In this document: piece by piece, positions 1 through 20,544 of the stretch
How the letters are laid out: every line of letters starts with the position of its first letter
How positions within the stretch are numbered: position 1 is the first letter of the stretch
Assembly (NCBI GenBank): GCA_003344655.1
Contig: MAIU01000017.1
Coordinates: 1 to 20,544, forward strand
Origin: Candidatus Korarchaeota archaeon NZ13-K
GTDB taxonomy: Archaea > Korarchaeota > Korarchaeia > Korarchaeales > Korarchaeaceae
DNA length: 20,544 nucleotides
Direction of reading: 5' to 3'
The notes under the pieces: generated by a model
What the model saw: only the letters and a program-made list of their open reading frames with translations
Database searches by the model: none
What the model was told of the DNA's origin: nothing
Made by a program: the position numbers and the translations under genes

Positions 1-537
1 CTCGATAGGCTGCTCGGGGTCGGAAATCCCGAGGCCCCCCTGTTCGGGAGGGCCTTCTCTGAGATAACTTTGGAGAGGCTCCCTGCCGAGAGGTCCGAGG
101 AGTTCCTAAGGGCCGGGTTCGAGCAGGTGGGCCTCAGGGTCCCTGAGGAGGAGATATCGCAGGCCGTTTCCAGGCTCGATGGTGTGATAGGCTGGCTCAC
201 ATTCTACGGTTACCTCAGGAGCAGAGGAGGGATTGAGGCCCTGGAGAGGGCCGTGGAGGAGGGATCCAGGATCGCTGCCAGCGAGTTCAATCACTTCCTC
301 AGCAACAGGCAGCTGGCCAGGAGGAGGTACGTCGAGGTCCTGAGGACGTTGACCAGGCCCTCCACCTGGACCGAGGTGAAGAGGGGCCTCAGGCTCATAG
401 CCAACGTGAGCGACAAGCAGGTGTCAAGCTACCTGAAGGAGCTGATTCACTATGGTTTCGTGGAGAAGAAAGGTGATCTCTACCAGATAGCCGATCCACT
501 CTTAGCTGAGGCTGTGAGGAGGGGTTATGTTTACTGA
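1..537 (+). CDS. C-terminal part of an archaeal ATPase (Arch_ATPase, PF01637-like) family protein; 5' end lies outside the window
   Basis: Frame 1 is open from base 1 into the listed ORF (70..537), so the gene is 5'-truncated. The 'LDGVIGWLTFYGYL' segment resembles the conserved G(I/V)PGWL(T/N)xFG motif near the C-terminus of Arch_ATPase proteins, followed by a winged-helix-like tail. Recognition is from memory of the family, not a search. Confidence 0.5.
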   Translation, partial: LDRLLGVGNPEAPLFGRAFSEITLERLPAERSEEFLRAGFEQVGLRVPEEEISQAVSRLDGVIGWLTFYGYLRSRGGIEALERAVEEGSRIAASEFNHFLSNRQLARRRYVEVLRTLTRPSTWTEVKRGLRLIANVSDKQVSSYLKELIHYGFVEKKGDLYQIADPLLAEAVRRGYVY

Positions 538-683
538 TCGCCCGATGCCTCTCATCTCCAGGTTGCTTGGAAGCGGGAGCGGCATATCGGTGGCGCTTGC
601 GTAACCTCGGACTGTAGCGGGAGCATCCCCCCAAAGCTTCAGCTCCTGGCAGGTGCTGCGCACCCTGAGCGTTAGCCGAACCA

Positions 684-2162
684 TTGAGGGTCATCTTTTT
701 AGATGCGTCCAGCATCGCCTGGGGGATGAGGCTCATAGGCAGGGTGGCGGACGACTCCGGTGAGGTCTCAGCCTCCGTCATACTCCTCAAGGGCCTCGAG
801 AGGGAGGTGACCTCGGAGAGCCTGGTGCTCATAGAGAACGCTGGCTCCGGGAGCAGGGTCTTGGGCATACTGAGGAGGGGGAGGGGGAGGAACGAGTTCC
901 TCAGGAGATCAGGCTATAGGCCGGAGGTGGCCTATCTGAGGCACGGAGGGGAGCCATCGAGCTCAAGGGAGGTCTACTCCTTTGATATCATCGTGCTCGG
1001 GTGCCTTGAGGGAGGAAAGCTGAGGGCCAACAGGATGATAATAGCCCCGGGCTCCCCCGTCTACCTGTTCGATGAGGAGAACCCGCTGGAGCTCATAGCA
1101 GGCTCTGCCAAGAGGTTGGCTTGGATGAGAGCCCACCTGGAGGGGAGGAATGACTGGAGGGTCCCTGCTGATGCCCAGTACATTCCATATCACGTTGGCG
1201 TCTTCGGATCCACGGGGACGGGGAAGTCCTGGTTCACGAGGCACGTGCTCATACCCTTCTACATCGACAACGGCTACAGGGTGATCGTGCTGGACTGGAG
1301 CGGCGAGGACTACGCTCCCTACCTCCCGAGCGTCAGGCTCTCCGAGCTGGCCTTGGACGAGCTCTCGATACTCCAGTACCTCTCGGGGCTCACGGATGAC
1401 TTCGCGGGGAACAACAGCTTGAGGAACGCCTTCGATGATTACGTCTCCGGCTGGGTCGAGAGGGTCAGGGGGAGGGATGAGGTCGAGCTCTACGAGGACC
1501 TGAGGGAGTTCGTTCAGAGGGCGGTCAGGGGGATCAGGAGGGATGACTGGAGGGAGTCGGCGGAGAGGGCCCTCAGCAGGGTCTTCAGGAGGCTCTCCCC
1601 CGGGGACCTGGCCCCCCTGATGGGAACCAGGCCGGTGAGCGAGATCGTTGAGTCCGGGGAGAGGCTGATCGCGGTTGACATGTCCGGCTTCTCCAACGAG
1701 ATCAAGCTAGGCTTCTTCCTGACCCTGGCCAGCGAGCTCAAGAGGAGGATGGTAGCCGGGCAGGATCTCGGGATAGCCCTCGTCATAGACGAGGCCCCCC
1801 AGTACTGCCCTCACAGGCCAGAGGGGATTCAGGCCCAGGTCACCGAGGAGATAAAGAACCTGGCGGCCCTGGGCAGGAAGCACGATCTGAACCTCACGCT
1901 GGTGGCTCAGGGGGTGGCGGGTGAGATAGGGATAAATGCCGCCATAAGGAGGAACCTCAACACGAACTTCTACGGGAGGCTCCATCCCCTCGACGCGGCA
2001 GGTGAGGGGAGCGCCAGGGACTGGCTGGGTCCCTACGGGATAACCCCGGAGTACCTGCTGACCCTCGAGGACGGGAGGTTCTACTTCACGGGCGCCATGA
2101 ACCCCTCGCCGGTCCCCCTTCTCATAACCTTCGAGGTGGAGGGGCTTGGAGGAACGGGATGA
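684..2162 (+). CDS. HerA-like (DUF87/FtsK-HerA superfamily) hexameric ATPase/helicase
   Basis: Walker A 'GVFGSTGTGKS'. Walker B-like 'ALVIDEAPQY' (HerA hhhhDEAH-type). The N-terminal ~130 aa are beta-rich with 'VLGIL...IIVLGCLEG' as in a HAS-barrel. Length 492 aa is typical of HerA. It overlaps the downstream NurA-like gene by 17 nt. Confidence 0.75.
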   Translation: MRVIFLDASSIAWGMRLIGRVADDSGEVSASVILLKGLEREVTSESLVLIENAGSGSRVLGILRRGRGRNEFLRRSGYRPEVAYLRHGGEPSSSREVYSFDIIVLGCLEGGKLRANRMIIAPGSPVYLFDEENPLELIAGSAKRLAWMRAHLEGRNDWRVPADAQYIPYHVGVFGSTGTGKSWFTRHVLIPFYIDNGYRVIVLDWSGEDYAPYLPSVRLSELALDELSILQYLSGLTDDFAGNNSLRNAFDDYVSGWVERVRGRDEVELYEDLREFVQRAVRGIRRDDWRESAERALSRVFRRLSPGDLAPLMGTRPVSEIVESGERLIAVDMSGFSNEIKLGFFLTLASELKRRMVAGQDLGIALVIDEAPQYCPHRPEGIQAQVTEEIKNLAALGRKHDLNLTLVAQGVAGEIGINAAIRRNLNTNFYGRLHPLDAAGEGSARDWLGPYGITPEYLLTLEDGRFYFTGAMNPSPVPLLITFEVEGLGGTG

Positions 2163-3321
2163 GCCGGACTGGGTCAAGCTCCCTCACGCCCTCCAGTCGA
2201 TCTTCTTCGAGAGGGTTGAGGAGGAGGTCTCCTCCCTGATTGGGGAGATAGAGAGGCTTGAGAGATGCATCGAACTCATCAGGGACAGGCTATCCGGTCT
2301 CTTCGAGCCCTACGATGAGAGCGACAGTGTTCTGAGGATAGGGGCCGTTGACGGCTCCAGGTCCCCGGAGATGAGCGAGAGGCTGGGGATAAGGTACGGC
2401 GTCTTCACGACGGGGGCCGTGGTGCTGGAGGGCGGGAGGAGGGTCCGTGAGAGCTATTACGCTGACTCCTTCAGGAGGGAGCAAGCCGCGTCCAGGGAGG
2501 TCAGCAGCTACCTCCTCGATCTCCGCGTGAGCTATGCCGAGAGGAAGCTCGCCCTTGAGTTGCTGGATGATGTGGACTTCCTATTCATAGACGGCAGCTT
2601 CTACGGCTTCGTCTACCCGGTCCTGAGGATGAGGAAGAGGGGGGCGTTCGGGGAGATGGAGGAGTCCCTCTTCAGGGAGATGTGGGAGGTCACTGGGAGA
2701 CTTGTGGAGAGCGGGAAGGTGGCGGGAGTCGTCAAGAGGAGCCACACCAGGGCCATAGGTGGATTCATCGCCACGAAGCTCTTCGATCACCTCCAGGAGC
2801 TCGGGGATCTGGTGGGGGTGATAGACAAGCTCATACTCTCGGCCCTGATGCCCCCGCGCTCTATCTTCAGGTACGAGAGCCTGATAGGAGAGGAGAACGT
2901 CACGGTCTACACGGAGGCGGCCCGCGCCTTCCTCAGGCATGGGAAGTCAGAGGACCTCCTCGAGTTCGCCAGGAAGAAGGCCTATGAGCCTTTCGATAGG
3001 CTGGGGCTCGATCCCGAGGGATTCAGGAGGATGAGGAGGGTTCAGGTCAAGTCCCATCCGGGAGCCCCTGTTTGCGAGATCGAGCACCCCTCCGCGTTCG
3101 AGAGGGTGATCGAGGTGATAAGATCCAGGGGCATGTTCAGCGACGTAACTGGGCTTCCCCTGGCCTTGGACGTCGTGGACTCGCTGGTTGACCTGGGTTC
3201 GAGGTTCACGGAGGAGTACGTGAGCGAGATCGAGGCCAGACTGCTGGAGAGGATGGGAAGGGAAAGACCGAAGCTCATAAGGTGGTTCTTCCATCTCCTA
3301 AACCCTCAGAAGGTCTTCTGA
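2146..3321 (+). CDS. NurA-like 5'-3' nuclease
   Basis: 'RIGAVDGS' (NurA motif I with the catalytic Asp) and a second 'LFIDGSFYG' DGS motif. ~390 aa, translationally coupled to the HerA-like gene. The predicted start overlaps the HerA stop. Confidence 0.7.
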   Translation: MEERDEPDWVKLPHALQSIFFERVEEEVSSLIGEIERLERCIELIRDRLSGLFEPYDESDSVLRIGAVDGSRSPEMSERLGIRYGVFTTGAVVLEGGRRVRESYYADSFRREQAASREVSSYLLDLRVSYAERKLALELLDDVDFLFIDGSFYGFVYPVLRMRKRGAFGEMEESLFREMWEVTGRLVESGKVAGVVKRSHTRAIGGFIATKLFDHLQELGDLVGVIDKLILSALMPPRSIFRYESLIGEENVTVYTEAARAFLRHGKSEDLLEFARKKAYEPFDRLGLDPEGFRRMRRVQVKSHPGAPVCEIEHPSAFERVIEVIRSRGMFSDVTGLPLALDVVDSLVDLGSRFTEEYVSEIEARLLERMGRERPKLIRWFFHLLNPQKVF

Positions 3322-3367
3322 TGAGGAGGGACGGAACGTTTTTCAAATTCCACCCCCTCGAGTCGGG

Positions 3368-4090
3368 ATGCGCGGGAGCGAGTTCTACCCACTTCCCCTC
3401 AGGAACATTCACAGGCTCCTGACGAACCTGGGGCGCGACGCGGATCCGGAGGGCGTGAGGTCCCTGCTCAAGCTCAGGGACAGGAGGAGAGTTGATCAGT
3501 ACGTCAAGACCCTCAGGTGGGTGGCCAGCAGGGTGGAGGACGCTGGCTCCCTGGACGCCTTCATGGAGTCGATGGTCAGGGCTCTGATGAGGGAGTTCTG
3601 GCTGGAGGAGGCCTTCAAGGAGCTGATGGAGAGGGCCATCCCCCTCTCACCTTCCTCCCTCTCCGCCCTGCTGAGGGCGAGGGGGTTGAGCCTGACGGAG
3701 AGCGAGGCCAGGGCGATAATATCATGGATGAGGGAGGCAGGGGCCCTGAGGGAGAGGAAGGTGCCCGTTCTGACCCTATCCCTTGAGGAGAGGGTGCTAG
3801 AGGACGTGAGGAACAGGGGGACAGTCACATACGCGAGCCTCAGGAGGAGCTACGGTGATAACGCCAAGCTGGCGGTATTCTCCCTCTGGAGGAGGGGCCT
3901 TATAAGCGTCCCCTCCCTTGAGAGGTACAGGGACCTGCTGGAGGGGGTGGAGGATCCGGATAGGATACCGGGGAAGGTGGAGGGCAGGATATTCTCCACA
4001 TGGCAGGACAGGACGAGCGGAGAGATGTACAGCGAGCTTGTGATCCCCCAGAGGGAGAGGATATCGGCAAGGTGGCGGCTGGATGCATGA
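3368..4090 (+). CDS. hypothetical protein with two winged-helix-like segments (possible DNA-binding/adaptor component of the cassette)
   Basis: 240-aa ORF with genome-typical codon usage, preceded by GGAGGGA 40 nt upstream. The segments 'LSALLRARGLSLTESEARAIISWMREAGAL' and 'VTYASLRRSYGDNAKLAVFSLWRRGLISV' look like HTH/wH units. Its stop overlaps the next gene's start by 8 nt. No family recognised. Confidence 0.45.
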   Translation: MRGSEFYPLPLRNIHRLLTNLGRDADPEGVRSLLKLRDRRRVDQYVKTLRWVASRVEDAGSLDAFMESMVRALMREFWLEEAFKELMERAIPLSPSSLSALLRARGLSLTESEARAIISWMREAGALRERKVPVLTLSLEERVLEDVRNRGTVTYASLRRSYGDNAKLAVFSLWRRGLISVPSLERYRDLLEGVEDPDRIPGKVEGRIFSTWQDRTSGEMYSELVIPQRERISARWRLDA

Positions 4091-5861
4091 TAGGGATTTG
4101 GAGGGGCTTTACAACAATTACAGGGGCCTGAGACCAACAACTATAAGGTCTATACTCGACTGCTGGGCCGATAGGAGGCCGGTTGAGGAGAGCCTCGAGG
4201 TGATAAGGAGGGTCTTCCCCGGATCCCAGATCCTGGAGTCGACTGCCAGGAGCGTGATGAGGTACCTTCAGGACAGGGATTGGAGGGGTTGCATAGTGAA
4301 CATAATCGGCGACTACGGCTCCGGGAAGACCCAGATGGGGTTCATCCTGCTCAGGATGATAAGGGAGAGGGGGGAGGCACGCGTCAGGATGATCACGGCC
4401 GACCCCCTGACCGAGCTCAGGTCCGAGATCCTAGAGGATGGGGATGAGAGGCCCCTGGTGGTGATAGTGGATGAGGTTGATCTTCTCATCGGCGATATGG
4501 AAAGGGGGAAGCGCGATAGGGTTGAGGAGCTGGCCGATCTGGCAAGGATGATGACGGAGGGGAGCTTCAGTAACCCGGCCAGGGGCTCAGTTATCCTCCT
4601 TCTCTCCAAGAAGGCTCATAGCTCCCTGAAAATGGACAGGGCGCTGAGGAACAGGCTTATCGATAGGGCGAAGGAGTTCTCACTCTCGATGAGTGAGACG
4701 GACAGGGAGAGGGTGAGCCTAGAGGCTGTGAGGAGGATAATAGCCCTCAGGATGGCCTACAGTGAGGAGGATCGCCTGAGGATATTCCGATCCCTCGGGC
4801 TGATATACCCTTTCATGGAGAAGCTGGCCCTCGACCTCTGCTCCATGCATGAGATAGGGGGGATAGTCAAGAACCTGGTCACGGCCCTGGACGACATACT
4901 GAGCGAGCTCACCGACCCGCGGAGCCTTGGTGAGGTTGAGAAGGGGAGGTTCTTCGAGGAGGTGCTCAAGCGCTTCTTCAGCGAGGTATTCAGGAGGGTC
5001 CACTTCAGGGTGACTGTGGGGGATGAGAGGAGGGACTACGTCGCGATCTTCTCGGAGGAGCCCCTGAGCGTCCCCGGAGCCAGAACCGATGCCCATTACG
5101 ACATCAGAACGTACGATGCCGATAGGGGGCTCATCGGAAGCCTCCTGGTGAACCAGGTCGGCTTGGAGATCAAGTACGGGGACTATTGGAAGGAAAACAG
5201 GGATCAGCTCCTGAGGGTGATGGAGAGATACCCCCTGCTCCTGATCTGCGTGACCGAGATGGATGAGGACGAGCTTGCCGATCTGAGGAATCAGATGAGG
5301 GCCGGCGGGAGGGCCTTCGAGATAATGGGCCTGAGCCCCAAGGTCCTGGGGGTGACTCTCACGCTGACGCCGGAGGGGGCTCTGAGGTTCCTGAGGAACT
5401 GGGGAACCTTCGAGAGGGATTTGGAGGAGATCCTGAGCATACTGACGCTGCAGTCGGTGAGGGTAAAGGATAGGGAGGTGAGCGACCAGGATATACTGGC
5501 CCAGGCCTCCTCGGCAATCGTCAGCTCGCTGATGAGGGAGCTCAGGAGGGCCAGGAAGATGGTCAGGACATCGACGCTCTCTGACCTGATCAGGAGGAGC
5601 CTTGAGGGCGTTTACGCCAGGTACGGGAGGGCGGCCCCCGACCTGCCCGAGATCCTCGTGGATAGGATACTCAGGCTTCTGGAGAGGGAGGGCCTGGGGA
5701 GGCTGAGCGAGACCGGTAAGTCCTTCAGCCTGAGCGCGGAATCTAAGAGGAACCTAGAGGAGCTCTCCCTCGATGAGGGAAGGAGGAGGGACATGGAGAG
5801 GGTGGTCTCAGGGATCCTGCTGAGGATGCAGGAGCAGGCCCCCGGACTTGATGCCCTCTGA
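4083..5861 (+). CDS. AAA+/P-loop NTPase with C-terminal putative PD-(D/E)xK nuclease-like region
   Basis: Walker A 'IIGDYGSGKTQ', Walker B 'LVVIVDEVDLL' and sensor-1-like 'VILLLSKK' in the first ~200 aa. The C-terminal region carries 'HYDIRTYDAD-x15-GLEIKYG' (D ... ExK spacing typical of the restriction-endonuclease fold, reminiscent of the DUF234 domain that accompanies Arch_ATPases). 592 aa. Confidence 0.6.
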   Translation: MHDRDLEGLYNNYRGLRPTTIRSILDCWADRRPVEESLEVIRRVFPGSQILESTARSVMRYLQDRDWRGCIVNIIGDYGSGKTQMGFILLRMIRERGEARVRMITADPLTELRSEILEDGDERPLVVIVDEVDLLIGDMERGKRDRVEELADLARMMTEGSFSNPARGSVILLLSKKAHSSLKMDRALRNRLIDRAKEFSLSMSETDRERVSLEAVRRIIALRMAYSEEDRLRIFRSLGLIYPFMEKLALDLCSMHEIGGIVKNLVTALDDILSELTDPRSLGEVEKGRFFEEVLKRFFSEVFRRVHFRVTVGDERRDYVAIFSEEPLSVPGARTDAHYDIRTYDADRGLIGSLLVNQVGLEIKYGDYWKENRDQLLRVMERYPLLLICVTEMDEDELADLRNQMRAGGRAFEIMGLSPKVLGVTLTLTPEGALRFLRNWGTFERDLEEILSILTLQSVRVKDREVSDQDILAQASSAIVSSLMRELRRARKMVRTSTLSDLIRRSLEGVYARYGRAAPDLPEILVDRILRLLEREGLGRLSETGKSFSLSAESKRNLEELSLDEGRRRDMERVVSGILLRMQEQAPGLDAL

Positions 5862-5881
5862 CCGTTTAGCTGGGATCTGGG

Positions 5882-7189
5882 ATGCCGGGCAGAAGGAGCG
5901 TCCTCATCTCCTGCACCCTAGCGTCCTTCCTGACGCCCTTCTCATCCTCCTCCATCACGGTCCTCCTCCCACAGCTATCCTCCCACTTCGGGGTCAGCCT
6001 CGCCGCATCCAACTGGTCGGCCGGGGCCTACCTCATACCCCTTGCCGCATTCATAGTGCCACTCGGGAGGATAGCTGACTGGAAGGGTAGGAGCACCATC
6101 TTCATGATCGGATTGATCTCCTTCTCAGCTTCCTCCCTACTGGCCGCGCTCTCACCTGATTTCACATCCTTCCTCATCTTCAGGTTCCTCCAGGGAATCA
6201 GCTCCTCCATGATCTCGGCCACAGCAGTAGCTGTCCTCTCCGAGGCCTTCCCAAGGGAGGAGAGGGGAAGGGCTGTTGGGGTGAACACCGCCTCTGTCTA
6301 CGTTGGGCTGAGCCTCGGTCCCCTCATGGGGGGCCTGATAGCGGACCTCCTCTCCTGGACTTGGGTCCTCATCCTGAGCTCCCTCGCATCCCTTTTAGCC
6401 CTGCTTCCATCCAGAAATCTCCCGAAGTCCAGGGAATTAAGCTCCCCTCCCAGTCCCGCGCTGATCTCTCTCCACGCCATCTCGATGATCCTCCTGGCGT
6501 ATGGCATCTCCTCCCCGGGTGGGTCCGGTATAGCTATCTCATCCATCGGGGCCGCGCTGCTGGCCGCATGGCTCTCCAGGGAGATGCTCGGGGATGGGAT
6601 CTTGGGTCCTCAGCTCCTCAGGAACGGGGCTTACATGGCATCCTCCACAGCCGCTCTGCTAAACTACAGCGCCACATACGCGATCTCGATAGTGCTCAGC
6701 CTGCACCTCCAGAGGGTGCTTGGCCTACCCGCTAGCGTGGCGGGGATCATTCTGACGGCGCAGCCCATAGTTCAGGCTTTCCTATCACCCCTGGCCGGTT
6801 ACCTCGCTGACAGGATTTCCCCCCACAGGGTGGCCTCGCTCGGGATGATCCTGGTGGCCCTTGGAGTTGTCAGCCTCCTGCCCCTGACGCCATCCAGGCA
6901 GCCAGCGTCACTGCTCCCCTCGCTCCTCTTACTGGGCGTGGGCTTCGCCCTCTTCGCCTCCCCGAACACGGTAGCCGCTTTGAACGCCTCCCCCATCCCT
7001 CTCTACGGTTCAGCCACCGCCTTCCTCGGATCCATGAGGTTCCTGGGCCAGTCCCTGAGCACCTCGATCCTGATGATCCTCATGGCCGGGATGGAGCTCT
7101 CAAGGGCGATGAACGCGGCCCTGATGATCTACGTGGTGATAAGCGCAGCAGGGGCGGTCTTGTCAGCCGTAGCCAGGTACAAAAGGTGA
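5882..7189 (+). CDS. MFS transporter (drug/H+ antiporter-like)
   Basis: Highly hydrophobic protein with ~12 predicted TM segments. MFS motif A-like 'PLGRIADWKGRS' lies between TM2 and TM3. 435 aa. Confidence 0.8.
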   Translation: MPGRRSVLISCTLASFLTPFSSSSITVLLPQLSSHFGVSLAASNWSAGAYLIPLAAFIVPLGRIADWKGRSTIFMIGLISFSASSLLAALSPDFTSFLIFRFLQGISSSMISATAVAVLSEAFPREERGRAVGVNTASVYVGLSLGPLMGGLIADLLSWTWVLILSSLASLLALLPSRNLPKSRELSSPPSPALISLHAISMILLAYGISSPGGSGIAISSIGAALLAAWLSREMLGDGILGPQLLRNGAYMASSTAALLNYSATYAISIVLSLHLQRVLGLPASVAGIILTAQPIVQAFLSPLAGYLADRISPHRVASLGMILVALGVVSLLPLTPSRQPASLLPSLLLLGVGFALFASPNTVAALNASPIPLYGSATAFLGSMRFLGQSLSTSILMILMAGMELSRAMNAALMIYVVISAAGAVLSAVARYKR

Positions 7190-7196
7190 GTCAGTT

Positions 7197-8234
7197 TCAC
7201 TGCTTGAGGAGAGCTATCCCCCCGGGGTTCCTCACCCTGAGGGCCAGCGTCTCCCAGAGCCTGAAGAGGTGCATGCCGTCCTCGGGGCCTATGTAGTCCA
7301 GCTCCGTGTCGGCCCCTATGACTAGATCTAGGACCTGGGGGTTCGATGAGATGAGCAGCGCCTCGTCCTCCTCCAGCGCCGGAACGGCCACCACATCGCC
7401 CACCAGGGCCTTAAGCCTATGCAGCTCCATCACCCCAGTGCGCTCGTGCACCGCAACGAGCTTGGCGTACCTCGAGGGGCTGACCAGGAGCACGTATGGC
7501 TGGGGGAACCCATCCCCAATCATCCCGCTCAGGGCGCCGGCCACCTCGGAAACGGCCGATCCCGGCTCGTCCCATGACGAGATCCTCCCCAACCTCCCTG
7601 CCCTCTCCTTCATCGCCCTGATGAACTCCCTTTCCTCCTCCATCGAGAGCCTCGCGGCAGCCGCGAGGGCGGGGGAGGCGTCGAGGGCGCCGGAGACCTT
7701 GGCGCTGTCCAGAGAGGCCTGGCTTATCGCGAACACCTGGCTCAGCTCCCTCAGCTGGATAACGTACCTCCTCCTGGGCTTGAGGTCCTCGGAGGAGAGA
7801 TCCTCCACGGGCACGGCATCAACTCCCCTTCCGACGCGGGTCACCGGGAGGTGCTTCCTCAGAACCCTGATGCCATCCGCATACCTCCTCACCTCGGCCC
7901 TCAGGTCCGACCACTCCTCCCGCTGGCCGGGAGGATCCTGCCCAGATATTCCCGTGAGCCTAGCGACTTCCTCAGCACCCGATGCGAGTTCCTCAACCTG
8001 CTCCTGATCCAAGGACTTCAGCATAGCCAGGAATTCCCCTACGTGCGTCTTCTCCTCCTTGGCTATGTCCTCGAATACCTTCTTCGCTGCCTGATCCTCC
8101 GTGCAACTGGCCAGCTGCAGGTAGAGGTTTATCGCGTCGAGCTCGGCTATTATGCTCAGGCGGAGCGCCTGGGCCAGCTCCTCCCTGCTTAGCTTCCTCC
8201 CAACGGGGAGCTCAATGGGGTTCTTGCTGAGCAT
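7197..8234 (-). CDS. ferritin-like protein / encapsulin (linocin M18-type) shell protein fusion
   Basis: The N-terminal ~100 aa have ferritin-like di-iron signatures ('IIAELDAINLY', 'EEKTHVGEF', ExxH). The remaining ~245 aa have encapsulin-like length and composition. The total of 345 aa matches the known Flp-encapsulin fusions of Thermococcales virus-like particles (recalled from memory). Confidence 0.55.
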   Translation of the reverse strand: MLSKNPIELPVGRKLSREELAQALRLSIIAELDAINLYLQLASCTEDQAAKKVFEDIAKEEKTHVGEFLAMLKSLDQEQVEELASGAEEVARLTGISGQDPPGQREEWSDLRAEVRRYADGIRVLRKHLPVTRVGRGVDAVPVEDLSSEDLKPRRRYVIQLRELSQVFAISQASLDSAKVSGALDASPALAAAARLSMEEEREFIRAMKERAGRLGRISSWDEPGSAVSEVAGALSGMIGDGFPQPYVLLVSPSRYAKLVAVHERTGVMELHRLKALVGDVVAVPALEEDEALLISSNPQVLDLVIGADTELDYIGPEDGMHLFRLWETLALRVRNPGGIALLKQ

Positions 8235-8250
8235 GAGTCAAGCTGATGGG

Positions 8251-8264
8251 AAATAATATAAATC
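8251..8264 (-). promoter_or_regulatory. TATA box (minus-strand reading TTTATATTATTT) ~23 nt upstream of the encapsulin ATG; leaderless promoter
   Basis: An AT-rich 14-mer in GC-rich context, centred ~23-26 nt upstream of the start codon at 8234. Confidence 0.45.
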
Positions 8265-8309
8265 TTCGGCCGTGACCCGATGACATCAATGGATGCTCAC
8301 GATCGCGGG

Positions 8310-8840
8310 CTACTCCGCCCCATCCCTCCCGGGCCTCACCAGCCTCTCCTCCCTGTCATACTCGATGAGACCGGAGCAGACTCCCCAGTAAATGAGGCAG
8401 TTGAAGGCCTCCTCAAGATCTCCCTGGTGACAGAATCCTCCACTTGAAGCTATTATTCTCATAACCTCCTCCTTCCTGAGGCCTCCCCTCTCCTTCAGCC
8501 TCCTCATCACCTCGCTGAAGACCTCCAGATGCATCAGCTTGCTCCTGATGTAACTACCCCTCTCCGAATGACTCAGCCCCAGGAAATCGATTCCAGATTC
8601 GGTTAGCTTGGCATCACCCTCATCCACCGAGATCAGACCAATCATCTCCAGGAACTCCAGAAGTGGGAGTATCTCATCAGCATGCATGCCCGTCTCCTCG
8701 GATATCCTCGCCACATCAGCCTCCCCGCCCAGATCCCTGAGGAGCCTCAGGAGGCCCAGCACCCTGGAGTAGGACACGGGTAACTCCGACATGGGTCCTT
8801 CACTGAAGGCCCCTCCCAAAAAATAAACTTTGTCCTCCAA
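8310..8840 (-). CDS. small protein resembling the C-terminal AAA-associated domain of NitT/TauT ABC ATPases (stand-alone); alternative start at 8792
   Basis: Immediately follows the ABC ATPase gene on the same strand, 2 nt after its stop. 160-176 aa with wH-like 'LGLLRLLRDLGGEADVARISEETGMHADEILPLLEFLEMIGLI'. Family assignment is tentative. Confidence 0.45.
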   Translation of the reverse strand: MEDKVYFLGGAFSEGPMSELPVSYSRVLGLLRLLRDLGGEADVARISEETGMHADEILPLLEFLEMIGLISVDEGDAKLTESGIDFLGLSHSERGSYIRSKLMHLEVFSEVMRRLKERGGLRKEEVMRIIASSGGFCHQGDLEEAFNCLIYWGVCSGLIEYDREERLVRPGRDGAE

Positions 8841-8842
8841 AC

Positions 8843-9580
8843 TCAGGAGAGGAGACTGTATATCTCATCAACCTTCTCGTAGATGCCCTCATCCCTCCTG
8901 TTCCTGGGCCTCGGTAGGTCTATGTTCACGACCCTCAGAACCACGGAGGGTCTTCTGGATAGGACGACAACCCTATCGGACATTAAAACGGCCTCCTCTA
9001 TGTTGTGCGTCACGAGAATTATGGACTTCAGGCTCGGGGAGCTCTTCCAGAGCTCCAGTATCTCGTGCCTCAGGGTCTCGGCCGTGAGCTCGTCAAGGGA
9101 GGAGAAGGGCTCGTCCATCAGGAGGAGGCTCGGTTCAACGGCCAGGGCCCTGGCTATCCCGACTCTCTGTCTCATCCCACCGGATAGCTCCTTTGGGAGG
9201 AACTCCTCGAACTCCGAGAGTCCGACGAGGCTTAGCCACTTCCTAGCTATCTCCCTCGAGTTCCTCACTCCCCTGGCTCTCAATGGGAGCTCCACCTGCT
9301 CCAACACCTTGAGCCAAGGCACTAAGGCGAAGCTCTGGAAGATCATGGATATCCTTGGATCAGGGGAATCTATCTCCCTCCCATAGAAGGTTATCCTCCC
9401 GGAGCTGGGCCTCTCAATGCCCGCTATCATCCTCAGGATGGTCGATTTCCCGCAGCCACTCGGTCCCACGATAGAGACTAACTCCCCCTCCCTCAGCGAG
9501 AAGCTCACCTCCCTTATAACCTCCAGCTCCTCTCCATCCGAGGGGAAGCGCTTTGAGACCCTATCCAGCTCCAGCATCAT
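8843..9580 (-). CDS. ABC transporter ATP-binding protein, nitrate/sulfonate/taurine (NitT/TauT) family
   Basis: Walker A 'GPSGCGKST', ABC signature 'LSGGMRQRVGIARAL', Walker B 'LLLMDEPFSSLD', H-loop 'ILVTHN'. ATGA overlap with the upstream permease. Confidence 0.85.
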   Translation of the reverse strand: MMLELDRVSKRFPSDGEELEVIREVSFSLREGELVSIVGPSGCGKSTILRMIAGIERPSSGRITFYGREIDSPDPRISMIFQSFALVPWLKVLEQVELPLRARGVRNSREIARKWLSLVGLSEFEEFLPKELSGGMRQRVGIARALAVEPSLLLMDEPFSSLDELTAETLRHEILELWKSSPSLKSIILVTHNIEEAVLMSDRVVVLSRRPSVVLRVVNIDLPRPRNRRDEGIYEKVDEIYSLLS

Positions 9581-11118
9581 TCCACCCTGAATTTGGTCGA
9601 GTAATCGTACAGGAACCTCCAGAGGGTCCTGTTAATGACTATTATGATCGCGGTCAGGACGGCCGTTACGAATATGACTGACGATACGCTTCCCCTCTCC
9701 CACGCAGCGATGCTGAGGAGGGTCCCCAGGCCGTACTGAGATTCATCTCTCGGGAAGACCTCATCCCCCACCTTTATATATTCTGCGACTATGAGGGCAT
9801 TCCAAGCGCCGCCCCAAGCCGTTATCAGACCCGTCACGATCGAGGGGAACATGCCCGGGAGCACGATCTTCCTGAGGTAGAGGAATCCCCTCACTAGGAA
9901 GATCCTCCTCATCTCCTCTAGATCTGACGGTATCGACCTCAAACCGGCGAGGGAGTTGAACATTACGTAGAACTGAGCCCCGAAGAGGGCTAGCATGATA
10001 GCGGCAATCTCAAAACCGATCCCACCCATGGGAAGCACTATGTACCTCACCAGGAAGGGCCAGAGAACGGGAACGGGGAAGGATGCCGCTATCTCGAGAA
10101 CCAACATGAGCTCGTTCCAATGCTTCCCCCTGCCTAACAGGAGGGAGACTGGAAGGGTCCATGTGAGGGAGATCAGGAGCACCGTAAGGACCCTCCTCAT
10201 CGAGTTCAGGGATGCAATCAGGATGAGACCCGGCTCGCTAACGTACTCGGATGAGAGCGACTCCGGTGTCACCGAGAGCGCCGTCCTCACCACCGCGTAA
10301 ACTGTGAATGCCATCAGGAGGAGAGCGGAGATCTTTCCCAGAATTCTGGCCCTTCTCTCAACGAGATTTCCTAATTTCATCAGATGATCCCTCAACCGAA
10401 GCCTTGAGATGCGCCTGATGGTGCGGAAGAAAGCCCTGTGGATGAAGTGGGGGATCCTCACCCAGTGCAGCTCGAGGGGCCTCACCCTCCTCCTCTCCCC
10501 GGCCGAGTACTCGTACTTGAAGTTCTCGCTCCACTCGACGAGGGGCCTCCATATGAAGAGGTACGTGAAGGAGACGAGGAACATCGTCACCAGCACGGAT
10601 ATGACTGCGAGATCAATCCTTGGAGGGGTTTCCATCAGTGACAGGGCGAGAAGGCTCCCCAGGCCCGGGAGCGATATCTCGGCGCTGCCCACCGATATCA
10701 CCTCGGACGCGTAGAGGAAGAACCAGCCTCCAGCCCAGGACATGGCCGAGTTGTAGATCAGCTTCTCCATGGTGGCCGGTATAAGTATCCTTCTGATGTA
10801 AAGAGTCCCCCTGATGCCGTAGATGCGCGTCATCTCCTCCAGATCCCTTGGTATCATCTTCACGGCTTCGTAAACGCCGAAGGTCATGTTCCACACTTGA
10901 GAGGTGAATATGAGGAAGATAGAGGAGATCTCCGCCCCTATGCGCGAGCCGAAGAGGTTCATGAAGAAGATTATGACGACTGGGAAGAAGCCCAGTATTG
11001 GCACGCTCTGCAGCACGTCCAAGACCGGTATCACCAGGTGCTCAGCCTTCTCATTTTTCCCAGCGATGATCCCCACGGAGAGGGAGAATATGAGGGATAA
11101 GATGTACGCGAGGATCAT
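9577..11118 (-). CDS. ABC transporter permease, fused duplicated BPD-transport (TauC/SsuC-like) domains
   Basis: 513 aa with two ~250-aa hydrophobic halves, each with an EAA-like loop region ('SIPSDLEEMRRIFLVRG', 'PRDLEEMTRIYGIRG'). Confidence 0.8.
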   Translation of the reverse strand: MILAYILSLIFSLSVGIIAGKNEKAEHLVIPVLDVLQSVPILGFFPVVIIFFMNLFGSRIGAEISSIFLIFTSQVWNMTFGVYEAVKMIPRDLEEMTRIYGIRGTLYIRRILIPATMEKLIYNSAMSWAGGWFFLYASEVISVGSAEISLPGLGSLLALSLMETPPRIDLAVISVLVTMFLVSFTYLFIWRPLVEWSENFKYEYSAGERRRVRPLELHWVRIPHFIHRAFFRTIRRISRLRLRDHLMKLGNLVERRARILGKISALLLMAFTVYAVVRTALSVTPESLSSEYVSEPGLILIASLNSMRRVLTVLLISLTWTLPVSLLLGRGKHWNELMLVLEIAASFPVPVLWPFLVRYIVLPMGGIGFEIAAIMLALFGAQFYVMFNSLAGLRSIPSDLEEMRRIFLVRGFLYLRKIVLPGMFPSIVTGLITAWGGAWNALIVAEYIKVGDEVFPRDESQYGLGTLLSIAAWERGSVSSVIFVTAVLTAIIIVINRTLWRFLYDYSTKFRVE

Positions 11119-11219
11119 CCTGAGCAGTGACAGCAGCGCGTACGCTGGTGGCAGGAGGTAGGAGAGGGCGAGGATACTCTCACCCCCTCCCCTCCCTCAA
11201 ACGCAATAAAAATCATCAG

Positions 11220-11927
11220 CTATCTCATCATCGCCCTCATGTATAGGAGCATGCCGATCGCGCTGATCACGGCGGAGAGGAGGGGAAGGGAGATGAGCTG
11301 ATCCGTCGTCGGCATTGTCCCCTCCCCGAAGGAGGCCCTGAGCAGGTCCGCGACTATGGAGACCGGATTGTAGTGGGAGATCACCCTCACCGCTAAGAAC
11401 TGATCTAATGCCCTCCTTGGATAGAAAACCGTGCTGAAGAAGAAGAGCACGAAGTAGAGGAGGCTCCTCACCGTAGCCTGGACATCCATCTGCTTGGATA
11501 TCGATGAGAGCGCTATTCCAAGGCTTGACATCGAGAAGGCGAGTAGGACCAGCGATAGAACCGCAACCGCGAATGTCTCAACATCAGGAAACCCCTCCAT
11601 AGCTACGAGGAGAATGAGGAATGGAATCGCATAGACAAGCCCCCTTATCGTCCCTCCCACGGCCCTCCCGAGCAGTAGCTCGCGCCTCCTCATGGGAAGG
11701 GAGAGGAGGTAGTGATGGACGTCCCTCCTTATCTCCATCATCACCTCCCTCCCTATGGAGAATGAGGAGGCGAATATAGCTATCGCAGTTATCCCGGGGG
11801 CGACGAACCTTATGTAGTCCGGTATGAGCGCCCTGTTCACGATACCATTGAAAACCGCTGCCATTATGAAAAGATCGCTGAGGTTCATAGCCACCAGGCC
11901 GGCGAGCCACCATCTGTACTTCCACAT
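11220..11927 (-). CDS. ABC-2 type transporter permease (second permease; start uncertain, ATG 11927 or GTG 11975)
   Basis: The listed 411-aa ORF overlaps the upstream permease. The hydrophobic 6-TM ABC-2-like part begins at 'MWKYRWWLAGLV'. It is paralogous in architecture to the permease at 11966..12730. Confidence 0.6.
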   Translation of the reverse strand: MWKYRWWLAGLVAMNLSDLFIMAAVFNGIVNRALIPDYIRFVAPGITAIAIFASSFSIGREVMMEIRRDVHHYLLSLPMRRRELLLGRAVGGTIRGLVYAIPFLILLVAMEGFPDVETFAVAVLSLVLLAFSMSSLGIALSSISKQMDVQATVRSLLYFVLFFFSTVFYPRRALDQFLAVRVISHYNPVSIVADLLRASFGEGTMPTTDQLISLPLLSAVISAIGMLLYMRAMMR

Positions 11928-11965
11928 CCTTTTGAGGTCCCTCAGCGCCACCTCGAGTACCTGAC

Positions 11966-12730
11966 TCACCTCCACCCCCCTCCTTCCACCTTCCTCTCGA
12001 AAAGGAGAATGCCCACCATGAATGCCGATATCGAAAACCCTAAGAGGAAAGCCATAGCTGAGCCAGGAGACTCGAATTGGGTGTATGAGAAGACCTCCGG
12101 GCACATCAAATATCTGAGGAACTCGGCAAGCTGGGTTATGGGGTTCAACATGGATGGGAGCCTGTAATAGGGGGGCATGATTGAGAGAGGGTACATAGCG
12201 GTGCTGAGCCTGACCAGGATCGCGTCCACGGCCCCGAAAATTATATCGGAAACATCGCTCGACTTCACGAAGGAAACGAATGTTATAACTATGCCGGATA
12301 TCCCGATCGCGAAGAGGAGCGATGAGAAGAGGGAGAGCATCATGGAAAAGGAGTTCAGGTTTTTGAGCAGGAGGAGAACCAGAAGGAGCATTGGAAGCGT
12401 GTATGTGAGGGAGGAAACGGCACACCCAACGGATCTGCCCATCACGAATTCCCACCTTCCCATGGGCAGGGATAAGAAGTACTCGAAGAGACCGTCCTCA
12501 GCCTCTTCCAGTATCTCGTAGCTCATGTAGACGGAAAGGGTGAAGAGTATCGAGCTGTAGACCCCAACCAGGTAGAACTCGTAGAACCTGGGTATCAGGA
12601 CTATCCTCGACATCATGACACCGAATACAGTCACCTGAACGGCGAACCAGGTGAACCTCATCGCTATGAAGAACTTGTACCTCCTAGTCTTGGAGAGCTC
12701 CCTCCTCACCAGGAAGATCGCACCCCTCAT
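11966..12730 (-). CDS. ABC-2 type transporter permease
   Basis: 254-aa, 6-TM hydrophobic protein with an N-terminal 'RRELSKTRRYKFF' cytoplasmic segment typical of ABC-2 permeases. ATGA overlap with the ATPase gene. Confidence 0.65.
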   Translation of the reverse strand: MRGAIFLVRRELSKTRRYKFFIAMRFTWFAVQVTVFGVMMSRIVLIPRFYEFYLVGVYSSILFTLSVYMSYEILEEAEDGLFEYFLSLPMGRWEFVMGRSVGCAVSSLTYTLPMLLLVLLLLKNLNSFSMMLSLFSSLLFAIGISGIVITFVSFVKSSDVSDIIFGAVDAILVRLSTAMYPLSIMPPYYRLPSMLNPITQLAEFLRYLMCPEVFSYTQFESPGSAMAFLLGFSISAFMVGILLFERKVEGGGWR

Positions 12731-13659
12731 ATCCTCTCCCTCGTGAAGTAGAGGAAAACGTCATCCAAACTGGGCTCCTTCATCTTCATGTACCTCACCT
12801 TCGCCCTGAACTTCGATATCCTGTCTAAGATGACTGGGATGAGCTCCTCTCCCCTGTTCAGATGCATCCTGATCCCGCCTTGATCCGACATCACCCTGGA
12901 CACTCCATCTATCTCGCTCAGCTGGTTCACCATCTCCTCCCTAGGGGGAACGTCGAGCTGTATCTCGAGTATATCTCCACCAGGTATGCTGTCCTTGAGC
13001 TCCGAGGGCGTGCCGGAGGACACCAATCTCCCCTCATACATTATTCCGATCTTATCCGATACAATGTCGGCCTCGTTCGTGTCATTGGTTGCTAGCATCA
13101 CGGTCGAACCGGAGTCCCTCAGCTCCCTAATCATGTCCCATATCACGTGCTTCCCCAGCACGTCGACCTGGGCCGTTGGTTCATCGAATATGGCGAATTT
13201 AGGTCTCTGGACGAATATCTTGGCCACTTCAACCCTCTTCCTGTTCCCCCCACTGAGTTGATAGAAGAACTTGTTCCTTTGATCCCATATCTCGAGCCTC
13301 TCCATGACTTCCTTGACCCTCTCCTTCAGCTCCTGCCCCCTGAGGCCGCATATCCTTCCGTGCCACTCCACTATCTCTATGGGCTTGTCCACCCAAGTGG
13401 CCTTGGGCTCCTGGAAAGCTATGCCGAGCAGGCCCCTCACCTTATCCGGCTCCCTCACCACATCATACCCCCCGATTCTGGCCGTCCCGGCGGTCGGCTT
13501 TATGACTGTCGCCAGCATCAGTATCGTAGTCGTCTTCCCGGCTCCATTCGGGCCAAGCAGACCGAATATCTCCCCTTCATCTATGCTCAGGCTCAACCCC
13601 TTGACGGCTGGATTCCTCCCGTAGTACTTGGTTATGTTCAGAACCTCGACGAATGCCAT
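12727..13659 (-). CDS. ABC transporter ATP-binding protein (ABC-2/CcmA-like exporter ATPase)
   Basis: Walker A 'GPNGAGKTT', signature 'LSGGNRKRVEVAKIF', Walker B 'FAIFDEPTAQVD'. Extra C-terminal ~80-aa domain. Confidence 0.85.
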   Translation of the reverse strand: MAFVEVLNITKYYGRNPAVKGLSLSIDEGEIFGLLGPNGAGKTTTILMLATVIKPTAGTARIGGYDVVREPDKVRGLLGIAFQEPKATWVDKPIEIVEWHGRICGLRGQELKERVKEVMERLEIWDQRNKFFYQLSGGNRKRVEVAKIFVQRPKFAIFDEPTAQVDVLGKHVIWDMIRELRDSGSTVMLATNDTNEADIVSDKIGIMYEGRLVSSGTPSELKDSIPGGDILEIQLDVPPREEMVNQLSEIDGVSRVMSDQGGIRMHLNRGEELIPVILDRISKFRAKVRYMKMKEPSLDDVFLYFTRERI

Positions 13660-13682
13660 CGCGGGAGCGAATCACTGTACCC

Positions 13683-13697
13683 TAAAAAATTTATCCG
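13683..13697 (-). promoter_or_regulatory. TATA box (minus strand GGATAAATTTTTTAG) ~23 nt upstream of the ABC-2 ATPase start; preceded by a T-tract that may terminate the Mpg transcript
   Basis: AT-rich element in the 83-bp gap between the Mpg stop (13743) and the ABC ATPase start (13659). Confidence 0.4.
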
Positions 13698-13742
13698 AAA
13701 AAGCCGCCGGAGCCCTCGGCACACAGCAGCGTGTGCTGGAAC

Positions 13743-14303
13743 TCAGCCCACGATGAACCTATCTATGCAGGAGATCCTGAAGTTGAGGGGCTCGGGGAGG
13801 TCCTCCCTCACCCCCACCCTGGGGGATCTCGAGATGCAATCCCGACCCACGCTCACGCCAACCGCGAGCCGAAGCTCCTTATCGCAACGGCAAAGGAAGG
13901 CCTTATGGTGACGCTTGTCCACCCTGAGGTACCTGGTGACACGCCCCGGGCCCCATATGGGATCATCAACGGGCTTCAAGGTTTCCGGATCGACGGGGAC
14001 TATGCCCCTTATGAGGACGGCTCCCGCCTCCCCATCCTCGTGAGCCACCACGTTGAGGAGCCACTCCCTGTGAACCCCGTAAACGAGGGCCGTGCAGGGC
14101 TCCCCATACATGGTCCTCGCGAGATCCCCTCCCTTCCTGGCCCTGGACGCGGGATCCTCGGGGCCGAAGTAGGGTTCGACCTCAGTGACCATGCCCGCTA
14201 CCCACTCGGCCCCGTTCAGGACGACCTTGCCGAGCAGCTCGACGGCCACCAGATCGGGCCTCCTGCGGAAGAAGTCACGCTCCAGTACGGCAGGCTTCGA
14301 CAT
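13743..14303 (-). CDS. mpg: DNA-3-methyladenine glycosylase (Mpg/AAG family)
   Basis: 'LERDFFRRRPDLVAVELLGKVV...AGMVTEVEPYFGPEDPASRARKG...RTMYGEPCTALVYGVHREWLLNVV...GAVLIRG' matches the conserved Mpg/AAG core (EAY-like 'VEPY', 'LNVV', 'VLIRG'). ATG at 14303 is preferred over the listed GTG at 14315. Confidence 0.75.
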   Translation of the reverse strand: MSKPAVLERDFFRRRPDLVAVELLGKVVLNGAEWVAGMVTEVEPYFGPEDPASRARKGGDLARTMYGEPCTALVYGVHREWLLNVVAHEDGEAGAVLIRGIVPVDPETLKPVDDPIWGPGRVTRYLRVDKRHHKAFLCRCDKELRLAVGVSVGRDCISRSPRVGVREDLPEPLNFRISCIDRFIVG

Positions 14304-14373
14304 TGCACCGCTCACCCGGAGCTTTCGTTAGGCACCAGTGAGGTGCCCTTGATGGTGATCCACGGCCACAAGC

Positions 14374-14387
14374 ATAAAAAAAGCTGA
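14374..14387 (-). terminator. oligo-T tract (minus strand AGCTTTTTTTATGC) directly after the stop of the 56-aa wH gene
   Basis: A run of 7 T on the coding strand within 10 nt of the stop codon. Archaeal terminators are oligo-T tracts. Confidence 0.35.
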
Positions 14388-14393
14388 GGAGGT

Positions 14394-14564
14394 TCACTTG
14401 AGCTTGTACTTCCCGTCGCCCGTCTTCTCTATCTTCCCGGCCTTCTCAAGCCTGGTCAGCTGGCCCTTCACAACACCCTCCTTCGCCCCCGTGGCCTTCA
14501 CGAGCTCACTCAGGGACTTCGGACCGGACTTGAGCTGCTCGAGTATCTTGTCCTTCACACCCAT
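14394..14564 (-). CDS. small winged-helix DNA-binding protein (56 aa), absent from the supplied ORF track
   Basis: Hand translation of the minus strand gives MGVKDKILEQLKSGPKSLSELVKATGAKEGVVKGQLTRLEKAGKIEKTGDGKYKLK*. This is a textbook wH pattern (helix-'LSELVK'-turn-recognition helix-'KAGKIEK'-wing 'GDGKYKL'). An AT-rich TATA lies ~40 nt upstream and an oligo-T follows downstream. Confidence 0.5.
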   Translation of the reverse strand: MGVKDKILEQLKSGPKSLSELVKATGAKEGVVKGQLTRLEKAGKIEKTGDGKYKLK

Positions 14565-14605
14565 CCCGATCCCCCCTCACCCTATTGGAGTCACCCGGAG
14601 GAGAT

Positions 14606-14617
14606 CTAAATATTTAA
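14606..14617 (-). promoter_or_regulatory. TATA-like box (minus strand TTAAATATTTAG) upstream of the 56-aa wH gene
   Basis: AT-rich element 41 nt upstream of the ATG at 14564, at the edge of the AT-rich island. Confidence 0.35.
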
Positions 14618-14901
14618 CGCCGCTCCGATGGGCTGGATGGTCGATTAGGGCGCGGATTATTGGCATTTTAAACCGTAATCTTGGGAAAATAATTAAATTG
14701 AATTCCATTTATCATTAAAAATCATGGGAATATCGGTCTAGAGGAAAATTTCATCGCACGCTACCGGGATTCTCAAAGCTCTGCCCTCCTCCGCGCAGCC
14801 CCCGGCATCCGCATGATAGCTCCCGGTGATCCGCGAGTGAGCTCCCCTCGAGGAGGTCCGCCATCGCGAATATGAGCTCGAGGGATGCCCTGGATCCGAG
14901 A

Positions 14902-15468
14902 TCAAAGCGCACCCCTGTAGCACGCGGAGGCCGGGCAGCCCGGGCAAGAGCCCTCCCCGTACCTCCTGCAGGAGCAGCAGTCGATGCCGCAGGGAGGGGA
15001 GGATCTCTCCACATGCACCCTCAATGGGACGTGTTCAGGATACACTATGGCGCCACCCACGACGACATCGCTCCTCCTGACACCCTCATCCGTCCTAATG
15101 GCGCACTCCGATGTTATCGCCTCGAGCGCTCCCATGTCCTCGGCCACCATGATGGCCAGCAGGTTACCTCCAATGTTCCTGGAGAGGAATATGAGCCTGG
15201 GGCAGTCCCTGAACCTCCTTATTATCCTCTCCTCGGCCTCCCTGTTGACGCACTCGATTGAGATTATCACGTGCCTCAGCCCAAGCTGGGAGGGATTTAT
15301 CCAGGCTGAGATCCTTATCAGTCCCCTCCTCCTGAGGCTTTGGATCCTGTTCCTAACGGCCACATGTGACACACCGAGAGCCCTGCCAAGATTCGAGAGG
15401 GAGGCCCTTCCATCGGCCTGCAGGAGCCTTATGAGCCTCTTCTCCCTCTCACCCAGCCCCCTGATCAT
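14902..15468 (-). CDS. Lrp/AsnC-family transcriptional regulator with cysteine-rich C-terminal extension
   Basis: HTH 'EREKRLIRLLQADGRASLSNLGRALGVSHVAVRNRIQSLRRRGLI' plus a RAM-domain-like region up to ~residue 150. A ~40-aa tail follows with 7 Cys ('CGIDCCSCRRYGEGSCPGCPASAC'). Start ATG at 15468 is chosen because the TATA box sits ~25 nt upstream; the listed 237-aa ORF extends through the promoter. Confidence 0.75.
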   Translation of the reverse strand: MIRGLGEREKRLIRLLQADGRASLSNLGRALGVSHVAVRNRIQSLRRRGLIRISAWINPSQLGLRHVIISIECVNREAEERIIRRFRDCPRLIFLSRNIGGNLLAIMVAEDMGALEAITSECAIRTDEGVRRSDVVVGGAIVYPEHVPLRVHVERSSPPCGIDCCSCRRYGEGSCPGCPASACYRGAL

Positions 15469-15487
15469 ATTACAATTTGTAACTAAA

Positions 15488-15504
15488 ATGTTTATAAAAA
15501 TTAC
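15488..15504. promoter_or_regulatory. Near-palindromic TATA element (AATGTTTATAAAAATTA) in the 61-bp divergent gap; likely bidirectional promoter for the Lrp gene (minus) and the TauE/SafE gene (plus)
   Basis: AT-rich box ~23 nt from the Lrp ATG (15468) and ~27 nt from the TauE ATG (15530). Both genes would be leaderless. Confidence 0.5.
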
Positions 15505-15529
15505 GGAATGAATTTTTACGGTGGGGAGG

Positions 15530-16309
15530 ATGATGCTCCGGGAGATAGCGCTCCTCCTGACGGGCCTGGCCGGCGGCATAGTTGGAGGCCTCTTGGGGAC
15601 CGGAGGCTGCGTCATAATGCTCCCGGCCCTGGCCTTCCTCTTCGGCTACAGGCTGCCCGTGGCCATAGGGACGACCATAACGGCCGTCATAATAACCGCA
15701 AGCTCGGGGGCCGTGGGACACATAAGGATAGGGAACGTCGATTACAAAACTGCCAAGGTCATAGCGATCTCTGGTGCGGTCGGTGCTGCCGTGGGAAGCC
15801 TTATATTCATCCTGCTCGCTGGAAACACTTCCATCCTAAGCCTGATACTTGGCCTGGCCTTCCTCTACGTCTCGATCAGGATGATATATGAGGGCTCGAG
15901 GAGGTCCATGGGCGCAGGGGAGGGGAAGGAGATACCGGGAAGCGGTGCGAGGAAAGGTATACTTGGCTTCCTCATAGGAGTCCTAACCGGTATAGTGGGA
16001 CTGGGAGGCGGATACGCCCTGGTTCCCTCGTTCATCTACATCCTCGGAGCCCCCGTGAAGCTGGCCGTTGGAACATCCCTAGCCTCCTTCATATCGATGG
16101 CCCTCGTCTCGGGGGCCTTCAAGCTCGCCCAGGGTTACGTTGATCTGATAGCAGCTCTCCTCCTGGGAGTTGGAACCGCCTTTGGGGCCCAGATAGGGGC
16201 GAGACTCGTTCCCAAGCTCCCGGCATGGGCGATAAAGCTTCTATTCGGGCTGGTGTTCCTCTACGTCTCCCTTAAGTTCATACTCACCCCCCTGGGCATC
16301 AGGATCTGA
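15530..16309 (+). CDS. TauE/SafE (DUF81) family membrane protein, putative sulfite/anion exporter
   Basis: Two repeated 4-TM halves with glycine-rich 'LAGGIVGGLLGTGGCVIMLPAL' and 'VLTGIVGLGGGYALVPSFI' motifs. ATG 15530 is preferred over the listed GTG 15521. Confidence 0.8.
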   Translation: MMLREIALLLTGLAGGIVGGLLGTGGCVIMLPALAFLFGYRLPVAIGTTITAVIITASSGAVGHIRIGNVDYKTAKVIAISGAVGAAVGSLIFILLAGNTSILSLILGLAFLYVSIRMIYEGSRRSMGAGEGKEIPGSGARKGILGFLIGVLTGIVGLGGGYALVPSFIYILGAPVKLAVGTSLASFISMALVSGAFKLAQGYVDLIAALLLGVGTAFGAQIGARLVPKLPAWAIKLLFGLVFLYVSLKFILTPLGIRI

Positions 16310-16321
16310 TCCCATTGAACA

Positions 16322-16352
16322 AATTTTTTCACTCCTCAACCCCGGGTTGAGG
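16322..16352 (+). terminator. T6 tract followed by GC hairpin (CCTCAAC-CCCGG-GTTGAGG) after the TauE/SafE gene
   Basis: TTTTTT at 16325-16330 lies 16 nt after the stop. A 7-bp perfect stem follows immediately downstream. Confidence 0.35.
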
Positions 16353-16740
16353 CATATCGCGATCACCTGGGCTCTGGTTGCCCAGGACCCGTCTCTGGCG
16401 TCTCCCTTCTCAAGGTTTCACCTCATCAATCCCCGTGTTCGATGATCGGAGCTCTGAGGACCATCATAGCCCTGAGGTTCCTCCCCGCTGCGGTCATGGG
16501 CTCAATTGCACCATTGAAGGCCCTCACCGGGCATGTTGAAGTGGTGACGCTCCGGCTGAGAGAGAAGGTAGGCTGCTCATCAGGACTGACGAGTCCCTCA
16601 AGGCGCTATCGATAATGATGGGAGCCATGACCCGCTGATGTTTCAAATCGAGCGGACGATACGGTTGATGGCCAAGGCGAAGCTCCTCGAAGGCATCTCT
16701 GAGCCCTTAGAGGCTCAAGACGGGATGGGGATTTTTGTGT

Positions 16741-17727
16741 TCATCCCAAAACCTCGCGGAGGAGATCGGTCCTGAGGTTGCAGCCCGTCACCATCAAAAC
16801 GACCTTCTCCCCCTCAAGCGCGCCCCTGATCCTCATAGCGGCCGCCAGGGATGCCGCTCCGGCCGGCTCTGCCAGGATCCTCTCGCGCCTGTAAAGCTCC
16901 CTGATGGCGCGCACCATCTCACCATCGCTCACGAGGATAACATCATCTATCCTCCCCCTGAGTATCTCGAAGGGGAGCTCGTAGGCCCTGGATGTGGCCA
17001 GACCCTCCGCTATCGTATCGGCCCTTCCCGTGCTCACCAGCCTCCCGGATCTCAGGGACTGATGGAAGCTGGATGCCCCCTCGGCCTGAACGCCGATGAC
17101 CCTGATGGAGGGATCCGCGGCCTTGTAGACGATCACAGCACCGCAGGCTCCCGATCCTCCACCTATGGGGTTCAGGACGACGCTCACATCCGGAAGATCT
17201 TCAAGGACCTCCAGATGCATTGTCCCAACACCGGCAAAGAGGAGAGGTTCGTTGGCACTGTGAACGAATGTCATATCATGCTTTTTTGAGTATTCGATTG
17301 CGTAGTCGAGACTCTCATCGAACACGTTACCGTGGAACACCACCTCACCGCCCAAAGCCCTGACGGCCTCCACCTTGTTCTCGGGAACCCCATGGGGCAT
17401 GACTATGACCGACCTCAGCCCGGCCAGGGAGGCCGCGTAAGCTGCTGCCTGGGCGAAGTTCCCAGTGGAGGCGACCACTATCCCTTTCCTGATCCTGTCC
17501 CCCATCACGTTGACATAGTAGACCATTCCCCTGACCTTGAAGGCCCTCGTGGGCAGCACGCACTCATATTTCAGGTAAACATCGAATCCGAGATCGCTGG
17601 AAAGCGATTTAGAGTGCAGCAGCGGTGTCCTAGGCAGGAATCTGCTTATAACGCGCTTGGCCCTGAAGACATCCCTCAGGCTCGGGAATCGCCCGTTCTC
17701 CGGGTGAGATTTTGTTGCGTGACCCAT
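16741..17727 (-). CDS. PLP-dependent threonine/serine dehydratase-like enzyme (tryptophan synthase beta superfamily)
   Basis: PLP-lysine motif 'PTRAFKVRG', glycine-rich 'NPIGGGSGACGAVI' phosphate loop, 328 aa typical of catabolic threonine dehydratases/serine racemase-like enzymes. Confidence 0.8.
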   Translation of the reverse strand: MGHATKSHPENGRFPSLRDVFRAKRVISRFLPRTPLLHSKSLSSDLGFDVYLKYECVLPTRAFKVRGMVYYVNVMGDRIRKGIVVASTGNFAQAAAYAASLAGLRSVIVMPHGVPENKVEAVRALGGEVVFHGNVFDESLDYAIEYSKKHDMTFVHSANEPLLFAGVGTMHLEVLEDLPDVSVVLNPIGGGSGACGAVIVYKAADPSIRVIGVQAEGASSFHQSLRSGRLVSTGRADTIAEGLATSRAYELPFEILRGRIDDVILVSDGEMVRAIRELYRRERILAEPAGAASLAAAMRIRGALEGEKVVLMVTGCNLRTDLLREVLG

Positions 17728-17964
17728 GAGGGGAAGGTCCAGGCCATGAATTTAACTTTTTGGGGGCTGGGGATGGAGTCGTGGGACGTAGCCCGCTGAT
17801 CATCCATGCAGCCCCCGAGATCGTCGAGCTCACCTCCTCGCATGACATCGGATGTATGGAGCGCCTCCATGCCATTCGATCCTCCCCTCTCGGAGCTTCA
17901 TCCTATCTGTGGGACCCCTTCAGCTGCTCAGCGAGCCGCTTTAATGATCACGGCATCTCATGAG

Positions 17965-17975
17965 CTTTATAAATT
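17965..17975 (+). promoter_or_regulatory. TATA box (CTTTATAAATT) ~22 nt upstream of the probable P-type ATPase start
   Basis: This AT-rich box lies inside the first 16 nt of the listed ORF (17960..), so the true start is most likely the ATG at 17996. Confidence 0.45.
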
Positions 17976-17995
17976 CGACTGGACATCGGCTCGCA

Positions 17996-20368
17996 ATGGA
18001 AGCGGACATTGAGGAGATCCTCCGCACTCTTGGCAGTTCCCCAAGGGGACTGAGCGAGGAGGAGGCCGAGAGAAGGCTGCGGGAGCTGGGACCGAACGAG
18101 GTCACGGAGAGGAAGGAGAATCCGCTGCTCAAGTACCTGAGGAGATACTGGGGTCCGCTGCCGTGGCTCATGGAGGCCACGGCTATCCTCTCCTACCTGA
18201 CGGGCAGGGTCCTCGAGGCCGGGATCATGATCGCGCTCCTCGTGATGAACGCCACCCTGGGGCACCTCCATGCCAGGTCCAGCAGGAGAGCCATCGAGTC
18301 GTTGAGGAGGAGGCTTCGCGTGAAGGTCAGCGTCCTCCGCGATGGAAGGTGGGTCGAGAAGGATGCGAGGGAGCTCGTCCCAGGGGATGTCATCTTCCTC
18401 AGGCTGGGAAGCATGGTCCCGGCTGACTCGAGGATCATTGAGGGCGAACTGCTCGTGGATCAGTCCGCCCTCACCGGGGAGAGCCTCCCGGTGGAGAGGA
18501 GGAGGGGGGAAATTCTCTTCTCAGGCTCCTTGGTGAAGCGCGGTGAGGCTAAATGCGTCGTGGTGAGCACGGGCAGCAGGACTTACTACGGCAGGACCAT
18601 AGAGCTCGTCAAATCCGCTGATTCGAGATCCCTCCAGGAGGAGACCATCCTGACCGTCATGAGGAATATGTTCTTTCTGGGTGTGATCGGCCTCGCAATA
18701 GCTTTTGCCGTTGGGATCTACGAGGGGTGGAGATTATTTGATCTGATCAGCCTTGGCATCGTTTTCCTCATGTCCTCGGTCCCAGTCGCCCTTCCAGCCG
18801 TCCTCACGATACTCCAGGCATATGGGGCCATCGAGATGTCCAGGCGGGGGATCCTGGTCACGAGACTGGGCGCCTCGGAGGACCTGGCGGCTGTGGATGT
18901 AATGTGCTTCGACAAGACAGGGACCCTGACGCTCAACAGGCTCCGGGTCGCTCAAATAGATGCCCTGAATGTGAGCGAGGAAAAGCTTTTGGAGTACGCC
19001 TCGTGCGTTGCGAGGGAGGAGTCCCTCGATCCGCTGGAGCTAGCGATAATCGAGCGCACCCGTGGCATCGGGGTGGGGAGGCTCAGACTGCTGAAGCTCA
19101 CCCCCTTCGATCCCTCCCTAAAGAGGAGGGAGGCCACCGTGGAGGAGGACGGCAGGATGATCAGGATCGCGCTAGGGGAGCCCCACACGATCCTCGGGCT
19201 TTGCGAGCAGGGAGAGGCCGAGAGGAGGTTCCTAGAGGAGAAGCTCTCGGAAGCCTCGAGTAAGGGCCTCAGAACCCTGGCCGTTGCCGCGGGCAATGAG
19301 AACGATCCTAATCTCAGGTTCCTCGGCCTCATACACATGCTGGATCCCCCAAGACCGGAGTCAGGCGAACTCATAAGGGAGCTGAGGGATCTGGGCGTCA
19401 GGCCCATGATGCTGACCGGTGACAACGAGGCGGTGGCGCGGGAGATAGCCCGCTTGGTCGGCTTGGGAGAGAAGGTCATCTCCGTGCGGAGGATTCGGGA
19501 GGGCGTTGACATCGAGGAACTTGACGGCCTCGCGGAGGTCCTCCCCGAGGATAAGTTCGACATCGTGAGGGGGCTTCAGCAGAGAGGGCACATCGTCGCC
19601 GTGACCGGGGACGGGGTCAACGATGCCCCGGCCCTTAGTCAGGCTGATGTGGGCATCGCCGTAGAGGGCGCGACGGATGCCGCGAAGAGCGCTGCCAGCA
19701 TCGTGCTCGTCAGATCCGGGCTCTCCGTCATAGTCGATGCGGTGAGGATCAGCAGGGTGATACATGAGAGGGCCCTGACGTGGGTCGTGAACAAGATAGT
19801 GAAGATCCTGCAGACGATTGGGGTCATGCTACTGGCGATGCTCTGGATCAGGAGAATGGCACTGACCCCGCTTGACATGGCGCTTCTCCTAATTGCGAAC
19901 GACTTCCTAACGATGTCCATAGCGACTGACAACCAGACACCCTCGAAGAAGCCCGCGAGATGGGAAATGCGGAGAATTCTGGAGTTCTCCCTTCCAATGG
20001 GCCTCCTATACGTTATTCCTCCCTTGGCGGTGCTCTGGCTGGCCCTGCATCTCGGGCTGGATTGGAGCACCTCGAGGGGGATGCTACTCCTCTCCCTCAT
20101 CTACACCAGCCAGTTCAGGATCCTGCAGGCCAGGGAGAGGGGGTTCTTCTGGAGATCGAGGCCGGGCCGGGAGCTGATCCTCTCGATGCTGGGAACATCA
20201 TCCATCTTCACCCTTATGGCCCTCGCCGGTTTCATTGTCCCCAGGCTCACCTTGGGGGAGGTTTCATTGGCATTGGCCCTCTCATCTACGATCCTCCTGA
20301 CGGACCCCCTGAAGGTGGCCCTGGCGAATGGGATCATAGGCCGGGGGTTCGGGGTTCGGCTTACATAG
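17996..20368 (+). CDS. P-type ATPase, type IIIA-like (plasma-membrane H+-ATPase family)
   Basis: Phosphorylation motif 'CFDKTGTLT', hinge 'VAVTGDGVNDAPAL', 'MLTGDN', and an N-terminal 'LSEEEAERRLRELGPNEVTERKENPLLKYLRRYWGPLPWLME' resembling PMA/AHA-type pumps. ~790 aa. Start moved from 17960 to 17996 because of the TATA box. Confidence 0.85.
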   Translation: MEADIEEILRTLGSSPRGLSEEEAERRLRELGPNEVTERKENPLLKYLRRYWGPLPWLMEATAILSYLTGRVLEAGIMIALLVMNATLGHLHARSSRRAIESLRRRLRVKVSVLRDGRWVEKDARELVPGDVIFLRLGSMVPADSRIIEGELLVDQSALTGESLPVERRRGEILFSGSLVKRGEAKCVVVSTGSRTYYGRTIELVKSADSRSLQEETILTVMRNMFFLGVIGLAIAFAVGIYEGWRLFDLISLGIVFLMSSVPVALPAVLTILQAYGAIEMSRRGILVTRLGASEDLAAVDVMCFDKTGTLTLNRLRVAQIDALNVSEEKLLEYASCVAREESLDPLELAIIERTRGIGVGRLRLLKLTPFDPSLKRREATVEEDGRMIRIALGEPHTILGLCEQGEAERRFLEEKLSEASSKGLRTLAVAAGNENDPNLRFLGLIHMLDPPRPESGELIRELRDLGVRPMMLTGDNEAVAREIARLVGLGEKVISVRRIREGVDIEELDGLAEVLPEDKFDIVRGLQQRGHIVAVTGDGVNDAPALSQADVGIAVEGATDAAKSAASIVLVRSGLSVIVDAVRISRVIHERALTWVVNKIVKILQTIGVMLLAMLWIRRMALTPLDMALLLIANDFLTMSIATDNQTPSKKPARWEMRRILEFSLPMGLLYVIPPLAVLWLALHLGLDWSTSRGMLLLSLIYTSQFRILQARERGFFWRSRPGRELILSMLGTSSIFTLMALAGFIVPRLTLGEVSLALALSSTILLTDPLKVALANGIIGRGFGVRLT

Positions 20369-20391
20369 GCACTTGTAAACCTATGTAAGCC
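20358..20391. repeat. Perfect 12-bp inverted repeat (GGCTTACATAGG-N10-CCTATGTAAGCC) spanning the P-type ATPase stop codon
   Basis: Read directly from the sequence. The left arm contains the TAG stop (20366-20368). The loop is CACTTGTAAA. Confidence 0.6.
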
Positions 20392-20544
20392 TTGGTGCAC
20401 ATCAACCTCAGCCCCCTCCGGGTTCATCGGGGGCATATCATCGGTCTCGCACCCCTTCGGGGCAACCCCGCTCCTTCTCAGGATTGGAAGGATCTCCTCC
20501 CAAACCCTCATCGAAGGAGGAAATCCCCACATCCTTAGGTAAAG

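Follow-up and report, generated by a model that had tools for sequence, protein, structure and literature searches.

Three probably independent gene units, including a bare herA-nurA pair and a rare dyad with a putative ATPase-nuclease, at the start of a Korarchaeota contig

Probably three units rather than one cassette

The window, i.e. the whole stretch of 20,544 nt analysed here, is contig MAIU01000017.1 of Candidatus Korarchaeota archaeon NZ13-K, a Korarchaeota MAG. Five genes found at its start (Table 1) had been described in a first-pass annotation as a single self-contained helicase-nuclease cassette. They are probably better regarded as three independent units (g1, herA-nurA and g4-g5), which are neighbours in this branch of Korarchaeum only, herA-nurA being a bare pair of TACK archaea and g4-g5 a rare dyad. 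Gene content, domain identities, conservation and pairings were read directly, and from them we infer the complexes, activities and biological roles proposed below.

The five co-directional ORFs listed in the first-pass annotation are all present, and most of the identities assigned to them are right. The genes had also been called tightly spaced or overlapping. This is true of herA/nurA and g4/g5, the only overlaps among the five, but not of g1 and herA, separated by 188 nt, nor of nurA and g4, separated by 46 nt. Each of these two spacers carries a TATA-like box; TTTTTAGA is the putative promoter of a leaderless herA-nurA transcript, and TTTTTCAAATT a putative separate promoter for g4-g5, both as judged from motif and position. 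The start of HerA is most likely ATG 726, as in NCBI record P0020, and not TTG 684, which would give a protein of 492 aa.

Table 1. Features of the analysed region; coordinates refer to the window.
Feature	Coordinates	Strand	Description
g1	1..537	+	last 178 aa of a P-loop protein of Arch_ATPase type (PF01637); truncated by contig start; ends in winged helix
TATA-like box TTTTTAGA	696..703	+	about 27 nt 5' of herA ATG, in g1-herA spacer; read from sequence
herA, family A	726..2162	+	HerA/FtsK-superfamily ATPase, 478 aa; PF01935
nurA, family A	2146..3321	+	NurA-type RNase-H-like nuclease, 391 aa; PF09376; overlaps herA by 17 nt
TATA-like box TTTTTCAAATT	3339..3349	+	about 24 nt 5' of g4 ATG, in nurA-g4 spacer; read from sequence
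g4	3368..4090	+	240 aa; tandem winged-helix domains and highly conserved C-terminal three-stranded beta domain
g5	4083..5861	+	592 aa; overlaps g4 by 8 nt
g5, N-terminal helical region and ORC/Cdc6-clade AAA+ module	4083-4922	+	aa 1-280
g5, PD-(D/E)xK-like domain	4932-5342	+	aa 284-420; E292, D336, E362-x-K364, Q375
g5, C-terminal helical/winged-helix region	5484-5834	+	aa 468-584
MFS transporter gene	5882..7189	+	20 nt 3' of g5; PF07690 at 1.2e-48

Neighbourhood data speak for the partition. Beside herA-nurA, genes g1, g4 and g5 are found in no genomes other than the source MAG and its two closest relatives (loci L003 and L008). Among 80 species-level GTDB loci carrying herA-nurA, g1 and g4 co-occur in one (L008), to which L003 is to be added; of the 80 further herA-nurA loci, 79 do not show the five-gene arrangement. 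In turn, g4-g5 is conserved in eight additional, distinct contexts that lack herA-nurA, in other Korarchaeum, in Thermofilaceae and on other contigs, among which L004 to L007 and L093 host the order g4-g5-MFS. In L003, nurA is separated from g4 by the insertion of an MNT-HEPN toxin-antitoxin pair.

According to the earlier description, the five products belong to a single multi-ATPase/nuclease machine serving defence or repair; in such a machine HerA-NurA would degrade DNA, and g1, g4 and g5 would serve as sensors or accessory effectors. In the window, L003 and L008 the genes do stand side by side in the same direction, and an action on DNA is plausible for all five products. Such a machine is nevertheless very improbable, and has already been largely refuted by the distribution just reported; the toxin-antitoxin insertion, the separate TATA-like boxes before herA and g4, and the wide gap between g1 and herA all argue against it. 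PADLOC, suggested as a check on the contig, reports no known system. Nor is the window a defence island, since its remaining genes are transporters and housekeeping genes; CRISPR arrays and cas genes were searched for in the window and none was found. The modules may still cooperate locally in function, being adjacent in three related genomes.

The gene g1 is independent, and belongs to a multi-copy family. The contig starts within it, and the partial protein retains a C-terminal winged helix (MCM_C at 1.2e-7). The L003 ortholog is full-length (355 aa; phmmer 6e-97 to g1), and matches PF01637 ATPase_2 (42.1 bits, cut-off 33.2), AAA_22 and the MCM_C winged helix. The identification of g1 as the C-terminus of an Arch_ATPase is thus borne out, the P-loop that precedes the winged helix being read in the L003 ortholog. 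Homologs of g1 in L093 and L095 lie elsewhere, and do not adjoin family-A herA.

A divergent herA-nurA pair

Both members of the pair, referred to as family A, withstood profile searches. HerA matches PF01935 (DUF87/HerA) at 47.6 bits (cut-off 23.2), and the same model is matched by all 12 family members tested, at best with 3.2e-21. The Walker A (GSTGTGKS, G161-S168) and Walker B (DEAPQY, D355/E356) motifs are invariant across the family, which counts more than 200 homologs, 43-85% identical, in TACK archaea. The Pfam HAS-barrel model PF09378 matches none of the 12 members; positions 39-135 of the HerA profile align with the N-terminal region of 9x1l and 9c1m, with weak domain E-values. NurA scores 33.8 bits with PF09376 (cut-off 21), and residues D69 (in AVDGS), E132, D149 (in IDGS), D342 and D345, invariant in 78 family members, are by their motif context the putative counterparts of the canonical catalytic residues.

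The two genes probably make up an operon with translational coupling, and as a bare pair they are conserved across the TACK archaea: nurA lies directly 3' of herA, or overlaps it, in 79 of the 80 species-level loci. By neighbour clustering, HerA (80 loci) and NurA (77) are the only universal families, and no third conserved partner emerged among the 80 loci; the next commonest family is found in at most 22, and is of housekeeping type (e.g. THUMP methyltransferase, ABC ATPase, FKBP, aCPSF1). The pair has been identified in Korarchaeia, Methanodesulfokora, Bathyarchaeia, Nitrososphaeria, Brockarchaeota, Caldarchaeales, Hecatellales and Conexivisphaera.

Family-A pairs resemble the canonical HerA-NurA of Sulfolobus, Pyrococcus and Thermococcus (4d2i, 9x1l) in the DUF87 core with Walker A and B motifs, in the NurA domain with its invariant acidic set, and in the adjacency and translational coupling of the genes; the N-terminal region of HerA, which may be barrel-like, aligns weakly. 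They differ from the canonical herA-mre11-rad50-nurA operon, as no mre11 or rad50 gene was seen within about 10 kb in the 80 related loci, nor downstream in the window, and no cluster holding both genes along with the pair was found. The proposal that the pair is unlinked to mre11/rad50 is therefore sustained; a motif screen for Mre11 and Rad50 over the 99 loci fetched (1.65 Mb), crude and run without a positive control, was negative as well.

The proposal that the pair is a paralog holds too, and the paralog is a divergent one. The family-A profile hits Sulfolobus HerA (4d2i) with an E-value of 7e-4 only, a value which does not establish orthology to the HerA involved in homologous recombination, and the pairwise comparison yields no match at E <= 1. 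A second NurA-HerA pair (family B), also present in Korarchaeum and Bathyarchaeia, is closer to Sulfolobus HerA, which it matches at 2.4e-12 over the whole core; its NurA scores 61.7 bits with Pfam, compared to the low score of family-A NurA. Family A coexists with a more canonical pair in the same lineages. The HerA of this second Korarchaeum pair contains an intein.

A second pair independent of mre11/rad50, as proposed in the earlier description, is not new in itself. At least three herA-nurA pairs per genome occur in Pyrobaculum (PMC3396285), and stand-alone herA-nurA operons in Deinococcus-Thermus (PMC12977600). Family A shares with these the organization as a bare unit independent of mre11/rad50, and the occurrence of several pairs per genome (PMC3396285, PMC3973734, PMC12977600). 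Since archaeal genomes with multiple paralogs have already been described, the second pair in Korarchaeum belongs to a known kind. Some paralogs are CRISPR-linked, among which the nurA-csm6-herA cluster of Pyrobaculum (PMC3396285, PMC3973734). Family A differs in this respect, as neither cas genes nor csm6 were found beside it, whether in the window or among the 80 loci.

By analogy with solved HerA-NurA complexes, NurA would act as a dimer that degrades, from an end, the double-stranded DNA pumped into it by a HerA hexamer (PMC3326311, PMC12977600). On balance, the pair plausibly serves chromosomal DNA-end processing or genome maintenance, beside the more canonical pair. This role is favored because of the housekeeping setting, the lineage-specific synteny and the absence of defence neighbours. 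The contrary view, that family-A HerA-NurA is itself antiviral or anti-plasmid, and shreds foreign linear DNA ends as a stand-alone guard of RecBCD type instead of acting in repair, looks unlikely, though several data can be quoted for it. The solved relatives nearest by sequence to family-A HerA are of the defence type, not Sulfolobus HerA (9c1m at 7e-12 and 8xau at 2e-8; the family profile matches both, as well as 9x1l and 4d2i), and its best PADLOC match is mad8 of MADS (3e-14). Even the canonical HerA-NurA degrades both strands, and has been suggested to act in defence (PMC12977600, PMC3326311); the known CRISPR-linked paralogs point in the same direction.

The matches of HerA to defence models, however, mostly span the generic ATPase core, and the PADLOC model "HerA type III coevolved" covers residues 167-208 only, in the Walker A region (6e-6). 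NurA has no PADLOC match. HerA identity remains high across classes (43-57%), the neighbours are housekeeping genes in lineage-conserved synteny with no recurrent defence genes, and the family was not found on viral contigs. Sir2-HerA and DUF4297-HerA (9c1m, 8xau, 8wiv) and MADS mad8 are the best matches of family-A HerA among solved structures and PADLOC models, but its partner is NurA instead, in a housekeeping context. By PADLOC and Pfam, Sir2, DUF4297 and other mad genes are missing among the five proteins, and only HerA-type models and mad8 match HerA.

The g4-g5 dyad

The g4-g5 dyad is a separate, rare, uncharacterised pair with a putative promoter of its own, and is a more novel element than herA-nurA. 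It counts 49 cluster representatives among 1.84 billion proteins, confined to few archaeal lineages, and neither Pfam nor PADLOC has a family matching the pair. The g5 gene has an obligate partner in g4, located on its 5' side. In L088-L092 a g4 homolog (E-values from 2.5e-89 to 3.4e-10) lies directly 5' of the g5 homolog, even where g5 identity drops to about 20%.

The AF2 model of g4 (pLDDT 88.5) comprises two winged-helix domains in tandem and a small beta domain, in keeping with the two winged-helix-like segments noticed earlier. Its structural matches are BrxA (7zge), a BrxA homolog (3bhw), and the recognition domains of FokI and BpuJI; at the sequence level, it matches neither BrxA/DUF1819 nor DUF4007.

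The g5 protein had been described as an AAA+ ATPase ending in a PD-(D/E)xK-like region. The first part stands, as Walker A and B motifs and lid are recognizable and the closest structural neighbours are Orc1/Cdc6 and DnaA. As for the second, the motifs, with the upstream Glu and downstream QxxxY of RecB type, are present and conserved: E292, D336 and E362 are invariant and Q375 almost invariant, whereas distant members have T in place of K364 and a conserved K downstream. Residues 284-420 are predicted, from motifs and topology only, to fit an alpha-beta-beta-beta-alpha-beta core. Yet no known PD-(D/E)xK protein was retrieved by fold searches, dominated by the AAA+ module, and the profile of the nuclease domain alone matches no nuclease in Pfam or PDB. 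No match of g5 and its relatives to PF01637, PF03008, PF09820 or PF08011 was found; SspC and BrxC/BrxD models are matched weakly.

PD-(D/E)xK effectors are a common theme in systems related to BREX and Ssp. The likeness of g4-g5 to these systems is structural and architectural only, and does not make the dyad one of them. The set of structures matched by g4 is the same obtained with BrxA, and g5 shares the ORC/Cdc6-clade AAA+ module with BrxC and SspC (for the architecture of BrxA/SspB and BrxC/SspC, see PMC12839542). There are also differences. The dyad is made of two genes found in few archaeal lineages, and the predicted nuclease is part of the same polypeptide as the ATPase. No PglZ, PglX methyltransferase, BrxB, BrxL or PAPS reductase was found near g4-g5, either in the window or in the other g4-g5 loci. 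From Arch_ATPase-DUF234, AAA-ATPase_like-PDDEXK_9, STAND/Avs and RADAR RdrA, g5 differs in domain order and because of its obligate g4 partner.

In the mechanism envisaged here, g4, as a tandem winged-helix protein of BrxA/FokI type, would supply DNA recognition. The g5 product, an ORC/Cdc6-clade AAA+ protein with a putative RecB-like PD-(D/E)xK nuclease domain and, at its C-terminus, a winged helix, would assemble on DNA in an ATP-dependent manner, and then cut it. Recognition by g4 coupled to the g5 ATPase-nuclease would follow the logic of ATPase-nuclease immune modules. We tentatively suggest that g4-g5 may be an undescribed two-gene archaeal immune module, in which g4 directs g5 to foreign DNA. 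In its logic the module would resemble BrxA-BrxC / SspB-SspC, as a minimal relative cutting DNA directly rather than through PglZ or DNA modification, and in some Thermofilaceae it may have been recruited beside type III CRISPR-Cas, possibly as an accessory effector.

Gene contexts bear on this suggestion in different ways. The dyad adjoins type III CRISPR-Cas loci twice, with a CRISPR array, cas6 and cmr genes in L092, and HD and RAMP genes in L089; in L088 and L091 its neighbours are toxin-antitoxin pairs of PIN type and a restriction-modification enzyme of type IIG. In Korarchaeum, the order g4-g5-MFS-SDR-GcvP-NADK is stable across species at only 47% identity, and the L090 copy lies among metabolic genes. 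These may alternatively be the marks of a chromosomal DNA-transaction factor, i.e. an ORC-like ATPase-nuclease working in repair, replication restart or regulation, assisted by a g4 protein akin to transcription factors. The kinship of the AAA+ module to Orc1/Cdc6 and DnaA, and the fact that g4-g5 was not found on viral contigs, would fit. This reading is rather doubtful, because the dyad is very sparse and has the defence-type neighbours listed above, and effector modules typically include a fused nuclease whose catalytic residues are conserved.

A stable syntenic position by metabolic genes, as seen in Korarchaeum, and a location among metabolic genes, as in L090, are both atypical for a mobile defence module.

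The MFS gene downstream overlaps g5 in other Korarchaeum, by 4 nt in L003 and by 11 nt in L004 and L006, and is therefore probably co-transcribed with it. Beyond Korarchaeum the MFS gene is outside the g4-g5 module, being either missing or on the opposite strand in L088-L092.

Organization of the locus and domain identities

The window covers almost the whole of a 20.9-kb metagenomic contig, which begins inside g1, so that the NZ13-K region upstream of this gene lies outside view. The five co-directional ORFs reported in the first-pass annotation were all found (Table): g1, a partial Arch_ATPase gene, herA, nurA, g4, which encodes a tandem winged-helix protein, and g5, which encodes an AAA+ ATPase. 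The herA and nurA genes overlap by 17 nt, g4 and g5 by 8 nt; spacers of 188 and 46 nt separate g1 from herA, and nurA from g4, respectively. Each spacer hosts a TATA-like element placed as is usual in leaderless archaeal transcription units, and both elements are putative promoters.

Table. Coordinates of features in the window and in relative loci (L handles)
Feature	Position	Strand	Remark
g1, window	1-537	+	partial gene
herA, window	726-2162	+	ATG start, as in NCBI protein; TTG upstream at 684
nurA, window	2146-3321	+
g4, window	3368-4090	+
g5, window	4083-5861	+
TATA-like, A/T-rich element TTTTTAGA, window	696-703	+	g1-herA spacer; 24-27 nt 5' of start codon
TATA-like, A/T-rich element TTTTTCAAATT, window	3339-3349	+	nurA-g4 spacer; 24-27 nt 5' of start codon
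g5-MFS gap, window	5862-5881		20 nt
g5/MFS overlap	L003 11821-11824; L004 11763-11773
Encapsulin-ferritin-like fusion, window	7197-8234	-
Encapsulin-ferritin-like fusion, other Korarchaeum	L003 13144-14181; L004 6053-7108; L006 6024-7103
Transporter operon, window	8310-11118	-
MNT-HEPN pair	L003 8214-9139		exactly between nurA and g4
Second MNT-HEPN pair	L003 1199-2085		upstream
Korarchaeum family-B HerA with intein	L004 1-1083; L006 1-1082; L091 1-1408; L093 8450-10942; L095 8414-10969
Tandem family-A and family-B pairs, examples	L044 13303-14499; L037 8352-9929		Bathyarchaeia
DHH/DHHA1 phosphoesterase gene	L059 12670-13623		same strand as nurA
No NurA homolog detected after herA	L065, downstream of 11437		Brockarchaeota GD2_1
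Gene with Apyc1 match	L091 11396-12010	-
CRISPR array, repeat CTTTCAATTCTTTCCYAGCTGCTTC	L092 4235-5330		Thermofilaceae MAG

The HerA and NurA identities proposed from the sequence hold in Pfam searches, with 47.6 bits against PF01935 (cut-off 23.2) and 33.8 bits against PF09376 (cut-off 21), respectively. A winged helix is present in the partial g1 product, whose full-length ortholog in L003, the closest Korarchaeum relative with a long contig, is a PF01637 Arch_ATPase, as had been surmised. Residues 284-420 of g5 have a predicted alpha-beta-beta-beta-beta-alpha-beta topology, and contain the motif residues E292, D336, E362-x-K364 and Q375-x-x-x-[Y/F]. Even at 14-24% identity E292, D336 and E362 never vary and Q375 hardly does, and the set corresponds to the RecB/Cas4-type PD-(D/E)xK signature. 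The nuclease-like region earlier suggested for g5 stands as far as conserved motifs are concerned, and lacks an independent fold match, as a domain-only profile retrieved no known nuclease, and matches to the AAA+ module dominated the fold searches. When the five proteins were scanned with PADLOC and NCBIfam, generic HerA or P-loop matches alone emerged, and no known defence system. A mad8 match suggested MADS, which was rejected, as other mad genes are missing and the MADS paper makes no link to NurA.

Conservation of the herA-nurA pair

The HerA family alignment was scanned against one genome per GTDB species; 158 relatives were identified, and the best 80 loci were analysed. These span Korarchaeia, Methanodesulfokora, Bathyarchaeia, Nitrososphaeria, Brockarchaeota, Caldarchaeales, Hecatellales and Conexivisphaera. 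In 79 of these 80 loci HerA is followed directly by a NurA homolog, mostly with overlap. The sole exception is a Brockarchaeota locus, which may truly have lost the gene, or may contain a frameshift or an assembly error. Clustering of neighbours over ~10 kb revealed that HerA and NurA alone are universal, the next families being found in at most 22 loci. Less frequent neighbours (such as THUMP methyltransferase, ABC ATPase, nitroreductase, FKBP, aCPSF1) reflect lineage-specific synteny with housekeeping genes.

The first-pass annotation had put the five genes forward as one candidate defence or repair system. This reading is not supported. Homologs of g1 and g4 flank herA-nurA in only one of the 80 loci, L008, from the closest Korarchaeum. 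In L003 a nucleotidyltransferase-HEPN (MNT-HEPN) toxin-antitoxin pair separates nurA from g4, and a 133-aa ORF is interposed between g1 and herA. In more distant Korarchaeum contigs the order g4-g5-MFS-SDR-GcvP-NAD kinase is kept without adjoining herA-nurA. The case illustrates that a system is only weakly indicated when ATPase and nuclease genes are neighbours in one MAG. L003 hosts a second, upstream MNT-HEPN pair.

The notion that the pair is independent of mre11/rad50 is in line with the data. No Mre11/Rad50-like recurrent neighbour emerged from the clustering of the 80 loci, and a motif screen, crude and run without a positive control, was negative in all the 99 fetched loci (1.65 Mb). 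Three candidates were rejected: F4 (317 aa, downstream) is a DHH/DHHA1 phosphoesterase, F11 (850 aa, downstream) a secreted repeat protein, judged by sequence alone, and F6, considered as Mre11, a small calcineurin-type phosphoesterase (227 aa, Metallophos_3). In 13 loci of the Brockarchaeota type, among them L059, a DHH/DHHA1 gene (RecJ/NrnA-like product, 317 aa) resides directly 3' of family-A nurA on the same strand. In this lineage the enzyme may act as a third nuclease partner of the pair.

The window pair, which has the gene order herA-nurA (family A), is divergent from the textbook enzyme. Window and Sulfolobus HerA proteins gave no pairwise match, and the family-A profile reaches Sulfolobus HerA at E = 7e-4 only, being closer to defence-type bacterial HerAs (9c1m, 7e-12; 8xau, 2e-8). 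Within TACK archaea family-A HerA identity is 43-85%, and the D-E-D-D set of NurA is invariant in 78/78 members. The guess that the pair is a paralog proved right, as a second pair with the order nurA-herA (family B) occurs in Korarchaeum and Bathyarchaeia. Family-B HerA matches Sulfolobus HerA over the whole core (2.4e-12), and family-B NurA scores 61.7 bits on PF09376. In Korarchaeum family-B HerA measures 830-856 aa, due to the presence of an intein (Intein_splicing match); the gene overlaps the family-B nurA that precedes it, and leuA comes next. In six Bathyarchaeia loci family-B nurA-herA lies directly downstream of family-A herA-nurA, and four helicase/nuclease genes are found in a row, an order suggesting that the two pairs may be co-regulated. 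Family A itself is duplicated in some genomes, because two family-A pairs (L018 and L073), with HerAs 54% and 44% identical to that of the window, share one Nitrososphaeria contig (JARVKA010000008.1).

The coexistence of several herA-nurA pairs in one genome is already known. In Pyrobaculum three or more nurA-herA pairs coexist, of which one is CRISPR-linked (PMC3396285, PMC3973734), and a stand-alone herA-nurA operon is found in Deinococcus-Thermus (PMC12977600). To this known kind the window pair adds a new member, which is well conserved. Even for the canonical complex, resection on the one hand and DNA destruction or defence on the other are currently rival views of the role (PMC12977600, PMC3326311). 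Defence is a real alternative for family A as well, but family-A loci are set among housekeeping genes and have no defence neighbours, no relatives of family-A HerA were found in IMG/VR viral contigs, and the family is strongly conserved. For these reasons a role in genome maintenance is favoured. By analogy with solved complexes, a HerA hexamer would pass DNA ends on to a NurA dimer. A strongly conserved, mre11/rad50-independent pair, residing beside a more canonical one in many TACK archaea, bears on the question whether archaeal HerA-NurA resects ends, destroys DNA wholesale or acts in defence, and the two families lend themselves to biochemical comparison as naturally sub-functionalised paralogs.

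The g4-g5 dyad

The g4-g5 dyad is less expected than herA-nurA, and deserves its own follow-up. The two families are tiny, as 19 and 23 matches were retrieved from a 5.8-billion-protein index, and only 49 proteins reached E <= 0.001 when 1.84 billion representatives were searched exhaustively with a profile. Besides Korarchaeum, identifiable carriers are Thermofilaceae and Thermofilum MAGs; metagenomic archaea also carry them. No g5 relatives were found in IMG/VR viral contigs. In each of the five distant contexts that were examined, the g5 homolog is directly preceded by a g4 homolog (E = 2.5e-89 to 3.4e-10), which overlaps it or ends within ~70 nt of it. Since adjacency is kept even at ~20% g5 identity, the two genes are co-inherited as a dyad.

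In L092 the dyad is directly beside cas6, cmr2/cmr3, csx1, RAMP genes and a CRISPR array with at least 17 repeats (~65-nt period); in L089 a PIN-MazE pair and HD and RAMP genes are found in its vicinity. In L088 its surroundings comprise two PIN-MazE pairs together with a type IIG restriction-modification enzyme, in L091 it is near two PIN-VapB pairs, and in L090 it lies among purely metabolic genes. In L091 a metallo-beta-lactamase-fold protein matching the Anti-Pycsar Apyc1 Pfam family is encoded 1.6 kb downstream of the dyad, adjoining the PIN-VapB pairs. In Korarchaeum the placement is stable. An MFS transporter gene, which in the window begins right behind g5, overlaps the g5 end in other Korarchaeum, and g4, g5 and MFS appear to be co-transcribed; this apparent operon has no obvious functional rationale.

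PADLOC and Pfam detected in g4 and g5 only generic P-loop similarity, with weak SspC, BrxD, BrxC_BrxD and nSTAND matches, and no sequence link of g4 to BrxA or DUF4007 was found. According to a recent comparative study, BrxA is a wHTH protein of two or three parts that shares homology with FokI/BpuJI DNA-binding domains and SspB/DUF4007, BrxC/SspC are ORC/Cdc6-clade AAA+ ATPases, and BREX-related systems often employ PD-(D/E)xK effectors (PMC12839542). The dyad fits the architectural logic of a DNA binder plus ATPase, the predicted nuclease being fused to the ATPase in g5, but is devoid of PglZ, methyltransferase or any other BREX/Ssp component. Components and sequence-level membership being absent, g4-g5 is described as working like, not as belonging to, BREX/Ssp. 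Plausibly, g4 would provide DNA recognition, and g5 would assemble on DNA using ATP and cleave it, in an immune or DNA repair role. Compact, and recognised by no domain or defence database, the dyad counts as a variant of the ATPase-nuclease theme that has yet to be characterised. Were it a true immune or CRISPR-accessory module, a system would be added to the archaeal repertoire, and a minimal model would be at hand for DNA recognition by BrxA/BrxC-like pairs.

Other genes in the window

The window is not a defence island. Rfam matches, tRNAs, tandem repeats and CRISPR arrays were not found in it, and transporter and housekeeping genes lie downstream: an encapsulin-ferritin-like fusion, ABC transporters, methylpurine DNA glycosylase, AsnC-type regulator, TauE, PLP-dependent enzyme and P-type ATPase. 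A compact transporter operon on the opposite strand encodes a protein with an AAA_assoc_C domain, together with an ABC ATPase and a permease of the BPD_transp_1 type. In the fusion, an N-terminal ferritin/rubrerythrin-like domain (Rubrerythrin, 7e-8) is joined to an encapsulin shell (Linocin_M18, 2.7e-29), and the gene resides near g4-g5 in all Korarchaeum contigs examined.

Follow-up and report, generated by a model that had tools for sequence, protein, structure and literature searches.

A rare archaeal gene pair combines an ORC/Cdc6-like ATPase bearing a predicted PD-(D/E)xK nuclease domain with a small dedicated partner

Two overlapping genes in a 20,544-nucleotide contig of Candidatus Korarchaeota archaeon NZ13-K (GenBank: MAIU01000017.1; this whole stretch of DNA is hereinafter the window) form, in the reading that we favor with modest confidence, an autonomous module, in which an ORC/Cdc6 ATPase with an intact predicted nuclease would carry out ATP-controlled DNA cutting, likely in defense (Table 1). 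The fold assignments, the conservation of the motifs, and the pairing of the two genes were established computationally. The larger gene had originally been predicted as a single open reading frame, and it indeed translates into 592 residues without internal stops; its product is 100% identical to a Ca. Korarchaeota archaeon NZ13-K protein annotated as hypothetical and has no Pfam, NCBIfam, PADLOC, or PHROGs family above cutoff. In the proposed mechanism, the nuclease domain (E292, D336, and E362-x-K364) would be an insert that follows the AAA+ lid and precedes a predicted winged helix; ATP binding may cause the AAA+ modules to oligomerize on DNA, which would be held by the winged helix together with the small partner, and this assembly might then position or license the nuclease domains, leading to the DNA being cut.

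Table 1. Features of the gene pair and its immediate surroundings in the window (residue numbers are those of the 592-aa protein).
Feature	Position (nt)	Strand	Residues	Basis or remark
Divergent HerA	684–2162	+		Pfam DUF87 3e-12
Divergent NurA	2146–3321	+		Pfam NurA 3e-8
Promoter-like element TTTTTCAAATT, preceded by AACG	3339–3349	+		~19–29 nt upstream of partner ATG
Partner gene, 240 aa	3368–4090	+		directly upstream of ATPase
ORC/Cdc6-like AAA+ / PD-(D/E)xK / predicted-wHTH protein gene, 592 aa	4083–5861	+		translation
AAA+ ATPase module	4275–4907	+	~65–275	α-β-α base and helical lid
Walker A GDYGSGKT (K82)	4308–4331	+	76–83	conservation
Walker B VVIVDEVD (D130, E131)	4458–4481	+	126–133	conservation
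Candidate sensor-1 strand LLLSKK (S175)	4596–4613	+	172–177	end of predicted strand 168–175
RNRLIDR (R191), candidate box VII / arginine-finger segment	4647–4667	+		
PD-(D/E)xK (restriction-endonuclease-like) domain	4920–5342	+	~280–420	
E292, helix α1 Glu (G288-x3-E292)	4956–4958	+	292	predicted helix 284–301; conservation
D336, predicted catalytic Asp	5088–5090	+	336	start of strand 337–345; conservation
HYDIRTYDAD			338–347	
LEIKYGD			361–367	
E362-I-K364, ExK motif	5166–5174	+	362–364	strand 350–365; conservation
Q375, conserved Gln on helix after ExK strand	5205–5207	+	375	Q in 21/27, K in 5, E in 1
Predicted winged-helix domain, including LEREGLGRLSETGKSFSL	5484–5732	+	~468–550	AlphaFold2 topology

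A string check of the translation recovered all the motifs on which the original prediction had been built (GDYGSGKT, VVIVDEVD, LLLSKK, HYDIRTYDAD, and LEIKYGD). An alignment of 27 sequences (15–48% identity) showed that K82 and Q84 of the Walker A segment are invariant and that G79 and G81 are nearly so; in Walker B, D130 and D133 are invariant, and E131 is kept in 25 of the 27, being lost only in two degenerate homologs (P0041 and P0053). The position of S175, the candidate sensor-1 residue, is occupied by S, T, or N in 24 homologs and by proline in three. The AlphaFold2 model displays an α-β-α base and a helical lid superposable on ORC/Cdc6, and this model places the ATPase with the initiators of the ORC/Cdc6 type; the motif order of that clade, together with the position in the model, marks R191 (kept in 22/27 sequences) as a candidate arginine finger. 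No curated Cdc6/ORC model in Pfam or NCBIfam scored above cutoff, the best matches being weak ones to the generic AAA_22 and AAA families, and searching PDB chains by sequence and by profile returned only Walker A matches (RadA and designed P-loops) or spurious designed-repeat proteins. An assignment to the RadA/RecA type, suggested by a 'GEYGSGKTQ' Walker A and the RadA matches in the PDB, was discarded, since both the fold and the order of the strands fit AAA+/ORC. At the other end of the protein, the predicted H-β-H-H-β-β topology of residues 468–550 is compatible with a wHTH; sequence searches with this region gave only faint winged-helix hints (MCM_C, E 0.045, and SelB-wing; all at E ≥ 0.045), and the C-terminal winged helix is a prediction of the structural model.

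The original proposal of an AAA+ ATPase combined with a PD-(D/E)xK fold stands in its core idea, having withstood the two refutation tests set out with it, though its catalytic Asp, its link to DUF234, and its account of the upstream gene do not. Taken by itself, the D/ExK motif is not above chance: D-x14-16-ExK is found in 28% of shuffles of the 592-aa protein, and the looser D-x10-30-[DE]xK in 91%, such that all the weight comes from conservation and structure prediction. In the predicted structure, the motif is surrounded by the α-β-β-β-α-β core of restriction endonucleases (pLDDT 88.5 for the nuclease domain and 85.7 for the full protein, in models built on shallow alignments of 10–12 sequences). 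E292 lies on helix α1, D336 directly ahead of the second core strand (337–345), and the ExK on the next strand, i.e., on the canonical elements, and homologs with identity down to 15% keep the acidic/Lys set on these elements. E292, D336, and E362 are invariant in the 25 non-degenerate sequences (12–22% identity) and G288 is nearly so; once the N-terminal region and Walker motifs are set aside, these four make up the near-invariant set (identity down to 15%). The formerly proposed spacing, D-x15-EIK, is absent, with no Asp exactly 15 residues ahead of E362 (D345 gives x16 and D347 gives x14). Rather than an Asp within 'YDAD', it is D336 ('TDAH'; D-x25-ExK) that is kept across the wider family and is the predicted catalytic residue; D340 and D347 are not conserved, and D345 is conserved in close relatives only. 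The korarchaeal clade retains K364; 12 distant members have Thr there, and all 12 of these E-x-T sequences carry a Lys at the position aligned to N372, eight residues downstream of K364, a migration that argues for selection on catalysis. In the two degenerate homologs, the Walker B Glu is missing along with the nuclease residues, and this joint loss suggests that the ATPase and nuclease activities are coupled. Judging from these sequences and the model, the inserted PD-(D/E)xK domain is apparently catalytically intact.

The fold could also be understood as something other than a nuclease, namely a sensor or a ligand- or DNA-binding module ('iREase') that regulates the ORC/Cdc6-like switch while another protein, e.g., NurA or an unlinked nuclease, does the cutting. 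We regard this as unlikely. It draws on the published Orc/CDC6-REase-wHTH proteins, whose insert is described as invariably inactive and which are accompanied by a separately encoded active REase (PMC10853773), on the proposal that inactive REases associated with NTPases act as nucleotide sensors, on the lack of conservation of K364 across the wider family, and on a Foldseek search of the domain model against the PDB, which gave no nuclease or other match at E ≤ 1e-3. Against it stand the invariance of E292, D336, and E362 at such low identity, the fact that the loss of K364 is always offset by a nearby Lys (12/12), as is typical of active PD-(D/E)xK enzymes, and the absence of any second nuclease gene consistently linked to the pair in the loci examined.

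Neither by sequence nor by profile could the nuclease domain be linked to a curated PD-(D/E)xK family. The relationship to DUF234/Arch_ATPase that had been suggested for it was rejected because profile comparisons gave nothing significant: even at lenient thresholds, PF03008 (DUF234) matched none of 12 full-length members and none of 25 domain sequences; in hhalign, the profile of the nuclease domain gave probabilities of 0.3% with the DUF234 protein encoded at another locus of the family (L014) and, in a further comparison, 0.1% with an AAA_14 protein (L008), and nothing significant with a PDDEXK_10 protein; and the full-length family profile gave nothing significant with Arch_ATPase. The gene upstream of the ATPase had likewise been taken to be Arch_ATPase-like, and we found it instead to lack a P-loop and to code for a dedicated partner of ~240 aa. 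Its stop overlaps the start of the ATPase gene by 8 nt. All complete loci examined, even those with 18–22% identity, have a homologous gene coding for 231–247 aa directly 5′ of the ATPase gene, which it either overlaps or abuts. The partner has no Pfam, PHROG, or PADLOC match; weak matches to HTH_IclR, MarR_2, and BlaI-like domains were the only ones recovered, and the protein is probably a multi-(w)HTH protein. At the same distance 5′ of the partner, five korarchaeal loci (the window, L005, L001, L004, and L010) share the element AAC(G/T)TTTTTCA, which could be an archaeal BRE/TATA promoter.

This promoter-like element, situated directly 5′ of the pair, also bears on the HerA-NurA genes of the window (684–3321). 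They adjoin the pair only here and in the closely related L005, out of about 12 contexts; an obligatory role for them was rejected in view of this count and since the pair has its own promoter-like element common to the five korarchaeal loci. HerA-NurA is thus a facultative neighbor and not part of the core. Farther out, at the left edge of the window (1–537), there is an Arch_ATPase (PF01637-type) fragment, three genes from the ATPase.

The family is both rare and restricted: a search of 1.8 billion proteins retrieved 49 representatives (E ≤ 1e-3), three GTDB species carry it within the single clade scanned, and narrower locus searches yielded three genome loci and four metagenome loci. Its members come only from Thermoproteota and Korarchaeia of hot springs and from a single Asgard MAG, with the ATPase-partner pair occurring in Korarchaeia, Thermofilaceae, Wolframiiraptor, and one Asgard MAG, and relatives are absent from IMG/VR, PLSDB, and INPHARED. 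Beyond Korarchaeum, the pair lies in variable surroundings with many toxin-antitoxin, cas, and restriction-modification genes. Across the neighborhoods as a whole, the recurrent neighbors are genes for PIN/RHH/MazE toxin-antitoxins, MmeI-like restriction-modification, and HEPN/NTase; cas genes (DevR/Cas5d; a Cas10-like HD protein with Csm2); and genes coding for AAA_15, PDDEXK_9/10, DUF234, and transposase proteins. PIN toxin-antitoxin genes are very common in thermophilic archaea, so this 'defense island' context is only suggestive. In Korarchaeia, the pair occupies a stable syntenic position (with MFS, encapsulin, GcvP, and NAD kinase genes), and it has diverged about as much as the genes around it (ATPase 48%, partner 60%, MFS 56%, encapsulin 66%); there it looks vertically inherited rather than mobile.

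From this evidence we infer a nuclease activity under ATP control, a DNA substrate, and a role for which restriction of foreign DNA, i.e., defense, is the most likely candidate, with DNA repair or maintenance as the main alternative. Under that alternative, the pair would be a chromosomal repair or replication factor of Korarchaeia and Thermoproteota, e.g., a structure-specific endonuclease, ORC-like in kind, that cooperates with end resection by HerA-NurA. The stable synteny and the housekeeping-like divergence across Korarchaeia would fit such a factor, as would the direct adjacency of HerA-NurA in the window and L005, the ORC/Cdc6-like AAA+ fold, and the absence of the family from viral and plasmid collections; its great rarity and patchiness, the limitation of the HerA-NurA adjacency to just two closely related loci, the variable contexts described above, and the occurrence of degenerate copies render it improbable in our estimation. 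A mobile-element remnant or component comparable to a fusion of Tn7 TnsC (AAA+) and TnsA (PD-(D/E)xK with a C-terminal winged helix) is very improbable: weak TniB and 'DNA transposition protein' matches and a DDE transposase adjoining the pair in L006 hint at it, but neither a transposase nor an integrase accompanies the pair consistently, the window has no tRNA, the position in Korarchaeia is syntenic, and ORC/Cdc6 gave stronger matches than TnsC did.

By domain architecture, the closest published kind is the Orc/CDC6 AAA+ protein with a REase inserted before a C-terminal wHTH, found in 'HerA/FtsK capture' and related predicted counter-invader neighborhoods (Krishnan et al., NAR 2024, PMC10853773, section 22). 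Likened by their described architecture, the two share the order ORC/Cdc6 AAA+, REase fold, and (here predicted) wHTH. They differ in that the present family has invariant catalytic residues and no linked separate REase gene, and in that a HerA-family ATPase, linked in the window, is adjacent in only 2 of its ~12 loci, accompanied by NurA instead of a REase.

Among other archaeal ATPases, those of the ATPase_2/DUF234 and AAA_14/DUF4143 types are abundant in thermophilic archaea and suspected in defense. They are likewise AAA+ proteins fused to HTH and PD-(D/E)xK-type domains; however, the present family has no Pfam match to ATPase_2, DUF234, AAA_14 (PF13173), or DUF4143 (PF13635; COG1373), hhalign probabilities against them are ≤1.4%, and its domain order, size of ~600 aa, and obligatory 240-aa partner set it apart. 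The pairing of ATPase and partner also recalls SspC, a Cdc6/Orc-clade AAA+ ATPase that works with the multi-wHTH DNA-binding SspB in the SspABCD phosphorothioate system. SspC was the only PADLOC-DB v2 match of the korarchaeal ATPase (E 7e-4), and it is limited to residues 51–106, the Walker A region; SspC lacks a nuclease insert, and the korarchaeal locus has neither SspA nor SspD genes. McrBC and the STAND/Avs nuclease effectors have no sequence similarity to the family; McrB is a GTPase of another AAA+ clade with the nuclease as a separate subunit, and in Avs proteins the effector is N-terminal and TPR sensors occupy the C-terminus.

The coupling of AAA+/STAND ATPases with restriction-endonuclease folds is widespread in prokaryotic immunity; in archaea, such proteins have been little surveyed and, to our knowledge, hardly any has been tested. 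The pair of an ORC-ATPase/nuclease and its partner would represent a known design, here in a new and rare family of archaea that escapes detection by Pfam, NCBIfam, PADLOC, and PHROGs. Only tentatively do we go further and propose a previously unrecognized, self-contained archaeal anti-virus or anti-plasmid system, in which the ORC/Cdc6 ATPase would carry an active nuclease and ATP-driven assembly on DNA chosen by a fast-evolving multi-wHTH partner would directly trigger cleavage. Were this so, it would be the active-nuclease counterpart of the Orc/CDC6-iREase proteins, so far described only with inactive inserts. The pair offers a compact thermostable two-protein system for studying the control of a nuclease by an ORC/Cdc6-type switch, for which the natural ExK and ExT+K variants and the doubly degenerate copies are ready-made controls. 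If the nuclease is active, the 'inactive REase insert' of related architectures would not be universal.

Translation of the window yields an uninterrupted 592-aa ORF at 4083-5861 (+), whose product (hereinafter the ATPase) matches, at 100% identity, an entry from Candidatus Korarchaeota archaeon NZ13-K labeled 'hypothetical protein' and contains every motif string quoted in the original prediction. An AlphaFold2 model of it, based on a 12-sequence alignment, is confident (pLDDT 85.7, pTM 0.70). Our computational analysis shows an intact AAA+ module of the ORC/Cdc6 type, with a PD-(D/E)xK-fold domain inserted between its lid and a C-terminal region of winged-helix topology (see table); we regard this predicted architecture, taken as a whole, as highly probable. 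The stretch following the sensor-1 strand, D-R-A-L-x-N-R-L-x-D-R...F-S-L-S, matches what we take to be the box VII pattern of ORC/Cdc6 proteins, and R191 is kept in 22 of 27 aligned sequences. Structure prediction and homolog conservation, the two tests originally proposed, support an AAA+ ATPase joined to a restriction-endonuclease fold; three points have had to be corrected, namely the identity of the catalytic aspartate, the class of ATPase, and the surrounding genes.

Features of the window (nucleotide positions) and of the ATPase (residues, marked res)
Feature	Position	Strand	Remarks
Arch_ATPase (PF01637-type), C-terminal half	1-537	+	MCM_C-like winged helix; cut by the window's left edge
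Divergent HerA	684-2162	+	DUF87 3e-12; weak matches to anti-phage HerA, mad8, and CedD models
Divergent NurA	2146-3321	+	NurA 3e-8; start overlaps HerA stop
AAC(G/T)TTTTTCA element	3339-3349		19-29 nt upstream of partner ATG; conserved in five korarchaeal loci
N-terminal helical region	res 1-64		AlphaFold2 model
Five-stranded alpha-beta-alpha P-loop domain and helical lid	res ~65-275		AlphaFold2 model
GDYGSGKT	res 76-83	+	String located in ATPase
VVIVDEVD	res 126-133	+	String located in ATPase
LLLSKK	res 172-177	+	String located in ATPase
Alpha/beta domain	res ~280-420		AlphaFold2 model; followed by helical linker
HYDIRTYDAD	res 338-347	+	String located in ATPase
LEIKYGD	res 361-367	+	String located in ATPase
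H-beta-H-H-beta-beta segment	res ~468-550		AlphaFold2 model; followed by two long helices
Encapsulin (Linocin_M18)	7197-8234	-	345 aa; N-terminally fused rubrerythrin/ferritin-like domain, resembling Pyrococcus furiosus-type fused encapsulin; 66% identical to the copy at locus L001
ABC transporter operon	8310-11118	-	Fused or duplicated BPD_transp_1 permease (513 aa); ABC ATPase (245 aa); separate 176-aa AAA_assoc_C + HTH-like protein
Two ABC-2 membrane ORFs	11220-12730	-	11220-12455 and 11966-12730, different frames; ~490-nt overlap, likely an over-extended downstream-ORF start (GTG at 12455) and not a true overlap

The proposed 'D-x15-EIK' motif is slightly off in its spacing (x16 from D345, x14 from D347), and D-x14-16-ExK arises in 28% of shuffles of the ATPase, the looser D-x10-30-[DE]xK in 91%. 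Because the bare pattern is not above chance, the nuclease finding depends on conservation and structure. Conservation, the strongest evidence, was counted in an alignment of 27 sequences, the most distant at 15% identity. Its near-invariant columns comprise the start Met and W28 in the N-terminal part, G79, G81, K82, and Q84 of Walker A, D130, E131, and D133 of Walker B, and G288, E292, D336, and E362 in the nuclease-like domain, where E292, D336, and E362 alone are invariant once two degenerate members are set aside. In the predicted structure E292 sits on the first helix of the domain, D336 directly precedes strand 337-345, and E362-x-K364 lies within the following strand (350-365), exactly the placement seen in PD-(D/E)xK enzymes. 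The catalytic aspartate would accordingly be D336 (D-x25-ExK) and not the residues first nominated: conservation is lacking at D340 and D347 and, at D345, is limited to close relatives.

The korarchaeal clade retains K364, as do a few others. Twelve distant members have Thr instead, and every one of the 12 carries a Lys in the column of N372, on the helix after the ExK strand; this Lys is absent from most ExK members. The catalytic Lys is known to relocate in active PD-(D/E)xK families, and without selection on catalysis such covariation would be difficult to account for. Two full-length homologs (P0041 and P0053) look degenerate and are presumably inactive copies: both have lost E292, E362, and the Walker B Glu, and P0041 but not P0053 has also lost D336. 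This joint loss suggests that the ATPase and nuclease activities are functionally linked. The nuclease domain is probably catalytically competent; that the insert is a non-catalytic sensor is unlikely.

A separate model of residues 278-462 (pLDDT 88.5) has the element order helix, four antiparallel strands, helix, strand, helix, strand, and is tabulated with BsaWI (8.5), AgeI (7.9), VC1899 (7.8), the RAP domain (7.4), Can2 (7.2), McrC (6.9), and Bax1 (6.9). The evidence for the fold is moderate and not overwhelming, since Foldseek recovered nothing in the PDB at E <= 1e-3, its top nuclease match being EcoT38I (E 0.03).

The ATPase family is rare, archaeal, unannotated, and new to the curated libraries searched. 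No significant model was found in Pfam, NCBIfam, or PHROG, the sole PADLOC match (SspC) covers Walker A only, and 12 relatives gave weak generic P-loop matches (AAA_22, AAA, AAA_16, nSTAND, KAP, BrxC_BrxD, and TniB). A word-indexed search recovered only 19 relatives, the source-named ones all from Korarchaeota; an exhaustive profile search covering 1.8 billion representatives recovered 49 (E <= 1e-3), ~35 of them full-length (555-690 aa), with aligned members at 15-21% identity to the window protein. When genomes were scanned with one distant clade, members turned up in Ca. Wolframiiraptor and in two MAGs, one of Thermofilaceae and one of Promethearchaeati (Asgard); no relatives were found in IMG/VR, PLSDB, or INPHARED. 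One subgroup (P0057, P0063, and P0064; ~630-690 aa) has a ~45-residue insertion after the second AAA+ base strand (alignment columns ~150-200) and Pro at the sensor-1 position, with E, D, and ExK retained. At a Ca. Wolframiiraptor locus (L012, 4794-5870), tblastn matches query residues 1-360 and the ORF ends after 287 aa, which may reflect a frameshift, pseudogene, or assembly error.

Directly upstream lies a gene for 240 aa (the partner; 3368-4090) whose last 8 nt overlap the start of the ATPase gene. In all complete loci examined this position is taken by a homologous gene of 231-247 aa, even where the ATPase shares only ~19-21% identity with the window protein; computationally, the small partner is obligatory. 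It had been taken as Arch_ATPase-like, but it has no P-loop, and the Arch_ATPase fragment three genes away (full 355-aa homolog at locus L005, 1197-2264) is probably what was sensed. Searches gave the partner no family assignment, only weak HTH_IclR, MarR_2, and BlaI-type hints, and the homologs recovered with it as query are all stand-alone proteins of ~235-240 aa; its sequence pattern suggests two or three (w)HTH modules and, after them, a small C-terminus rich in beta structure. The AAC(G/T)TTTTTCA element, shared by the window and L005, L001, L004, and L010, is consistent with the partner having its own promoter, and may serve as the BRE/TATA of a transcript with a short leader or none.

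HerA-NurA lies upstream of the pair in the window and the closely related L005, where an NTase/HEPN pair intervenes before the partner gene, and is absent from the other loci. No Mre11/Rad50 lies near the window copy, which may be a non-canonical (defense-type?) paralog pair; a chromosomal repair or maintenance role for the ATPase and partner, possibly working with HerA-NurA, is improbable. Elsewhere the pair adjoins PIN/RHH/MazE toxin-antitoxin genes, an MmeI-like methyltransferase/restriction gene, type I cas genes (DevR, Cas5d), a Cas10-like HD protein with Csm2, an AAA_15 ATPase, PDDEXK_9/10 and DUF234 genes, and a Panacea-domain gene and DDE transposase. In the Asgard MAG (L014) a convergent 1551-aa ORF without a Pfam match lies directly downstream (3905-8560, -). 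In Korarchaeum-like genomes the pair is syntenic beside MFS, encapsulin, SDR, GcvP, and NAD kinase genes, and between the window and L001 identities are neighbor-like (ATPase 48%, partner 60%, MFS 56%, encapsulin 66%). Both observations count against a purely mobile reading; a remnant of a Tn7-like TnsC+TnsA fusion is very improbable.

We lean toward a composite as the best explanation: ATP-dependent oligomerization of the ATPase on DNA, with precedents in ORC/Cdc6, TnsC, MuB, and STAND proteins, would position or license the nuclease domain, and the winged helix and partner would supply DNA binding or target discrimination. A defense role for the pair is plausible but tentative. Other analogs work in a similar way, and the ATPase and partner fall outside their membership. 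The closest published account is of a class of predicted counter-invader neighborhoods (Krishnan et al., PMC10853773, section 22), which, compared by description, shares the domain order, a HerA neighbor, and a plausible wHTH partner; unlike in those systems, the full set of catalytic residues is kept in the inserted REase, the pair has no linked separate REase, and the HerA linkage is facultative. Joining an AAA+ switch to a restriction-endonuclease fold is a familiar design; what sets this family apart from its closest described relatives is an apparently active nuclease insert, together with a dedicated partner.

Follow-up and report, generated by a model that had tools for sequence, protein, structure and literature searches.

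A probable Flp/EncFtn-fusion family 1 encapsulin gene in Candidatus Korarchaeota archaeon NZ13-K

A single gene of Candidatus Korarchaeota archaeon NZ13-K very probably encodes the only subunit of an archaeal Flp/EncFtn-fusion family 1 encapsulin, an iron-oxidising nanocompartment whose assembly and iron function we assign by analogy with homologous particles. The gene joins an N-terminal half-ferritin domain to a C-terminal shell domain, and it is an ordinary, under-annotated member of a fusion design that is well described in heat-loving archaea. In this work, the window is the whole stretch of DNA that was analysed, which is 20,544 nucleotides long.

In the ORF listing of the window, the gene is a real open reading frame of 345 amino acids on the minus strand, with an ATG start and a TGA stop. 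Its product is 100% identical to the NCBI entry 'MAG: rubrerythrin family protein [Candidatus Korarchaeota archaeon NZ13-K]', and the NCBI lineage of NZ13-K (Archaea; Thermoproteota) provides the archaeal host that is characteristic of the fusion-FLP class. The GC content of the window is 58.6%, close to the ~60% that a first-pass annotation had given for the genome, and that of the third codon positions in the encapsulin gene is 82%. Two plus-strand ORFs, 7306-8007 and 7851-8192, overlap the encapsulin gene antisense, and we treat them as shadow ORFs within a GC3-rich gene. The following features are assigned to the locus:

7197..8234, minus strand: complete Flp/EncFtn-fusion family 1 encapsulin shell gene, 345 aa, with the stop codon at 7197-7199 (ORF listing, phmmer match to 2e0z_A, identity to the NCBI protein)
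7950..8234, minus strand: N-terminal EncFtn/Flp domain, residues 1-95, with two long antiparallel helices and a shorter third (phmmer match to 5n5e, EncB_fam, AlphaFold2)
8142..8144, minus strand: codon of E31, ferroxidase-centre glutamate (invariant in 40/40 homologues; aligned with the P. furiosus ferroxidase-centre glutamate)
8121..8123, minus strand: codon of Y38, tyrosine beside the ferroxidase centre (invariant in 40/40 homologues; equivalent of EncFtn Tyr38)
8043..8069, minus strand: codons of D56-I-A-K-E-E-K-T-H64, the DxxxEEx(A/T)H signature with a single ExxH at E61 and H64 (sequence; PMC11202242)
7920..7949, minus strand: flexible linker from the EncFtn domain to the shell, residues ~96-105, GISGQDPPGQ region (AlphaFold2 pLDDT <50, length variation in the alignment)
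7200..7919, minus strand: HK97-fold encapsulin shell domain, residues 106-345 (PF04454, NF041155, AlphaFold2 model, Foldseek)
7845..7868, minus strand: codons of R123-V-L-R-K-H-L-P130, equivalent of the fusion peptide RSLLKHLP in P. furiosus (sequence; PMC11202242, Table 2)
8255..8262, minus strand: TATA-like box TTTATATT, putative archaeal promoter, -28 to -21 from the ATG (conserved in korarchaeal orthologues)

The two domains lie in one polypeptide, where the match to 5n5e covers residues 2-97 and the match to encapsulin shells covers residues 104-345; in other words, the iron domain is fused to the N-terminus of the shell. Judged from these comparisons, the two-domain ORF is real, the match scores being far beyond chance. 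The protein sequence contains no methionine between M71 and M198 at which translation of a shell-only product could begin. The first-pass annotation had described a single 345-residue ORF combining a ferritin-like domain and an encapsulin shell, and this is confirmed by PF02915 and EncB_fam on the one side and by PF04454 and encap_f1 on the other.

For the shell part, two curated family models score above their cut-offs: Pfam Linocin_M18 (PF04454) gives 102.6 bits (cut-off 24.3) over residues 104-331, and NCBIfam encap_f1 (NF041155, 'family 1 encapsulin nanocompartment shell protein') gives 108 bits (cut-off 100) over residues 104-340. A structural model of the 345-residue protein was made by AlphaFold2 from a 40-sequence alignment; its mean pLDDT is 83, and most of the shell region exceeds 88. 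All the elements of the HK97 fold are seen in the model, namely the N-helix (109-122), the E-loop hairpin (140-160), the P-domain with its spine helix (187-211), and the A-domain (226-300). When the model is compared with the PDB by Foldseek, the best match is the shell of the P. furiosus particle PfV (2e0z_A, E=1e-21, target TM-score 0.91, rmsd 2.3 A), and every one of the best 50 matches is an encapsulin shell. The C-terminal ~240 residues therefore model confidently as an HK97-type shell, as the first reading of the sequence had proposed, and on the model residues ~104-345 are the shell domain of a family 1 encapsulin. Shells of the T=3 and T=4 classes outmatch T=1 shells both in sequence (~1e-17 versus 1e-5 by phmmer against the PDB) and in fold by Foldseek.

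The N-terminal part is most similar to the EncFtn domain of P. furiosus (5n5e, E=3e-25, residues 2-97) and, by the same program, phmmer, matches EncC (7s8t) with E=6e-12. NCBIfam EncB_fam (NF058679) aligns with residues 4-99 at E=5e-25. As for scores, the EncFtn-specific models fall slightly under their cut-offs in the case of Pfam EncFtn-like (PF22277, 24.2 versus 27) and EncB_fam (87.7 versus 90), and a further EncFtn-specific model, TIGR04535, scores 62.7 against a cut-off of 125. Probably, these sub-cut-off scores reflect the training of the models on free-standing cargo proteins. In the AlphaFold2 model, the domain consists of helices 17-44, 48-75 and 77-94, that is, a hairpin followed by a short third helix.

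The ferroxidase residues consist of one glutamate, one tyrosine, and one ExxH in each chain. None of the 40 homologues in the alignment differs at E31, Y38, E60, E61 or H64, and D56 is found in 37 of them; when the EncFtn domain of P. furiosus is aligned, its ligands fall at exactly the same positions, which bears out the di-iron assignment made earlier. In contrast, the two E...ExxH-type segments that had been reported are not there: residues 1-103 contain a single upstream ligand glutamate (E31), a single ExxH (E61-K-T-H64), and a single histidine (H64). Since there is only one such set per chain, a di-iron site must form across a homodimer. This agrees with what is known of EncFtn, in which the ferroxidase centre is assembled across a metal-mediated dimer interface, with Tyr38 at that interface, and the open annular oligomer has no iron-storage capacity of its own and needs a shell (10.1101/431494). 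From its sequence, we consider that the region of residues 1-97 is an EncFtn half-ferritin domain with two long helices, without a complete di-iron four-helix bundle.

Both of the motifs specific to the fusion class are found in the protein. One is D56-IAK-EE-K-T-H64, which conforms to the DxxxEEx(A/T)H signature given for archaeal fusion-Flps in a 2024 review (PMC11202242). The other is R123-VLRKHLP-130, which corresponds to the peptide RSLLKHLP that connects Flp to the shell protomer in P. furiosus (PMC11202242, Table 2); in the 40-sequence alignment, R123 is conserved in 39, L129 in 33, and P130 in 31 sequences. Between the two domains, residues 89-105 form a disordered stretch with pLDDT <50. 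The linker is the most length-variable region of the alignment, ranging from 6 to 38 residues, and the 12 residues of the korarchaeal protein are among the shortest.

At least 296 database clusters match the protein at E<=1e-5, and both domains (Rubrerythrin and Linocin_M18) are present in all of the best 120 of these clusters. Among the matches listed, the nearest relatives are 63-81% identical and include a 'Candidatus Korarchaeum sp.' protein labelled 'encapsulin'. The next relatives, at ~50-58% identity, come from Ignisphaera, Thermofilum, Pyrobaculum calidifontis, Desulfurococcaceae, Sulfolobales and Nitrososphaerota. The relatives in Thermoproteota number in the hundreds and, at ~55% identity, are closer than P. 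furiosus PfV (37%). In a neighbour-joining tree, the NZ13-K protein and five others (P0003, P0004, P0006, P0007 and P0008; 63-81% identity) form a korarchaeal clade amid Thermoproteota fusion encapsulins, with PfV as a distant outgroup; placement in a phylogeny had been suggested earlier as a check. The linkers of this clade are 12-15 residues long, versus up to 38 elsewhere. The architecture had been attributed to the virus-like-particle protein of Thermococcales; it is indeed the same as that of PfV, but the position of the clade indicates that the fusion is not peculiar to Thermococcales, the nearest relatives being korarchaeal and Thermoproteota proteins. A previous census found the Flp-fusion architecture 'mostly in the phylum Crenarchaeota' (PMC8346489). 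No mention of encapsulins together with Korarchaeota or Korarchaeum was found in the searchable literature, and the part of the 2021 census supplement that we examined has no korarchaeal entry.

The region upstream of the gene contains the TATA-like box, and no Shine-Dalgarno-like sequence occurs between the TTTATATT box and the encapsulin ATG. The string TTTATA is confined to three distinct sites over the entire 20.5-kb window, and start codons follow two of them at a distance of 28-30 nt. At orthologous loci L005 and L006, a TTTATATTAT box, as at the korarchaeal NZ13-K gene, is found at -28, whereas L003 and L004 have TTAATATT at -30. The TTTATATTAT box of L001 and L002 lies 27 nt upstream of the ATG of a conserved MLSKNP start, which implies that the start of P0008 has been miscalled and that its 12 additional N-terminal residues are read through the promoter. 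Since the box geometry is kept in orthologues, the gene is probably transcribed alone from this putative TATA box as a leaderless or near-leaderless mRNA. With regard to the leaderless TATA promoter that the first-pass annotation had assigned to the gene, the box at -28..-21 and the lack of a Shine-Dalgarno-like sequence hold, and the leaderless transcript is a prediction from sequence. A scan for sigma-70 promoters and intrinsic terminators gave a promoter-like match at 8427-8456 on the plus strand, which was set aside because such a scan is uninformative for an archaeon.

The neighbouring genes encode HerA, NurA, the unannotated proteins hyp240 and hyp592, a DHA2-like MFS transporter, and a NitT/TauT-type ABC transporter. 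The MFS gene is convergent with the encapsulin gene, with the two stop codons 7 bp apart, and the ABC transporter (8310-11118) is located upstream of the encapsulin gene on the same strand. Searches with hyp240 and hyp592 gave faint matches only, to one TPR-like and one P-loop segment and to a PHROG family described as 'DNA transposition protein' (E=0.0045). The encapsulin gene also stands alone at the loci of the korarchaeal relatives, where the recurring neighbours are limited to the MFS gene and the hyp-hyp-MFS block.

Two candidate partners were considered and rejected. The ABC transporter is NitT/TauT-like, for nitrate, sulfonate or taurine rather than iron, and is missing from the orthologous loci. 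A 77-aa ORF adjoins the encapsulin gene in L001-L004; the proteins of L001 and L003 are mutually unrelated, and the ORF has no counterpart in the window.

As for cargo, the window yielded no gene for a ferritin, a DyP, a hemerythrin or a rubrerythrin when all its larger ORFs were scanned with Pfam and NCBIfam. In addition, a search of the C-terminal 30 residues of all stop-to-stop ORFs of at least 40 aa in the whole window found no cargo-loading peptide at any genuine protein C-terminus; the sole C-terminus resembling a targeting peptide belongs to a 40-aa ORF antisense to a real gene and was discarded. The earlier statement that there is no separate cargo gene thus holds within these 20.5 kb, and for the window alone.

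By analogy with P. furiosus and bacterial homologues, about 180 copies of the protein would self-assemble into a T=3 icosahedral shell of ~30 nm. The T=3 class is suggested by PfV, and also by the better scores of T=3/T=4 shells over T=1 shells; the Flp-fusion encapsulins of P. furiosus and S. solfataricus both form T=3 shells with the Flp internalised (PMC8346489). The N-terminal domains would face inward, so that the cargo would be loaded by covalent attachment and no targeting peptide would be needed. Inside the shell, EncFtn domains may pair via their metal-binding faces to give a four-helix, ferritin-like di-iron ferroxidase centre. Fe(II) passing through the shell pores would then be oxidised at these centres, and the Fe(III) mineral would collect in the shell lumen because EncFtn lacks a cavity of its own. 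The likely benefit to an anaerobic hot-spring korarchaeon would be that Fe(II) is kept from O2 and H2O2 and that an iron reserve is built up. Note that the assembly and iron functions are carried over from homologues only 37% identical overall and ~56% identical in the EncFtn domain.

The short linker raises a question of arrangement. The excised EncFtn domain of P. furiosus forms D5 decamers, and 180 tethered domains cannot all make D5 decamers compatible with icosahedral symmetry (PMC11202242). It is conceivable, though we think it unlikely, that the short-tether domains of the korarchaeal clade are unable to meet as D5 decamers and instead form isolated dimers under the two-fold and quasi-two-fold axes. 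If so, the protein would be a convenient minimal system for studying how 180 fused Flp domains are arranged in a T=3 shell.

The same particle may serve mainly in defence against oxidative stress and less in iron storage: like Dps, it would sequester Fe(II) and at the same time consume O2 or H2O2, and the mineral core would be a by-product. We regard this as a possibility to be kept in mind, rather less probable than not. The host lineage is anaerobic and thermophilic, so an oxidant for the ferroxidase would presumably be available only under stress, and a gene for a hemerythrin/PAS protein adjoins the orthologue in L001 and L002. However, the window lacks genes of the stress response, for example those for rubrerythrin, peroxiredoxin or superoxide reductase. 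Moreover, oxidative-stress defence and iron storage are inseparable by sequence analysis and are not mutually exclusive.

A viral reading has a history in this family, the P. furiosus 'virus-like particle' having first been read in this way: the gene might belong to an HK97-type provirus, intact or decayed, and encode its major capsid protein. The fold is that of the HK97 capsid, the closest solved structure is deposited as 'Virus-like particle', and a publication on the S. solfataricus homologue calls it a 'fossil record of an archaeal HK97-like provirus' (reference 36 in PMC8346489). Nevertheless, we consider this reading very improbable for the korarchaeal gene. The protein has no match to PHROG families at E<=0.01 and none in a tblastn search against 50,697 phage records, and the 20.5-kb window contains no portal, terminase, protease, integrase or tRNA gene; that is, neither similarity to a viral family nor linkage to morphogenesis genes is found in the window, a non-viral setting as is usual for a family 1 encapsulin. 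In addition, the cellular flanks (hyp240-hyp592-MFS and NurA/HerA) recur near the orthologue in other korarchaeal contigs, and the strictly conserved N-terminal ferroxidase domain indicates a cellular enzymatic function.

The public record implies a soluble rubrerythrin-family peroxidase, in which the C-terminal part would be an unrelated extension. The name 'rubrerythrin family protein' at NCBI is in keeping with the Pfam Rubrerythrin model (PF02915), which matches residues 24-81 above its cut-off (E=7e-8, 33.3 versus 22.8 bits). However, this match is limited to half a bundle (profile positions 3-62 of 137), and the features of a rubrerythrin, namely a complete four-helix bundle, two ExxH motifs and a Cys4 rubredoxin-like domain, are lacking. 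The chain has one ExxH rather than two, and C44 is the single cysteine of the entire protein, so that a rubredoxin-type CxxC...CxxC domain is impossible. The NCBIfam model RuberyRbr (NF045767) gives 13 bits against a cut-off of 200, and the C-terminal 240 residues are strongly supported as an encapsulin shell domain. We find this reading scarcely tenable. A secreted bacteriocin of the linocin M18 type, which has only the family name in its favour (the historical 'Linocin_M18' of PF04454 and the name 'uncharacterized linocin/CFP29 family protein' that homologues carry at JGI), can practically be dismissed, since all solved family members are shell-forming encapsulins, Pfam detects nothing in the whole protein besides the ferritin-like and shell domains, and none of the adjacent genes is an export gene.

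With the gene taken as a Flp-fusion family 1 encapsulin, the direct consequence is one of annotation: the public label 'rubrerythrin family protein' should be replaced accordingly. The fusion class is documented in Korarchaeota, yet close relatives are already called 'encapsulin' at NCBI, and the organism is filed under Thermoproteota, the phylum in which the class is most frequent. The placement of the korarchaeal proteins among those of Thermoproteota, and far from Thermococcales, adds a little to what is known of how the fusion evolved. For nanocage engineers, a thermostable and self-loading iron nanocompartment that is made from one gene and has a short linker could be of interest. The value of the finding is modest, and the current understanding of the fusion class is unchanged.

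Among known systems, the closest with a solved structure is P. furiosus PfV/PF1192, for which both the shell (2E0Z) and the EncFtn domain (5N5E) have been deposited. The two proteins are both 345 residues long and collinear from end to end (phmmer E=9e-55), with the same order of domains. E31, Y38, E61 and H64 occupy identical native positions; both proteins have A30 and D33 where the entry-site glutamates stand in bacteria; and both contain the DxxxEExxH motif and the R-x-L-x-K-H-L-P fusion peptide. The shell folds superpose with the TM-score and rmsd given above. On the other hand, the identity counted from the alignment is 37% overall, ~56% in the EncFtn domain and ~31% in the shell, and the korarchaeal linker has 12 residues versus 17 in PfV by the same measure. 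The hosts also differ: the korarchaeon, with ~59% GC, is from a terrestrial hot spring, and P. furiosus is a marine euryarchaeon.

The Flp-fusion encapsulins of Thermoproteota/Crenarchaeota (Saccharolobus solfataricus, Pyrobaculum calidifontis, Thermofilum and Ignisphaera) have the same architecture and 50-58% full-length identity, whereas the korarchaeal proteins form a separate clade with short linkers of 12-15 residues. In the census, ferritin-like or rubrerythrin neighbours are frequent beside Flp-fusion encapsulins (PMC8346489); in contrast, such a neighbour is absent from the NZ13-K locus and from the korarchaeal loci examined.

The two-gene bacterial EncFtn systems, such as those of Rhodospirillum rubrum, Haliangium ochraceum and Myxococcus xanthus (EncA with EncB/EncC), belong to the same shell family (E ~1e-16 to 1e-18) and also employ a half-ferritin with its ferroxidase centre at a dimer interface, where the cargo oxidises iron and the shell stores it. 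There, cargo and shell are distinct proteins, and docking depends on a targeting peptide at the C-terminus of the cargo, for example SLGIGSLK (PMC11202242), whereas the korarchaeal cargo is covalently fused to the N-terminus of the shell, which fixes the stoichiometry at 1:1. At the secondary metal sites, the korarchaeal protein has A30/D33 and D56 instead of the bacterial Glu/Glu and His.

The public name of the protein encoded at 7197-8234, "rubrerythrin family protein", leaves the encapsulin domain out of account, and the encapsulin matches only half the length of the Rubrerythrin Pfam model. This name is an under-annotation and deserves correction.

The annotated start of a korarchaeal orthologue probably also calls for revision. 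The protein P0008, encoded at the related loci L001 and L002, is annotated with 12 extra N-terminal residues, MEHLYYLAVIQL (8001-8036). The true start is probably the ATG of the conserved MLSKNP N-terminus, at 8037 of L001/L002, because the codons of the extension contain the conserved promoter box TTTATATTAT. Comparable N-terminal extensions are found in four other homologues, P0032, P0082, P0109 and P0119, and may have the same cause.

At its 3' end, the encapsulin gene converges with an MFS transporter gene, with 7 bp between the stop codons (7187-7199); in the Korarchaeum sp. contigs, the two genes overlap by 11 nt (L005 9028-9038). The transcripts of the two genes must either overlap at their 3' ends or terminate within the coding region of the opposite gene. 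The window has a TTTT run at 7181-7184, 13-16 nt beyond the encapsulin stop. In one korarchaeal relative (L001/L002 9773-11050), the gene directly downstream of the encapsulin gene, on the opposite strand, encodes a DUF438/hemerythrin/PAS protein, a neighbour that might sense O2 or iron; this protein is absent from the window.

The neighbouring features of the window are as follows.

70-537: ORF with an MCM C-terminal winged-helix domain (PF21100)
684-3321: HerA (DUF87) and NurA gene pair
3368-7189: two proteins without family assignment, then the MFS transporter
8310-11118: NitT/TauT-like ABC transporter, three genes
14902-15615, minus strand: AsnC-type HTH regulator, longest ORF
15521-16309, divergent from the regulator: TauE/SafE exporter gene
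17960-20368: P-type cation ATPase gene; its longest ORF encodes 802 aa

The three genes of the ABC transporter encode a 513-aa fused double permease, in which the BPD_transp_1 domain occurs twice, a 245-aa ATPase and, as a separate protein of 176 aa, a "C-terminal AAA-associated domain" (PF09821); no gene for a substrate-binding protein was recognised within the window.

Two further start codons are open to question. In the AsnC-type regulator, the HTH begins only at residue 56 of the longest ORF, and therefore the start is probably further downstream. In the case of the P-type ATPase, TTTATA at 17966 falls just within the putative start, so that the real start may also be downstream. The longest regulator ORF and the beginning of the exporter gene share 95 nt, and the exporter's TATA box, TTTATAAA at ~15491, also lies inside this ORF.

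The block that consists of the two unassigned proteins and the MFS transporter is common to the window and another korarchaeal genome (L001 11266-15051). The first protein (240 aa) has a faint TPR-like match; the second (592 aa) has a faint P-loop match and a match to the PHROG "DNA transposition protein" (E=0.0045).

The ORF at 70-537 may represent the 3' part of an MCM helicase gene, the rest of which would lie beyond the start of the window. As for the adjacent HerA/NurA pair, the related korarchaeal genome has the order NurA followed by HerA (L001 1-3059), and its HerA is a protein of 832 aa that contains an intein, whereas the HerA of the window has 492 aa and lacks the intein.
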